From Candidatus Heimdallarchaeota archaeon (lineage in GTDB: Archaea > Asgardarchaeota > Heimdallarchaeia > Hodarchaeales > Hodarchaeaceae): 64,000 bases of DNA. The stretch covers positions 3,009,428 to 3,073,427 of the forward strand of contig CP070695.1 of assembly GCA_020353515.1 (NCBI GenBank), read 5' to 3'. The position numbers and the translations under genes were made by a program. Shown here piece by piece: positions 1-64,000 of this stretch (position 1 is its first letter; the number at the start of each line of letters is the position of its first letter). The notes beneath the pieces are model-generated. The model ran no database searches. It had not been told where the DNA came from and worked only from the letters and a program-made list of their open reading frames with translations.

Positions 1-714
1 ATCAGCATACGCAGTCATATCACCTGCTAGACGCTCTGCGAAAGGGTCAATAATCAAGGGGGAAGCGGATTTATATTCTTGAAAGCGGTAATAAGCCATT
101 AAACGAGCAGTGAATGGCAATGCATCTTTCTCCTCATCACTCGTCATGTAGGTAGCTAAAATTTTCCCGTTTCCTATATTAGTTGTAGTATCAGCTAGAT
201 CATCACTTTTTTCGTCGTCTTCCTCTAAAAAGATTGCAGGCTGTTCTAGAAAATTCAAGTCACTAAGTTCTTGTCTTACAATTTTAACTAGTGGAGGTAT
301 GGTGTAAGGCTTTCCAATAGTTTGAACTTTCATACTTTCTTCGTATAATAGTGTCTCAGAAAATTGGTACCCCTCTAAACCTTTTGCACAACAATACACA
401 ATTTGTAAGAATGCTTTGAGATACCCCACTAGGTGAGCTTCTTTTTCTTCAGATGATCTCGATTGGAGAGTTAGTGCAGCGTCAAGCGGATCTCTTAACA
501 ATCTAGAGGAGATTAATCCAGCCTCTAAAGGATCTCTCAATCCTTTTACTATAATTTTCTTCATTGAAGGTTTCAGATCCTTCACTAAGTCGAGATAAGC
601 AGAGAATCCCACCTCAGGATTCTGAATGTAAAGCTCTACAATTCTCTCAACTTCAGGGAGGAGCCGCCTCGAGAGTTCAATAGCAAAAACTTGGATCTTG
701 GGATCCATTAGCAT
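1..714 (-). CDS. SAM-dependent methyltransferase, LCM/TIGR00027-like, with ~180-aa N-terminal extension (runs off the window edge)
   Basis: Translated by hand from ATG at 714 (MLMDPKIQVFAIELSRR...); the frame stays open to base 1. It ends ...MTSDEEKDALPFTARLMAYYRFQEYKSASPLIIDPFAERLAGD, matching the TA..A..RA.E......DP.A..L.G start of the leucine-carboxyl-methyltransferase family. Not in the supplied ORF track. Confidence 0.7.
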   Translation of the reverse strand, partial: MLMDPKIQVFAIELSRRLLPEVERIVELYIQNPEVGFSAYLDLVKDLKPSMKKIIVKGLRDPLEAGLISSRLLRDPLDAALTLQSRSSEEKEAHLVGYLKAFLQIVYCCAKGLEGYQFSETLLYEESMKVQTIGKPYTIPPLVKIVRQELSDLNFLEQPAIFLEEDDEKSDDLADTTTNIGNGKILATYMTSDEEKDALPFTARLMAYYRFQEYKSASPLIIDPFAERLAGDMTAYAD

Positions 715-1051
715 TACCAAGACATTCAGGAGAGATTTTGATGAATTTTAACTTTGATTATTTGACCTCGCTCTGTTCACCAAACTTCTTGGAGAAACAG
801 ATTTTCGTGTGATATTAAATGTTTCCTCCTTCTTTTCAAGAACAATCATTGATGCTTTACCTTTCTAAATATGTTAAACACAACTAAATTCTCTTTATTT
901 GTGCCTCTAAAAATGGTTTTTTATATTCTGTAAGAGTTAAGTTAGTTAAATTGACTATTCAATGAGAAAATCCTTACTAATCTATTTTGTGAGTAAAAGG
1001 AATTTCTAGAAGAAAGAATATCAGGATCATCAATAGCTGGAAGGATATACT

Positions 1052-4000
1052 TTGAAATATGCTTTTAAATATACCTTACAAGTCCTCAGTCGGCGTAAAC
1101 GTAATTTTTGCCTTACCGCCTTTGTAATTGCACTTGGGATATCTTTAGTTGTCCAGACACAGATTCTGGGAACAACAGTTGAAAGAAACTATAAAGAGAT
1201 TCTTATCGAATCATTTGGAAACACTGACATACTCATTTTTTCCGTCAATGAGATTTATTTCTCTCAAAATGTTTCAGACATTTTGATACAGGAATTTAGT
1301 TCAGTCTTTGAAGGCATTCTCCCCCAGATTGCCTATCCAACGACTGCTTATTATCCAGAGAAAGGACAGTTTGAACAGGGAGTGAGAGTTGAGACGATTG
1401 GATCAGAATTCGACGGAAGCTTTTGGGGATACATTTATTCAAACTCAACTGGAGAAAAACTAGATATTGCTTCATTACAAGAAGACGAGATCGTCATCTC
1501 TCCTGAGTTGGCTGATTCGTTAGATGCTAGAATTGGAGCCTCCATTACAATATCATTAAGAGACGAGAGGGGAAATCCCATTCTTCATAATGTTACAATC
1601 AAAAATATCTATAGTTATAGAGAATACGGAAGAACAGGGGATCCAAATGATTTTCGACGAATTTTGATGGGCGAACAAGCCGTTCAAACCCTCATTCCAA
1701 GCAGTATCGATCAGCCAATAACACAAATCTCAGTGGGAATAGAAGATCACCAAGAAAACTCTTTCCTTGGACGAGAACGGAGTGATGAGGCAAAAAGACA
1801 GATTGAGACAATTTTAGATAAGAATTTTCAAGATAGTATGCTTATAACTGCTACCATAAGAGAGGATAATAGAGAAGGGCTGGAAGCGGGAATTTCCAGC
1901 TTGGCTGGTACATTTCAGATGTTTGGTGTTGTTGTAGTTATTGCAGGTTTATTATTGATCACCAACATTCAATTAATGAACATGGAAGAACGTGAGCAAC
2001 AAATCGGAATGCTTCGGGCAATTGGTGCTAAAAAACGAGATATTTTTGTATCGTATTCTATAGAAACTATACTAACAGGAATATTAGGAGGGATCTTCGG
2101 TCTAATCTTAGGAATAGTGGTTGGTATTTGGTTAAATGATCTAAGTAGGGGGATGCTTTCAGCAATGGGAAATCCTGAAGTAACAAGGTCTATCTTTGAC
2201 TTAGTAATAGAGCCAAATGCGCTTTTATTGTCCTTTACTTGTGCAATTGGCCTTTCGTTTGTGACAGGAATGGTTCCTGCATTACGAGCGCAAGGAATCT
2301 CTATAATTGATATCGTCCATGGGACAAAATCAAAAGACTTAATTTCCTCCTTTAATGGGAAAAAACCATTATGGCCTCTCGTTATTGGGGGAGTTATCTT
2401 AATTTTCGGCCTTCTATCCCTAATTGACTTGATTCAACAAGGATACCCATTTTATGCACCAGAAGGCTTCCACAACATCGAGGAGGAAGCAGCTGCAAAC
2501 TTCCAGGCTTTATTCTATGTTTGCTTGGGAATTCTTTTCGCTAGTTTCAGGTTAAGACGTTACAGACGGTTGGGTTTGACCGTTAGTGGCCTTCTGTTAA
2601 TTGTTCTTACTGTATGGGGTTTTCATGTGGCTGTAGGATGGGCAGACGAAGGTGGCAATGCGAATAGTATTGCTATGAATGGATTATTAGCTGCAGTGAT
2701 AGGGGCAACTACAATAGTAGGAGCTAATCTTGAAGCATTAACTGCAGGATTAAGAAAATTGTTTTCAATATTCAGTAAAACTAGAGCAACAGGACTTGTG
2801 GCTACTCGTTATATCAACTCAAGAAAATCTCGTGCTGTTCTGACTTTCGCTACTTTTGCGGTTATTCTTTCGTTGAATTTCTTTGTGGGCTCATATGCCG
2901 CAACCCAAGTAGGTGGTTCAAGTCACACATGGGAATATTATATGTCAGGAGTCTCGTTAGTTGTTGAATCTCAAACCCCATTTAATCTCTCCTCCCTTAA
3001 CTATCCTAATATTCTTCAGAATCAGTTTGAGGAAATAATACAGATATTTCCCTTGGGGGTAGGAGGAGTGCTTCCTTTTAGAGGCGCTAGTACTGATATA
3101 TCTCCCGAGGAAGATATTTTCTACTCCAAACTTATAGCAATCGATTTTCCCAGTTACTCAACTGAGGATGGAGAAGTTTTGTATCCCTTCGTATTTAATA
3201 GCCTTCTTCCTCACTATACTCAAATGTCGATGATGGATCAATTAGAAAATCCAGATGAAGCACGAGAAGAAGCAAAATCATTTTGGAAAGCTTTCTTAGC
3301 AGGTCAAAGAATCCATCGAACAACACTTGAACCTGTGGATCCTGATGATCCGTTTGGATTACCAATGTTCATCAGTGAACGACTTTATTTTCTAGAAGTA
3401 GGGGAAATCATAAGTTTTCCGACAATGAATGGCAGCCTAGTCGAAATGATCTACGCTGGCAGATTGAGTTATTTCCCGTCCTGTAATCTCCGTATCAATG
3501 AATTTGCCTCTGGAATTATCTTGAGCAGCGAAATCGCATCACAACTTAATATTATGAGTTATGGAATCAAGGAGTTTCTCATAGAAACCATACATGGGTA
3601 TGATTACGAAAAGAACGAGGAGCTTACTAGTAAAATCGAGGAATTTTCAAATAAAAAAGGGGAAGAATCTCTGTTGAGCTTGAGTGGAGGCACTTTCTAT
3701 GGAATTACTACTCATCATCTCTGGGATGTTGAGTACCATTTGAACGCTACAAATGCAAGCGCCCTCAATTTTCTGCAGATATTTATATCTACTGGGTTAA
3801 TTATCGGAGTCATTGGACTTCTCGTTGTATCCCATCGTTCTGTTAAGGAGAGGAAACGAGAGATCGGGATGTTAAGATCAGTCGGTTTTTCAAAGAAAGC
3901 GGTTTCATTAGCGATTCTCTTGGAATTATTGTTTTTAGGAGCCCTAGGCTTTATTACAGGGTTTTTAGTAGGAAATTATCTCGCATGGGTTTTTGCGGAT

Positions 4001-4147
4001 CTGGTAAATTGGAAATTGATTATTCCTTGGGCTCAAGTAAGTACCTATGGTGTATTGATTATGGGGTCGGTCGTTTTAGCAGCACTAATCCCAGGTTGGT
4101 TGGCATCGCGGATTCCTCCAAGTGAGGCTTTACGTTATCATGGTTAG
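1052..4147 (+). CDS. ABC transporter permease, FtsX/MacB type, two FtsX modules with large extracytoplasmic domains
   Basis: Two FtsX signatures (EREQQIGMLRAIGAKKRDI and ERKREIGMLRSVGFSKKAV), multiple TM segments and a C-terminal PSEALRY motif; directly upstream of ATPase genes. Confidence 0.9.
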   Translation: MKYAFKYTLQVLSRRKRNFCLTAFVIALGISLVVQTQILGTTVERNYKEILIESFGNTDILIFSVNEIYFSQNVSDILIQEFSSVFEGILPQIAYPTTAYYPEKGQFEQGVRVETIGSEFDGSFWGYIYSNSTGEKLDIASLQEDEIVISPELADSLDARIGASITISLRDERGNPILHNVTIKNIYSYREYGRTGDPNDFRRILMGEQAVQTLIPSSIDQPITQISVGIEDHQENSFLGRERSDEAKRQIETILDKNFQDSMLITATIREDNREGLEAGISSLAGTFQMFGVVVVIAGLLLITNIQLMNMEEREQQIGMLRAIGAKKRDIFVSYSIETILTGILGGIFGLILGIVVGIWLNDLSRGMLSAMGNPEVTRSIFDLVIEPNALLLSFTCAIGLSFVTGMVPALRAQGISIIDIVHGTKSKDLISSFNGKKPLWPLVIGGVILIFGLLSLIDLIQQGYPFYAPEGFHNIEEEAAANFQALFYVCLGILFASFRLRRYRRLGLTVSGLLLIVLTVWGFHVAVGWADEGGNANSIAMNGLLAAVIGATTIVGANLEALTAGLRKLFSIFSKTRATGLVATRYINSRKSRAVLTFATFAVILSLNFFVGSYAATQVGGSSHTWEYYMSGVSLVVESQTPFNLSSLNYPNILQNQFEEIIQIFPLGVGGVLPFRGASTDISPEEDIFYSKLIAIDFPSYSTEDGEVLYPFVFNSLLPHYTQMSMMDQLENPDEAREEAKSFWKAFLAGQRIHRTTLEPVDPDDPFGLPMFISERLYFLEVGEIISFPTMNGSLVEMIYAGRLSYFPSCNLRINEFASGIILSSEIASQLNIMSYGIKEFLIETIHGYDYEKNEELTSKIEEFSNKKGEESLLSLSGGTFYGITTHHLWDVEYHLNATNASALNFLQIFISTGLIIGVIGLLVVSHRSVKERKREIGMLRSVGFSKKAVSLAILLELLFLGALGFITGFLVGNYLAWVFADLVNWKLIIPWAQVSTYGVLIMGSVVLAALIPGWLASRIPPSEALRYHG

Positions 4148-4158
4148 GTGAAAAGGAA

Positions 4159-4845
4159 ATGAGAGAAAATATTTTAGTACTAAAAGATGTTCATAAGATC
4201 TATGGGGAGGGTACACCCAATGAGGTTCATGCACTTAGAGGTGTTAACCTTCAAATCAGTAAAGGGGAGATGGTGGCTGTTATGGGACCTTCTGGGTGTG
4301 GAAAAACAACGATGCTTAATATATGTGGAGGTCTTGACTCTCCAACTTCTGGTACAATTCAAATTAATGGAGTTGATATTTCTACTTACTCAGATGGGCA
4401 AATGACCACATTTCGTCGGGATAATATTGGATATGTATTTCAGCTCTTCAATCTATTCGATTATATGAGCGCTTTAGAAAATGTCATGGTCCCGTTATTA
4501 GCTCAAGGTTTTAGTTATCCAGAAGCAACACGGAGAGCCACCATGATTCTTCGTGAAGTAGGGTTAGGAGACAGAATTTATCATTCTCCTCCAGAACTCT
4601 CAGGAGGACAACAACAACGTGTAGCTATATCTCGTGCATTAGTGACTCAGCCTGCGATTATATTAGGGGATGAACCAACGGGAGATCTTGATTCAGTGAC
4701 ATCTGAAGACTTAATGGATATGTTTAAGCGAATAAATACCGATAACAGACAAACACTCATCATTGTAACTCATTCGGAATGGATTGGAGAACAATGTGAA
4801 CGAATTATCCGACTTCGTGATGGAGAAGTTGTGGAGGACTGTTGA
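4159..4845 (+). CDS. ABC transporter ATP-binding protein, LolD/MacB family
   Basis: Walker A GPSGCGKT, signature LSGGQQQRV, Walker B/D-loop ILGDEPTGDLD, H-loop VTH. Confidence 0.95.
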   Translation: MRENILVLKDVHKIYGEGTPNEVHALRGVNLQISKGEMVAVMGPSGCGKTTMLNICGGLDSPTSGTIQINGVDISTYSDGQMTTFRRDNIGYVFQLFNLFDYMSALENVMVPLLAQGFSYPEATRRATMILREVGLGDRIYHSPPELSGGQQQRVAISRALVTQPAIILGDEPTGDLDSVTSEDLMDMFKRINTDNRQTLIIVTHSEWIGEQCERIIRLRDGEVVEDC

Positions 4846-6665
4846 TGAGGACTTCTAATGAAGAATTATTGGTTGGATTTTTAATTAATAAATTGGACCG
4901 ATTTGAAAATAAGAAACTGCAGAATGAGTTGCATAAGGTTTTGAAAAAAGGACTGCAAAACAGAAAATCGAAACTTTCAGTTGGAGAATTTAATACTTTT
5001 TTACTCGCAAACAGTCATTATACAAATACTAATTTTCTTGAACCAGAGGCGAGATCTCTTGTTGAGGAACCCATTCATTCCTTATATCGTAATTATATTA
5101 AAAAAACAGCTAAGCTTTTACGTGCTCGAATGAAGTGGAACCGTTCAGAGTTAGAATCCAATAGTATCTTGGCGAAATTTTTGGAATCAACACCGAAGTG
5201 CCCTCCAAACCCCAATAATCTAATCTCTCAAGAAAATCAAAAAATGGAAACCTTTCTTGAACAAACAATTAATTATATAGTTGAACGTTCGTGGATCCTA
5301 TTCTGGGCTTTCAAGCACACGGGTGAAGATCGAATTGTAATTCATGATGGAACATTTCATCGAGAATATGGAGTGGGAAAGACATCCTCGGCTCTTAATG
5401 CTTTTGATGAGTTATTAATCCTCAATTTTGCCTATTACTTCTTAAAATCTCTAAAACAATTATTAGATGATATTACAATCCGAGTGAATAATGTTAAAGA
5501 TTCATTTGAAGGATCAGAAGTCATTCCAGTCTTAAATCCCAATTTAGCAACAGAAGCTTTTGGGGTACTTATAGGAGATTTAGTAGGTGGTATTGATGCT
5601 CTTAGAACCATCATTAGGCAGATCACTAGAATTGAAGAGATTCAATCCTCAGCCTACGAAGAAATTGAATTATTGAATGGATTTGGGAATGAAATTAGAG
5701 CACGAGTGAATAATGGAAAGAATCTTTCCGAATTGAAAAGGAAGTTCAAAACCAATATTGATACTTTACGAGACCTTCAGAACTCAATACGAGAATTACA
5801 AAAAGGAGCTCAACAAGGAGAGATTATTGTTAATCTTGAAAAATTTCATTCAGCGATAATAGAACTACCAATTCAATTGAGAGAAGTAAAAATCTGGGCT
5901 GATCGGTTCATGGATATAGCTTTTCTATCTCCAGAATCAGGAGGAGTGGCTCTAGAATCAACCAAGGATGATGTTATCCATGAACATGAAGAGGGAACCG
6001 TTGTAGAGGCATTTGGGATTCATAAAACATATTCACCATCACAGAGCACAGTGTATGCTCTTCGCGGAGCTAATCTCAAAGTTCAGCAAGGAGAATTTGT
6101 TGCAGTCTTAGGTCCATCAGGAGCAGGAAAAACAACATTAATTAACATCATGGCTGGACTTGATGTTCCTGATCGTGGACGTGTGTTTATTAATGGAAAA
6201 AATATTGCGGAAATGAGTGATAACGAACTTTCAGAATTTAGACGGAATAACATCGGGTTCATATTCCAACAATACTTACTGGATCCCCGATTAAATGTTC
6301 AAGAAAATGTTACTTTGCCAGCATTAATGGCTAGTAAAACCAAAAATTTAGATACTCGTGTCCATGAATTATTAGTGAGTCTTGGGCTAGTTGAATATGC
6401 CCATCAAGATCCAATGAAGTTATCTGGAGGCCAAATGCAACGGGTAATTATTGCACGAGCATGCATTAATTCCCCCTTGGTGGTATTTGCAGATGAACCA
6501 ACCGGAGATCTAGACAGTGAAACTGGAAAGCAAGTTTTAACGACATTTCGACAGCTTTGTGATGAGAAAGGAATCACTTTCATTGTGGTCACACATGATC
6601 AAGAAATGGCAGCCTTTGCAGATAGAATTGTACGGATGAAGGATGGAGTGATCATCGAGGACTGA
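4842..6665 (+). CDS. ABC ATP-binding protein (LolD-like, C-terminal) with ~375-aa unknown helical N-terminal domain
   Basis: C-terminal GPSGAGKT, LSGGQMQRV, FADEPTGDLD and VTHD; start overlaps the stop of the previous gene; N-terminal part is soluble and helical/coiled-coil-like. Confidence 0.85.
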   Translation: MMRTSNEELLVGFLINKLDRFENKKLQNELHKVLKKGLQNRKSKLSVGEFNTFLLANSHYTNTNFLEPEARSLVEEPIHSLYRNYIKKTAKLLRARMKWNRSELESNSILAKFLESTPKCPPNPNNLISQENQKMETFLEQTINYIVERSWILFWAFKHTGEDRIVIHDGTFHREYGVGKTSSALNAFDELLILNFAYYFLKSLKQLLDDITIRVNNVKDSFEGSEVIPVLNPNLATEAFGVLIGDLVGGIDALRTIIRQITRIEEIQSSAYEEIELLNGFGNEIRARVNNGKNLSELKRKFKTNIDTLRDLQNSIRELQKGAQQGEIIVNLEKFHSAIIELPIQLREVKIWADRFMDIAFLSPESGGVALESTKDDVIHEHEEGTVVEAFGIHKTYSPSQSTVYALRGANLKVQQGEFVAVLGPSGAGKTTLINIMAGLDVPDRGRVFINGKNIAEMSDNELSEFRRNNIGFIFQQYLLDPRLNVQENVTLPALMASKTKNLDTRVHELLVSLGLVEYAHQDPMKLSGGQMQRVIIARACINSPLVVFADEPTGDLDSETGKQVLTTFRQLCDEKGITFIVVTHDQEMAAFADRIVRMKDGVIIED

Positions 6666-6684
6666 CTGATACTACTCAATTCTA

Positions 6685-7686
6685 TTAATTTCGTTTTACT
6701 ATCAATTCAACTATATCAGAATCCATTAGTTCATGTTCAAGGCCCACATGTTGACCCGAAAACTCAACTGAAGACCCCCAAACTCTTGCATAACGAAAAT
6801 TCGCCAGAAAGTCGTTATGAATCTTCCCAGCTAACTCACTGATAGTAGTACCGATTGGACAAACAAAAGGTTGCTTAGCTGGTTTACGTTTTGGTGGTTT
6901 TGTATAAATTCTAATGACTTCAATAATACTGAAGAGATATTCTTTCAACTTTACGAGCGAATCCTCATTTTCTATGGAAATAGGATGAATTGGTAACTTA
7001 GTTTTTGTTTTCAGTAATTGATAGTTTTTTCTAGAATTGGGCAAATCTCCTTTGGTAGCTATAATACCGAATTTATACATTGACTCTTTATTCACAACTA
7101 TTTTTGCTTGTTCTAATTGCTCCATCAGAAAGTTGTATTGACGCTTAATATCAAAAGAAAGATCGACAACCAATAAAATTGCATCACATGTCCTTGCAAC
7201 TCGTACAATCTGTTTACTAATTGCCCAATCCTCTTTAAAATCAAGAAATCCAGGTAAATCAATGATCTGAATTCTGAGATCTTTGTACTCACATGTTCCT
7301 GCAAGAGCCCTCCTAGTAGTATGCAAATAAGCTCCAACTTTCACATCTGTGTTGGTAATGGTATTCATTAAGGTGCTCTTGCCAACATTCGATAAACCAA
7401 AAAGGACCACCCTTCCATCTCCAGACCTAGGGATCAGGAAAGGATCATACTGTCTACTTTTCTGTTTAGGTTTTTCATGGGTTTCAGCAATTATTCTCTC
7501 TAAATCCCGAACAAAAAGATTAAATGACCCAATTTTCTGGTCTAGTTTCTTTTTTCTAATATCTTCTATAGTGGCTTCTAATTCTTGGACTAATTCGTCT
7601 CCTTCAAGAATTCTTATCCTTTTGGCAACTTTAAATCGATACCATTTGAATTTTCTATCATTTTTATTCATATCTCTCAACTTCAT
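6685..7686 (-). CDS. OBG/DRG-family GTPase with C-terminal TGS domain
   Basis: G1 GLSNVGKS, G2 YLHTT, G3 DLPG, G4 variant TKGD; TGS tail IRIYTKPP...IH.DF...FRYARVWGSS...GQHVGLEHELMDSDIVEL. Confidence 0.9.
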   Translation of the reverse strand: MKLRDMNKNDRKFKWYRFKVAKRIRILEGDELVQELEATIEDIRKKKLDQKIGSFNLFVRDLERIIAETHEKPKQKSRQYDPFLIPRSGDGRVVLFGLSNVGKSTLMNTITNTDVKVGAYLHTTRRALAGTCEYKDLRIQIIDLPGFLDFKEDWAISKQIVRVARTCDAILLVVDLSFDIKRQYNFLMEQLEQAKIVVNKESMYKFGIIATKGDLPNSRKNYQLLKTKTKLPIHPISIENEDSLVKLKEYLFSIIEVIRIYTKPPKRKPAKQPFVCPIGTTISELAGKIHNDFLANFRYARVWGSSVEFSGQHVGLEHELMDSDIVELIVKRN

Positions 7687-7922
7687 TTATGATTGAAATA
7701 AGTAATAAATATCTTTAGATGGACTTCAGAAGTGATAAGAACCAAAAGATTACAAAAAGGAGAAACTGAGAAAATGTGTTGAGGGATTATTTCCATTTTT
7801 TAGAAAAAAAATCGGTACTACCCACTCTACTATTCAGTTAATCCCGATGCTGTACAGGGTGTAAAAGCATGTAATCACACTAATGATTACCACTTCTAAA
7901 GAAAGAGATAACAGCAAATAGA

Positions 7923-7966
7923 TCTAACGAAAGTTAGAGCGCGAGCCGAGCTCGCGGCGTCCTACA
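7923..7966. repeat. GC-rich tandem hairpin element, REP (GTAG)-like
   Basis: TCTAAC-GAAA-GTTAGA (7923-7938) is followed by CGCGAGC-CGA-GCTCGCG (7940-7956). The minus strand reads TGTAGGACGC-CGCGAGC.. in an otherwise AT-rich intergenic region. Confidence 0.45.
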
Positions 7967-8151
7967 TAAGACGAATGGATAGTAACATTGTCTACAAGAT
8001 TTAAGAATAAGTTCCAATTTATAAAATACTCCTTTGTGGTAACAAACCTTTATGATGGTACTGGATACATCTATACAAATTAGGGCATCAAAATACTGGT
8101 TTTTCTAGTTATATTCGTATTAGTCACTTTAATAGAAAAAGTAATGAATAT

Positions 8152-10491
8152 TCATTTTACAATCCCTCTTCTCTTTTTAAATATAAGACCCACTAAAACA
8201 AGAGTAGTTACCACAGGAAGCATAAGCCAGGAAGTATCCTGACTCGAGGTTTGACCGCTCATGTCACTTGAAACAGAACTCTCTTGACTTAAGGTTTGAT
8301 CTTGTTGGAAATCTGTAATGAAACTATCTATAATGTCATTGCTAATACGTCTCGCATTGTATTCATCTTGCCTAGCGGTAGTAACTATTACTAAGTCATG
8401 TTCTGGGAAGATCTGAATTGTTTGTCCGCCATATCCAAGAGCAAAGTAATAATCTCCTCTTTCTGCACTAGTACTAACCCAGAATTGATACCCGTAACCT
8501 GGAGGATAGACAAATCCTCTTCGAGGTAACCCATCTATGTGATCGTGTGAAGATTTAGTGATCCAATCAGATGATATGATCTGATTACCATTCCATGTTC
8601 CGTTATTCAAGTATAGCTGTCCAAATTTCGCCATATTCCGAGGAGTCATGAATAATCCGATTCCCCCATAATTTATTCCATCTGAACCAGCCATCCATAC
8701 AACATCCAACTCCTCGATACCTAAAGGTTCGAAAAAGTATTTTAGAGCAAACTCGAATGTAGAATATCCGGTTGTTTCTTCAATTATCGCTGATAATATT
8801 TGAGAAGCACCTGAATTATAATTATATTCGCTACCAGGATTAGCTATCATTGGCTTCGAAAGGACATACTCTACGCTATCTTCTGATACTGCTAAGCCTT
8901 CCCAAAAATCTGTTTGGTCTTCCCATTCCATCCCTGTGGTCATAGTTAATAGATGGTGCAACGTCATGGCTTCTTTACGCGAATCGATGTTATCAAATGT
9001 TTTATCAGGAAAAAAGTCGAGGACTAACTGTTCTGTGTCTTGAATAAATCCTTTATCGATAGCAATTCCAATCATCGCTGATGAGAATGATTTAGTTGCT
9101 GAGAAATGTGTGTGTTTTAATTCGCGAGTATATTCTTGGCATTCATCATCATAAAAGTATTTCTCAAATACTAATTTACCAGATCGAATTACAAGAAGAG
9201 AATGGAGATTATGATAATCAAGATTATTTAACCAGTCCAGATTTTGATATAATCTTGTAGAGTTGATATTTTGTTCCTCTAGACTTGAAGTAGGCCATTC
9301 ATCAATGGGTTTATCAATAGTAAGGGAGGGATGATCTCCCCATAATTTCACTGTCCAATCCCAACTTGCTGAAGCGAGAATTGTGCCATCCATTGAGAAT
9401 TTTACTGATTCGATGGTGTTTCTATGCCCTGTTAGAGTGTTAATAATTATTCTATCAGAAATATTCCAAAGCTGGATTGAACAGTTATGCATTTCTCCAA
9501 AGGTAAGCCAGTAACGGTCAGGCCATGTTAAAGATGGATCAATCGCAACGGCGAGAGTGGAATCATCGGGGGAAAGAGCAATAGACCAAATAGACTGACC
9601 AATACTGATTTCATGAATAATGTTTCCTGTAGAAACGTTCCAAAGTTTTACTGTTTTATCCAAACTTCCAGAAATGATTATTGTCTCCTCATTGGAAAAT
9701 GTGATTGAAGTTATCTTGTCATTGTGATTAGCATATGAACGTAATTCTAAACCTGAAGATACATCCCATAGCCTGATGCTTTTATCCCAAGATCCAGAGA
9801 TTAACCTTGACCCATTTTTTGAGAAAGCAACTGAGGATACAGAATCAGAATGACCAGTGAAATTACGTAAAACTTCCCCAGTGCTCGCATTCAAAAGTCG
9901 AAGAAGCTTATCTGGTTGATTACCCTGTTTCACATCAACCATCCATTCACCACCTCCTACTGCTAGTGTTTTACCATCAGGAGACCATTTTATATCAATG
10001 ACTCCATGTGGAAACATAGACCAAGAATTCAGGTGTTCCCCAGAAGAGACATTCCACAGATTAATTTTATTATCAATCCCTCCAGAAGCTAACATCTCAC
10101 CTGAAGGGGAGAAATCTAATGTAATGATACCATAGTGGTGTCTGTTCAGTACATGTAAAATTTTACCATCAGTTAAGTTCCACAAGCAGATTGTTCCGTC
10201 AGAAGAACCTGAAGCGAGAATAGGGGCAACTGGTGAAAAAGCTACCTCCCGTACCCGCCAGCCATGGCCAGTTAGGTTAGCAAAATTATTAAAAATACTA
10301 TTCGAGATGGAGCAAGATTCTATAATTGTGTTATCTATAGTGTTTGCTTGCAGTTGATTTGTATCGCTAATATCATTAGTTTTTACGCTATTAATACTTA
10401 TAAATGGTGAAAGAAAGACTATAATAAAGAAAGAAGTACTTAAACCTATTTTTTTTAATCGTTTCATAATTTCACAACCAGTTCTGAACAT
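8152..10491 (-). CDS. Secreted, C-terminally anchored WD40-repeat / serine hydrolase (beta-lactamase fold) fusion
   Basis: N-terminal signal-like segment (true start possibly 10467, MKRLKK); about 7 WD40 repeats (GH...V..VAFSP...LASGS.D.TI.LW); SxxK motif SATK, LLTMTTG, YNYNS, YGYQFW, ALGYGGQ; Ser-rich linker, TM helix and KKRR tail. Confidence 0.85.
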   Translation of the reverse strand: MFRTGCEIMKRLKKIGLSTSFFIIVFLSPFISINSVKTNDISDTNQLQANTIDNTIIESCSISNSIFNNFANLTGHGWRVREVAFSPVAPILASGSSDGTICLWNLTDGKILHVLNRHHYGIITLDFSPSGEMLASGGIDNKINLWNVSSGEHLNSWSMFPHGVIDIKWSPDGKTLAVGGGEWMVDVKQGNQPDKLLRLLNASTGEVLRNFTGHSDSVSSVAFSKNGSRLISGSWDKSIRLWDVSSGLELRSYANHNDKITSITFSNEETIIISGSLDKTVKLWNVSTGNIIHEISIGQSIWSIALSPDDSTLAVAIDPSLTWPDRYWLTFGEMHNCSIQLWNISDRIIINTLTGHRNTIESVKFSMDGTILASASWDWTVKLWGDHPSLTIDKPIDEWPTSSLEEQNINSTRLYQNLDWLNNLDYHNLHSLLVIRSGKLVFEKYFYDDECQEYTRELKHTHFSATKSFSSAMIGIAIDKGFIQDTEQLVLDFFPDKTFDNIDSRKEAMTLHHLLTMTTGMEWEDQTDFWEGLAVSEDSVEYVLSKPMIANPGSEYNYNSGASQILSAIIEETTGYSTFEFALKYFFEPLGIEELDVVWMAGSDGINYGGIGLFMTPRNMAKFGQLYLNNGTWNGNQIISSDWITKSSHDHIDGLPRRGFVYPPGYGYQFWVSTSAERGDYYFALGYGGQTIQIFPEHDLVIVTTARQDEYNARRISNDIIDSFITDFQQDQTLSQESSVSSDMSGQTSSQDTSWLMLPVVTTLVLVGLIFKKRRGIVK

Positions 10492-10611
10492 TTATTATTA
10501 GTAAATTAATTTTATTTTTTTTTTCAACACATGGTCTTTTTCCCCAAAAAGTTATAATGATTATAAAAATTTTATTAATAGGGCAATGCAAAGTAAAAAC
10601 TAGTCTAGAAA

Positions 10612-12099
10612 TTGAAGATCAACTCTAAAAAAGGTATCATAATGAACGATTTTCAGGACATTATCATTAAAGAATCTGATCCTGTTAAGATCGTTGACAC
10701 AGATAAATGGGTTGAAATTATTTTCGATTCTAACTATTTTTCCATAATTAAGCTTCTAAATGAAGGTTACAAAACCATTGAAGAAATGCATTGCGAATTT
10801 AATAGAAAAAAAGATGTAATTGCTAAGAGCACTCTATACAGACACGTTAGATTCTTGATCGATAATGAATTCGTCATTAAATCTGGACGAAGAATAAAAA
10901 AGGGTCAGAGTGCTACAGAAAATTTATATGGAACGGCAGGGAGATTATTTCTGCCGGAAAATCCGTGGAAAAAAATATGGCACTCTAGTAGTGGTATCGA
11001 GATTAGTCAGATTGTCGGTAGGATGATAAAACATCATTTTAACAATAAAAATCCACATCTGCATCGGCTTTATAAATTCATTAAGGAGCAGGAGGATGCT
11101 TTTTCCCAAACAGCATTAGCTGTAGTTGAAAAAATAACTCAAATTAATTCCATAATAGAGGATAAAAGGGTAAAAAAGGAACAAGAAAAGGCGGATCTGG
11201 CTCTTGCTGCTGTCAACAAGCTAACAGGTGATGATGCAATTGTTTTTTTCACTCTTATAGGTTGGATAACTTGGTTTATTGAGAAGGAGAATTATAAACA
11301 ATTCATTTCTGACTTAAAAGAGTGTTTTTCAGATGATTCACCCCTAATTCACAAAGCAGTAGAAAAAATAGAGATACAAAGTAATAAATCATCAAATCAA
11401 GATTATATCATGCGTAAACAACAAACTGTCAAATTCATTCCTAGTGAGCTAGTCCCAAAATACTTCTATGAAATAAATTATCGAGCAATCTTGTATATAC
11501 TCGAATCTTCTAGTATACCAATGACAATAAAAGAAATACATGCATTACATTACGATACGATCAGTAAAATCAGTGAGGACGAAAAACAATCTAATCTGGA
11601 GTATGACCCGCAACCTGTTCTATTCCGAACACATAAACCAAAAGCCGAGAACACAGTATACCGATATGTACAGGACTTGATCCAGAATGGACTAGTTATT
11701 GAAGCTGGCCGACGAATGTATCCAGAAAAACCTTTTACTCAGATACTTTATACAACTGCTGCTGAATTTTTCATACTTTTAGAAAACAGCGATGAATTCT
11801 GGAAGTACGACGGATGGAGGCAGGTTATCCGTGCGCTTGCGTTCGCAGTGAGGTGTTACTTAGACAAAAAGACCGTGGATCACGAAAAATTCTACAATTT
11901 GGTTACAAATATGGAGAAAGCAAGGTTAAAGCTCCTGAAAAAATTTTTAGCTAGTTCAGAAATCCCATATTTGAGACAGATAAAACCCCATGAAAAACCC
12001 AATGCAGCTATTAGAATCTTGGGACTGATAGGGTGGTTCCTTATGGAAGAGGATAAGGAGAACCTCCAAAAACAATTATTGTCATGTTTTTCAGATTAG
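10612..12099 (+). CDS. Transcriptional regulator with two tandem winged-helix-containing repeats
   Basis: Two ~245-aa halves: KSTLYRHVRFLIDNEFVIKSGRR...LYGTAGRLF vs ENTVYRYVQDLIQNGLVIEAGRR...LYTTAAEFF, both ending in LxxCFSD. The start may be 10642. Confidence 0.7.
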   Translation: MKINSKKGIIMNDFQDIIIKESDPVKIVDTDKWVEIIFDSNYFSIIKLLNEGYKTIEEMHCEFNRKKDVIAKSTLYRHVRFLIDNEFVIKSGRRIKKGQSATENLYGTAGRLFLPENPWKKIWHSSSGIEISQIVGRMIKHHFNNKNPHLHRLYKFIKEQEDAFSQTALAVVEKITQINSIIEDKRVKKEQEKADLALAAVNKLTGDDAIVFFTLIGWITWFIEKENYKQFISDLKECFSDDSPLIHKAVEKIEIQSNKSSNQDYIMRKQQTVKFIPSELVPKYFYEINYRAILYILESSSIPMTIKEIHALHYDTISKISEDEKQSNLEYDPQPVLFRTHKPKAENTVYRYVQDLIQNGLVIEAGRRMYPEKPFTQILYTTAAEFFILLENSDEFWKYDGWRQVIRALAFAVRCYLDKKTVDHEKFYNLVTNMEKARLKLLKKFLASSEIPYLRQIKPHEKPNAAIRILGLIGWFLMEEDKENLQKQLLSCFSD

Positions 12100-12166
12100 A
12101 TTTAGGACTAATCAGTCAAATTAAGATAGAGTACTTATAAGTCTAGCAAGTTAAGGATTCTTATTT

Positions 12167-12742
12167 TCATTGAGACTTATGCAATCTAATAACTGTCATA
12201 AACTCTGCTAATGGTGTCAAATCAGTAGCAGCAAGACTGTCTTCCTTCGAATCCCAACCAAATCCCATTTTCGCTTCTCGGGGAAGTTTTTCAATCATCC
12301 ATTCAATAAATTGAATCTTCTCTGAGGTATCTTCAATTATTTCTACTCTTGGGTGAAAAGTTTGGAATCCAACTTGAACTCGTACCTTCTCAGGATTAGC
12401 CCGAATATTTCTAACCCAATCGGTTCTCTCTCCGAGAGCAGCGGAAATATGGATTACTCCGTTTATTCTATGAAATTCTAGTGGATTTCGCCTTGTCTTA
12501 CCAGTTCGACGACCAATAGTAGTGAGTAACAGAAATAGCCAGCCAAACCCGAATAAAGGTAATATACGGAGACGATAGAGCGGAATTACAATTTTGTTCA
12601 ATCTTTTCAGCCATTTATAAGACCGTGGGAGTTCTCTTCCCTTATGATGCATTAATCGATCCATATACGTGCCTGGTTTTGGGAATGTGACTCTCTTTTT
12701 CGGGGAAGGAGATTGAGATTGATTCAACTCTATCAACTGCAC
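12167..12742 (-). CDS. Deazaflavin (F420H2)-dependent nitroreductase family protein
   Basis: LLLTTIGRRTGKTRRNPL and DWVRNIRANP.V.V motifs. Confidence 0.85.
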   Translation of the reverse strand: MQLIELNQSQSPSPKKRVTFPKPGTYMDRLMHHKGRELPRSYKWLKRLNKIVIPLYRLRILPLFGFGWLFLLLTTIGRRTGKTRRNPLEFHRINGVIHISAALGERTDWVRNIRANPEKVRVQVGFQTFHPRVEIIEDTSEKIQFIEWMIEKLPREAKMGFGWDSKEDSLAATDLTPLAEFMTVIRLHKSQ

Positions 12743-12889
12743 GAGAATGATTAAATATTAAAAGAATATTTTATATTAGGGTTTATTTAGTCACTTATTT
12801 TAATAACATTGGCTGATTATAGAATATTGATTTTTAATCTGGATTACTTACAAAATATGGTTTTAGTATCTAAATCTTTGGTGAATAAG

Positions 12890-13786
12890 ATGATAATTGA
12901 TACTCATTGTCACTTATGGGAAGGGGAATTAGTATTAGAGGATTTACGCAATTATCTTACCTCTATGGCAAAGCTACTTAAAGCTGATCCCAAATTGGTC
13001 TTGGATGGAAGGGCAGAAAGATTAGTGGATGAAATGAACACTGCAGGAATCGATAAAACAGTGATACTTGCCCTTGATTATGAATTTCTCTTCCGAGGTC
13101 GGATTACTTTTCAGGAATATAATGACAAAGTCGCAGAAATGGTTAATCAATTTACTGACCGATTAATCGGTTTCGCTGGGATTGATCCTAGAAGAGGAGA
13201 GAAAGCTTTAGAAGAGCTTGAACGATGTACTGAAAAATTAGGCTTGAAAGGTGTAAAACTATGGCCTTTAACAGGATTCTATCCCGATGAAAAAGACTTC
13301 TATCCATTTTATAAGCTAGTAGAAGAAAAGAACATACCAATATTATGTCATACGGGTTCAGGACCTGTTAAAACGTATTTAAAATACTGTAGACCCGCTC
13401 ATGTTGACACTATTGCCGTAGATTTTCCAGATATGAAGATAATTATGGCTCATATGGGAGATCCTTGGGTCAGGGAAGCTCTTACCGTGGCCGCAAAAAA
13501 TCCGAATGTCTACACTGATATCTCGGCTTGGGAATCAGTCCTGAGATTCGCCCCTCTTATTTTCTGTCAAACTTTGATGGAAGCAAGAATGACATGTGGG
13601 ATAGACAAGATTGTGTTTGGTTCAGATTGGCCCTTATTCACTCCTGTAATGTCACTGGAGGAGTGGGTGAACGGAATAAAGAACCTAGAATTACCTCCTC
13701 CTCTTCAAATGATGGGAATGCCCGAATTTAGCGAAACGGAAAAAGAAAAAATCCTCGGTAAGAATGCTCAGAAGATTCTTCTATAG
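12890..13786 (+). CDS. Amidohydrolase family protein (Amidohydro_2)
   Basis: IIDTHCH metal motif, GLKGVKL.P, HTG, AHMG, FGSDWP, KILGKNA. Start moved from 12809 to ATG 12890 (GGTGA upstream). Confidence 0.9.
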   Translation: MIIDTHCHLWEGELVLEDLRNYLTSMAKLLKADPKLVLDGRAERLVDEMNTAGIDKTVILALDYEFLFRGRITFQEYNDKVAEMVNQFTDRLIGFAGIDPRRGEKALEELERCTEKLGLKGVKLWPLTGFYPDEKDFYPFYKLVEEKNIPILCHTGSGPVKTYLKYCRPAHVDTIAVDFPDMKIIMAHMGDPWVREALTVAAKNPNVYTDISAWESVLRFAPLIFCQTLMEARMTCGIDKIVFGSDWPLFTPVMSLEEWVNGIKNLELPPPLQMMGMPEFSETEKEKILGKNAQKILL

Positions 13787-13809
13787 AATAGAACTAAGGT
13801 GAGATTGCC

Positions 13810-14481
13810 ATGAGAGAACTCATCCGAAAAATAATTCATTTTCTCATTTTTTATCCAATATATTATTATATCTGGTTCTTCTTCCTTCGTCAAGATCTCC
13901 TTGAAAACACTCTTTTAATGGCCGTTATAATTCTATTTTTTGGAATCAATCTCATAGATATTCTCATTCGGCCGATGAGTGATCCTGAAGAACTCAAAGA
14001 TAAGTATACAATAGTAGTTCTGCTGTTTTTTCTAGGAGGCCCATTGATTCTACTGCTTGCGTTTTTTGAGAATCGGGAACTAATATCAAAAGTCTTACCA
14101 ATTTATGATAATCTTCTAATAAGCTACTTAGGTATTCTACTAATGATAATAGGTAGTATAATTATGTTGAGTAGTAGGTACCAGTTAAATAAACATAGCT
14201 ACGGAGGAGTGTCACTATCAGAGGAGAAGGAGCAAACATTACTAACCCAAGGAATGTTTAAGTATATTAGGCATCCGATTTATGCAGGAGGGCTAATTAT
14301 AACAATTGGACTCGAATTAGCATTTCGTAGTTTGATAATTCTATCCATTCACACATTAATTTTTTTTGTAATATTTCGAGATAGAATGCAACGTGAAGAA
14401 ACAGTGCTGCTAAATAAATTTGGAACCGAATATCAGACTTATCTCAATAAAACTAAAAGGTTAATTCCGTATGTCTACTGA
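13810..14481 (+). CDS. Isoprenylcysteine carboxyl methyltransferase (ICMT/PEMT) family membrane protein
   Basis: L.TQGMFKYIRHPIYAG, R..REE..L...FG.EY..Y...T.RLIP; multiple TMs. Confidence 0.88.
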   Translation: MRELIRKIIHFLIFYPIYYYIWFFFLRQDLLENTLLMAVIILFFGINLIDILIRPMSDPEELKDKYTIVVLLFFLGGPLILLLAFFENRELISKVLPIYDNLLISYLGILLMIIGSIIMLSSRYQLNKHSYGGVSLSEEKEQTLLTQGMFKYIRHPIYAGGLIITIGLELAFRSLIILSIHTLIFFVIFRDRMQREETVLLNKFGTEYQTYLNKTKRLIPYVY

Positions 14482-14520
14482 TTGTATCAGAAAGAAATTA
14501 AAATAAGGAGTATGAGAAAT

Positions 14521-14793
14521 ATGGCTTATGATATTAAATTAAAGGTAATAAAACAAGAAGGCCACTGTGTCGCTGGACACAAAGTTGGTGATGAGATCTT
14601 CATCTCTTTTGAAAAGAACGAGATCCAAGGGAAAATTTGTTTGCATGCACTCTATTCAATATTACCCAAAGTATATGCAATGGCGTATGGGGCTGAGTTT
14701 CCTTGGTTAGAAAATCCTGATGTTAATACACATGCGTGTCCCGATGCTTGGAACCCCTTAGTCTATGAAGTGAGAAGAATCAGAAGAGAGTAG
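14521..14793 (+). CDS. TIGR04076 family protein
   Basis: G.C.AGHKVGD, IC.HA..SI.P, GAEFPW, CPD; AAGGAG upstream of ATG 14521. Confidence 0.8.
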   Translation: MAYDIKLKVIKQEGHCVAGHKVGDEIFISFEKNEIQGKICLHALYSILPKVYAMAYGAEFPWLENPDVNTHACPDAWNPLVYEVRRIRRE

Positions 14794-14804
14794 GGATTCA
14801 CGAA

Positions 14805-15235
14805 TTACCAGATACGGGGAACTAATCGATATCTTACCTTCTTCTTATATTCAAGATACCCTTGCAGCTCCTCTTCCAAAGTTTTCTCTTCAAATATGAG
14901 GCGGAAAGACATTAAAACGATGAATATGAATGCTGGAACCAGAACAAGTAAGGACCCAAGAGATAACGTGACACCAATTAAATAATAGAATTACCTAAAT
15001 AGAGGAGATGTCGAACATATCTATAGGGCCCTGTTGAAAATACCTGTTGATCCTCTTGGACTTCAACTACTTTGGAAAGATAGGGATTTCCCTTCATAAC
15101 TAAAAAATAAATGAAAAGATCGATTGTTACTAAACCAAAGGTGCCTATACTAATTATTACAGGAATAGCAGATAATTCAAAACGAAAATCCAATCCTGTT
15201 ACTACTAATATAGAAAAAAGTGGGATGAGAGATGT
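14805..15235 (-). pseudogene. ICMT-family methyltransferase relic (5'-truncated, frameshifted)
   Basis: ORF 14978-15193 carries STGPYRYVRHLLYLG. After a frameshift near 14980 the sequence continues LIGVTLSLGS...RLIFEEKTLEEELQGYLEYKKKVRYRLVPRIW* to the stop at 14805. No N-terminus is found before the CPBP gene end. Confidence 0.8.
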
Positions 15236-15240
15236 CTGAT

Positions 15241-16014
15241 TTAAATGGATCCTATCAAGATTGCATACACAATTGGACCAAGCATTGTTCCTCCTATGTT
15301 CGTAGTCACATGTATGCCAATTGAGGGTAAGATACTACGATGTTTCTCTCTTAAAGAGGCTGCAAAATATCCTAAAGTTGTTGTCATAAGAAAAATAACG
15401 CTTACTGTTATAAGATCTGCCCCAAAAAATATTAAAGGTAGATGAATTGCACCAAAGAACATTGCACTGAAAATAACTGGATATGAGACATTTTGCTCAC
15501 CAATACTTATTTTCAAACCCTCTAAGGGATTCAGATAACCTTGTAACAAACCTCTGACGAAAATTTCTTCAGATATGCTGGCTAAAAACCAAATTAGGAG
15601 TACTTTTTCTCTAATTCCCAAATCATATAAAACAGGATTTCCACTGGCACCAGTTATGATAATGATTATTGAGGCAATTGAACCTATTACTAGTCCTAGT
15701 CCTATTATGACTCCCCATTTAAGTTCACCAATAGGTTTGTTCAATCCAGATTGTGTCAAATTTCCTTTAGTCAGAAGAACAATAATACCAAGAGAGAGAA
15801 AAAGAAACATTAAATCAGTTATTAACAATTTTGAAGCATTTCCTCCTTCTATAATTGGCCCATAAGCCTCATTGGTTAAAAATAGAGCCCCTATCTGAGA
15901 GACAACATAAATACCCAATCCGATTAAAAAAGCTGTAACTAATAGATTTAAAGATTTATAACTTCCTATTTCCTCCCCTAATGTCTTATCCTCATTTTTT
16001 TTGATATACATCAT
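15241..16014 (-). CDS. CPBP family intramembrane glutamic endopeptidase (Rce1/Abi-like)
   Basis: EEIFVRG, FGAIH and H...N (IHVTTN) motifs; multiple TMs. Confidence 0.9.
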   Translation of the reverse strand: MMYIKKNEDKTLGEEIGSYKSLNLLVTAFLIGLGIYVVSQIGALFLTNEAYGPIIEGGNASKLLITDLMFLFLSLGIIVLLTKGNLTQSGLNKPIGELKWGVIIGLGLVIGSIASIIIIITGASGNPVLYDLGIREKVLLIWFLASISEEIFVRGLLQGYLNPLEGLKISIGEQNVSYPVIFSAMFFGAIHLPLIFFGADLITVSVIFLMTTTLGYFAASLREKHRSILPSIGIHVTTNIGGTMLGPIVYAILIGSI

Positions 16015-16072
16015 ATTTTCTCCTAAAATATCCTATATACTGAATTTATTTGTTAAATAATCCATTATTATT

Positions 16073-16133
16073 CGTTTTGCTAATTATGCAAAACGTGTTT
16101 ATAAGCTTGATGCTTTTTGCAATAGGAGCAAAA
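16073..16133. promoter_or_regulatory. Two palindromic operators TTTTGC-N7-GCAAAA flanking a TATA-like box
   Basis: CGTTTTGC-taattat-GCAAAACG (16073-16095) and TTTTGC-aatagga-GCAAAA (16115-16133), with TTTATAA between them, in a divergent intergenic region. Confidence 0.65.
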
Positions 16134-16220
16134 CCAATAGAAATCTATTAAAGTATGAGTATAATTGTTAGATAATAACTAGCAACAGGTTTACTTACTG
16201 ATACTAACTTTAACGAGGAA

Positions 16221-17069
16221 ATGATAATGACAGCCTTTGATGAGTCAATAACTGATATAAAAATCGCGTTTAAGGTTTATTCAGAATACAAAAAAACCTA
16301 TATTTCGACATTTATAATATTTTTAACTGGAATTATTGTATTGGTCTTTACTGGTTTTTTTATTGCACGATTTGTTATTTTCGAAAACTATTTTCAATTT
16401 GAGAAGATCGTTAGATTGATTCTCCTGTTACTTACACCTTTGATTCTTCTTTTGGTATTTTTCTTACTTTTATCATACGCAAGGACTACTTTTGGTTTGA
16501 CAAATGATATAATGACATCTGGAGAATTGTTTACAGAATTCAAAAGAACTCTTACTTATTTTAAGAGATTTTGGTTATACTTTGCAGTTTTAACGTTACC
16601 TTATGTTTTAATTATTGTTGGGGATCAGATGTTCACTATATTTAATTTATTCGAACTAATTCATTCTCAAGATAGCAATCGTATATCTATTGTAACCATC
16701 AAGGTTCTCGTCTATTGTTTTGATTTGATACTCTACATCACTCTAATTGAGACATTTCCGAGTATTATTGTTGTTAGAAATCTGAAGCAATGTATTATCG
16801 AAAATTATTCAGTTGTACGCCAGAATTTAAAACGATTGATATTTTCAGTTGGGGGATATTACCTACTCTTTCGAGTACCAATGATTATTGTTGATATAGC
16901 TCGACTTCTAATAGTTACCAGTGAGGAAACCTTTCTATTATTCAATATGATTTTCTTAATCTTCGCTTTCATAAACGCATTGGTTGGCCTACCTATTCTT
17001 AGTTTAATTTCCACACGAATTTATAACACCACTATATTGAAAACAAAAGCCAATGGAATTGAATCTTAA
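16221..17069 (+). CDS. Hypothetical polytopic membrane protein
   Basis: About 6 hydrophobic segments; no recognised motif. Confidence 0.7.
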   Translation: MIMTAFDESITDIKIAFKVYSEYKKTYISTFIIFLTGIIVLVFTGFFIARFVIFENYFQFEKIVRLILLLLTPLILLLVFFLLLSYARTTFGLTNDIMTSGELFTEFKRTLTYFKRFWLYFAVLTLPYVLIIVGDQMFTIFNLFELIHSQDSNRISIVTIKVLVYCFDLILYITLIETFPSIIVVRNLKQCIIENYSVVRQNLKRLIFSVGGYYLLFRVPMIIVDIARLLIVTSEETFLLFNMIFLIFAFINALVGLPILSLISTRIYNTTILKTKANGIES

Positions 17070-17099
17070 GATTAATAATCTACTAGGATCTTTTTAGCG

Positions 17100-17432
17100 A
17101 TGTTTGAAAAACCTGAAGACCCTGATGAATCTTCTGATATTCCTAAAACAAAAGTAATCAGTGACCCTTCCGTTGTACCTGTTTTATTCCATAAACAGAA
17201 ACAAATAATCCTCAAATTATTACTTGGGAAAGAGTTCAACATCATGGAATTGAAACAGGAAACCAAGCTGAATCCTGGTACCATTAAAAGATATCTAGAT
17301 GATCTAGCTTCAAAAGAATTAGTTACACTTACTCGTAAGGTACAGAATGAATATGGATTCTTTCTTAAATATTACCGTGCAACAGCACAATCCTTTGTTA
17401 TCCATATAGAGTGGCCTTCAGATGTACTTTAG
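17100..17432 (+). CDS. ArsR-like winged-helix transcriptional regulator
   Basis: KQIILKLL..KEFNIMELK..TKLNPGTIKRYLDDL...ELV...KYYRATA. Confidence 0.85.
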   Translation: MFEKPEDPDESSDIPKTKVISDPSVVPVLFHKQKQIILKLLLGKEFNIMELKQETKLNPGTIKRYLDDLASKELVTLTRKVQNEYGFFLKYYRATAQSFVIHIEWPSDVL

Positions 17433-17456
17433 TACTTTATAAATTAGGCCTGTGTT

Positions 17457-18809
17457 TTATTGTTCAGTGAAAGATGCTACTTCATTAGTTCCGAAATTTA
17501 TTTTGATATTCTCGCTACTGCCTTCTGTTGGTTTGAACCTCATAGACAGAGTAAAGAAAAAGACGGATATTATTCCCATTGATCCTAAGATAAATGCAGT
17601 GGTTGAAATCCCTAAGTTTTTAATTAAAGAACCTCCAATAATCGCAACGGGGGCACTTGTGATTAATAACAAAGTTGGTATTAATGAATAGATTGAATTT
17701 CTATTTTGATCGGGTATCGAGTCCAAGAAGAACCTTGAGTTTAAAATCATCTTAAGACCATGAAAAAAGTAAATAGGAGTGTAAAATAGCATAAAGGAGA
17801 AAATAGCTAAGGGATTGAAGGTGTTTGTGTCAAGGGGAAACCAAGTGGTTAAAATGGCAACCCCCCAGTAAAATAATACTGTATCAATAAAGGTCAAACT
17901 GGGAATCCAAGTAATTTCCATATTAACAGCTACTTTTGAGGCCAAAAAAATTGAAACAGATCCCAATAGTAAGATAACAAGTCTCATAAGCCCAACACCA
18001 CCATCAGATCCTGTATAAGACAAATATACTGGAAATAACATCATTTCAACCCATACTATAACAACTGTACTGCTGAAGCATAAACCTAATAAGAAAAAAA
18101 GCATAGTCTTGTTGAAAAATGCAAAATGAAGCCCACCACCTAACAATTTGAAATAATTCGTAATAGATCTTCGTGGACGTTCAATCCCAGGAAAATCTCT
18201 GACAATAATTAAAAAAACAATAGCGAACAAAGCCAGTCCTGCTGCTTGAATAAGAAAAACGGCTTGTCTGTAAAAAATTGTAGCAAGTATCCCTCCAAGA
18301 GCAGTTGCAATTCCAGGTACTATATTACCAATAGCAGTCCATCTTCCACTCAGGAATTTGTAAATTTTCCTTTCAGGATCACTTTTATCAGCTACTACCT
18401 TATAGTTATTGTCAAACCAAGTGTCAATAGCACCAGATTGTTGAGATGCTGCAATCGCTTTAAGGATATATGCAATCAGGAGGGTAGAGAATGAATCAGC
18501 AAAAAATAACGAAATATAAGCTATAGCCTCTAGAAAAAATCCAGTGAAAAGGATCCAACGTTGGCCAATCCAATCACCAAAGGCTCCACTTGGATAATCT
18601 AGAAGAGCCTGTAGAACAAAACTCACAGCAATAAGCACACCTAATAGCTCGATACCCACCAAATCAATCACAAAAAGGGCAAAAAAGGCAGAAGAGAGAG
18701 TCCAGAATAATCCGAGAATCATGGTAGAATAAAATACTTTCATCACGAACTTTTGTGCCCTATCAGGGAGTTCTTGAATGCCTAGAAATGTATTCAAAAA
18801 TCTAAACAC
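17457..18809 (-). CDS. MFS transporter
   Basis: About 12 TMs; motif A variant DYPSGAFGDWIGQRW; paralog of 25478-26839. Confidence 0.9.
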   Translation of the reverse strand: MFRFLNTFLGIQELPDRAQKFVMKVFYSTMILGLFWTLSSAFFALFVIDLVGIELLGVLIAVSFVLQALLDYPSGAFGDWIGQRWILFTGFFLEAIAYISLFFADSFSTLLIAYILKAIAASQQSGAIDTWFDNNYKVVADKSDPERKIYKFLSGRWTAIGNIVPGIATALGGILATIFYRQAVFLIQAAGLALFAIVFLIIVRDFPGIERPRRSITNYFKLLGGGLHFAFFNKTMLFFLLGLCFSSTVVIVWVEMMLFPVYLSYTGSDGGVGLMRLVILLLGSVSIFLASKVAVNMEITWIPSLTFIDTVLFYWGVAILTTWFPLDTNTFNPLAIFSFMLFYTPIYFFHGLKMILNSRFFLDSIPDQNRNSIYSLIPTLLLITSAPVAIIGGSLIKNLGISTTAFILGSMGIISVFFFTLSMRFKPTEGSSENIKINFGTNEVASFTEQ

Positions 18810-18932
18810 TGTTGTCTTATTCCTAAAGGTATTTTTAGATAAACTAACCCAAATATGCTCTTGATAAATTCAGGAATGTGAAATAACCTAAGAGACTTAA
18901 AAGAATATTTGATCTGGTAATATATTCAATAT

Positions 18933-20063
18933 TTAAGACTCAGGAAAAGTTACTTCAAAGTATTGCTCCTTCGATAATTTAAGGGGCTGTAACTGAATCC
19001 AATCATTATATTTTGGCGGTCCAAAGCAAATATTGAGGGAAAGATTAGTCAAATCAGTGAGAAGGGAGTACATCGTCCCAAAACCTTCTTGATAAAGATG
19101 AGCACTTGGACCATTAGGATACTCTTGACTAAATAGGTCTTTGAGTTGCTGGGTATTAATATTTGGTTGATGCCTCTGTACAAAATTTTTAAGCAAACTT
19201 TTACGGGTCATTGAATTTTGTAGAAATGGTTCACCATTCAAAATGCCATCATTGTATGAATTATATGGAACCATTTCTGGGTTGAGATAGTGATTCGTGG
19301 CGTATAAGTATTGAAATTCAGAGCTCTCATCGATGATGTCGATACTATATTTACCATCAAGCCATTCAACACGGATCGCATTACCCCCTTGATCAGCAAT
19401 TGAAAAAATATAGGGAAAGCTAACAGGAAGCTCTTTAATAAGGTCAATTGCTTGATCAATACTTGCACATTGTTCAAGTATGGCCCGAACAAAAACTGCA
19501 AGACCGAATCCTCGAGTTGTTAAGGGATATGCAAAAGCTCCTCCATTACTGATGAAAATCCCTAAACCTTTCTCATTAAAACCATTACCTCTACCAAATC
19601 CAAACCCCATGAAAGCAAAATGTTTTAATTTCTGGTCAACTTGACTGGTGACGAAAGTAAAGTCCTCTAATGGATCAAGATAAGACCATTCATTTGAATA
19701 AGCTACAATTGTGTTATTTAGTGAGGTCAGCTTCGGTAAAAGCGTTAGAACTGAACAATTTCGTGGAATATCATATGCTGTCTGAAAAAACTGGATTTTT
19801 TTAGGATTAAGGTTCAATCCATCACAAAAACCTTGAATTTCGTCTATTATTCCAGGACAAGCCACTTCTATAGAGCTTTTGAAATCATTAAAGCTATTAA
19901 AACCAAATTTTTTGAATTTAACTATATTATTTGAGATAAGAGATCGTTTATTAGGAAATTTGTCAATATTCTTTGCAACAGTGTATCCAACATCATATGA
20001 GGAGCCTTTGAGGACTGTTAGATAATATTTTTTCTTAATTAAATTCTTTTCATTCTTCTCCAA
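18933..20063 (-). CDS. Peptidase C45 family (Ntn-hydrolase, acyl-CoA:6-APA acyltransferase-like)
   Basis: EIQGFCDG, putative autoproteolytic nucleophile N-CS, GFNEKGL, ATNHY, GTMYS. Confidence 0.8.
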   Translation of the reverse strand: MEKNEKNLIKKKYYLTVLKGSSYDVGYTVAKNIDKFPNKRSLISNNIVKFKKFGFNSFNDFKSSIEVACPGIIDEIQGFCDGLNLNPKKIQFFQTAYDIPRNCSVLTLLPKLTSLNNTIVAYSNEWSYLDPLEDFTFVTSQVDQKLKHFAFMGFGFGRGNGFNEKGLGIFISNGGAFAYPLTTRGFGLAVFVRAILEQCASIDQAIDLIKELPVSFPYIFSIADQGGNAIRVEWLDGKYSIDIIDESSEFQYLYATNHYLNPEMVPYNSYNDGILNGEPFLQNSMTRKSLLKNFVQRHQPNINTQQLKDLFSQEYPNGPSAHLYQEGFGTMYSLLTDLTNLSLNICFGPPKYNDWIQLQPLKLSKEQYFEVTFPES

Positions 20064-20543
20064 ATCAATTCACATCCAAATTTGAAAAATTAGATCAGAT
20101 CCCAAAACATCTATTTAAAAGATTTAAAATTGAATTCCGTATGGTTCCATTTTGTAAGCTGGAGGGCCAGCTAGAGGGCATGTATGCTTCACACCTCAAA
20201 CTTTATTCTCTTCCAAGGTTAAATTGAGGTTTATAGCTATCAATTTCATTGTAAGATTGAGTTAGTTAATAAGGATTTCGTTTAGGGTATCTATTCCTAA
20301 ATCAAAGGAGAATTGATTATTCTCTCCCTAATAGAAGAAATTTCGATCAATTTCTTTGTTCAAAATTTAATGAAGAGAAAGATAATACTATCGAGTTTAA
20401 TTGCTTGATAACTAAAAACCCAAGTTTTAACAGATTTTGCACTAATTTTTCATTTAATTAATTATATTTTGGAGATATTTACCGTTTAAGACACTAAATA
20501 ACTAGATTAAAAAAGAAATCACCCTCCTTTTTTGCGTGTTTTT

Positions 20544-20816
20544 TCAGCTTTCTGGTATTTCTTCACGAGAAATTTCAATAACGACTGGTCGTTTGGGATC
20601 TGGACAACATCGTGAGTGAGTGTTATCCTTAAACCAAGGAAAACTCCCACCTGATTGCATCACTCTAATTGTAGGATAGATGGAGTTATAAGCCGATTGA
20701 CACAATTTACCGACATCTTCGGGAAAAGAAAACACTTCTCCTACTTTATGACCCCGAGGACAAGTTTTATCGCCAAGAATATCAGTAATTTCTAATTTAA
20801 TTTTATAATTCGTCAT
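20544..20816 (-). CDS. TIGR04076 family protein
   Basis: CPRGHKVGE.F, LCQSAYNSIYP, GGSFPW, CCPDPKRPVV. Confidence 0.85.
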   Translation of the reverse strand: MTNYKIKLEITDILGDKTCPRGHKVGEVFSFPEDVGKLCQSAYNSIYPTIRVMQSGGSFPWFKDNTHSRCCPDPKRPVVIEISREEIPES

Positions 20817-20983
20817 TTTCTTCGTAACCTTCTCTTATTTTTAGGAATGAATTCGCAAAGGAACAATTGTTTTTAGTTTTTGTGTAACTTGTTCACCATC
20901 AAAGCATTGAGTGATCCAAACAGTCAGTAAATTTTGGCTAGAAGAAAAGACAAATCGTCTTCAAAAATCGTCAAAAGAAGATA

Positions 20984-21811
20984 TTAGTTAAAATTCGATC
21001 CACGACCGTTAAGAGAACTCTGAGCTGAAATATGCTTGATTGCCCAGATAATGATCACAACAGCAATCAAAATGGCTCCTGTAGAAAAGATTAAATTAAC
21101 AGATTCCTCGAACGTAAGAGCAGCTCCCATAGTTAGGATGCCAAAGGCAATCGCAACGAAAAATAAAGGGTCACGTGAGGAATGACGTGAAAAATAATAA
21201 GTTAGAGACAAAGCAACTGAAATGAATCCAATAGGTAAGATAAGTTCTACTGCATCATGGAAAGTTAGAGCAAATCCAAAAGCTACAATTGCGAAAGCAA
21301 TCGCAACGAAAAATGACGGATCACGATGGGATTGTTGCGCAAAATAATATGTGAGAGTCAATCCAACAACCATAAAACCAAATGGTAGAATGATAGAAAC
21401 AGCATCGTCAATCATTAATGAAAAACCGATTGTTAGAACACCAAAAATAATGGCAACAAAAAAAGAAACATCACGTTCAGATTGCCGAGAAGCAAGAAAT
21501 GCACATGAGATACCGATGACTATGAATGTTATTGGTAGAATTATATCAAAGGAGTCGGGGATAATTAGGGAAATTGAAAAGGCTATTATCAAAACACCAA
21601 CAGCCAATACAATGTAATAAGATACTTGGGTCTGTTGTTGAGGAGTTAACTTACGGAAGGGAAGATCACGTGATATCTGTTCACGAGCTTGTTTTTTCAA
21701 CATTTCAATCTTAGTAACATCAGTAGGGGAGTCGGTCAGTTTACTACCACATACTGGACAGAAGATAGAACCATCCTCATTAGCAGAGCCACAATTCTCA
21801 CAGAAACTCAT
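20984..21811 (-). CDS. Zinc-ribbon membrane protein with 50-aa internal TM-hairpin repeats
   Basis: N-terminal CENCG...FCPVCG. The motif S.RD.SFFVAI.F recurs every 50 aa (TCACG at 21171, 21321, 21471). Confidence 0.8.
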   Translation of the reverse strand: MSFCENCGSANEDGSIFCPVCGSKLTDSPTDVTKIEMLKKQAREQISRDLPFRKLTPQQQTQVSYYIVLAVGVLIIAFSISLIIPDSFDIILPITFIVIGISCAFLASRQSERDVSFFVAIIFGVLTIGFSLMIDDAVSIILPFGFMVVGLTLTYYFAQQSHRDPSFFVAIAFAIVAFGFALTFHDAVELILPIGFISVALSLTYYFSRHSSRDPLFFVAIAFGILTMGAALTFEESVNLIFSTGAILIAVVIIIWAIKHISAQSSLNGRGSNFN

Positions 21812-22197
21812 TGTTAAGACACCATACCAATTATCTTATAATAAGCACTTCACCAATAGGCAATCATCATCAATAATATAAAAAAACTAATTTTGAGGCA
21901 ACAATATACACCTCTTAATAGGCTAATATGTTAATTGGCAAGTTAACCTGTAAGAATATATCAGATAATTATACATTGATAACGAAATTCAGTCGAAAGA
22001 ATTAGCCATGACCTACTGATAATATTAACTAGCTTTTATACGTCAAATATCAATATGCTCTATAAAATTCTACAATTTAATTTTTATCATTTTGGTAACA
22101 AGTTCTCCCTTGATTATTCTCCACCGATGATGCTTCATTTGAGTTAAAGTATTAATATGTTGTATCACATCTTTCTTTAATCATCATCTGCTTCTTA

Positions 22198-23544
22198 TTG
22201 GTGAATATTTTGGAAGGAGAATCAGAAGAGTTTAGAATAAAAAGTATAAGCCCACGAAACTGGTTCATTATCTTCATCTTGGGCATTTCAGGACAAATTG
22301 CTTGGGCAGTAGAGAATTCCTGGTTCAACACATTTGTGTTTGATGAGTTAACTCCCAATCCTCAACCTGTTGCATGGATGGTTGCGGTAAGTGCCATTAC
22401 TGCTACTGTGACAACTTATATCATAGGTTCTCTTTCAGATAGAACCAAATCTAGGTGGGGACGTCGTAAACCCTTTTTAGTAGCGGGTTATTTCTTTTGG
22501 GGGATAACTACAGCTCTATTTCCTACCGTCTCGTGGATTGATGATGTTGGTATTGCAGTTGTTATGGTGATAATTGCTGATGCAATTATGACTTTTTTTG
22601 GTTCTACTGCTAATGATGCAGCTTATAATGCCTGGGTAACAGATATAACTGATCCAACCAACAGGGGACGTTTACAAGGTATAATTTCAACGACTACATT
22701 GTTAGCTAATCTTATTGCTCTTGGAGCTGCTGGGTTTGTTATTGATGCTTTTGGGTATTTTGTCTTTTTCTATGTGCTTGGAGGCATAGTTACCTTAACA
22801 GGAATTATTACTGCTATTGTGTTGAAAGAATCTGTTTCTACAACCGAAAATCGGGCTACAAGAAAACCTATTCTTCAAGATTTAATTGATACCTTGAAAC
22901 CTTCGACAGTAAAAGAAAACAAATTATTGTACTTATTATTCGGTTATATGGCTTTAACGGGAATAGCATCAAATATTTCCTTCCCGTATCAATTTATCTA
23001 TTTCGAACATCACTTGGGCTTCACAAAATCCGAAATTAGTATAATAGGAGCCGCGATTATTATGATTGCTGTTATAGTTTCAATTTTCTATGGTTTTATA
23101 AGTCATAAATTCAATAGAAAAGTTGTACTGTTTATACTACCCATTCTAGGACTAATTCCAGGCATTGGATTTATGTTAGTCCAAACAGCAGATATTTTTC
23201 TTATTATTCTGGTCGCAGGATCAAGTATAAGTCTGGGGATGATTTCAGGAATAACTCTTGGCGCGTGGATACAAGACAACTATCCATCAGGGAATATAGG
23301 TAGATTTCAAGGTGTACGTATGATTTTCTTTGTCCTTATCCCTATGGTGATAGGCCCCCCAATCGGTGCGTTTGTTATCGAAACGTTCGGAGTACCAACC
23401 ATTTTGAATGGCGAACCTGGGTTTATCCCTCCACCAGAAATCTTTCTTGCTAGTACTCTTTTTTCTCTGATTGCAATTGTTATTCTTTTCTTTATAACCA
23501 TGGAGCAAGGTTTAGAACATCTAAAAAGAGGGAAGGAGGCCTAA
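22198..23544 (+). CDS. MFS transporter (sugar/glycoside-type)
   Basis: GSLSDRTKSRWGRRKPF motif, about 12 TMs; 2 nt upstream of the GH2 gene. Confidence 0.9.
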   Translation: MVNILEGESEEFRIKSISPRNWFIIFILGISGQIAWAVENSWFNTFVFDELTPNPQPVAWMVAVSAITATVTTYIIGSLSDRTKSRWGRRKPFLVAGYFFWGITTALFPTVSWIDDVGIAVVMVIIADAIMTFFGSTANDAAYNAWVTDITDPTNRGRLQGIISTTTLLANLIALGAAGFVIDAFGYFVFFYVLGGIVTLTGIITAIVLKESVSTTENRATRKPILQDLIDTLKPSTVKENKLLYLLFGYMALTGIASNISFPYQFIYFEHHLGFTKSEISIIGAAIIMIAVIVSIFYGFISHKFNRKVVLFILPILGLIPGIGFMLVQTADIFLIILVAGSSISLGMISGITLGAWIQDNYPSGNIGRFQGVRMIFFVLIPMVIGPPIGAFVIETFGVPTILNGEPGFIPPPEIFLASTLFSLIAIVILFFITMEQGLEHLKRGKEA

Positions 23545-23546
23545 AA

Positions 23547-25307
23547 ATGAGTTCCCAGGACTGGCATCCTGTTCCAGGGCAATTAATAACTCGTTGGGTA
23601 AAAGATCTTGATCCTTTAAACCCGTTACCAGATTATCCTCGACCACAACTATGTCGAGAAGAGTGGTTGAATCTTAATGGATTTTGGGATTATGCTGTTC
23701 GTCCAAAAAAACATACTGAAATTAATTCGTACGATGGAAAAATACTAGTACCCTTTCCTCTTGAATCCGCTCTATCTGGGGTAAAGAAGAAATTATCTCA
23801 TAAACAACGCTTATTCTACAGAAGATTTTTCTCTATACCCAAAACCTGGAAATCAAATAGAATTCTTTTACATTTTGGAGCGGTTGATTGGGAAACAAGA
23901 GTTAAACTCAATGGAAAGGAGGTGGGGTCACATAAAGGGGGTTTTATTCCTTTCTCCTTTGATATTTCAGAATTTATTAACTATGAAGAGGAAAATGAAT
24001 TAGAAGTTATTGTATGGGATCCAACAAACAAAGGCCGACAAGAACGAGGAAAACAATCATTAAGACCATCTCATGCTTTTTATACCGCTGTTTCAGGTAT
24101 TTGGCAAACAGTATGGTTGGAACCTGTCCCAATAGCATATATCAAATCAATTAAAGTCACATCAGACATTGATAATCAATTGGTCAAGCTAAAAGTCCAT
24201 GTTGAAAATATGCAACCTGGACAAAAAGTGACTATTGAGGTATTAGATGATAAGAAAAGAATTTTATCAACGGAAGGAAAAACTGAATTCATCTTAAACA
24301 TCCCCAGACCAAAACTGTGGAATCCAAAGTCACCATTTCTCTATGATCTTAAGCTCATGCTCTCAGATAAAACTGGATCTCTAGACATTGTAGATAGCTA
24401 TTTTGGTATGAGAAAGATCGAATTAAAATCCGATGAAGAGGGAATTCCTCGTATTTTGTTGAATAATCAACAAATTTTTCAATTTGGTCCACTAGATCAG
24501 GGATATTGGCCAGATGGATTGTACACTGCACCAACAGATGAAGCATTACGGTACGATATAGAGGTAACAAAGGATCTTGGTTTTAACATGACTCGGAAGC
24601 ATGTTAAAGTGGAACCCGCTCGCTGGTATCATTGGTGTGATAAAATGGGATTATTGGTATGGCAAGATATGCCTAATGGTGGGATCTTCAGTTTATTGAC
24701 CTTTAAGCTTATGTCCAGAGGACGAAGAAGTAGAGAAGTAAGACATCAGTTTCGAAGGGAATTGACTGAAATGATTGATTACTTGTATAATTTCCCCTCT
24801 ATTGTAGTTTGGGTACCTTTCAACGAAGGTTGGGGTCAGTTTGAGACCGAAGAAATTGTTGATCAAATAAGAAAACAAGACCAAACTCGATTGATTGATG
24901 CTGCCAGTGGTTGGTTTGATAAAAATGTAGGGGACATCAAAGACATACATAAATACCCAGGACCAGCATTAGAAACTGATTCTGCGCGTGTAGCTGTACT
25001 AGGTGAATTTGGAGGGCTTGGAATGAAAATAAATGGGCATTTTTGGACAGGAAAGAGGATATATTGGTCATATAGCAGATCAAAGACTATTGAAGAATTA
25101 GAAACAAAATATAAGGAATTAATTATAAAATTAAAGCCATTAATTACCCAAGGATTGACTGCTGCTATCTATACCCAGCTAACTGATATTGAAGGAGAAA
25201 TTAATGGGTATTACACTTATGATCGTGAGGTTCTTAAGATGGAAAAACAATTCCTCGGTAAATTACACAATGAGTTGTTCTCAGATTACATTTCCACAAG
25301 TGAATGA
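23547..25307 (+). CDS. Glycoside hydrolase family 2
   Basis: YPRPQL.R..W.NLNG.W, LHFGAVDW, SGIWQTVWLE, LDQGYWPDG, RKHVKVEP, FNEGWGQ (acid/base), GEFGG (nucleophile). Confidence 0.92.
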   Translation: MSSQDWHPVPGQLITRWVKDLDPLNPLPDYPRPQLCREEWLNLNGFWDYAVRPKKHTEINSYDGKILVPFPLESALSGVKKKLSHKQRLFYRRFFSIPKTWKSNRILLHFGAVDWETRVKLNGKEVGSHKGGFIPFSFDISEFINYEEENELEVIVWDPTNKGRQERGKQSLRPSHAFYTAVSGIWQTVWLEPVPIAYIKSIKVTSDIDNQLVKLKVHVENMQPGQKVTIEVLDDKKRILSTEGKTEFILNIPRPKLWNPKSPFLYDLKLMLSDKTGSLDIVDSYFGMRKIELKSDEEGIPRILLNNQQIFQFGPLDQGYWPDGLYTAPTDEALRYDIEVTKDLGFNMTRKHVKVEPARWYHWCDKMGLLVWQDMPNGGIFSLLTFKLMSRGRRSREVRHQFRRELTEMIDYLYNFPSIVVWVPFNEGWGQFETEEIVDQIRKQDQTRLIDAASGWFDKNVGDIKDIHKYPGPALETDSARVAVLGEFGGLGMKINGHFWTGKRIYWSYSRSKTIEELETKYKELIIKLKPLITQGLTAAIYTQLTDIEGEINGYYTYDREVLKMEKQFLGKLHNELFSDYISTSE

Positions 25308-25477
25308 ACAAATAACTGACCTATTAATCTAAATATGTTATCTTCTCCGAGACAGAGATTCCACGACGTCGAGCGAGTAAAACATTTAACAAATTAAATT
25401 AAATGCTAGTTAATCTAATTAAATGAGAAGTGACCCAAAGGGAAAAAGTGTCAAGTGGAAAAAAAAGTGGAGAGAAA

Positions 25478-26839
25478 TTATGGTCCTGTTGTTGCTGGTA
25501 TCGTTACTTGAATCCCCATTGATTCAAGCTTTTCTTTAGCTGCATTCATATAGAAAAACATCCCGATCGTAATCATAATCGCTGAAGTGACACCCACAAT
25601 AAAAGCTGCGGTAATCCCTGCTGGTAAACCATAACTCTCTATAAGAACCCCTGCTATCGGTAAAAGAAAAATTCCGAGAATTGAAATAATCGTGGGTATT
25701 AAAGAATATACAGCATTTCGATGTTCCGAAGGTACTAAGTCTACCATGACTCGTTGACGAAGAGTTGCTCCTAAATCGAATAAGGTAGGAATTGTGGCAT
25801 TTAGAATTATGAGAGAGATAACACACCCAATCAAATTTAGTTCATTTGTAATTGGCATTATAGAAGTCAATATAATAAATAAAGGATAGAAAAGTAAGAC
25901 AAATAAGAAGGTAACATGGGGGACCTTATCAGTTGTAAAACGCTGACTTAATTTCGCTGTATATAATGATATTGGGACTCCTACAAAAAATACAATTGTA
26001 CGAAGAGTCGAGGCAAGTCCATCCGAACCAGAGTAGCCAAAATATATTGGAAATAGAATAAGATTCCCCCAGATAGCAAATGATGCAAAGAGAAGAGCTG
26101 ATCCGAGAATGAAGAAAAATGCTGCTTTACTGCTTAAAAGGAATTTTACTCCTCCTGCGAGATGTTTAAAATAATTATTAGAAGAATGATCCATATTTAT
26201 TTTATTTTCGGAACTTTCATCAACTTTCTCATCAGTAACAACAATATAAACAAGAATGATGATGATGATGAGAGAAACAGCTTGCAAACCAAACACAAAT
26301 TGACGTGACATAAGTGTAGCTAAGATTCCACCAACCATGAATGAAAATGCTGATGCTACCCTAGTTGTTGTTATTACACGAGCACGACTAAACCCATAAA
26401 TTTTCCTCTCAGGATCAGAGTCACCTACGACTTTCTGATAATTATTATCCAACCAAGTGGCAATTGCTCCTGAATTTTGTGCATTACCAAACCCATTAAA
26501 GAACGCGATGATCATAAAGGCAGAAAATGTTTCAGCTGAAGTCGTCAAGAAAAAGGCTGTTCCATAACTTACGTAAGCTATTATGAGAACCCATCGTTGC
26601 CCAATCCAATCACCTAGAGAGCCAGATGGATAATCAAAAATTAATTGAACGAAGAAAGAGAAAGAAAGAGTAACACTAGTCAGTGCAAAACCGATCCTAT
26701 CTAGCGAATACAACACAAAAAATGTATTTGATAGAAGTAAAAGAAACGAACTAAATGATTGAAAGAGGAGAAATGACCTAATATAGTATTGGGCCCGTGT
26801 AGGTAATTGTTTAATCCCCAAATAGTTACTTATAACCAA
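25478..26839 (-). CDS. MFS transporter
   Basis: DYPSGSLGDWIGQRW; shares W.DNNY..V...SDPERKIY and RN..YSLIPT with 17457-18809. Confidence 0.9.
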   Translation of the reverse strand: MVISNYLGIKQLPTRAQYYIRSFLLFQSFSSFLLLLSNTFFVLYSLDRIGFALTSVTLSFSFFVQLIFDYPSGSLGDWIGQRWVLIIAYVSYGTAFFLTTSAETFSAFMIIAFFNGFGNAQNSGAIATWLDNNYQKVVGDSDPERKIYGFSRARVITTTRVASAFSFMVGGILATLMSRQFVFGLQAVSLIIIIILVYIVVTDEKVDESSENKINMDHSSNNYFKHLAGGVKFLLSSKAAFFFILGSALLFASFAIWGNLILFPIYFGYSGSDGLASTLRTIVFFVGVPISLYTAKLSQRFTTDKVPHVTFLFVLLFYPLFIILTSIMPITNELNLIGCVISLIILNATIPTLFDLGATLRQRVMVDLVPSEHRNAVYSLIPTIISILGIFLLPIAGVLIESYGLPAGITAAFIVGVTSAIMITIGMFFYMNAAKEKLESMGIQVTIPATTGP

Positions 26840-26897
26840 AATTAAACACCCTATCTATTTTATTGAAGTAAAGTCCTTTTTTCTTATTTTTGAACCA

Positions 26898-27107
26898 AAT
26901 TAATCCATTCAATTTGTCTTTGAATTAATCCATTCAGCAGAGATTTGAATGGGTACGATTTTTAAATATTCTCTTTAAGGTAAAAAAAAATCTTATAAAT
27001 AGAAAAAAAAAAGAGATTCAATTGGATAATATAAGTTTAAAACTTATCTGTTGGATAATACGTGACATTAAACCGATATATACCTATTCTATTATATATT
27101 GAATGGA
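26898..27107. promoter_or_regulatory. Three CCATTCA-N9-TGAATGG-type operators in the divergent MFS/regulator promoter
   Basis: CCATTCA-atttgtctt-TGAATTA (26905-26927), CCATTCA-gcagagatt-TGAATGG (26930-26952) and CTATTCT-attatatat-TGAATGG (27084-27106). Confidence 0.65.
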
Positions 27108-27150
27108 CATTTAAATAAAGAAGACAAAAATAAAGAATAAGAAATCAGTA

Positions 27151-27897
27151 ATGTGGATTCATATGCCAGCTCAAGAACAAGGATCGGCGCCTGTAGTACG
27201 ATTTGATTCTACTAGTTCCTGTCCTGAACTCTATTCATTTATTCAAGATATTGATAAAGTTAAAATCTTAGAATTACAAAGAGGATTTAATAAACCTCCT
27301 ATACGTCCAGCTATTATGAAAGTTTTACGTGAAGGCATAGAAGATGAGAGTACGAAACAAAAACGATATGCTCTCAATGCTCGTGAAATTAAACAGGAAT
27401 TAGATAAAAACGAAGGTCTAATAAAAAGCTTAGGAAAGAAAAAGCAAAAAGCTCTATCTGAAATCAGTTACACAAATCTCTATTTTCATTTAAATAAACT
27501 TCTCGAGGTGGGAGCAATTCATACAGTCGTTATAGCAATTGAAAGAAGTCATAGAATTGCCTACTACGGCCGAACCGCTCAGGTAATTTTGATACGTGAG
27601 CTAGAAACGATACTTCCTAAATATGAAGAGATTTTTGACGAATTTAGCAAGTTTGTTAAGATCTTAAAACCGAATTTTAATGTAGAAGAGATTAAAATAA
27701 TCCCAGAGCAATATTACAAGCTGAAAAACGAGCGAGAATTGATTATCGCTCATTGGGTTGCGGATCATGCTCATATCATTAGAGAAGCGAACATTGATTT
27801 TACCAACATCTTTAGTGCCTTAAAAATCATCGATACAATAAATCCCCAATATGAAACTCTTTTGAAAAAATTAGCTGATTTTTTACCAAAATCTTAG
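27151..27897 (+). CDS. Winged-helix transcriptional regulator (same broad family as each half of 10612-12099)
   Basis: IRPAIMKVL, LNAREIK, TNLYFHLNKLLEVGAI, YYGRTAQV. Confidence 0.75.
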   Translation: MWIHMPAQEQGSAPVVRFDSTSSCPELYSFIQDIDKVKILELQRGFNKPPIRPAIMKVLREGIEDESTKQKRYALNAREIKQELDKNEGLIKSLGKKKQKALSEISYTNLYFHLNKLLEVGAIHTVVIAIERSHRIAYYGRTAQVILIRELETILPKYEEIFDEFSKFVKILKPNFNVEEIKIIPEQYYKLKNERELIIAHWVADHAHIIREANIDFTNIFSALKIIDTINPQYETLLKKLADFLPKS

Positions 27898-28616
27898 ATT
27901 GAGATTTTGATAAGCTTAAATCTCTCTGGGACAATCACTTCAATATCAGGTAGTACTTTTTCCACAAGGACTCTGAATTTTTTCATTTCTTGTTTTTGGC
28001 CATGAATAGGAACAGCTATTTTTGGTTGCAAATCCATGACCATCGCAAGGGCTACTGCAGGAGAACAGGTCCTAGCAGTACCAATTGGTACAAATGCTAT
28101 ATCAGCTGACACGTCGGGATGTCGCCAATAACCCGAATCACCACCGTGAAAGACCTTTAATCTTCCTAAATTCACTAAATATTGACTTATTGGACCAACA
28201 TGAACTCCTCTTAGAGCTGACACCTCAAAATCATTTATCCTGTAAGTCTTAAAGGAAGAACCCGCATCACCAACTGTAAGTAAATTCGTAGGAACACTTG
28301 TGCTGAGTTCTTCGGAGGAGATTATGTCTGCTACTATGTGGGTTCCCGTCTCTGCGAATAACTGCAGAGCTTTTTCTTTGTTATAATGATCCCAATGATT
28401 ATGAGTGAACGAGAGGAGATCTAGATGCTCAATTGCCGATATCTCAGATAGATCTAGACCCTTCCCAGGGTCGAACGCCATAGTGAAAGTTTTCAATCTT
28501 AGAATAATTCCGCTATACCCTAGAAAAATGAATGCAGCATCATTATTATTTAATTCTAGGGAATACAGTGATTTTATTGCCTCTATTCGGTTTTGAGTCA
28601 ATGAAATGATCTCCAC
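27894..28616 (-). CDS. MBL-fold metallo-hydrolase (Lactamase_B_3-like)
   Basis: THNHWDH, H, FHGGDS, VPIH. Confidence 0.85.
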   Translation of the reverse strand: MEIISLTQNRIEAIKSLYSLELNNNDAAFIFLGYSGIILRLKTFTMAFDPGKGLDLSEISAIEHLDLLSFTHNHWDHYNKEKALQLFAETGTHIVADIISSEELSTSVPTNLLTVGDAGSSFKTYRINDFEVSALRGVHVGPISQYLVNLGRLKVFHGGDSGYWRHPDVSADIAFVPIGTARTCSPAVALAMVMDLQPKIAVPIHGQKQEMKKFRVLVEKVLPDIEVIVPERFKLIKISI

Positions 28617-28785
28617 TTTCGCTGATAATTGATTCTAGTTTGATTAATTATATTTATGTGATTTAAATTGCCCTTCATTTAATGAAACCACTAAACAAGG
28701 TTAAATTTCACTCATTATTGTTGCCTTATTCATTAGCTATATAAAATGCAGTAATTTGCTCTTCTTCAAAAGTAATGGTTCCTAG

Positions 28786-29730
28786 GTGATTGATTTGATT
28801 ATTAATCTTACAGAAGACAAAATTAACGATGTGAAAAATTTATTAGATGAATATACGTCCTTTTTGGAACAAGAATACAAACTTAAAAAATCCGATGCCC
28901 TTAATCTGATTATGAATAACATTAAAGATGAAAATAATACTTATTATGTTTATATAGATGATTCCACACCATTAGGTCTAGTCGGAGGAAGGAAAGAACA
29001 GAGCTTAGAAACTGAGGCGTACATAACGAGAATTTTTGTTTCAGAAAAAACTACAGATGGAAGCATTGAAATAAAGCTTTTTGAGAAAGTTTTTAGAGAA
29101 TTATCAAGTAAGTATAATACAATTCGAATTATGGGGTATCAACCTTCTACAAACCTGAAGAAAATTCTGAATGATTACAGCTTTCAACCTTTTGATAGAT
29201 ATTTCATGAGTATTTCGCGAGAAACTGTTGAGAATTTACCTGAGCCTGGTTTACCAGATGAATACTGCTTTGATACTTGGAATGAGGAATTAAAGGATGT
29301 AGGAATCGAAATAATGACTGAGGCTCACATTGGATCTGTAGATAATATCATTTTCAGTTTTTTCAGAAATCATACTACAGGAATGGCATTCATGCAGAAT
29401 CTAGAAAACCATCGATGGGGAAAATTCAAACCTATTAATACTAGTATCCTTAAACATGAAGATACACCCATAGGAGTTTGTTTTATGACAGTGTTAAACC
29501 AAGGAAACGGATATATCCCAGATTTCGTTTTAAAAACGGATTATAAAGGTAGGGGATTAGGAAAAAAGTTGTTCATTAAAAGTCTTAAGTGGTTTTTAGA
29601 GAAAGAACCGAACAGTGAGGCCATTGATTTAGATGTTACAAAGAAAAATACAATTGCTTTTAATATCTACAAAACAATCGGTTTTTCCGTTCAAAGAACA
29701 TACTCCGTTTATACTTGGAATAAAGATTAA
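28786..29730 (+). CDS. GNAT acetyltransferase (tandem domains)
   Basis: C-terminal YKGRGLGKKL motif and LDV...N..AFNIY...GF. Confidence 0.85.
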   Translation: MIDLIINLTEDKINDVKNLLDEYTSFLEQEYKLKKSDALNLIMNNIKDENNTYYVYIDDSTPLGLVGGRKEQSLETEAYITRIFVSEKTTDGSIEIKLFEKVFRELSSKYNTIRIMGYQPSTNLKKILNDYSFQPFDRYFMSISRETVENLPEPGLPDEYCFDTWNEELKDVGIEIMTEAHIGSVDNIIFSFFRNHTTGMAFMQNLENHRWGKFKPINTSILKHEDTPIGVCFMTVLNQGNGYIPDFVLKTDYKGRGLGKKLFIKSLKWFLEKEPNSEAIDLDVTKKNTIAFNIYKTIGFSVQRTYSVYTWNKD

Positions 29731-30021
29731 CATTCCTAATATCATATAATCTATATTTCATTAAAGTAAATGCTTGCATTATTGAAAATAATTTATTTAA
29801 TCTATTATATTCACTATTATATTAGATATACTGTCTATATTAGAAGAAGATAGAACTAGATGAATTCCCATGTATAATGGCGGGGAATAACAAAAACTAG
29901 AATACTTTTGGAAGCTAATTTGGGCGTCAAAATTGCATTAACTGTTATCCATATATAAAGTTTGAATTCATCTTAGGAGAACGATTAATTAACTCATTCA
30001 ATTGAAAAAATTTCGAGATAG

Positions 30022-31182
30022 GTGCTTTTGATGAATTTACCTAAAAGAATTTTACTTCGTTTTAAACTTAGCATTATAATAGCCTTAGCTTTCCTTTTCA
30101 TCCTAAATCTTTTTCTTTATAAGTCAGTAGCCTCTCAAAATCCTCCAACAATAGCCCTAAAAGAACTTGGTCAAATTGACACGGGAGGTGATGCATTTGA
30201 CATCCAAGTTGTTGATACTCTTGCTTATGTTATTGATATGCGGTATGATGGTCTGAAGATCATTAACGTGTCTGATCCCTCAAACCCCACTCTGATTGGT
30301 CAATTTAGAGACGGAGGTGTTCCCCACGAACTCTTCGTTGACGAAGCACGAGATCTTGTTTTGATTGGTGACATGTGGGACGGCTTTGAAATAATTAATG
30401 TTAGCAACCCTCTCCAGCCGACAAAAGCTGGCTCATTTGATGATGGGGGAGAACCTGAATGGTTTGATGCTAATGGAAATATTGCTTATGTTGGTGATTG
30501 GCAGGAAGGTCTAGAAATTCTTAATCTTACTGATCCTTCGAATCCTACAGAGATCAGTCAACTTGATTTGAGGGATATTCTCGCAGTTCAGGTGTATCAA
30601 AACTATGTATATCTGGGTCTACCCGAATCACTGAAAATAATTAATGTGACTGATCCCAATGCTCCTAACGAGGTTAATGAGGTCGATGTCAATGGTACTA
30701 TACGAGATATGGAAGTTTTTAATGATCTCTGCTTTATGGCTTGTGAAAAGAATGAATTTCAAATCTATAATGTTAGTAATCCTTTAAATCCAGTATTTCT
30801 AGCTCTTATATCCGAAACAGGATTCGGTATGGATCTAGTTGTAAATGGAGATCTTGTTTGGGTTGCTGGTTGGGTGAATGGTTTAGCAGTATTCAATGTA
30901 TCAGATCCTACCAATCCTGTAAAGGTTGGAAACTATTATGATGATAGTGGTGCTACCAAAGGGGTTTATGTTAAGGATAACTTGATTTATGTCGCAGATA
31001 GCGATGACGGCCTTGAAATCTTAGAGATAGATAATGAAAGCTCCCATCTGTCCACTACTGAAAGCTCTCATGATACCAGTGCAGAATCCTCGGAAAGCAC
31101 TCATGTGAGCAATTATAATTTCTTATTTTCTTATGTTAGTCTTTTCATGATTCTTTTCATCAATAAATCCCGAAAATCGTGA
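30022..31182 (+). CDS. LVIVD-repeat surface protein with C-terminal membrane anchor
   Basis: Signal peptide; about 7 repeats of AYV....GL.I.NVS.P.NP; Ser/Thr/Glu linker, TM and KSRKS tail. Confidence 0.85.
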   Translation: MLLMNLPKRILLRFKLSIIIALAFLFILNLFLYKSVASQNPPTIALKELGQIDTGGDAFDIQVVDTLAYVIDMRYDGLKIINVSDPSNPTLIGQFRDGGVPHELFVDEARDLVLIGDMWDGFEIINVSNPLQPTKAGSFDDGGEPEWFDANGNIAYVGDWQEGLEILNLTDPSNPTEISQLDLRDILAVQVYQNYVYLGLPESLKIINVTDPNAPNEVNEVDVNGTIRDMEVFNDLCFMACEKNEFQIYNVSNPLNPVFLALISETGFGMDLVVNGDLVWVAGWVNGLAVFNVSDPTNPVKVGNYYDDSGATKGVYVKDNLIYVADSDDGLEILEIDNESSHLSTTESSHDTSAESSESTHVSNYNFLFSYVSLFMILFINKSRKS

Positions 31183-31261
31183 AAAGGAGAGAATAGATTT
31201 TTTTCTGCCAAAACACTTTCTGTGTTTATACATTTAAACAAGTAAAGATGAACTTTACCAC

Positions 31262-32218
31262 CTATTTTACTATAGGAAGGATATACTTTGAGAAATTATT
31301 CATATACTCAACTTCCTTCTGAAATGGAAACATGAAGATAAAATGAGACACATCTAATTCGAGATATTTTCTTAGCTGTTGAATTATTTCATCTTTTGTG
31401 CCAATTAATGCTCCTTCAACACGATTTGAGTATTCCTCTACTGATATATTCCTTTTAGCTGCTTCTTCTTGAAAAATTTCTTGTTTTTCTTTGTGATCCT
31501 TATACAATCTTACCCAGAACCCTATAGATCTAGCTATTTCTTTTGGGTCTCTGTTGTGCTTGATAGCTTGTTCATCAAGATAATTAAATATCGTTTTGCA
31601 ACGTGATGGGGAGAAAACCCAAGCTAAATTAAATCCATCACCATATTTAGCTGCGGTTCTAGTCATTTTCTTTCCTCCCTTGTTTGATCCAATCCAGATA
31701 GGGAGTCGGGGTTTAGTTAGCGGTTTAGGGAAACAAAGGGCGTCTTTCAAAATATAGTGCTTTCCAAAGTAAGAAACCTTCTCCTTCTCTTTCCACATCG
31801 CTCGTAAAACTTCAATTCCTTCAATCATTTGTTCAATACGAGTGCTTAAGGGAGGGTAGTCAATACCATAAGCCTGATATTCCATCTCCTTCCAGCCAGC
31901 ACCATAACCACAGATATATCGTCCATTTGATAAATGATCGAGAGTGGTTATCATTTTAGCTAGAATACTTGGAGTACGATAAGAATTACAGAGGACTAAA
32001 GATCCGACTTTTAAAGTAGTGTACTTGGTTAGAAGATAGGTCATTAATGTCCAAGCATCAAATGCAGGAACCTCAGTGCTTTTCTCGTTAAGAAACATGT
32101 GATCGGATACCCAAAGCGTGTCAAAACTAGTATTTTCACACATTACTGCAATTTGATCAATTGTTTCTTTAGTAAATCCGAATTGTGGCTCTATCTGGAC
32201 TCCAAATGATAATTTCAT
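31262..32218 (-). CDS. LLM-class (probably F420-dependent) oxidoreductase
   Basis: WVSDHM, GSLVLCNSYRTPS.LAKM.TTLD.LS.GR, GAGW...EY.AYG, PKP, PIWIG. Confidence 0.9.
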   Translation of the reverse strand: MKLSFGVQIEPQFGFTKETIDQIAVMCENTSFDTLWVSDHMFLNEKSTEVPAFDAWTLMTYLLTKYTTLKVGSLVLCNSYRTPSILAKMITTLDHLSNGRYICGYGAGWKEMEYQAYGIDYPPLSTRIEQMIEGIEVLRAMWKEKEKVSYFGKHYILKDALCFPKPLTKPRLPIWIGSNKGGKKMTRTAAKYGDGFNLAWVFSPSRCKTIFNYLDEQAIKHNRDPKEIARSIGFWVRLYKDHKEKQEIFQEEAAKRNISVEEYSNRVEGALIGTKDEIIQQLRKYLELDVSHFIFMFPFQKEVEYMNNFSKYILPIVK

Positions 32219-32314
32219 GAGTTATCCCGAGGTTAAAAGTGAAGAAAATGAACATTCTAAGGATTTTTGATGCAATATAATAAGATAAACTTATAGATGA
32301 AAATGAAGTCGAAT

Positions 32315-33007
32315 TCAAGCAGGTTTTCGGACTTGGATTCTATAGTACCCCGAACCTTTTTGTGAGAGTAACTTCTCTTCAAGATTTGGGGGAAAGTATA
32401 ACTCTGTATAAACAAGACTCTCAAATTTAAAATCCTTAAAGAATTCAATTATATCTTCTTTGTGGAAAAAGAAGTGGGGAATACCGTCTTCAACTCCTCC
32501 CTTTAATATGATAGTCTGATCATCAACTATAACATTAGTTTTATTCGTAAAAACTTCATCTTTTTCTTTAGTTTTAATTGTGCCATAGAATATACCTCTC
32601 GGTTTAAGAATTCTATGAATTTCAGATATTGTTTTAATTACGTCGTTCTTAAAGGCATGATGAATGACATTCATACTAATAACCAAATCAAATGTGTTGT
32701 CAGGTTGATTTATCTTCGTCATCCGCCCCTGTTGAACATCTGCCCTTAAACCTTCTTTATTTAACCATTTTTTGGTTTCTTTAATGGCCTCTTCGGAAAT
32801 ATCACTTGCTGATACTTGATAACCTAGACGTGCAAAATATATTGTATGTCTACCTACTCCACAGCCTAAATCATAGATTTTTTTGTTAAGATCACTTCCC
32901 AAAGAGTAAGATAAGCGCATGACTGGTCCATCTGGTTTTTTCCACTCATTGATGTCATTAACTTCCTCCCACTTCCACCCTACCTGTATCGAGTTCTTAT
33001 TATTCAT
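32315..33007 (-). CDS. Class I SAM-dependent methyltransferase
   Basis: YDLGCGVGRH, SDIS, FDLVIS.NVIHH, RILKPRG. Confidence 0.9.
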   Translation of the reverse strand: MNNKNSIQVGWKWEEVNDINEWKKPDGPVMRLSYSLGSDLNKKIYDLGCGVGRHTIYFARLGYQVSASDISEEAIKETKKWLNKEGLRADVQQGRMTKINQPDNTFDLVISMNVIHHAFKNDVIKTISEIHRILKPRGIFYGTIKTKEKDEVFTNKTNVIVDDQTIILKGGVEDGIPHFFFHKEDIIEFFKDFKFESLVYTELYFPPNLEEKLLSQKGSGYYRIQVRKPA

Positions 33008-33360
33008 ATAGGTACCTCTAATTGAAAGTTGTAAAATATTATTTTAAAGAACGCTATTTTATATTGCTAGCAATGCGAAAAAGACATAATTACTAAAGAA
33101 AATCAATAAGTTGAAAAACTGAGTTTATCTCTGAAAGCTTTTAACAGGTCGTTGCTCTATCTTCTTCTTTAGGAAGAAATTATTTAACCTTGATCTGACT
33201 AAACCCAAGCAATTTATATCTAAAAAATAGAAATAAAAGTTAATCCCCCTCCTCACATCTCCTATATTATCCTTGATCAATTCTTTTCATAGAACTATTT
33301 TCACTTAGATAGGAACATAGCATATAGAGTGGTAATCTGTTAAGGTAACCAATGTTAATC

Positions 33361-35043
33361 TTACCTTTGGCAATTCCTCAGTTTAATAACACTAAATGAA
33401 ATGAAAACAATAAGTACAATAATGAGGTTGAAACCAGGGGTAGTTTCCGAATCTATAGTCGTTTCTGTTGTGATCACTGATGTAATAGTTTTTATAGTTC
33501 CAGAGGATGTTTGAGAAGAGTCAGGTGGCAAAGCTGCTAGATACCCTTCAATATCAATACGAAATAGAAATCCATCTTGATTTCCTCGGAGTGTTTGTTG
33601 ATAACCATTATCTGTTGTAAAAAAATCCGAGGAGGCTGTCATACCAACAATATAGAGATTATCATTCGAAAAGTATTGATGCCAAGGATGATCTTGTCCT
33701 AAACCTCCCAAATAAGAACTAAACAATGGTTGTCCTGCTGGGGAGATCTTCATGATAATAACATCACAAGACTCACCATGTACTGTTTGAAAAGCATCTA
33801 TGAGAGGAAATCCATCAGGCCCAGCGATTCCACTAACAAAGATATTGTCATTAGAATCAATATTCACGTGGTGTACTGTATCCCAAGCAGATCCACCAAA
33901 ATAACTGGAAAAGACTAATTCTTGGCCATCTGCGGTTAGTTTGGCTACAAATCCATCTACTTCGATGTGACTGTAATTCTCTTGCCAAGCATTTACTGTA
34001 GGAAAATCAGAAGACCAAGTTCTACCAGTTATAATGATATCTCCAATGGAATCAACGGCAACTCCAAAACAATCATCCATGTGTGAACCTCCAAAGTAAG
34101 TCGCATAAATCAGCTGGCCAGAAGAATTGTGTTTTGCAATGAAGAAATCTCTATGAGAAACACTACTAATGAAATCCTGATATGCATCTTCTGTAACTGG
34201 GAAGTCTTGACTCCCTGTAAATCCAGTTGTAATAATATTATCCTGACTATCAACAGCAATCTTGTCAATTCCCTCATAGCTGCTCCCACCTAAGAATGTA
34301 GAGTATACAATTGTAGAACAATTTGCTGATATACGCATGAGAAAACCATCTGATCCACCAGCCATAATTGGTTGAGCAGCATCGGGTGTAACTGGAAAAT
34401 TGGCCGAATCGGTTCCCCCAGAGATAACAAGATTGCCTGCATAATCTATTTCACAATCATTAACATAATCATTGCCTGATGTCCCAAGATAACTAGAATA
34501 GAGTAATGAACCGTTGCTGGAAAATTTTGTTATGAAAATGTCATAATAACCAGAATTATCTTGCTGGTAGGCATCATCCGTGATTGGGAAATCATTTGAT
34601 TGGCTCATCCCAACTACAATAATATTATCGGATTCTACCGCTTCGACAAATAACCCCCCATCCATACTGGATCCCCCTAAGAATGTCGACCATAAAAGTT
34701 GCCCTTCTTTATCAAACTTCGTTAGGAAGGCATCACCACCAACACCATGATTATCGTACCCACCACCAGCAAAAGTATCCTGAAATGCGTCTAGAATTGG
34801 AAAATCGGTAGATAAGGTGAGTCCAGTAACAATAATATTCTCTTGGGAATCAATAATTACATCTCTTATTTGGTCTTCTGTCATAGAGCCTCCCAAATAG
34901 GTACTATAGACAAAATCTGTAATTTCAACTTGCATGTGTCGCTCTGGAAGTGGACTAATAGTAGATATACAACTGATGAAGTAGATTGTCAGTAGAAAAG
35001 TAACCATAAAGGATAATATCTTTAATTCGTTTTTATTTTTCAT
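33361..35043 (-). CDS. SBBP beta-propeller repeat surface protein with PGF-CTERM-like anchor
   Basis: Signal peptide; about 7 repeats of YSTYLGGS..D....I.VDS..NI..TG.T.S.DFP....A.Q; Thr-rich linker, TPGF, TM and basic tail. Confidence 0.88.
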   Translation of the reverse strand: MKNKNELKILSFMVTFLLTIYFISCISTISPLPERHMQVEITDFVYSTYLGGSMTEDQIRDVIIDSQENIIVTGLTLSTDFPILDAFQDTFAGGGYDNHGVGGDAFLTKFDKEGQLLWSTFLGGSSMDGGLFVEAVESDNIIVVGMSQSNDFPITDDAYQQDNSGYYDIFITKFSSNGSLLYSSYLGTSGNDYVNDCEIDYAGNLVISGGTDSANFPVTPDAAQPIMAGGSDGFLMRISANCSTIVYSTFLGGSSYEGIDKIAVDSQDNIITTGFTGSQDFPVTEDAYQDFISSVSHRDFFIAKHNSSGQLIYATYFGGSHMDDCFGVAVDSIGDIIITGRTWSSDFPTVNAWQENYSHIEVDGFVAKLTADGQELVFSSYFGGSAWDTVHHVNIDSNDNIFVSGIAGPDGFPLIDAFQTVHGESCDVIIMKISPAGQPLFSSYLGGLGQDHPWHQYFSNDNLYIVGMTASSDFFTTDNGYQQTLRGNQDGFLFRIDIEGYLAALPPDSSQTSSGTIKTITSVITTETTIDSETTPGFNLIIVLIVFISFSVIKLRNCQR

Positions 35044-35246
35044 TTTTTATTCCTCAATGAAAATCGAGCCTTTGAGTTATCACTTTGACTGAAATTGTCT
35101 AAGAAAATTGCTCGATAAACCAACCCAAGGAGAAATAGATATGAATAAAAAGAAAGATAGTATTTTCAATATTGAAAGTATTTTTTTGGCTGTTGTAGAA
35201 ATCAGAACAGCGATAATTATAGTTTGGTCTCAGAATTATGACTAAT

Positions 35247-36347
35247 CTAAAGCTCTTTTTCTCTTAAACGATTAATAGTGATCTGCAAAGCCTCATTTAA
35301 GGTGGAAAGAAATAAAAAACCTTTTGATGTGATTGAAAAGTTTCTATATCGGGCATCTTGAAGAACTTGAGCAGATACAAATGCCTCGATGTACTGTAAG
35401 TCAACTAGCTTTTTTATTTCTCTGGTAAGGGTAGGAGTTGGGATATTTAAACTTTGAGCTAATTTAGTTGGGTTGGTTTCACTTGGATCCTGATAAGCAA
35501 TCTCTATAAGTGTTAAAACTGTTCTTCCTTTCATCTCTGATCTGAGATCATTTTGAAAAGTAGTAGGAAAATACTCTACCATGGATGGCTGACTTACTGG
35601 TTCCAATTTTGGAATATCTCTTAATTCAGTAAGATAAGCATCTCGAATATTGTCGAGACCAATGACTACTTTATGACGAATTTCTTTTAGAAATTCAGCT
35701 TCACTCGACTGTACCAATTCAATAAAGGTTTTCTGTCCTTTGAACCTTGGACTAAGACGCAAATATATGAAACCAACCCCTGAGAGAAGAAAGATAGAAC
35801 CAAAAAGACTAAATAGTAAAACAAGAAGATTATCAGGTTCTGTATCTGTGTTTCCGTTAATGGTTGTGGTAGTAGAAGATTCCTCTTCCTGCTCTTCCCG
35901 ATTATCAATAGTAAAAGGACCATCGGAAATATCTTCTTTTGTCTCCCAATCCTTACTCCCTGCAATAACCTTAACTAAATTATTAACGCCAAAAGTTTTA
36001 TAAAGGGGAGTGTTCCACTCGTAAGTCTCTTCTAGGATGGAAAAAGCCAATTGAATCCAATTTTCCCCACCATCATGGGAATAAAAGACAGAATACCAAG
36101 GGTTATCTCCTAAGTACTGAATATCAAGGGTCCATTGAATTATCACAGTTCCGTTAAGAGTTTCCCCTCCATTGGGAAATAAAACTGTAAGCCCATTATT
36201 TTGACTAGAATCATCGTTTCCAAGAGGATAGTGGAATTGTTCACTCGAAAATGAACCAACATTAATTATTGGACAAATAGGTATAAAAAAAATGGTAATA
36301 AGGCTTCCTAGTATTAATAGATTAATTTTTCCCATGATGAATTCCAT
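35247..36347 (-). CDS. Single-pass membrane protein: extracellular Ig-like domain plus cytoplasmic winged-helix domain
   Basis: Signal peptide; TV.FPNGGE...I.W...YS.DGGENW...Y.WNT domain; acidic/Thr linker; TM LLVLLFSLFGSIFLLSGVGFIYL followed by basic residues; C-terminal PTKLAQSLNIPTPTLTREIKKLVDLQYIE...DARYR...ITSKG. Confidence 0.75.
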   Translation of the reverse strand: MEFIMGKINLLILGSLITIFFIPICPIINVGSFSSEQFHYPLGNDDSSQNNGLTVLFPNGGETLNGTVIIQWTLDIQYLGDNPWYSVFYSHDGGENWIQLAFSILEETYEWNTPLYKTFGVNNLVKVIAGSKDWETKEDISDGPFTIDNREEQEEESSTTTTINGNTDTEPDNLLVLLFSLFGSIFLLSGVGFIYLRLSPRFKGQKTFIELVQSSEAEFLKEIRHKVVIGLDNIRDAYLTELRDIPKLEPVSQPSMVEYFPTTFQNDLRSEMKGRTVLTLIEIAYQDPSETNPTKLAQSLNIPTPTLTREIKKLVDLQYIEAFVSAQVLQDARYRNFSITSKGFLFLSTLNEALQITINRLREKEL

Positions 36348-36562
36348 TGACTAAGTTTATTGGAACCTTTTTGAAATAATTTGTCACTGAAAGTAAAACC
36401 GGCGTGATCAGAAATATTAAGAAAAAGAATTAATTTAACTCTTTACCTTTGAAAGATTCCTTATTCTTTCTGGAAAAAATTTACACTCTTGCATATAAAA
36501 AGATAATATGTGAAATTGTTGCCAACTCCGATATATATTTATTCAACAAGAATCATTTTTAG

Positions 36563-36862
36563 TATGATAGTAAAGACAATTTTGTGGTAGCTACATTTGA
36601 TGATTATATAATTTTATATCGGATCGATAAATGCGGTGTACATGAAACTCTGAAAGATTTTGCCGATCCTGATGATGCTTATCTCTGCTCTTGTTATATC
36701 GGTGATACTGAAGACTATAATAGAGGAGAAATTATTCATCTGAGACGTACACAAACTTTACACCATGGTGATTTCTGTGATGAACTATATTGGAATAATG
36801 AACTATATAAGGATGTCAAACAACCCTCTTTAGCATTTACAAAAAGTTTAGGTGAAAAATGA
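36563..36862 (+). pseudogene. C-terminal fragment of an L-2-amino-thiazoline-4-carboxylate hydrolase-like (V4R-related) protein
   Basis: IDKC.VHE.LK...C..C..GD...RTQTL..GDFCD pattern; in-frame TAG at 36560-36562 just upstream, so the N-terminal half is missing. Confidence 0.55.
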
Positions 36863-36952
36863 TATTAGAAATAGATCATTTGTATAAATGAAGTTCACTA
36901 AGCCTTTCAATCTACTACTCTGAATATTTATCAAACAAAAAGGAGATGCCAA

Positions 36953-37864
36953 ATGAAGCATAGTACGAATTCTAAACAGTGGATCATCAGTGACAGTCCA
37001 TCTGAAGAGGAAATGAAAATAGTTCAGAAGGGAATTGAGGATCATAATAAGAAATTTTCAAGTGGTGGATTAGATATTCCTACTCCTGATATCAGTTTGG
37101 TTTTGAAAGACTCTAGTGGGAACATCGTTGGAGGTGTGATCACAAGTATGCTAACTGGAGTGATGCACCTAGAGGTTCTCTGGATAGATGAAACATATAG
37201 AGGTAGAGGTCTGGGAAGAGATCTTGTCTTACAAGCTGAGCGGATTGGTAAAAAAAAGGGTTACTCTGCGTCACAGACATGGACCTTTTCATTTCAAGCA
37301 CCCGAGTTTTACCAAAGCATTGGGTACAAGGTCGTTGGAATTTTCGACGGATATACCAATGGTATCACTGAATATATTCTCCTCAAGAAATTTGAATCAG
37401 ATGAACAGAACCCATATGAGGTTAATGAACTAAATCCCGTAGACTTTACCATTTTAGAAGACAAATCCGAGACATCGATGAAAATTCTTCATGAGGGATT
37501 ACGTAACTACGTCGCGGAGCATGTTGGCGAATTACGCAAGAAAAATCCAGGAATTCACATTAAATTGGTAATAAAGAATGAAGATGACCAAGTCATAGGA
37601 GGAGTACAAGCTTATACAACTCTTAAGGCAATACATGTCGTAAATCTTTGGGTCGATGAGAAATTCCGTAATACTGGGTTTGGTAGAGAGCTTTTGACGA
37701 CTGCTGAAAAAATTGCCAAAGAAAATGGTTGTATTTCAGGATTATTGAATGTTTTATCATTCCAATCCCCAGAATTCTTTCAAAAGCAGGGATACATCAT
37801 CTTCGGGGTTTCTGACGGTTATTCTGATTCAATCAAGGAATATTTTCTTAAAAAGAGATTCTAG
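36953..37864 (+). CDS. Tandem-GNAT acetyltransferase
   Basis: Two repeats: LWIDETYRGRGLG...TFSFQAPEFY and LWVDEKFRNTGFG...LSFQSPEFF. Confidence 0.9.
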   Translation: MKHSTNSKQWIISDSPSEEEMKIVQKGIEDHNKKFSSGGLDIPTPDISLVLKDSSGNIVGGVITSMLTGVMHLEVLWIDETYRGRGLGRDLVLQAERIGKKKGYSASQTWTFSFQAPEFYQSIGYKVVGIFDGYTNGITEYILLKKFESDEQNPYEVNELNPVDFTILEDKSETSMKILHEGLRNYVAEHVGELRKKNPGIHIKLVIKNEDDQVIGGVQAYTTLKAIHVVNLWVDEKFRNTGFGRELLTTAEKIAKENGCISGLLNVLSFQSPEFFQKQGYIIFGVSDGYSDSIKEYFLKKRF

Positions 37865-37919
37865 ATATATAGGAGAAAGATTTAGAACTTCATTATAAAA
37901 ATTTGAAGAAGATTCAGGG

Positions 37920-38828
37920 ATGTCTATACAATCACGACCTTACAATAAAGGCAAAGACTTCGATTCTATTATGAGGTTTCTAGCAGATCTCTATGAAAGA
38001 ACCAAATCTTACGAAAATTGGTTTCCAGATCGTTTTGAAAATAGCAGTGACACACGAGAAGATGGTGTTAACATCTGGGAGAAGGTTGAAGAAACAAGTA
38101 CTCCACAAAAAAGGACTATCGTTACTTTAACTACTCGTGATTCTCCTAGGGATTTTTTTCTTCACGTTGACCCAGATTATCGGTATGTAGAGAGAGAAAT
38201 GATAGGATGGATAGAACAACAATTCAGAAAAATGAAGAAAAAACCAGAAGGGACAGAAAAACTATGCATTAACATTCTGGAAGGAAACCCTCTGCGTGAA
38301 GCTTTACTTACTGAGTTAGGTTATAGAAATGAGAAAATTTATGGATATTACAGAATCCGTAAAGGCGATTCACCGATTTCTGAATACAAGTGCCCTGAAA
38401 ACTTCAAAATAAGAACAATAGAACGATCAGATTATGATCAGCTTGCGTTACAAATTAGAAAAGTATTTGGTCATGGAGAATGGTTTACCGCTGAAGTATT
38501 AGAATGGATTGCTCAGTGTTCATTTTATCGAGAAGACTTGGATCTTGTTGCAGTAACTCCAGATGGTACAATTGCCTCCTTTTGTACCTTTCGACTTGAC
38601 CCAAATAGTAAGATCGCCAGCTTAGAACCTATGGGAACAAATCCTGACTACAGAGGACTTGGGTTAGGAAAATCACTAATAACAGAGGGAATCAAAAGGT
38701 CAATGAAATATAATCCACCATTTTTCTATATAGATGGTGCTGCAAATAATCCAGCTGCGAACCGTTTATACGATGCGACCGGATTTACAGAAAAATATGC
38801 TATAAATTCATGGGTAAAAGAGATATGA
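37920..38828 (+). CDS. GNAT acetyltransferase
   Basis: LEPMGTNPDYRGLGLGKSL and A.RLY...GF. Confidence 0.88.
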   Translation: MSIQSRPYNKGKDFDSIMRFLADLYERTKSYENWFPDRFENSSDTREDGVNIWEKVEETSTPQKRTIVTLTTRDSPRDFFLHVDPDYRYVEREMIGWIEQQFRKMKKKPEGTEKLCINILEGNPLREALLTELGYRNEKIYGYYRIRKGDSPISEYKCPENFKIRTIERSDYDQLALQIRKVFGHGEWFTAEVLEWIAQCSFYREDLDLVAVTPDGTIASFCTFRLDPNSKIASLEPMGTNPDYRGLGLGKSLITEGIKRSMKYNPPFFYIDGAANNPAANRLYDATGFTEKYAINSWVKEI

Positions 38829-38943
38829 TTAGAAGTCTGGATTTCATTTTATCATCAGCAATGACATTTTTTGTTTCAGAGTGCTCCTTTTGGGTTTCTG
38901 ATGGCCATCCTGACGCAGAAGAGTATTTTCTCATAAAGAGATT

Positions 38944-41697
38944 CTAGATTTTTTTCATCTTTTTCTGTTTCTCAAATAATTTCTGAGTTAAAAAATCCCC
39001 AACTTTTTCCATTTTATCATCGATTGTAACCAGTTGTGTTTCGGAATGCTCTTTTTCTGGTTTCGGAACGCTGAATATAGACAGTATTCCAACAATCTGA
39101 TTTTCTTGATTCATAACTGGAAGTATTGACTCTCCAGTGACTGAAAAGACTCCCCAGGCTTCTTTCAGAGTTTGATTTAACGTGAATGTATAGTGTATGG
39201 GAAAAGCTACTTCATAGACTCGGATATTATCTAATTTATTTATCTTTTGAGCCCTATTGAAGGGAATTATTCCTGTAGGAACACCTGTTTCTGTTACTAT
39301 CCATGTCTTTTTTTGTGCATTAGGACTCACTAAATCAGTTGTAAATTGATCCCATTCAACAACATCGAAGTTATCCTGAATATAATCATTGATAGAATTA
39401 TCAGCGTTCCTTATTTCAGATAAATCTTTTGAAATTTTATCAAAATCGAACGAATATTCTATTGGTGTCTTTATCAATTTAATTGCTTCACTAGTTACTA
39501 ATATAGAGGAAAAAGATTTTCCTATGGTACCATTAGCGTAAAAATCTGATTCTTTCTCTTCATAGATACGGTGATTGTGCCCTACAACAATTTTTAGATT
39601 CTTCAGTCTCTTTAGAGATCTGAATTTGGAAATATGTTGATCCATTGGTGGTCTGAAATCTTTCCAGAAACCAAGGTCACCGTGTTCGATCCAGATGTTT
39701 TCGTCGGTATAGTGATTACCAAGAAAATGAATATCTAATTCTCGTTTTAATTTATCTCGGAATTTGTCATAGAAGCTTTCAGGGTCATGGTTACCAGCAA
39801 TTATATGGATTCTTTGGTTTCCTAGTGAATTTTGGATTTGTGATAATTCATTGAGAAGAGAGACTCCTTCTTTGTCTGTTTCTTCTAGCTCGTTTACTCT
39901 ATCAATGTTTAGAACATCACCAGCGATAATAATGGACCTAACTTGATTTTTAATACCTATTTTCTTTATTTCTACAAGACATTTTTTAGCAAGTTTATTA
40001 TTGAGTCCCCAATGGAGATCAGAAAAAACGAGGAGAGGATATGCAATCGGTTCGTGTCTTTCTTCCGATTCTTCTGGTTCCAGATTTTCGAGAATATTAC
40101 CATAAACTTCTTTCATGGTGCTTCTTAAGTCATTATTCATCAATTCTAAAGCATCAATGGGCAATTCATTAGTTAGTTTGTATTTTAATTGAGATAAAAT
40201 AGTATATCCTTGGATAAGCTTATTACTTTGCTCCTCTGTTATAATGTTCCTTTCCATGGCTACTTTAAAGCGGTCGATTGTGGAAGAAGTAAATGTTGTT
40301 TCTGTAAGAACCGCAAAAATAGTACCAATATCTTGTAAAGCAGTTAACGCAGAAAATTTCTTAAATATCGAATCCCATGTATAGGGAGCACAAACTCTTA
40401 AGTATTCTCCTAATTTATCCGTTTCATTATCAAAAAAATCAGTTACTCGTAATAAAATTGGAATCAGTTCATGAAACGATTTTTTGGCGGCTTGAGTAAT
40501 TGATCTTCTCAAATAATCCCCCTTTCCGATCGGTTTTTCATAAATGGGAATCATATCAATGATCGATTTATAGATAGACCAGCAATACTTACTTATTCCA
40601 TCCTTCCGCTCTTCAGGAGACAACGGAGTTTTTCGAAGTTGTTCTATAGACCTTAACATTTTATCGAGTTCGATTCTCTGATTTTTCTCTAAATAACTTT
40701 CATCACCTTTCAGAAATGCTCGCAAAATATTCGATATAGAATTCTCATGAAAATTAAGATTTTTTAAATTCTCCATCTTACATAATTCAAGGTTGGGAAC
40801 ATATCTCAAAACATTGTCCAGAGTTTCACCTACTTGTAAAAATTGTTTGTTATTTCCTTCGTGAATCAGAAGCATGTCCAAATCAGAGTTCTTAGAATAC
40901 TCACCCCTTGCATACCCTCCACAGATACCAATTATGAAGTTACTTGGAATCCCTACCTTTAGATGGTTATCTGGGTTAACTTGGAGGAGACGATTGAACT
41001 CTTGATTTTTTTCTGCTAACAACACAGCACTTTCAAATAGAAGCATTAAGCGTGAAAAGAGATTGGATGATGTTCTTTCACACCAAATTGATCCCATATA
41101 AGTACTTATTTGCTTCATATTCCAGTTAAGTTTAGCTGTTTCTTTTAAATTCCGATAAGAGAGAAATTGCTCCAACTTTGGAGGACGAGAATGGGGAGTA
41201 GAAGAATAGATATATTCAAAAAGGAGATTGGTTGAGCTGAGAAAATCAGGAAGAACGGTAACTGCCTCATTCATAGGTCCCTTTATTATGATGAGATCGT
41301 AAATGTTTACTGAATTGTTATTCCTTTTTAATAACAAGATACTATCAATAAGCTTGATCTCACCAAGAGTATTGAAAAGCTCCCAATAACCCGATCTAAT
41401 CATTTTATGGTTAATTATATTCTCAAAAAGGTCAATGGAAGATTTTATCACATTGCTTTTCGAAAAACGGTCTTTTGATAGTTTTTTTGGATCTATCCAG
41501 TCATCATCTAAGAAGAATATCCCTTTTTTAAACAGACGATCTTCTGGAAGATGAAAAACTTCCCCTTCCTGTGTTAGTAGAAGACTAATGGCTGGAGTTG
41601 AGATATATTTAAGATCTTCTAGGGATAATATCTTCTGTAAAAATTTTTGATCATCTAAATAAAACTGTAAAGTTTTTATTGCACTAGGAAAATCCAT
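38944..41697 (-). CDS. Multidomain protein: GlnD/GlnE-type nucleotidyltransferase + helical domain + calcineurin-like metallophosphoesterase + CBS-like domains
   Basis: NTase GGYARGEYSKNSDLDMLLIH (40920-40861); phosphoesterase motifs SDLH, GD, GNHD, HGD, GHNH; C-terminal QTLKEAW..F......LPVMNQENQIVGILS (CBS). Start set at ATG 41697, 2 nt after the upstream stop (track start 41742). Confidence 0.8.
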   Translation of the reverse strand: MDFPSAIKTLQFYLDDQKFLQKILSLEDLKYISTPAISLLLTQEGEVFHLPEDRLFKKGIFFLDDDWIDPKKLSKDRFSKSNVIKSSIDLFENIINHKMIRSGYWELFNTLGEIKLIDSILLLKRNNNSVNIYDLIIIKGPMNEAVTVLPDFLSSTNLLFEYIYSSTPHSRPPKLEQFLSYRNLKETAKLNWNMKQISTYMGSIWCERTSSNLFSRLMLLFESAVLLAEKNQEFNRLLQVNPDNHLKVGIPSNFIIGICGGYARGEYSKNSDLDMLLIHEGNNKQFLQVGETLDNVLRYVPNLELCKMENLKNLNFHENSISNILRAFLKGDESYLEKNQRIELDKMLRSIEQLRKTPLSPEERKDGISKYCWSIYKSIIDMIPIYEKPIGKGDYLRRSITQAAKKSFHELIPILLRVTDFFDNETDKLGEYLRVCAPYTWDSIFKKFSALTALQDIGTIFAVLTETTFTSSTIDRFKVAMERNIITEEQSNKLIQGYTILSQLKYKLTNELPIDALELMNNDLRSTMKEVYGNILENLEPEESEERHEPIAYPLLVFSDLHWGLNNKLAKKCLVEIKKIGIKNQVRSIIIAGDVLNIDRVNELEETDKEGVSLLNELSQIQNSLGNQRIHIIAGNHDPESFYDKFRDKLKRELDIHFLGNHYTDENIWIEHGDLGFWKDFRPPMDQHISKFRSLKRLKNLKIVVGHNHRIYEEKESDFYANGTIGKSFSSILVTSEAIKLIKTPIEYSFDFDKISKDLSEIRNADNSINDYIQDNFDVVEWDQFTTDLVSPNAQKKTWIVTETGVPTGIIPFNRAQKINKLDNIRVYEVAFPIHYTFTLNQTLKEAWGVFSVTGESILPVMNQENQIVGILSIFSVPKPEKEHSETQLVTIDDKMEKVGDFLTQKLFEKQKKMKKI

Positions 41698-41699
41698 TT

Positions 41700-43670
41700 T
41701 CAATCTTCCATTAATTGTTTCAAGCCCAGTGTTGTGATCCAATCAGGCCTCCCTAATTGCATAGAATCTTCAGGTGGGATAAAATTGAGGTCTTTGAGAG
41801 TCTCGAGAGCTTCCATTCGTATAAACGAGGATTCCTCTGGATCAATGAATATCTTAAATACTGGCCTAGTGATACTTGATGTCTCGTGCTTTGCCAAGGC
41901 TTCTAACGAAGCCTGTCTTAGAAGTTCATTAGAAGACCGTTCTATTACTGAATTTAGAAGAAAGTCAGTTACTTCTGAATTGGGAAATGTTCCTAGATTT
42001 CTTAGGGCTATCGCTCTAATTATAATAGAGAGGTTTTCATCCTTGGCAATAGCAATCAATATTTCTTCATTGATCCCATGTCGCGCGAGGAAATCCACAA
42101 TGGACCTTTGAACAGGGATGGGAGATTCTTTAATTGCCTCTAGAGTATTAAACGATTGATGTAAATTACTTGAAAACCAAGAAAGAGAGTCAAGAGCTCT
42201 TCCTCTAAGGAATGGGTCATCCATTTTATTTTCAGCAATGGTCTTGAGGAAAGGTACGAGATTAAAGCCGACTCTACTGATGAGAATTCTTAGAGCAAGT
42301 TCACGGAGCTGAAAAGGTTGTGTTGAATCTTCTAAAATGTTAAAGTATTTGGTAGTGATATGATTGGTAGATAGAACAGATTTAATTGCTGATAAACTTG
42401 CATCAGGAAACTCATCAAATATTTTTCTCCGTAGAAGTTGTGCAGATTCTTTTAATTTGTTCTCGGGAATTCCTTGACCAGAAACATGAATAGAGGCTCG
42501 AGAATTATGAGGGTGTACTTCAAAAGAGATTTCTGGAGATTTCTTAGCAAACTCCTCTACTTGATAAGTTAAATGAAATTCCTCTGCGCCCTCAATTTCG
42601 AACCCCACCTTGGAAGAAATGTGGTGTTGTAAATAATTCAGACAAAGCCACTTAAGAGATGCTAACTCATAAGGATTTTCGAGAATTTCAGTTATTAACT
42701 GATTAATTTTCTCCTCTTTCAACTTAAGTGGTAAATTTCTAATAATTTTACTTCTCTCTTCAAGTGGAACCTTTCTATTAAACAATAACTTCCATTCTTC
42801 ATGCCTTCTATAACTGGAAACACTTCCAAATAACAACTCTTCTTCATTTTTCGCGGTTTTTATACCAGGATGATTTTTTATTGTTTCAATAAGCTTTACA
42901 ATGTCTTCCAGTTCAGTTTCTCCCTCGAATCCTTTCTCAATGAGCTCCTGTTTTGATAACATTTCCGTGGAGTCATCAATAATCTTCAGGAGGGAGTAAA
43001 TATTATCAATGATGGGATTGACGGAAAATTTTTGCTTAACTCTGAAGAATCTGAAGGTGCATCTAGGAAATCCCTCTGCGATCGTTTCTTCACGCTCAAA
43101 CCTTACCCACTTGGCCACATTTTTAGCAATAATTCCATCATATTCACACATAATTGACCCAAGATCTTCACGGCCGAATTCCTTGAAGATTTCATGATAA
43201 AGGCAACGATTGATATCAAAAGCAAACTCCTCCTCGGTAGCTGAAATCTCTTGAAGTTTGAAGAATTCATTATCATAGGTTTTTTGATTACTTTTTCTAG
43301 TATTTTCGACAAAAGTTGACCAAGGATTTTTGGAAGAGGACATGAATCGTCTCTGTGGTTCTAAGACAAAATCTTCCAGCATTACCTTATAAATTGTTAA
43401 TACATGTTCTGTTAGTTGCTTTTTATCTTTTTCAGTAGATGGAAGTGATTCCTCTAGAGCTATAACAAACAAAGGATTTATTCCATGAAAAATTATTGTT
43501 TCATTTTGTTTTTCTTTTAATTTACCAAATAGTTCACTAAATCGCGTAGTAAAAGAGGAAAGGATTTTTTCGCTCTCTTCCGAATTAAAAGCGTTTTTTA
43601 TTTGATTAGATGTTAAAGTAATAATAAACTGGAATAACTGATCCATGTCAAAAGTCGCAGCCATTTTCAT
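41700..43670 (-). CDS. ATC-hydrolase/V4R-like domain + wHTH-like domain + HEAT-repeat protein
   Basis: FDINRCLYHEIFKEFG..DLGSIMCEYD...FEREETIAEGFPRCTFRF. The middle domain resembles the 43777-44169 product. C-terminal repeats LRELALRIL, LRGRALDSL, IRAIALRNL, LRQASLEAL, IRMEALETL. Confidence 0.75.
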   Translation of the reverse strand: MKMAATFDMDQLFQFIITLTSNQIKNAFNSEESEKILSSFTTRFSELFGKLKEKQNETIIFHGINPLFVIALEESLPSTEKDKKQLTEHVLTIYKVMLEDFVLEPQRRFMSSSKNPWSTFVENTRKSNQKTYDNEFFKLQEISATEEEFAFDINRCLYHEIFKEFGREDLGSIMCEYDGIIAKNVAKWVRFEREETIAEGFPRCTFRFFRVKQKFSVNPIIDNIYSLLKIIDDSTEMLSKQELIEKGFEGETELEDIVKLIETIKNHPGIKTAKNEEELLFGSVSSYRRHEEWKLLFNRKVPLEERSKIIRNLPLKLKEEKINQLITEILENPYELASLKWLCLNYLQHHISSKVGFEIEGAEEFHLTYQVEEFAKKSPEISFEVHPHNSRASIHVSGQGIPENKLKESAQLLRRKIFDEFPDASLSAIKSVLSTNHITTKYFNILEDSTQPFQLRELALRILISRVGFNLVPFLKTIAENKMDDPFLRGRALDSLSWFSSNLHQSFNTLEAIKESPIPVQRSIVDFLARHGINEEILIAIAKDENLSIIIRAIALRNLGTFPNSEVTDFLLNSVIERSSNELLRQASLEALAKHETSSITRPVFKIFIDPEESSFIRMEALETLKDLNFIPPEDSMQLGRPDWITTLGLKQLMED

Positions 43671-43710
43671 CCATTCCAGATGTCCACTGAAGCTATGTTT
43701 TTACTTGTTT

Positions 43711-43750
43711 ATAAATACATTTATATATATTAAGAGATACATTTATGTAC
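43711..43750. promoter_or_regulatory. Divergent promoter with ATACATTTAT direct repeat and TATA-like tracts
   Basis: ATACATTTAT at 43715-43724 and 43737-43746 (22-bp period), flanking TTTATATATA. Confidence 0.45.
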
Positions 43751-43776
43751 TAGTTATTGTACTCACAGGGAATAAT

Positions 43777-44169
43777 ATGAGTTCCAAAAACAGAAAAAAA
43801 AGGCTTAAAAGAACCTTAAAGCAAAGAGCAGAAGAAATTTTTCGTTTTATTAACAAAAGCAGTGAACCAATCGCTAAATCCCGATTTAAAGATATTGGTC
43901 TAAGTACAACATCAGCAGATAACTGGTTAGACTTGATAATCTATATTCAAAATCAAAATCGCCTTCGATTATTCAAAGCTGGTAGTTATACTTTCGTTGA
44001 CAAACAAGTATTTATTGACCGAATATCATCGAGTAAGTACCTCCAATTATGTTGGAATAACTTTCTAAATCCAGAGGAACCTTATGAAAAACGCCTTGGT
44101 TACTTAAATGACTTTGGAAATGCTTATTTTTTCCTAGAAAGAGCAAAACTTGATCAAGTGGAAAAATAA
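43777..44169 (+). CDS. Small basic putative DNA-binding (wHTH-like) protein
   Basis: Start moved to ATG 43777 because the longer ORF overlaps the divergent gene and its promoter. Basic N-terminus KNRKKRLKR; helix-turn-helix-like pattern RAEEIFRFI...IAKSRFKDIGLS...ADNWLDLI, then a beta-hairpin-like segment. Confidence 0.65.
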   Translation: MSSKNRKKRLKRTLKQRAEEIFRFINKSSEPIAKSRFKDIGLSTTSADNWLDLIIYIQNQNRLRLFKAGSYTFVDKQVFIDRISSSKYLQLCWNNFLNPEEPYEKRLGYLNDFGNAYFFLERAKLDQVEK

Positions 44170-44217
44170 TCCCGCTAAGCATTAGTTTTATTGGTTACTT
44201 TCGACTAATCAAAATTA

Positions 44218-44920
44218 TCAATTAAATACGATACCATACTGATTTTCATAAATGGTGTTGCGTCTTATTGTAGTTTTATTAGATGAATCTCCAATCCAAA
44301 TTCCAGCTTCTACACTATTAGTTATAGTATTATTAGTAAGAGTAGCTGGGCCAGGGCAAGCTTCAATTCGAATTCCATTTAGATTAGTATTTTCTACTTT
44401 GTTATCTGAAATTATTAAGTTTCCTGAAAAATATGCCCCTATTCCTAGAATATCAATATTCTCCACAATATTTTCATCGACAATCCCATTGATGACATTA
44501 TAGAAGAGTATTCCTCCCCAAGTCTCCGTTAGACCATTGAGATAGTTATCTCTAATGATGAAATAAACATTAGTATCATGGATCACAATTAAATCTCCAT
44601 AAGAATCAGTAATATTGTATCCTTCTATGATAAATGTATTACTAGAAGTCCCATCACCAGGCCAGTCTTCCATTACGGCTATCTCCCTAAAATGATCAAT
44701 TCCATAGATAATTATACGTTCATGGGTTTCATATTGCACGAAACCAAGACTCGAATGGATCGTTTTTGATGCTTTTCTCGGACAAAAGGGTCGTATATTC
44801 AGATTGTTTGACTTCTTAAAGGATTCCCTCACCGTATTCACACATACAATGCAATTAAAAGAAACGATCAAGGGGAAAAACAGTATTAAGAGTAAAAAGG
44901 TGGATCTAATCTGTACCTGA
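44218..44920 (-). pseudogene. Truncated right-handed beta-helix (NosD/CASH) surface protein
   Basis: H..I.I.G...F......W.GDGT..N.FIIEGYNI followed by GI.....N.I..N repeats. It stops after about 5 repeats with no anchor. The in-frame signal-like segment upstream of 44871 (STFLLLILFFP) lacks a canonical start. Confidence 0.6.
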
Positions 44921-45180
44921 TAAGAGATAATTATTCAACCTTAATATCCTTTCTTCGGTTAAGATTCCTGAAACATTATTAAAATATTGGGAGAATGAAA
45001 GTATACAATCTTCAGTCATAATGATAGCTATACCGTCATTTTCTTAAATGAGTCTGAAATACTTCTTGGACGAAACCTAACTGCTTGAAACAAGATTACA
45101 GAGTTTAAGAGATTTTTAAATTCAATAATCTTCCATCAACACCCTCTCAAAGCTGATTAGCTTTTTATCATTGTAGGTAC

Positions 45181-45300
45181 TTGAATAAAAGAAAATACAT
45201 CGTTATCAGGATCTTTAAAGGTAAATTCTCAATTTCTACAAGCCTTATCATAAATATCATCACTATGATGATTTCTACCTGATTTCGATATCTTTCATAC
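45181..45300 (-). pseudogene. Degenerate duplicate of the 3' end of the VOC gene (46947-47336)
   Basis: 26-nt identity ATCAGGATCTTTAAAGGTAAATTCTC at 45205-45230 and 46995-47020, plus collinear matches (TGAATAAAAG, AATATCATCA, CTACCTGATTTCGATAT). Confidence 0.8.
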
Positions 45301-45446
45301 GAAATTTAAGACACTTGATTCTTAAGCCTGTTACAAAAGAAAATTCTGTATTTGATTCTGATTATTTCCAAGAATTATCAATCGACAATCGAAAGATATT
45401 GCACCATTCTCTTCATTTATTAATGCAGGAACGATTTGAGTGTACC

Positions 45447-46430
45447 ATGAAATTCCTTCAGAAGCTTTTGAAAGAAATTGCTTTAATTGGCATTCTTGTT
45501 ATTACATCTGGAGTGGTTATCGCAGGCGTAGTTCTTGCTTCCCATTCTATGAATGAACTAAACAATGCTACCAATTCTAATGATGAGATTCGTGTAACAC
45601 TATTAAATAACGCGGGAGTAATGATAGAAGCAGAAGACACCAGGATCTACATTGATCCCTATAATTTATCATCTAATTATTCTGATTATCCTGCTGATGC
45701 AATTTTCATCACCCATAATCATGGCGACCATTATGATATAACGTCAATCGATCTCATTAGAACTAATGATACTAGTTTTTACTTTCCAGCCGTTATGATC
45801 GTGGAAATATTCCGATATGGTGCAAATCCCGTAGTTCCTGAAGATACGTTTGAAATCAATGATTTCAATGTTCGCTGCTTCTATATGTACACGATGCCTG
45901 GATCAGATCAATCAAGCCATCCTCGGGAATTTAATTATACCAGTTATATTATTGAAATTAATGGTTTTGCAATTTTTCATGCCGGTGATTCCTGGAATAT
46001 TGATGAGTACGTGCAATTATCTGGTGAGATAGATCTAGTTCTTCTACCTCTTGGTCCAGGGTGTCAAACAATGACTGAGATAGATGTTGTCTCAGTAATA
46101 GCTACTATTGATCCCAGTTATTTCATACCCATTCATTTCACTGAGGAGGTAAAGGAGTCATTTATTGATCAATATAATGATACCATTGAGGGTTCGGGCT
46201 GTGATATCATAGATCTAGATTCTTTCGAATCATATACATTTGATCCACCTGACATAACAATTGATCCAACAGATGAGACGACTGATAATATCACAACTGA
46301 TGACACAACAAATAACACAACAACTGATATTGGATCAAATACCCCTGGATTTTCGCTGTCAGCAGCCATCTTAGCGGGAGTATGTTTGCTAATCTGGCAG
46401 ATAAAGAAAAAGAAGTATGACTCCAATTAA
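45447..46430 (+). CDS. Secreted MBL-fold metallo-hydrolase with PGF-CTERM-like anchor
   Basis: Signal peptide from ATG 45447; THNHGDH, FHAGDS, IPIH; Thr/Asp linker, TPGF, TM and KKKK. Confidence 0.85.
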   Translation: MKFLQKLLKEIALIGILVITSGVVIAGVVLASHSMNELNNATNSNDEIRVTLLNNAGVMIEAEDTRIYIDPYNLSSNYSDYPADAIFITHNHGDHYDITSIDLIRTNDTSFYFPAVMIVEIFRYGANPVVPEDTFEINDFNVRCFYMYTMPGSDQSSHPREFNYTSYIIEINGFAIFHAGDSWNIDEYVQLSGEIDLVLLPLGPGCQTMTEIDVVSVIATIDPSYFIPIHFTEEVKESFIDQYNDTIEGSGCDIIDLDSFESYTFDPPDITIDPTDETTDNITTDDTTNNTTTDIGSNTPGFSLSAAILAGVCLLIWQIKKKKYDSN

Positions 46431-46884
46431 ATGAAGAATGGAATAAATCGCTTAGTCCTCTGTATGTATTGGATATATTCCTCCCCAAATTTTTCATTCA
46501 TTGCTTCCTCTTCTCTCTTTATTCTAAAAATGATTACCATGATTGTGACACCGAATGGTAATCCAAAATACCAGCTCGCGAATAACAGTGACAAGCCAAT
46601 ACCCACAGTGATCAGAGCTGTGTACATCGGATGTCTAACATAACGATATGGACCTGTAGTTATCAAAGATTGTTCTTCCCGAATATGTAATAAAGTTAAG
46701 TAGTTTTGACCTAAATAAAGCTGTGTTGAAAATTCAACACAGATTCCTAAGACTGCAAGAATTACACCTATCCATCTTATCCACAATGGAAAAGGAAGTG
46801 AAGACCAATCTAGAAATAGCGGGTTTATGATGAACAAATACTAAATATCAGATGTAATAATTCATTTTCGGTCATCATAGACAT
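46427..46884 (-). pseudogene. ICMT-family methyltransferase with apparent internal deletion/frameshift
   Basis: 46427-46837 carries LITTGPYRYVRHPMYT and EEE....KFGEEY..Y...T.RFIP. The likely native start (ATG 46884, MSMMTENELLHLIFSI, AGGAAG upstream) is out of frame and joins it directly, so N-terminal TMs are missing. Confidence 0.65.
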
Positions 46885-46946
46885 CTTCCTAGTCATCTGT
46901 ATGTGATTCAATTCATTTCTTATGAACTTTGGTTCTTATCACTAAA

Positions 46947-47336
46947 TTAAAGGTTTCTTGGCTTGAGTTTTGAATAAAAGGAAATTAAATACCCATCAGG
47001 ATCTTTAAAGGTAAATTCTCGATCTCCCCACGCTTTATTTTCAATATCATCAATTACTCCTACCTGATTTCGATATTTTTCATAGATTTGATCCACATCT
47101 TCGACTTGAATATAGAACTGAACTCCAGACCCATCAATCCCTCGTGGATGTAACTTGTGGTTGATGTCAGAGAAGGTTTTTCCAATACCAAAACGATCGT
47201 CTCCAATACGAACACAAACCCATGTTGGATCTTTTTTATTTGGATAATATTTATCTATCTTAAATCCCAAAATATCTCGGTAAAATTGAATTGAATTCTC
47301 AATATTGGACGCGTAAATCATAGGCTCTAATTTCAT
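46947..47336 (-). CDS. VOC/glyoxalase family protein
   Basis: SIQFYRDILGF, YIQVEDVD, WGDREFTFKDPDGY; start set at ATG 47336. Confidence 0.9.
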   Translation of the reverse strand: MKLEPMIYASNIENSIQFYRDILGFKIDKYYPNKKDPTWVCVRIGDDRFGIGKTFSDINHKLHPRGIDGSGVQFYIQVEDVDQIYEKYRNQVGVIDDIENKAWGDREFTFKDPDGYLISFYSKLKPRNL

Positions 47337-47486
47337 TATCTTCCTGCATCCTTCCGATAAATAGACAATTTTAATTGAGGAAATTAAGAGGTTTTGGAAC
47401 AAGCGAATCATGCATGAAAGCTTATATCTGAGGTGCGAGAGAAGAATTTATCCACTTTTATTTGAAATAGAAGGTGTAAATCACTT

Positions 47487-48863
47487 ATGATAAAAGTTGC
47501 TTTCATCGGTGCTGGTTCCCTAGTTTTTGGTGAAACCCTCCTCACAGATATCCTTACTTTTCCAACACTTCGGGATGAAATTGTCTTATGTCTTGAAGAT
47601 ATCGACCCAAAAAGATTAGATCTCATGTACAAATATATGCAGAAATACCGTGAAGATAATCTTCAAATCCTTGAAAATATTACAATTGAGAAGACAACAA
47701 ATCAAAAAGAAGCAATTACTGATGCAAAATATATTATAAATGCAGTCCTTATTGGTGGTCTGGATGTTGTAAAGCATGATTTAGAAATTCCCTTCAAATA
47801 CGGTGTGACTCAGTGTGTAGGGGATACTATAGGCCCTGGTGGAGTTTTTCGCTTTTTAAGAACCACTACGTTTTTTGATAGTCTATTAGAAGATATCAGA
47901 ACTCATGGATATAAGTCTGATGACTCTAAAGGATTAAGACCGCTTCTTTTAAACTATACCAACCCCATGGCCATGAATACTTGGTATTGTAACACGATAT
48001 CACCCAATTCAACCATTGGATTGTGTCATGGAGTTTTTGGGACAGCAGCTGTATTGGAGGCAGCTGTTCATCTAATGGAAGTGAATCCACAAGGTTTCGA
48101 CTACTTATGTGCTGGGATAAACCACCTCGCTTGGTTCTTAAAAGTCCAATATAAGGATTCAAATTCAGAATGGCATGATGCCTATCCTTTAATTCGAGAA
48201 GCAAGTAAATCTCAATACTTTTTGACAGATATCGAGAAACTCCGGGTAGATATGATGAATGCAACTGGGTATTTCATGACTGAAACCTCAGGTCATCTAA
48301 GTGAATACTTACCATATTATCGAAAGAGTTCTAGCTTATTAGAGAAGTATAGAGGAGATGGATTCTATGCGGAGCTCGATCATGCTTTAGATTATAATGA
48401 GCAAAGGGTCGCTCAACAGAATTTAGAGAAGGAATTTACAGAAAAATTAAACCAAAATTCTCTCCCATTCAAAGAAATTCCTTCTTGGGAATATGCACCA
48501 CTAATTATAAATGCCATGGAGAGCATAATCCCAGTACGAATCAATGGGAACGTGTTAAACAAAGGATATATTACGAACCTTCCCCCTAATTGTTGTGTAG
48601 AGGTTCCAATCTTTTTTGATAGCTTGGGGGCACATCCTCAAGGAGGAATTGAACTACCTACAGTGTGTCAAGCGCTTTGTATGTCAAATATCATGGTTCA
48701 GAAAGCAGCAGTCGAAGGGGCACTTACATTGGATCGTGAGAAGATTTATCAGGCTGTATTACTTGATCCAAACACTGCAAGTGTCTGTTCACCCGTTGAG
48801 ATCCGCGAGATGGTTGAAGAATTATTTGAAATAGAAAAACAATGGCTCCCTCAATTTGATTGA
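47487..48863 (+). CDS. Glycoside hydrolase family 4 (NAD+-dependent alpha-galactosidase/glucosidase)
   Basis: IGAGSLVF, GDTIGPGG, NYTNPMA, GLCHG, AGINHLAW, TETSGHLSEYLPY, VEVP. Confidence 0.92.
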   Translation: MIKVAFIGAGSLVFGETLLTDILTFPTLRDEIVLCLEDIDPKRLDLMYKYMQKYREDNLQILENITIEKTTNQKEAITDAKYIINAVLIGGLDVVKHDLEIPFKYGVTQCVGDTIGPGGVFRFLRTTTFFDSLLEDIRTHGYKSDDSKGLRPLLLNYTNPMAMNTWYCNTISPNSTIGLCHGVFGTAAVLEAAVHLMEVNPQGFDYLCAGINHLAWFLKVQYKDSNSEWHDAYPLIREASKSQYFLTDIEKLRVDMMNATGYFMTETSGHLSEYLPYYRKSSSLLEKYRGDGFYAELDHALDYNEQRVAQQNLEKEFTEKLNQNSLPFKEIPSWEYAPLIINAMESIIPVRINGNVLNKGYITNLPPNCCVEVPIFFDSLGAHPQGGIELPTVCQALCMSNIMVQKAAVEGALTLDREKIYQAVLLDPNTASVCSPVEIREMVEELFEIEKQWLPQFD

Positions 48864-49013
48864 GAAATATAGAACTCTCCAAACAAGTTTAAGTTGGAAT
48901 ATTCAGTTTTTCCTTTTTAAGAACCACTCTGCCATATTCAAAAACTTCTTTAGGAAAAAACTCAACATGTCGAAATAGAATTCAGAAATTTAGAATAAAG
49001 GAAATCCAAAAGT

Positions 49014-49949
49014 ATGAGCTTTCATGATCGCGTTTTCATTCTAGGTTCAGGAGCAATAGGATTAGCGCTAGCTGTTCACTTAGTAAATCAGAACCGCGAA
49101 GTTATTCTTGTTAGAACAAGTAGAGATGATGTTTCAGAGAAAAAGACGGAAGTATCTATGAGAGATGTCCGCGGAGAGATAATCAAAGCTTCAATGAATA
49201 TGGTTTCTCTAAGTAAATTAGAAAAATTAAATGGACTTATTGTTATTACAACTAAATCATATGTTAATAAAATGTTAGCATCAAAACTCTTGAATAAAAA
49301 TATTAATTCCCCATTGGTTGTAATGCAAAATGGGTTAGGCGTAGAAAACCCGTTTATTAATAATGATTTCTCTGAAATTTATAGATGCATTCTTTTTGCT
49401 ACAAGTCAAACATTAGATGAGAATTTCATCCAGTATAAACCAATTGCTCCCTCATCTATCGGAATCATTAAAGGTAACAGCCATAACCTTCAAAAAATCG
49501 TTACACTGCTTGATACACCAGGATTTCAATTTGTTATCGAAGAAAATCTTCAAGACAAAATTTGGCAAAAAGCTATCATTAACTCTGTTTTCAATTCCGT
49601 TTGCCCATTACTTGAAATAGATAATGGAATTTTTTATCGAAATGAAGATGTGACTCGTATCGCTACTGAAATCATCAAAGAGTGCCTTGTGATTGCTTCC
49701 GCATCAGGAATTACTCTCACTGCAGATCAGTTACTACAGCAAGTGCTAAAAATCAGTGAATTATCAGATGGACAATTTATTTCAACCTTACAAGATATTA
49801 AGAATAAAAAAGAAACAGAAATCAGTTTATTAAATCTAGAAATAGCCAGAATTGCAGAGAAATTAGAATTAAAAACACACGTTGCGAAAACAGAATTACT
49901 TGGGAAGCTGATACTCCTTAAATCGGAAATTCATATGCAAAAAGTATAA
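49014..49949 (+). CDS. panE: 2-dehydropantoate 2-reductase family
   Basis: GSGAIG, TKSY, QNGLGVE, W.K..IN..FN, STLQD.....TEI..LN. Confidence 0.8.
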   Translation: MSFHDRVFILGSGAIGLALAVHLVNQNREVILVRTSRDDVSEKKTEVSMRDVRGEIIKASMNMVSLSKLEKLNGLIVITTKSYVNKMLASKLLNKNINSPLVVMQNGLGVENPFINNDFSEIYRCILFATSQTLDENFIQYKPIAPSSIGIIKGNSHNLQKIVTLLDTPGFQFVIEENLQDKIWQKAIINSVFNSVCPLLEIDNGIFYRNEDVTRIATEIIKECLVIASASGITLTADQLLQQVLKISELSDGQFISTLQDIKNKKETEISLLNLEIARIAEKLELKTHVAKTELLGKLILLKSEIHMQKV

Positions 49950-50176
49950 TGCTTATTTTATTAACCACAAAATGAAATTGTTTGCTGTATTTGTAGAAAT
50001 GAGCAATTAGAGCTGATGTGTAATATATGTAGTTCTGCAAGAATAGAAGGGGATACTTTCAACATAATTTGATTGATTGATTGATTGAAATATTGAAAGT
50101 ATTCTTTCAGCTAGAATAAAGAGGGAAACAACCATCTATCCAGTTGGAAAGTCAAACGAATTTGAACTACTGAAGT

Positions 50177-51067
50177 TTAGCCAAGAAAGGAGGCAATTGT
50201 ATTGTTAACAAACCCAGGGGCTTCAATGTGAACCCAGTGACCGTATTCAGGGTGATATACTAGTTTGAATGCCCCCTCAATGTACTCGTTAAGCCCGAAA
50301 GTTAATGATTTATCTAAAGCTACATCTTTCTCCCCCCAAATCACAAGCGTAGGGCATTTAATTTTGGGAAATCTCTTGATAAAGCTAGCTTGATGGTCTT
50401 TCTTAATTGAGAGAATTTGAGTAATGTTCCAATTCGCACGGTAGTAATTGATACTAGATTCCAATGCTCCTGGTTGTGACCATGCTTCCACATACAGTTG
50501 CATATCCTCCTCTGTAAACGCCTGTTTGTTAGAAATAGATCCAAACACCATTCGTTGAAGTGCTTCGTAATTATTTTGACTTAAGATTTCTTCAGGAATG
50601 TTAGGGAACTGAAAAAAGAATACGTACCAACTTTTTTGCAGTTGTTGGAAGCGCATTGACCAAAACGCTTCTAAAAGCGGTACAGGATGAGGACAGTTAA
50701 TAATAACGAGTTTCGATACTTTTTCAGGTTCCATCATCGAAAGATTCCAAGCTACAGCACCACCCCAATCATGACCGACGACTATGGCTTTTGATTCTCC
50801 TAAAGCTGTAATCAGCTGACTGATATCTTCAACTAAGAGAGAAGTTGAATAACTATCAACACCTTCTGGCTTACTGCTCGTATTGTATCCCCGTAAATCT
50901 GGAGCCACAACTCTGAAGGATTCTGATAATGCAGGGATCTGATGTCTCCACGAGTACCAAAAATCAGGAAAACCATGAAGTAAAATTACTAACTCACCTG
51001 TTCCGTTCTCCACATAATGGAGCTTAACATCCCCCACATTGATATGACCATCTTTCCAAGTATTCAT
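50177..51067 (-). CDS. Alpha/beta hydrolase, epoxide hydrolase-like
   Basis: HGFP, GHDWGG nucleophile, YYRA, WGEKD, GHWV. Confidence 0.9.
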   Translation of the reverse strand: MNTWKDGHINVGDVKLHYVENGTGELVILLHGFPDFWYSWRHQIPALSESFRVVAPDLRGYNTSSKPEGVDSYSTSLLVEDISQLITALGESKAIVVGHDWGGAVAWNLSMMEPEKVSKLVIINCPHPVPLLEAFWSMRFQQLQKSWYVFFFQFPNIPEEILSQNNYEALQRMVFGSISNKQAFTEEDMQLYVEAWSQPGALESSINYYRANWNITQILSIKKDHQASFIKRFPKIKCPTLVIWGEKDVALDKSLTFGLNEYIEGAFKLVYHPEYGHWVHIEAPGFVNNTIASFLG

Positions 51068-51288
51068 AACTGTCTAATCCTCCAAAACTTTGATAAAATC
51101 AAAATAGATGAAATTCTGACTTAGAAGAAACAAATTTCCTTAAATATCTTCTTACAATATATTCTTTATAGAAGAAACTAAGACTTTCATAAACTTTTGT
51201 TAAATACCCCATCACTAGTACTCGAAACAACAATTGTACTTGAAACAGCACAGGTACTAAAAAAAAGGAGTAGAACAACTCGAAATAC

Positions 51289-52107
51289 CTATACAGAATT
51301 CTTAGTGGCTTTTAACGAGAATGTTAATGGGACTTGCTGAAACCTCTCTGGTAGGTGCCACCATCCGTCCCCTTTTTGTTCAAGAAAGGGTAACATCTTC
51401 CAAGCAACAAAGGGGTACTCATGAACAAAGTCTATTCGTAAACCTGCTTCTATGAGGCTATTGACAATTGAACCCATATCATGAGCCCATCCATATTCTT
51501 TCGTATTGGTTAATTTTGTTCTTTCGTCTGCATAAGAACCCTCTTCATCAAATTCAAGTGGTTTTTCCTGATGAAAATAAGGGTAACGAACAATAAGGTC
51601 GTTTTCACATTCATCGTCAAAGATATTTCCCGTTGGATGAGAATCTAATATGTAAAAGAAACCACCCAGCTTTAAAAAGTGAGAAATAAACTGTGCCCAT
51701 TTTTTCAGATCAGGTAACCAATATATGGCTCCATTGCTTGTGAATACAATATCAAAACAATTCTGCTTCAAGCTAGTTCGATCTAAATCATAGATATCAG
51801 ATTGAATGAACGTGGCTTCAATGCCAATTTCTGCGCTCAATTGCCTAGCTAATTCGATGGCACGACTGGAAAAATCAACCCCTGTGACGTGAGCTCCCAA
51901 CCGAGCCCAAGATAAGGTGTCTTTTCCAAAATGGCACTGTAAATGTAATAATTTTTTCCCTTTGACATCACCAACCTCATTAATTTCAAGATCACTAATA
52001 GAAATGCCTCCTTCCTTGAACTTTTCAACATTGTAGAATTCACTCTTGAAGTGAATAGTTGCAAGTTCCTCCCAGCGTTTTTTATTGATTTTAATATACT
52101 CTTTCAT
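51289..52107 (-). CDS. Class I SAM-dependent methyltransferase
   Basis: LLHLQCHFGKDTLSWARLGA.VTGVDFS, WLPDL..W; start set at ATG 52107, which removes the overlap with the kinase gene. Confidence 0.9.
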   Translation of the reverse strand: MKEYIKINKKRWEELATIHFKSEFYNVEKFKEGGISISDLEINEVGDVKGKKLLHLQCHFGKDTLSWARLGAHVTGVDFSSRAIELARQLSAEIGIEATFIQSDIYDLDRTSLKQNCFDIVFTSNGAIYWLPDLKKWAQFISHFLKLGGFFYILDSHPTGNIFDDECENDLIVRYPYFHQEKPLEFDEEGSYADERTKLTNTKEYGWAHDMGSIVNSLIEAGLRIDFVHEYPFVAWKMLPFLEQKGDGWWHLPERFQQVPLTFSLKATKNSV

Positions 52108-52147
52108 GTGGATTCCACATCGATACCGTGCAAAAGGAATTAAGAAA

Positions 52148-53323
52148 TTATACTTCACAATTAAAAGTAGTAATAAATTGTGTTCCCTTGGAATAATCAT
52201 CTTGAACACGACTTTCAATAGAAATTCGACCGTTATATCTTTCTACAAGAGTTTTTACAATAAATAATCCCAGACCAGATCCCTTTCCTTCTTTCTTAAA
52301 TTCAGAAAAACGAGTAAAAATTTCTTCTCGGATATTAAGCGGAATTCCCTTTGCATTATCTGTAATAGTAATAGAACAGACTCCATCATCTTGAGAAGAG
52401 GTTATATCAATTTGTTTGATTACATTTTGATTATGTTTTACAGCATTTGTAAAGAGATTGATAAATAAATATTCAATCAATGAATCAGCAAGAATGAATA
52501 AGTTATTTGGTATGTTTTCTATCGATACAACTATCTCTTGGTTTGGGTAAAGATTTATTATAAACTTTTTTGCCCTAACAAGAACAGGTTTAAGTTCTAT
52601 GGGTTGTAATACAAAATCTTTGGTTATTTGAGTTTTCATCAATACAGAAACATTTTCTAATAATTTAGTTGCTTGTTGTATACCCTTCTTTGCCTTAGAT
52701 AAGAAATTTATGACATCTTCTTGCTGGTCAAGATTTTCAGTGAGTATTATATCAATATAACCTTGAAATTGTGTAAAATAATTCCTAAGATCATGAGTCA
52801 TTAAATCAATCAAAAACTCATTCTCATTAATTTTTTCATTCAGAATTGACTCCTTCGCCTTATATTCTGTAAGATCGAATACTAGTACCCAAGCTTCGGC
52901 CCATGTTGAAACAAACTTTTCAGGAATATATGTTAAATATCTCAAATAGATTAATTTGCCTTTCTTAGTTACTGTATAACCTTCTACATAACTTTGTGAT
53001 TTTCCCTCTGATAAGTCAATTATGGCTTCCTTAAACGGTGGAACTTGGAATGGAAGACTCATATACTTTGAAATGGATCCTAGTAATTCTCTTTTTGATT
53101 CTCCCTCAATTAATTCCATCATTGATCTATTAACATCAACTATCTTTACTAATTGTGCACATTTCATTATCTCTGAAGGATTTTCGTCAAAATATTGTCT
53201 GATATCATCTGTTTTTTCCTTCAATGAGTCCAAGTATTTCTTTAGATCAGATAAATCTTCTTTCCAGATTGAAAGAGGAGATCCTTCAAATAATCCCCGG
53301 AAAATTGTATCTAACTCGGTCAA
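52148..53323 (-). CDS. Soluble PAS-domain sensor histidine kinase
   Basis: PAS-like N-terminus (LFEGSPLSIW...IVDVN), H-box THDLRN, N-box NLFTNAVKH, G1 DNAKGI, G2 GSGLGL. Confidence 0.92.
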   Translation of the reverse strand: MTELDTIFRGLFEGSPLSIWKEDLSDLKKYLDSLKEKTDDIRQYFDENPSEIMKCAQLVKIVDVNRSMMELIEGESKRELLGSISKYMSLPFQVPPFKEAIIDLSEGKSQSYVEGYTVTKKGKLIYLRYLTYIPEKFVSTWAEAWVLVFDLTEYKAKESILNEKINENEFLIDLMTHDLRNYFTQFQGYIDIILTENLDQQEDVINFLSKAKKGIQQATKLLENVSVLMKTQITKDFVLQPIELKPVLVRAKKFIINLYPNQEIVVSIENIPNNLFILADSLIEYLFINLFTNAVKHNQNVIKQIDITSSQDDGVCSITITDNAKGIPLNIREEIFTRFSEFKKEGKGSGLGLFIVKTLVERYNGRISIESRVQDDYSKGTQFITTFNCEV

Positions 53324-53350
53324 TAGTTCACTCTTCCTTCAATAAGTAAA

Positions 53351-53411
53351 TATGTGATATCACATACAATTTGATATCAAAGTGGTAATATATCAATAGT
53401 TTGATATTAAA
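53351..53411. promoter_or_regulatory. Array of TGATATCA-core palindromes in the divergent kinase/flavodoxin promoter
   Basis: Perfect 16-mer TATGTGATATCACATA (53351-53366), perfect 12-mer TTTGATATCAAA (53370-53381) and near-perfect TTTGATATTAAA (53400-53411). Confidence 0.65.
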
Positions 53412-53451
53412 ATATGTGTGAATTTACTATTTATTCTTAATCACTTGCTAG

Positions 53452-54168
53452 GTGAATAATTTTATGAAAGTAATCGCAATTAATAGTAGCCCCCGTAAAA
53501 ATAAAGGATTGACTGCTAATATCTTGAGACCGTTTCTTGAAGGGATTCGGGAAAGTAAAGCAGACTTAGATCTATTTTATACGAAAGATCTTACGATTAA
53601 TTTCTGTCGTTCGTGTTATCAGTGTTGGACTACAACACCAGGTAAATGTAGCCAGAAGGATGATATGGCGATTTTACTTCCCAAGTTTCGGGAAGCAGAC
53701 ATATGGATATTCGCTTCGCCAATCTATTGTGATGGAATAAATGGATCAATGAAAACAGTAATTGATCGCTTGATTGCTTTGATGAAACCTGTTACTGAGT
53801 TACGCGCAGGTCGTTGTCGGCATCCACTAAGAGAAGATGTGAAACGTGGAAAAATAGTTTTTGTATCTAGTGCTGCGTGGTGGAAGATGGAGAATTTTGA
53901 CCCAATGATTACTTATTTCAAAGCGTTTTGTAATAACTTTGATCGGGAGTTTGTTGGCGCGCTACTAAGACCACATTCAGTCGCATTAGTACCACTGCGT
54001 AAAGAGAAGGTCATTGATGATATAAACGCTGCTGCACAAAAAGCAGGCAATCAAATTATTAAGCAAGGAAAAATATCTCAGCAATACTTATCAACGATAA
54101 GCCAAGAATTAATGCCACAAGAGGTCTATATTGATGTACTCAACAAAGGTTGGGAAACAAAATCATAG
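53452..54168 (+). CDS. Flavodoxin family / iron-sulfur flavoprotein
   Basis: NSSPR, CRSCYQCW....GKC...DDM, ASPIY, K..IDR. Confidence 0.88.
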   Translation: MNNFMKVIAINSSPRKNKGLTANILRPFLEGIRESKADLDLFYTKDLTINFCRSCYQCWTTTPGKCSQKDDMAILLPKFREADIWIFASPIYCDGINGSMKTVIDRLIALMKPVTELRAGRCRHPLREDVKRGKIVFVSSAAWWKMENFDPMITYFKAFCNNFDREFVGALLRPHSVALVPLRKEKVIDDINAAAQKAGNQIIKQGKISQQYLSTISQELMPQEVYIDVLNKGWETKS

Positions 54169-54350
54169 ATTACTAAATCATTTTTCTTTCAACTTCGTCT
54201 AGACTCGACATTGAAAAGATTATTTGTCTCTTGAGGAACGTAAGCGACAATAGATTTTTATTGACAGAACAGAATTAACCAGTTGGACAAAAGAGAGGAC
54301 GTTCTAAGTATCTTTTTTCATGTAATATCAAGAATTTGATCGGTGATGAT

Positions 54351-54679
54351 ATGGGAGAATATAAAGAAAAGATCAAAAAACATTTTTGTATGTTGGTTTG
54401 TTCCACAATCAGTGATATTGATGATGTAAAAACTTTTAGAGAAAAATACGAACCTATATTCCAAAAAATGACTCAATTATCGCTGTACGTTCGTGGGATT
54501 ACCACACTAATGAAGAACCCCTTTTTGTAGTTAAGACGACGAATGGAGTAAACCTAGCAAATTCGATACCAAATAGTACCTTGTCATATTGGGTTGGTTC
54601 ACTTAAGAATGAATCGATAATGATTGAAATTAATGAAACCGCTTTAGATGAATTAAAGTGTAAATACGAAAAATCTTGA
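54351..54679 (+). pseudogene. Frameshifted hypothetical ~109-aa gene
   Basis: The 0 frame MGEYKEK...IFQK continues in the -1 frame NDSIIAVRSWDY...KYEKS* (open to TGA 54677-54679) across the A6 run at 54463-54468. Confidence 0.5.
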
Positions 54680-54687
54680 AGACTTAT

Positions 54688-56424
54688 TTATTGATCAGCT
54701 TTATTAACTCCAAAGGGTATAATATCATCGAGATAAGATAGTATCATTCCTAGCTCTGGTTCTTTGAGCTCAGAATTAATGAGATCAAGAACACTCTGAA
54801 CAGTGACTATATCCTTCAGATATGAAAGCCTTAGATCTTCCATATCCGCATCAAGAACCAGAATTTTGTTTTTCTTTTCAGAAGTATCCCAGGGAGGCCA
54901 ATGAGGGTGACTTTCTCCGTTTGGATTTCCTGTACAAGCAAAGTTGGCAAGGTAGCTCATACATAAATCAGTCAGTTTCTCACGGCCAGGACGATTATGC
55001 TTTGTGTGGGTTTTTCCTATCATCATAGATAAAGCACCCATACCCATCCCTAAGAAAAAAGGAAGCTCCGCAGCGTGGTGAGCACCCAAGTCTCGACCCA
55101 TGTTTTTGGGAAGAACACTCACACCATCATTATCTGGGCTTCCCCAATCAAAACGGTACGCATAAATGGGGATATTAGTGTTTGATGTCATTTGACACAC
55201 TAAGGAATCAAGACCACTCACTCGCCATAATAGGGAACGATAACCCCAAATCAAGTCATATTTCCTTGTATTCCGTGGGGGATCTTTTCTAAAATTACCA
55301 AAGAGCTTCAATTCGTCTTTAGTACAACCAATAATAAGCGGTACCTTATTCGCCCACTCTCCAGTTGAAAACACAGCATAACCTTCTTTTGGTATTATAG
55401 TACCATCGGTGAAAATAGTCCGCCAGTCTGCCATTCCAAAATCCCTAGTGGGAATACATTTCGTGATCTTAAATGCAGATTTCGAACGAAAGTAATTATT
55501 GACCTCTCTTTCAGACATTTTGCCGATAATTTGCTCAGCTTCTTCTCGGTTCTTAGCTTTACGATCTTTGATGAGGAGGTTTACAAGAAGATTGTCACTT
55601 TGAGCTTCTGCAGCGTTATTACTCCAAATATAAGATAATCCACTCTCAACAATAGCACGATGGAAGAGGCCTTTTGCAGGAGTGGAAATAAGGAGGGAAA
55701 GAACATTAAAGGCACCGCCAGATTCACCCGCGATTGTAACATTATCAGGATCTCCTCCAAAAGCTCTTATGTTGTCTTGTACCCATTCTAAGGCTTTTAT
55801 GATGTCAAGAGTCCCAAAGTTCCCACTCTTATCTTCAGGAGAGCCGCTATTTGTCACTGTGGGGTGTATAAACCAACCCATTGCTCCAAGACGGAAATTA
55901 ATTGAAATATATAGTAAATTAGCCTTCTCAGCTACCGCATTACCATAATAAGTGACCTCTGCAGATGTTCCGATTGAGTTCCCTCCACCATGGATATATA
56001 GATAAACTGGTAATTTTGTCTCTGGTGTTTTAGGACGCCAGATGTTGAGGTAAAGACAGTCCTCTGACCCAGATGGACCTAGTATGGGCATTATTTGCGC
56101 AGCAGAATTTCCAAACTTTCGTGTTTTGCGTGTGCCGATCCACGGAGTGGGAGTAAGTGGTGCCTTCCAACGGAATGGCCCAACTGGAGGAGTTGCATAA
56201 GGAATTCCCTTCCAGCACCAAGACCCTTTATCTGAAAAACCAGAGATCAAACCATACTTGGTTTGGATAAGAACGTCATTATCCCATGACCCAAGTTTAA
56301 AAGTAGTACTAGATGGTTTTAATGTGAAAAAATGGCTTATATAAGAAGATATAGCCCTTTTAATAAAATTACCTAATCTAATAAATGGGACGAATAAATA
56401 AATTAGTTTCATTCTTAAAGACAT
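54688..56424 (-). CDS. Carboxylesterase type B family
   Basis: KGIPYA.PPVG..RW, SEDCLYLNIW, HGGG, GESGG nucleophile, HAAEL. Confidence 0.93.
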   Translation of the reverse strand: MSLRMKLIYLFVPFIRLGNFIKRAISSYISHFFTLKPSSTTFKLGSWDNDVLIQTKYGLISGFSDKGSWCWKGIPYATPPVGPFRWKAPLTPTPWIGTRKTRKFGNSAAQIMPILGPSGSEDCLYLNIWRPKTPETKLPVYLYIHGGGNSIGTSAEVTYYGNAVAEKANLLYISINFRLGAMGWFIHPTVTNSGSPEDKSGNFGTLDIIKALEWVQDNIRAFGGDPDNVTIAGESGGAFNVLSLLISTPAKGLFHRAIVESGLSYIWSNNAAEAQSDNLLVNLLIKDRKAKNREEAEQIIGKMSEREVNNYFRSKSAFKITKCIPTRDFGMADWRTIFTDGTIIPKEGYAVFSTGEWANKVPLIIGCTKDELKLFGNFRKDPPRNTRKYDLIWGYRSLLWRVSGLDSLVCQMTSNTNIPIYAYRFDWGSPDNDGVSVLPKNMGRDLGAHHAAELPFFLGMGMGALSMMIGKTHTKHNRPGREKLTDLCMSYLANFACTGNPNGESHPHWPPWDTSEKKNKILVLDADMEDLRLSYLKDIVTVQSVLDLINSELKEPELGMILSYLDDIIPFGVNKADQ

Positions 56425-56634
56425 GATTTTACACCGAGAACTGCCTTTATTTAAGGAAAATATTCTTTTGAGATAGATTATTTAGTTTAAACGTCAGTAA
56501 TCCGAGCTATGTTATCAGTTGGTATCTATATTGTCGTGTCTCAACTTTTTTTAATTAACATTTAATCCAACGTAAAACCCATTATAAAACAATAGCTTAA
56601 CAGTTTATTAATTAAATCTAAAAAGGAGATTAGA

Positions 56635-57342
56635 ATGAACACCTACATAACAAATGCAAGAATTTCGGGAGTACTTTTCATAACTGCAACAGGTGCAGCC
56701 ATTATAAGTGGGTTTTTTTTGTTACCTATTCTACAGGCTTCAGATTATCTGACTGAGGTTTCTGAAAATGAGATCCAAGTAGCTCTAGGAGCGTTCTTTT
56801 ATTTTATTATGGCAGCTGCAGGTGCTGGTATTGCAATTCCGATGTATCCACTCTTAAAACAGCATAATGAAGGGATGGCTCTTGGAGCCGTTGGTTTCAG
56901 GATCATTGAAGGCGTAATCTTCATGGTGGGTGTTATATGCGTACTTGCACTAGTCCCATTAAGTCAGGAATTTGTAGACGCAGGAGCTCCAGCTGATTCT
57001 TATTTTCAAAATATAGGCGAATTATTACTAACAGGGTATACTATAGACCAGGCTGTTGTACCAGGAGTATTTGCTTTTAGCCTAGGTGCTCTGATGTATT
57101 ATTATATATTTTTTCAATCCGAACTCGTTCCTCGATGGTTATCTGTCTGGGGTCTTATTGGCATTATTTTGGGGTTTGTGAATGGCTTGTTAGATATCTT
57201 CGGTGGTATTTCTGAGATGATCTCGATGTTGATAGATCTTCCAATTTTCGTGAATGAAATGGTTCTAGCGGTATGGCTAATAGTTAAAGGCTTCAATTCA
57301 TCTGTAATTGCTTCCGAGTCTGTAAAAACAGATACCCATTGA
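56635..57342 (+). CDS. DUF4386 family membrane protein
   Basis: ARISGVLFI, YP.LK.HNE..ALG.VGFR..E, S.LVPRWLS.WGLIG, P....EM.LA.WLIVKGF. Confidence 0.85.
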   Translation: MNTYITNARISGVLFITATGAAIISGFFLLPILQASDYLTEVSENEIQVALGAFFYFIMAAAGAGIAIPMYPLLKQHNEGMALGAVGFRIIEGVIFMVGVICVLALVPLSQEFVDAGAPADSYFQNIGELLLTGYTIDQAVVPGVFAFSLGALMYYYIFFQSELVPRWLSVWGLIGIILGFVNGLLDIFGGISEMISMLIDLPIFVNEMVLAVWLIVKGFNSSVIASESVKTDTH

Positions 57343-57346
57343 TAAA

Positions 57347-58060
57347 ATGAATGTATTGGAAAACTGGTGGAAAAAAATGGAAAATCAAGGAAAAATAAAC
57401 GCAAGAATTACAGGTGCATTATTCATAACGGCGACGGTTGCAGGCGTACTTGCTGTTGTTTTTTTTGGATCTAATCTAGAATCTCCTGTCGATCTAGCCA
57501 AAATTTCTGTAAATGAAACCCAAGTGATGCTAGGAGCGCTCTTCTACTTTATTTTGGCAGCTGCATGTGCTGGTATTGCAATTCCGATGTATCCAATCTT
57601 AAAACAACATAACGAAGGGATGGCTCTTGGAGCCGTTGGGTTCAGGATGATTGAGGGCGCACTCTATATGGTGGGTGTTATGTGTGTACTAGCATTAGTA
57701 CTATTAAGTCAGGAATTTATAGACGCAGTCGCTCCAGCTGATCCCTATTTTCAAACTGTAGGTGAATTATTACTAGCAGGACAAGATTTGGCTCAAGCCC
57801 TTGTACCTGGTGTATTCGCTTTTAGCCTAGGTGCCCTGATGTATCAGTTTATATTTTTTCAGTCAAAACTCATTCCTCGATGGTTATCAGTCTGGGGTCT
57901 GATTGGATCCACATTGGTGTTTGTTTCTGGATTGGTCACTATATTCGGTGGTAGTACCTTTTCAACGATCTCAGATTTGTTGAATTTTCCAAATTTCGTG
58001 GGTGAAATGGTTCTAGCTGTATGGCTGATAGTTAAAGGCTTTAATTCATCAGAAGAGTAA
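57347..58060 (+). CDS. DUF4386 family membrane protein (tandem paralog)
   Basis: Same motifs as 56635-57342, with long identical DNA tracts; the start may be 57377. Confidence 0.85.
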   Translation: MNVLENWWKKMENQGKINARITGALFITATVAGVLAVVFFGSNLESPVDLAKISVNETQVMLGALFYFILAAACAGIAIPMYPILKQHNEGMALGAVGFRMIEGALYMVGVMCVLALVLLSQEFIDAVAPADPYFQTVGELLLAGQDLAQALVPGVFAFSLGALMYQFIFFQSKLIPRWLSVWGLIGSTLVFVSGLVTIFGGSTFSTISDLLNFPNFVGEMVLAVWLIVKGFNSSEE

Positions 58061-58085
58061 TTAAATCATAAAAAAGGATTGAATT

Positions 58086-58451
58086 ATGGACGACGTTAAA
58101 ATTATTCTTTCATTCTTGTGGGTGGCTGTGGTACTCTGTTATTTGTATGGCGATGTGTTTTCCATATTAGCTGGTGATTTTAAGCTGGGAGAAATAGATG
58201 GGAAGCCATTAACCGAGACTATGGTATTAGTGATGGCCGTAATAATGATTATTCCAATTATTATGATTGTTCTGACCCTCCTGGTAGATGATCCTGTGAG
58301 TCGTGGGGTAAACATTATCGTAGCAGTAATCTATTTCGGATTTAATCTCTTTTCAATTAGAGGCTATCCTCTCTATGAAAAATTTACATTACTGGTTTCG
58401 ATGGGATTCAATCTAGTAATAGTTTATATTGCATGGAGTTGGGTAATTTAA
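58086..58451 (+). CDS. DUF6326 family membrane protein
   Basis: LS.LW....L.YLYGD, IP..MI.L.L, R..NIIV, I...AW.W. Confidence 0.75.
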   Translation: MDDVKIILSFLWVAVVLCYLYGDVFSILAGDFKLGEIDGKPLTETMVLVMAVIMIIPIIMIVLTLLVDDPVSRGVNIIVAVIYFGFNLFSIRGYPLYEKFTLLVSMGFNLVIVYIAWSWVI

Positions 58452-58467
58452 AGAAAGTTTATAATCG

Positions 58468-59481
58468 GTGAAAAAAATGAAAAATAAAATGAAAGCAGTA
58501 ATTTGTACGAAATACGGACCCCCAGAGGTTCTTAAGCTTGTAGAAATAGAAAAACCCCAACACCAAGATGATGAAGTTTTAATTAGAAACTATGGTACTT
58601 CAATTAATACTGTAGACATGCTGCATCGTGGTGGAAAAGCTCCGAAAGTAGCTTTCTGGGGAATAAAGCGGTTAGTAGGATTTTTTCTCAGACGAGAATT
58701 TGGGGGATTACGAAAACCTAAACAAAAAATTGTTGGTGGTGGGTTTGTAGGTGAAATTGTATCTATTGGAACAGACGTTTCAGATTGGTCCGTGGGAGAC
58801 CATGTCTATGGCTATTCCGAGAAAGGGGGAGCTTGTGCTGAATATATGGCTGTCCCTGCATCTGTATTGGCGAAGAAACCTTCAAATTTAAGCTTTCAAG
58901 AAGCTGCTGCCGTCCCTGGGGGATCTACACCTGCACTAGTAGCTTTTAGGGATTTAGTAACACCTAATAAAGGGGATAAAGTCCTCATCATCGGTGCTTC
59001 GGGAGGAATCGGGACTTTTGCCGTGCAAATGGCTAAGAATGTTTATGGTGCTGAAGTCACTGGGGTGTGTGGCCCCACTAATGTAGATATGGTAAAAGAG
59101 ATTGGAGCAGACTTTGTTATAGATTATTCCAAGGAGGATTATACCAAAAGCGATTCTAAGTATGATATAATCTTAGATGTAGTTTCAGCACAAAATCTTT
59201 CAAAATGCAAGAACATTCTAGCCTCTGAAGGAACTTATATTGCAAATAATCCCATAAGTAGTCCAAGAAACATTTTTCATATAATGACAAACAATAAGAG
59301 ATTTAAAACTGGCACAGCAGATGAAAGTGCGGCTGCTATGAATTTAATTTGTGAATGGATAGAAGAGGGAAAGATCAAACCCGTAATAGATACAGTATAT
59401 CCCTTAAGCCAAACAGTGGAGGCTCATCGCCATTACGAGACAGGACGTTCCAAAGGACGAGTGGTAATTAGTATTGAGTAA
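58468..59481 (+). CDS. NAD(P)-dependent MDR-family oxidoreductase (MDR1/quinone-reductase-like)
   Basis: YGPPEVL, AEY, EAAAVP, GASGGIGTFAVQ.AK, GAD.VIDY, KPVID..YPL, GR.KG.VV. Confidence 0.9.
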   Translation: MKKMKNKMKAVICTKYGPPEVLKLVEIEKPQHQDDEVLIRNYGTSINTVDMLHRGGKAPKVAFWGIKRLVGFFLRREFGGLRKPKQKIVGGGFVGEIVSIGTDVSDWSVGDHVYGYSEKGGACAEYMAVPASVLAKKPSNLSFQEAAAVPGGSTPALVAFRDLVTPNKGDKVLIIGASGGIGTFAVQMAKNVYGAEVTGVCGPTNVDMVKEIGADFVIDYSKEDYTKSDSKYDIILDVVSAQNLSKCKNILASEGTYIANNPISSPRNIFHIMTNNKRFKTGTADESAAAMNLICEWIEEGKIKPVIDTVYPLSQTVEAHRHYETGRSKGRVVISIE

Positions 59482-59496
59482 ATAGAAGGAATTCCA

Positions 59497-59907
59497 ATGG
59501 CTTTGGAAGACAGAAAAATAGATGTGAAGCTAAAGCTTGCAGCTCTTTGGTGCTCATTAGTATTAATATATCTCTATGCGGATCTCTTCGGATTTTACAT
59601 ACCAGGGCATATAGATCAGTTAAGAGGAGGAGAGATTGCAGGTTTTCAAATTACTCAAGTTTTATTATTGGGATTTATGATTCTAATGACTATTCCGAGT
59701 CTAATGGTTTTCCTGTCGCTGACATTGAAAGCAAAAATGAACCGCTGGACAAATATCATCGTAGCCTTATTGCAACTTGTTTTTGTGCTAGCGGGGATAT
59801 TTGATCCAAATATCTATTTTATTTTTGCCTCTGGTGTAGAAATTGTACTTCTTTTGCTGATTATCTGGTACGCATGGACGTGGCCAACACAGGAAAGTTC
59901 ATCCTGA
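59497..59907 (+). CDS. DUF6326 family membrane protein
   Basis: KLAALW...L.YLYAD.FGFY.PG, IPSLMVFLSL.L...NRW.NII, WYAW.WP. Confidence 0.82.
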   Translation: MALEDRKIDVKLKLAALWCSLVLIYLYADLFGFYIPGHIDQLRGGEIAGFQITQVLLLGFMILMTIPSLMVFLSLTLKAKMNRWTNIIVALLQLVFVLAGIFDPNIYFIFASGVEIVLLLLIIWYAWTWPTQESSS

Positions 59908-60030
59908 TCACATTCTATTTTATTCACATAATTCTCTTACTAAGATATAATATAATCCAAATAACAAAGCACCAAGAAATTTAAGGATTAGTGTGAAACC
60001 AAGAAGAAACTACAGAGGAAGAGCTAGGTA

Positions 60031-60963
60031 GTGAATACAATGAAAAATAAAGAAACTATGAGAGCAATCGTTGTCACAAAATTTGGATCACCAGATAACT
60101 TAGAATTAATGGAGGTAGAGAAACCTACTCCAGAAGATAATGAAGTCCTGATTAAAGTGCATGCTGCGACTGTAACCATAGGTGACACAATATTACTGAA
60201 GCTTCGATTCCCCCTCTGGTTCCTGTTACAAATCTTTGGTATGAAACGAAAAAAATTACCAGGACATGAATTTTCTGGGATAGTTGAAGCTGTAGGTCAA
60301 AGTGTTACAAAATTTGAAAAAGGGGATCAAGTATTTGGAACGACTAGTGGATTAGACGTAGGTGCGAATGCTGAGTACGTTTGTCTACCTGAAGAATGGT
60401 CTAAAGGAATAATAGCATTAAAACCAACGAATATGAGCTATGAAGAAGCAGCTGCTGTTCCTATTGGAGGAATGACAGCATTACATATTCTTAGAAAGGG
60501 GGATATTCAATACGGACAGAAAGTGCTTGTATACGGAGCTTCAGGAAGTGTAGGATCATTCGCCGTACAAATTGCCAAAGCTTTTGGAGCAGAGGTTACT
60601 GGAGTATGTAGCACCACAAATTTAGAATTGGTGAAATCTTTAGGGGCAAACAAAGTCATAGATTATACAAAAGAAGATTTTACGAAAAGTGGTGAGATTT
60701 ACGATGTAATTTTTGATGCAGTAATTAAAACTTCTGCTAGGGCTTGTAAAAAAATATTAGCGAAAGGGGGGAAGTTTCTTTCAGCTAGATCATCAACTAA
60801 AGAATCAACCGAAATTTTAGAGTATCTCAAAGAACTTATTGAAGCAGGGAAGTTAAAATCGGCTATTGATAGAACCTATCCTCTGAATCAAGTACCCGAG
60901 GCGTACCGTTATGTCAATAAAGGGCATAAAAAAGGAAATGTAGTAATCTTGGTGCAAGAATAA
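60031..60963 (+). CDS. NAD(P)-dependent MDR-family oxidoreductase
   Basis: PGHEFSG.VEAVG, GASGSVGSFAVQIAK, VIDYTKEDF, GHKKGNVV. Confidence 0.9.
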   Translation: MNTMKNKETMRAIVVTKFGSPDNLELMEVEKPTPEDNEVLIKVHAATVTIGDTILLKLRFPLWFLLQIFGMKRKKLPGHEFSGIVEAVGQSVTKFEKGDQVFGTTSGLDVGANAEYVCLPEEWSKGIIALKPTNMSYEEAAAVPIGGMTALHILRKGDIQYGQKVLVYGASGSVGSFAVQIAKAFGAEVTGVCSTTNLELVKSLGANKVIDYTKEDFTKSGEIYDVIFDAVIKTSARACKKILAKGGKFLSARSSTKESTEILEYLKELIEAGKLKSAIDRTYPLNQVPEAYRYVNKGHKKGNVVILVQE

Positions 60964-61136
60964 GTAGAAGAGTAAATCTTTGAAACAAAACCATAATTTA
61001 AGATTTATTGATGAATGAACTTTTGATTGATCAGTAGAATATGTGAAAGTTAATTTTCTTCAATAACTGGATGAAGATGCAAATTAACAATTGATAAACA
61101 CCAGTATGTTGAAAAAGGTTTCCTCAAAGGAGAAGC

Positions 61137-61685
61137 GTGGAGAATGTGGATATGACTGAACTAAAGCAACCATTTAGTTTGCGACATACATTTTATCCTA
61201 AGTGTCCTTACAATGATTCAGTAGTTATATTGATTTCACGGTTAGGCGTGATCGTTCTTGGTACCCTCGGGTTAAGTTTTCTTAATGTATTGGTAGCTGG
61301 GATATATTTACTATATTCTGTCATTTACAACATTTTGATATGGCCTATTATTCATTGTCAATATTGTTATTACAAGGTTAAGGGACCTGCAGCAGATAGT
61401 GAAAATGGGGGTGTTACATTTGACCTGTTACCTCTAGAAGAATGGAAAGAATCATATTTACACAGGCATGTTACCTGTGGTAAAAAATGGGGTACTCCCA
61501 ATCTAGTCATTTTATGGTTGGGTCCTATTCTCTTAATACCGATTTCTTTCTTTGTTAATTTTTCAGTAATTGCTTTACTTTCTTTAATCAGTTTCATAGG
61601 TTTTCTGGCGATATTCGGGATTTACATGAGGAAAAGGGTCTGCTTAAAATGCGCTTTCATGGAAGAGTGCCATGCAGCGTTTTAA
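61137..61685 (+). CDS. Cys-rich hypothetical membrane protein
   Basis: About 4 TMs with HCQYCYY, TCG and C-terminal CLKCAFMEEC. Confidence 0.7.
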   Translation: MENVDMTELKQPFSLRHTFYPKCPYNDSVVILISRLGVIVLGTLGLSFLNVLVAGIYLLYSVIYNILIWPIIHCQYCYYKVKGPAADSENGGVTFDLLPLEEWKESYLHRHVTCGKKWGTPNLVILWLGPILLIPISFFVNFSVIALLSLISFIGFLAIFGIYMRKRVCLKCAFMEECHAAF

Positions 61686-61698
61686 TGGGTGAAAACAG

Positions 61699-62442
61699 AT
61701 GAAAAAGAAATATGGAAAGAATATGTCATCAAAGGGATATTATTTTAAAAACACCTTTAGATATTGGAGAAAGACCTTCAAGATGTTGTTCCGTTATGAG
61801 TCATCTGAATGGTCTGAAATCACTGTAGATGAATTGTATAAACGTTTTAATACTAATCAACCAACATTAATACCATTAATACTTGATATTCGTACCATTC
61901 GGGAATATACTGATGCACACGTTCCAACTGCTAGACAAATTTACGTTACTGAAATAAAAGCCAATTTAGAGAGTCTACAGACATTCAAGGAAAAAGAAAT
62001 TGTTACAATTTGTCCAGGAGGAGGTTTATCTTTGGTGGCTGTTGATATTTTAGTTGATGCAGGTTTTAAAGATGTTAAAAGCTTAAAGGATGGTATGGAT
62101 CTTTGGGTTAAAAAGGGATATCCAACTACCACAAATGATGCATTTTTCTACCCTTCTAAAAGTGATAGAAAAATAATCGAAAAAGAGTCTTTAGATAAAG
62201 AATATCATGGGAATATCCATCATACTGTAGATGCAAAAGGATTACACTGCCCTCACCCTATTATGAAATCTGTAAAAGCTCTGAGAGCATTAGAAATTGG
62301 TCAGGTGCTTGAGATTTTAACCACTGATCCAGGAAGTAAAACTGATATACCAGCTTGGGTACGTTCAACTGGTCATACACTCTTAATCTCGGAACAACGC
62401 GGTCCTAAAGAGTTCCGTTTTCTTGTCAAGCGAATGAAATAA
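61699..62442 (+). CDS. Rhodanese-TusA fusion sulfurtransferase
   Basis: LDIR...EY...HVP.A, active-site loop CPGG, L.DGM..W...GYP; C-terminal VDAKGLHCPHP...TTDPGSKTDIPAW....GH (TusA/SirA). Confidence 0.9.
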   Translation: MKKKYGKNMSSKGYYFKNTFRYWRKTFKMLFRYESSEWSEITVDELYKRFNTNQPTLIPLILDIRTIREYTDAHVPTARQIYVTEIKANLESLQTFKEKEIVTICPGGGLSLVAVDILVDAGFKDVKSLKDGMDLWVKKGYPTTTNDAFFYPSKSDRKIIEKESLDKEYHGNIHHTVDAKGLHCPHPIMKSVKALRALEIGQVLEILTTDPGSKTDIPAWVRSTGHTLLISEQRGPKEFRFLVKRMK

Positions 62443-62444
62443 TG

Positions 62445-62567
62445 TTCAACCCGTTCCTCCAAGGATAAAGATAATAATCCCTCCTATTCTTCCAATTGGG
62501 CCAGTTGGTTCAGTATTTCCCGATACTGCCCTTTTTCAAACTGTTCTTTTAAATTTGGTAATGTCAT
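62445..62567 (-). pseudogene. Possible N-terminal relic of a helical-repeat (TPR-like) protein
   Basis: MTLPNLKEQFEKGQYREILNQLAQLEE*EGLLSLSLEERVEH: coding-like amphipathic helices interrupted by TAG at 62484-62486 and ending at the stop of the convergent gene. Confidence 0.3.
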
Positions 62568-62736
62568 TCTTAGGTCAGACTTCTTTTCGCTCAATTTTTT
62601 GTAAAATAGTTCTCCAAGCTGGGTTATATTATTCTTTTCACTCAAAGAGTGTTATGGTGATGTTACATACTCATTAAGCACTATAAGAGAATAAGGATAC
62701 TGAGAAAGAAAAAGTAATAACCAAGGGGAACACTAT

Positions 62737-63303
62737 ATGGAATTACTGAAAATAATCCTGATAGGAGACGGGTCGGTGGGAAAGACTTCAATTCGTAGAC
62801 GCTATCTAGGCAACGGATTTCCCATGCAATATTTACCTACATTAGGAGCAGATTTTTCAGTAAAAAATGAGATAATCTGTGGAAAAAAGATAAGCTTCCA
62901 AATCTGGGATCTCGCAGGACAACCTGTTTTTGAGACGATTAGGAAGATGTATTATCACGGTGCAAGAGGCGCTTTCATTGTCTGTGATGTCAGTAATCCA
63001 GAGTCAGTGATGAACATACATAATTGGATAGATGAGCTGTGGAGAAATAACGGGCACGGGCCAATTCCGTTCGTGATTCTGGGGAATAAAATAGATCTGA
63101 GAGATACTGGAGAGTACTGTATTCCAGATCAAACAATACAAGGAATTGTCAGGGGAATAACGACCACCACAGGAGAAGATTTACCGTTCAACGTTACCTA
63201 TTTACCTACTAGTGCTAATACAGGAGAAAATATCACTGAAGCGTTTAAACGACTAGGAATACAGGTCTCATCACATAGAATGTTTTTATCGCAATACGCA
63301 TAA
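62737..63303 (+). CDS. Rab/Ras-like small GTPase
   Basis: G1 GDGSVGKT, G2 PTLGADF, G3 WDLAGQ, G4 NKID, G5 TSA; Rab-like F...R.MYY.GA.GA; no C-terminal Cys. Confidence 0.93.
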   Translation: MELLKIILIGDGSVGKTSIRRRYLGNGFPMQYLPTLGADFSVKNEIICGKKISFQIWDLAGQPVFETIRKMYYHGARGAFIVCDVSNPESVMNIHNWIDELWRNNGHGPIPFVILGNKIDLRDTGEYCIPDQTIQGIVRGITTTTGEDLPFNVTYLPTSANTGENITEAFKRLGIQVSSHRMFLSQYA

Positions 63304-63527
63304 AATCCTTTGGTCTCATTAGCAGTTGATGAGACCGCTCAAACGGTTGATCAGTTCTTGAACAAGAAGCTTTTTCTTCTCTATGCTTAAGGAGAAGAGT
63401 ATTTTGACAATTATTTTCGTTGAAATAACAGGCTTATTCACTGACCAAGGATTTTAAACAACAATTTGATAAGTAAAAAAAATCATTTTTAAGCCCATCT
63501 TGATCCAGAATCAGGAGGAACTCTTTT

Positions 63528-64000
63528 TTGTCTGAAGAAACATTAGACCCCAAAGATTGGGAAGAACAACGAAAAATAGGCCATCAGATGATCGATGATA
63601 TGATCGAACATCTGAAAAATATTAGAGAAAAACCAGTATGGCAACCAATTCCATCAGAAATTAAAGATAGAGCTCGAAAACCAATACCTAAAGAAAGTCA
63701 GAAGATCAAAGCAATTTATGATGAAATAAAAGAAATAGTAATACCTTTCACATTGGGGAATACCCACCCCTCCTTCTGGGGATGGGTTGTGGGTACAGGT
63801 ACTTTATTTAGCGCTTTTGGAGACTTCATTGCTTCAGCATTAAACCAGCCATCTGGAGGTCTGGAACATATAGCCATTTATGTAGAGCGTCAAATTCTAG
63901 AGTGGGTCAAAGACATGTTGGGCTATGACCAACAAGCGTCGGGATTGATAACTAGAGGCGCTTCCATGGCAAGTGTTGTTGGGCTAACTGTGGCACGAAA
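63528..64000 (+). CDS. PLP-dependent aromatic L-amino-acid decarboxylase family (group II), 3'-partial
   Basis: Translated by hand from TTG 63528 (AGGAGG at 63513-63518): SEETLDPKDWEEQRKIGHQMIDDM...REKPVWQP...GNTHPSFWGWVVGTG...E.QILEW.K.MLGY...ASGLIT.GASMA. Not in the supplied ORF track. Confidence 0.88.
   Translation, partial: MSEETLDPKDWEEQRKIGHQMIDDMIEHLKNIREKPVWQPIPSEIKDRARKPIPKESQKIKAIYDEIKEIVIPFTLGNTHPSFWGWVVGTGTLFSAFGDFIASALNQPSGGLEHIAIYVERQILEWVKDMLGYDQQASGLITRGASMASVVGLTVAR

Follow-up and report, generated by a model that had tools for sequence, protein, structure and literature searches.

A candidate nucleotidylation writer-eraser enzyme and its HEAT-repeat partner in a putatively autoregulated cassette of Hodarchaeales

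The window, a stretch of 64,000 nucleotides from the genome of a Hodarchaeales (Asgard) archaeon, contains three adjacent open reading frames that are real genes. The first (P0001; 38944 to 41697, minus strand) encodes a 917-aa enzyme composed of an N-terminal domain, a GlnE/GlnD-fold nucleotidyltransferase (NTase), a calcineurin-like phosphoesterase, a CBS pair, and a C-terminal helix. The second (P0002; 41700 to 43670, minus strand) encodes a 656-aa partner with a helical domain, a V4R-like domain, a degenerate copy of the small protein, an alpha/beta insertion, and HEAT repeats. The third (P0003; 43777 to 44169, plus strand) encodes a basic 130-aa putative winged-helix repressor with a C-terminal helical hairpin, a member of an Asgard-wide family. 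The stop codon of the HEAT gene (41700 to 41702) and the ATG of the enzyme gene (41695 to 41697) are separated by 2 nt, in agreement with the operon coupling put forward in a preliminary description of this DNA, and the divergent partner and small genes are separated by 106 bp (43671 to 43776). The start of the 917-aa enzyme is preferred over an upstream TTG because most homologues begin at the same methionine. Most of the stretch is matched piecewise, with 0 to 1 differences each, by short-read sediment-metagenome contigs that possibly come from the source sample. Elsewhere in the window, a weak small-gene-like match (45036 to 45119, E 3e-4) contains three stops and is probably due to chance.

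The three genes keep their order in 14 further loci with sufficient contig coverage, and a 15th locus (L101) has the trio with a EutA fusion and an amidohydrolase gene inserted. Since the flanking genes differ among these loci, the linkage is not a matter of chance, and the neighborhood comparison thus bears out the conserved trio of the preliminary description; the exception to this synteny is one distant genome that lacks the small gene. Neighboring genes are mostly metabolic, and no transporter or pathway gene is conserved among them; TnsA and PIN genes are found close to some loci, as are SAVED genes.

The least conserved part of the enzyme is its N-terminal alpha/beta domain (residues 1 to 189; 41131 to 41697, minus strand; mean identity, 53%). 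Its secondary structure hinted at a degenerate CBS pair, an assignment for which profile comparisons gave no support. The NTase and its helical substrate-binding domain follow (residues about 190 to 537; 40087 to 41130, minus strand). NTP_transf_2 scores above the Pfam cut-off in the 917-aa enzyme and is matched in all family members, and the Pol-beta superfamily motif hG[GS]x9-13 DxD is present as G260 G261 ... D272 L D274 in all 35 homologues, in which R264, E266, S271, K446, Q455, D456, and R476 are also invariant. A candidate third catalytic acid lies at position 304 (E in 25, D in 7, and N in 3 of the 35), where the model is of low confidence, and E280 is invariant; the NTase core is modelled with low confidence, with pLDDT below 50 at residues 245 to 282 and 300 to 315. 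The best structural matches of residues 142 to 537 are GlnE domains (1v4a, Z 10.9, 255 residues aligned, rmsd 4.9; 3k7d, Z 10.4), which align with 255 to 265 enzyme residues and cover both the catalytic and the helical subdomains, a Z of about 11 on a largely helical region being moderate. The DUF294_C model matches 26 of the 35 members below its cut-off (best E 7e-4), the DUF294 model matches only 4 of them weakly, and the GlnD NCBIfam model scores the enzyme at 18.2 bits against a cut-off of 631. Atlas features, taken as leads only, point to DUF294/GlnD/SidM_N clusters (0.82 to 0.89). The arrangement of an NT domain followed by a helical GlnD_UR_UTase/DUF294_C domain in the predicted structure suggests that the NTase belongs to the GlnD/GlnE/DUF294 clade, and the GlnD/GlnE-type fold proposed earlier is upheld by the GlnE matches (Z 10.4 to 10.9). 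GlnD, GlnE, and DrrA have been grouped in one NTase clade (PMC3710099).

The calcineurin-like metallophosphoesterase (residues 553 to 746; 39460 to 40041, minus strand) scores above the Pfam cut-off for Metallophos and has all five metal-binding motifs (DxH, GD, GNH, H, and GHxH). Its metal ligands D560, H562, D594, N636, H637, H672, and H707 are invariant, and H709 is present in 31 of 32 sequences. The best matches are LpxH (Z 16.1, rmsd 3.3), the MJ0936-type archaeal phosphodiesterase 1s3l (Z 14.0), YfcE, Rv0805, and Ap4A hydrolases. An identity as LpxH was rejected: the enzymes have GNHD in 32 of 32 sequences at motif 3, where LpxH has Arg after Gly-Asn, identity is 17%, and the locus has no lipid A context. 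With the NTase motifs invariant in 35 of 35 homologues and the metallophosphoesterase ligands likewise invariant, the writer and eraser motifs called in the preliminary description are intact, and we infer from these motifs that a single chain would be equipped both to add nucleotide tags and to take them off. We know of no calcineurin-like enzyme that removes NMP from a protein, and a literature search found no such remover of protein-bound NMP.

The CBS pair (residues about 765 to 880; 39058 to 39405, minus strand; mean identity, 68%) falls below the cut-off in sequence, but the fold supports it, as eight CBS structures match the enzyme C terminus with Z 9.6 to 10.4 over 112 to 117 residues (for 2ef7, Z 10.4 with 117 aligned); MJ0922 also matches the region (E 0.028). 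The ribose motif of adenylate-binding CBS domains is G-h-h-T/S-x-x-D/N (PMC6429129). In this family, CBS1 is GxIPFNR/K-like and CBS2 reads GTLSIFS, and the last position is never Asp or Asn. Thus, the CBS call itself stands, while the AMP/ATP sensing once attributed to the pair is uncertain because the canonical ribose-binding Asp/Asn is missing from both motifs.

The partner begins with a helical domain (residues 9 to 112; 43335 to 43646, minus strand) that shares ancestry with the N-domain found in EutA-like fusions of Asgard archaea (hhalign probability 88% and E 3e-6, with a score of 38 versus 13.7 for reversed and at most 18.4 for block-shuffled sequences). The ATC-hydrolase/V4R-like domain (43041 to 43334, minus strand) scores 68.9 bits with the ATC_hydrolase profile (cut-off, 28.1) and contains invariant C156, E160, C175, D178, and C204, a candidate metal or redox site whose three cysteines are conserved in 36 of 36 sequences. 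The ATC_hydrolase, V4R, and MetOD1 group is linked as a family and has a 3-Cys cluster (PMC5847659). The ATC hydrolase label is a family name only, and thiazoline ring hydrolysis is putative. The segment that follows, at about residues 219 to 315 (42726 to 43016, minus strand), is an internal copy of the small protein; the profile of that family matches it with E 1.4e-4 and matches its L101 orthologue with E 6.7e-14. The copy is modelled as alpha-alpha-alpha-beta-beta (H-H-H-E-E), is acidic (net charge, -5 to -13), and probably does not bind DNA. An 80-aa alpha/beta (ferredoxin-like) insertion (residues 350 to 430; 42381 to 42623, minus strand), missing from the two distant orthologues, matches the aIF2-alpha C-domain 1yz7 (Z 10.8, rmsd 1.6, 77 aligned). 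The HEAT repeats (residues 436 to 656; 41703 to 42365, minus strand) have HEAT_2 above the cut-off and are the part always retained beside the enzyme; no invariant Tyr acceptor was found in this region across distant orthologues. Fold searches with the partner were dominated by the HEAT repeats, and the V4R-like and wHTH-like parts did not appear among the matches listed. The domain anatomy first described for the locus is supported, with NTP_transf_2, Metallophos, ATC_hydrolase, and HEAT_2 above cut-off and CBS by fold.

The small protein is likely a winged helix. The H-H-H-E-E topology of the internal copy and Atlas leads to DUF977/MarR_2/DeoR (0.83 to 0.85, all below 0.9) favor the wHTH call of the preliminary description; no HMM matched the small protein. 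When the small protein and partner residues 7 to 352 were modelled as a complex, the score was 0.08 (mark, 0.32), which speaks neither for nor against an interaction. The small-gene promoter contains a pair of 14-bp palindromes, conserved along the small-gene family, that are candidate operators. Operator 1 (ATACATTTATATAT; 43715 to 43728) overlaps a TATA-like element and is the apparent crossover point of small-gene swaps; operator 2 (ATACATTTATGTAC; 43737 to 43750) has a third copy just downstream, shortened by an 11-bp loss. The consensus was initially chosen by eye from all loci, the present one included. With a matrix trained on EutA-type loci only, the two sites take ranks 2 and 5 among 4.9 million positions, and as a spaced pair they come first in the genome (15.6 versus 7.1). 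Operator pairs occur in 17 of 30 loci, compared to 8 of 3622 upstream regions. The palindrome is also found upstream of small genes with neither EutA nor the enzyme as neighbor, and it is missing at the one locus that has no small gene. A second operator pair was not found anywhere in the genome, and the highest-scoring single sites that were viewed either fall within coding regions or are unpaired. A sigma-70 promoter scan, with a model not suited to archaea, gave chance level. The distribution of the palindromes points to them as candidate cognate operators of the small protein.

Of 400 Asgard genomes, 13 have the enzyme, and exactly these 13 have the HEAT partner. The pairwise identities of the two are correlated (Spearman 0.80); they co-evolve. 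The enzyme is single copy, with 55 to 84% identity and 35 to 40% in distant forms, is rare (6 matches among 1.84 billion representatives), and is patchy within the genus (12 of 22 genomes). A distant genome, 94% complete, keeps the HEAT, NTase, and phosphoesterase-CBS parts adjacent, with the catalytic domains as separate genes; no small gene was found in it, and its HEAT protein has no wHTH-like copy. The small gene, by contrast, is not specific to the 917-aa enzyme. Its family occurs in about 86 of 400 Asgard genomes, about 74 of which have no detected enzyme; swaps between cassettes have involved two variants that are 37% identical (AU p≤3e-5), and decayed copies and one pseudogene remnant were found. 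No small gene was found in the viral contigs searched. That all three genes form one co-evolved unit, the self-contained circuit envisaged at first, finds no support here, since the small gene is swapped, more widespread than the enzyme, and missing from the distant genome.

The usual partner facing the small gene is a EutA-like ATPase fusion, divergent in 17 of the 20 non-trio loci, and EutA fusions and the HEAT protein share their first domain. Locus L101 is a bridge that unites the small gene, a V4R-EutA fusion, the amidohydrolase, a V4R-HEAT protein, and the enzyme; EutB was not found in the present genome. Genomic comparison shows that the cargo behind the shared helical domain and 3-Cys V4R-like sensor varies, being a EutA-like ATPase in most lineages and the HEAT protein with the enzyme in Hodarchaeales. 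This EutA link, the operator palindromes, and the 80-aa insertion in the HEAT protein go beyond the preliminary description.

We propose that the locus is an autoregulated cassette. The small basic protein very probably binds the palindromes of 14 bp, two or three in number, that separate the divergent start sites, and would thereby shut off both its own gene and the divergent operon. The first gene of that operon opens with the helical domain kept by the cassette across Asgard and continues with the 3-Cys V4R-like sensor. MsvR, a methanogen wHTH-V4R redox repressor (PMC3729527), resembles the cassette in having a V4R-type domain that contains Cys and in the autoregulation of an archaeal promoter through inverted repeats, which is putative here. 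In the present cassette, however, the DNA-binding and V4R-like parts are encoded by two divergent genes, and the V4R-like part is joined to HEAT or EutA cargo. As for the cargo, the GlnE-fold domain would add NMP to a protein and the phosphoesterase of the same enzyme would take it off, with the CBS pair and the V4R-like domain of the partner setting the balance. The co-occurrence and the discordance of the trees suggest that the HEAT protein would be the obligate adaptor or substrate and that the small repressor is not a dedicated target. We give an even chance to this reading as a whole, an autoregulated cassette carrying a ligand-gated writer-eraser of protein nucleotidylation in which the role of adaptor or substrate falls to the HEAT protein rather than to the repressor. 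The fuller reading, an archaeal reversible protein-nucleotidylation switch with a calcineurin-like eraser and a target-choosing HEAT adaptor, carried as interchangeable cargo of an Asgard-wide repressor/operator cassette, is offered more tentatively, at somewhat less than an even chance.

The characterized relatives GlnD, GlnE, and DrrA modify proteins, transferring NMP to a tyrosine. Like GlnD (PII uridylyltransferase/uridylyl-removing enzyme), the enzyme is a single chain in which the GlnD-type NTase signature and a helical domain come before a metal-dependent hydrolase and ligand-binding domains make up the C terminus; however, GlnD has an HD removal domain and two C-terminal ACT domains in place of the phosphoesterase and the CBS pair, and it lacks the extra N-domain and the HEAT partner. 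A PII gene (PF00543) was not found in this 96%-complete genome, while 13 of 14 control genomes were positive. The closest structural likeness of residues 142 to 537 is to GlnE (glutamine synthetase adenylyltransferase), considered here together with the AMPylase domain of DrrA/SidM, but GlnE has tandem NT domains, whereas the archaeal enzyme has one, with a separate hydrolase. Glutamine synthetase is not favored as a target: by eye, one of the genome's two genes keeps a Tyr in the adenylylation-loop region, but both are unlinked to the locus. Bacterial DUF294/DUF294_C putative nucleotidyltransferases, which often carry cNMP-binding and CBS domains, share the combination of an NTase, a DUF294_C-like domain, and a CBS pair; here, the CBS pair is C terminal and the phosphoesterase is fused. 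The view that no system of such architecture has been described holds in the literature that we covered, incompletely, where we found neither the fusion nor the cassette nor Asgard EutA fusions.

Under the main rival, which is unlikely, the enzyme would both synthesize and break down a messenger such as a cyclic NMP, a dinucleoside polyphosphate, or a similar nucleotide, in the manner of RelA/SpoT or of a cyclase paired with a phosphodiesterase; the CBS pair would read the product, and the HEAT protein would be a regulator or receptor. Class I adenylyl cyclases and RelA belong to the Pol-beta superfamily, CpdA and Rv0805 are calcineurin-like cNMP phosphodiesterases, and the closest matches of the phosphoesterase act on small nucleotide-linked substrates. 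The conserved noncanonical CBS motif could suit an unusual nucleotide, and 1 of the 35 members weakly matches Adenyl_cycl_N (E 0.058). However, the NTase half matches GlnE, its helical domain included, and the DUF294_C/GlnD models, and the strict requirement for a HEAT partner fits the handling of a protein substrate.

Rather improbable is a conflict or stress cassette, similar to toxin-antitoxin or abortive-infection systems, in which the autoregulating wHTH protein controls a toxic NTase acting on tRNA or an essential protein and the phosphoesterase and HEAT protein neutralize it. The patchy presence, the flanks that vary between loci, the exchange of cargo and repressor, the decayed small-gene copies, the pseudogene remnant, and nearby TnsA and PIN or SAVED genes would all be in keeping with this, and a wHTH protein with promoter inverted repeats recalls AbiEi. 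The likeness to AbiE/MenAT type IV systems lies in an NTase linked to such a regulator, but those are cotranscribed two-gene operons, unlike the divergent three-gene layout in all loci here, and they lack the GlnE fold, built-in hydrolase, and CBS pair. Arguing against conflict are the single copy, slow evolution, GlnE-like fold, and mostly metabolic neighbors, and a search of defense models matched only a generic minimal-NTase motif.

In the preliminary description, the plausible targets of nucleotidylation by the enzyme were the wHTH proteins, whether the small one or the partner with its wHTH-like copy, so that transcription would be controlled directly. Linkage is constant in Hodarchaeales, and the repressor-fold copy could be a decoy or antirepressor and the modified part, but we now consider this highly improbable, given the swapping between variants, the many enzyme-less genomes with the small gene, and a distant form that retains the enzymatic parts and HEAT protein with neither the small gene nor the copy. 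Least probable of all is that the catalytic domains perform successive steps of a small-molecule pathway (NMP activation of a metabolite and then hydrolysis) induced via the V4R-like ligand sensor, for although one genome encodes these domains separately, the phosphoesterase match is LpxH-like, and L101 has an amidohydrolase gene in its operon, the neighborhoods lack a conserved transporter or pathway gene and the HEAT scaffold is always present.

GlnD/GlnE-type write-erase control is, to our knowledge, not established in archaea. Hodarchaeales is regarded as the order closest to eukaryotes, and a HEAT-repeat partner of such an enzyme there, if true, would echo, by analogy only, the scaffold-directed modification of eukaryotes. 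Whatever the chemistry, the repressor family and its 14-bp operator mark a regulatory cassette in about one fifth of Asgard genomes, which ties orphan EutA-like ATPases to the 917-aa enzyme and offers, in the small protein and its operator, a directly testable protein-DNA pair.

The HEAT partner gene (656 aa; 41700-43670, minus strand), the enzyme gene (917 aa; 38944-41697, minus strand) and the divergent small gene (130 aa; 43777-44169, plus strand) have the arrangement given in the preliminary description, with three open reading frames, a 2-nt HEAT-enzyme gap and a divergent gap that measures 106 bp. Its proposal of a conserved trio was upheld by neighborhood comparison: gene order is constant, and flanks vary, in 14 other trio-spanning loci, counts that are not independent events because the genomes are kin. 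Named homologues of the three genes are nearly all from Hodarchaeales, which places the host in this Asgard order. The NTase is rare (6 matches in 1.84 billion representatives), and a search of the host genome, a single 4.94-Mb contig, found no full paralogue of any trio gene. Coupling of HEAT partner and enzyme is strict, as both co-occur in the same 13 of 400 Asgard genomes: twelve belong to the home genus, and the thirteenth comes from a different family. In this thirteenth genome (94% complete), the system is split into HEAT-only, NTase and phosphoesterase-CBS genes, and no copy of the small gene was found.

The enzyme combines intact writer and eraser motifs. Its N-terminal residues 1 to 189 received no domain assignment. 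Residues 190 to 537 carry a GlnD-like signature in which G260, G261, R264, E266, S271, D272 and D274 are invariant among 35 homologues, as are K446, Q455-D456 and R476 of the helical part. For the model, whose catalytic core is of low confidence, both GlnE domains of E. coli are structural matches (1v4a with Z 10.9 and rmsd 4.9 over 255 residues; 3k7d with Z 10.4). A calcineurin-like phosphoesterase follows at residues 553 to 746, with all five metal motifs; by fold it is nearest to LpxH (Z 16.1), then to an archaeal phosphodiesterase (Z 14.0). The CBS pair proposed earlier (residues 765 to 880) stands as a fold (Z 10.4), and its conservation, 68%, equals that of the catalytic domains; both motifs lack the Asp/Asn of the adenylate-site consensus G-h-h-T/S-x-x-D/N (PMC6429129), and it is therefore not safe to assume AMP/ATP sensing. 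Like those of GlnD, the predicted writer, eraser and sensor of the enzyme lie in one chain, but it lacks the HD and ACT features of GlnD and the tandem NT feature of GlnE. It is best placed with the GlnD/GlnE/DUF294 kind, yet is neither GlnD nor GlnE. PII, the canonical GlnD target, was not found in the host genome, which carries two convergent glutamine synthetase-family genes (G000:C1:958344-960930).

Five parts make up the HEAT partner. A helical domain is followed by an ATC-hydrolase/V4R-like domain in which three Cys are invariant (PMC5847659), then by a copy of the small-protein family (residues 219 to 315), an alpha/beta insertion (350 to 430) and finally HEAT repeats. The distant orthologue at L101, a locus with both cargo types, shows the internal copy clearly (E 6.7e-14). 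It is probably suited to protein contacts rather than DNA binding, because it is acidic in 34/34 homologues (net -5 to -13) and free small proteins are basic in 37/37 (+2 to +8).

The small-gene family is far wider than the trio, occurring in 101 of 400 Asgard genomes (full-length matches in about 86). Of 20 non-trio loci, 17 place it opposite a ~690-aa protein that joins a helical domain to a Cys/His ribbon and an EutA-like ATPase, a module seen across Asgard genomes (L112-L131), with the fusions in tandem at L129 and L130. The helical domain of these fusions is homologous to the first domain of the HEAT partner (probability 88%, controls negative), and the L101 operon joins both cargoes (small gene, V4R-EutA fusion, amidohydrolase, V4R-HEAT, enzyme). 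EutA-type and enzyme-type loci are one cassette with a common regulator, operator and lead domain. In the home order, an intact enzyme is lacking from all four genomes with a long EutA fusion, and the twelve genomes that carry the trio yielded no such fusion; this mutual absence suggests cargo replacement, but the genomes are incomplete. One genome (G003), in which a long EutA fusion lies opposite the small gene, retains a broken remnant of the enzyme's CBS end with stop codons (L034:2970-3476). A 218-aa stand-alone helical and V4R-like protein (L129:10194-10850; E 8e-52 to the partner's N-terminal half) is convergent on the small gene that faces the tandem fusions. Of the order's 24 genomes, 21 contain a EutA match; the host has a stand-alone 483-aa EutA-like gene (G000:C1:3711791-3713242), and EutB was not found in its genome despite this.

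The divergent gap repeats a 14-bp palindrome, ATACA-N4-TGTAT, with at least two sites in 18 of 30 loci versus a shuffle mean of 0.6. With a matrix trained on EutA-type loci only, candidate operators 2 (43737-43750) and 1 (43715-43728) rank second and fifth genome-wide and are the best pair by a wide margin. The palindrome accompanies the small gene even without adjacent EutA or enzyme and is absent at the locus without it; this pattern fits local autorepression through putative operator binding, without a wider regulon. At 43757, a related strain in a sediment run has 11 extra bases that complete a third copy.

The putative repressors have been swapped between cassettes. HEAT and NTase pairwise identities correlate (0.80), those of the small gene correlate only weakly with either (0.26), and two small-gene variants, 37% identical, have a scattered distribution over the HEAT tree. 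Topologies were rejected when sisters of the HEAT tree were constrained to group together in the small-gene tree, or the variant clade in the HEAT tree (AU p 3e-5, 1e-47 and 1e-41). The groups had been defined from an initial quick tree, and the midpoint rooting used gives no direction of exchange. At operator 1, the likely crossover, the promoter alignments come together. At two loci (L024:13041-13208; L025:6272-6433), a degraded 3' half of the small gene directly follows the enzyme gene and shares the strand of the operon, which leaves the cassette between inverted small-gene copies.

With moderate confidence, we propose a repressor cassette carrying a signal-tipped writer-eraser of protein nucleotidylation. 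The small protein would repress the divergent promoter, and the three-Cys V4R-like domain and CBS pair would read a signal that tips the enzyme between NMP addition and removal. By analogy to MsvR (PMC3729527), the signal at the V4R-like domain may be metal, redox or a small ligand. The target would be a protein presented by the HEAT partner, or the partner itself. Turnover of a nucleotide messenger by the enzyme is a less probable account, though one to be taken seriously. A conflict module is doubtful. Some cassettes have a SAVED gene (L035:16651-17757), TnsA and PIN genes (L101:1-4227) or, by eye, HEPN/minimal-NTase genes (L120:1449-3744) nearby, and such neighbors are not conserved across loci. 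The preliminary description saw the winged-helix proteins as plausible enzyme targets; for the repressor this is quite improbable, since an interchangeable protein fits poorly with the role of a dedicated substrate. A two-step metabolic role is the least likely.

Elsewhere in the window, a fragment at 44218-44934 (minus strand), resembling by eye a parallel beta-helix surface protein and without a convincing start, is probably a pseudogene. A 366-aa protein (35247-36347, minus strand) with an apparent extracellular domain, a membrane segment and a C-terminal MarR-like wHTH (weak Pfam matches) is a possible membrane-bound one-component regulator. The close homologues P0018 and P0041 (57 to 71% identity) carry Thorarchaeota and Kariarchaeaceae source labels, which may reflect mis-binning or transfer.

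A literature search found no account of the enzyme fusion, the cassette or Asgard EutA fusions, in keeping with the preliminary description, which knew of no such system. Within the limits set by its rarity, the trio is a conserved, undescribed and testable system.
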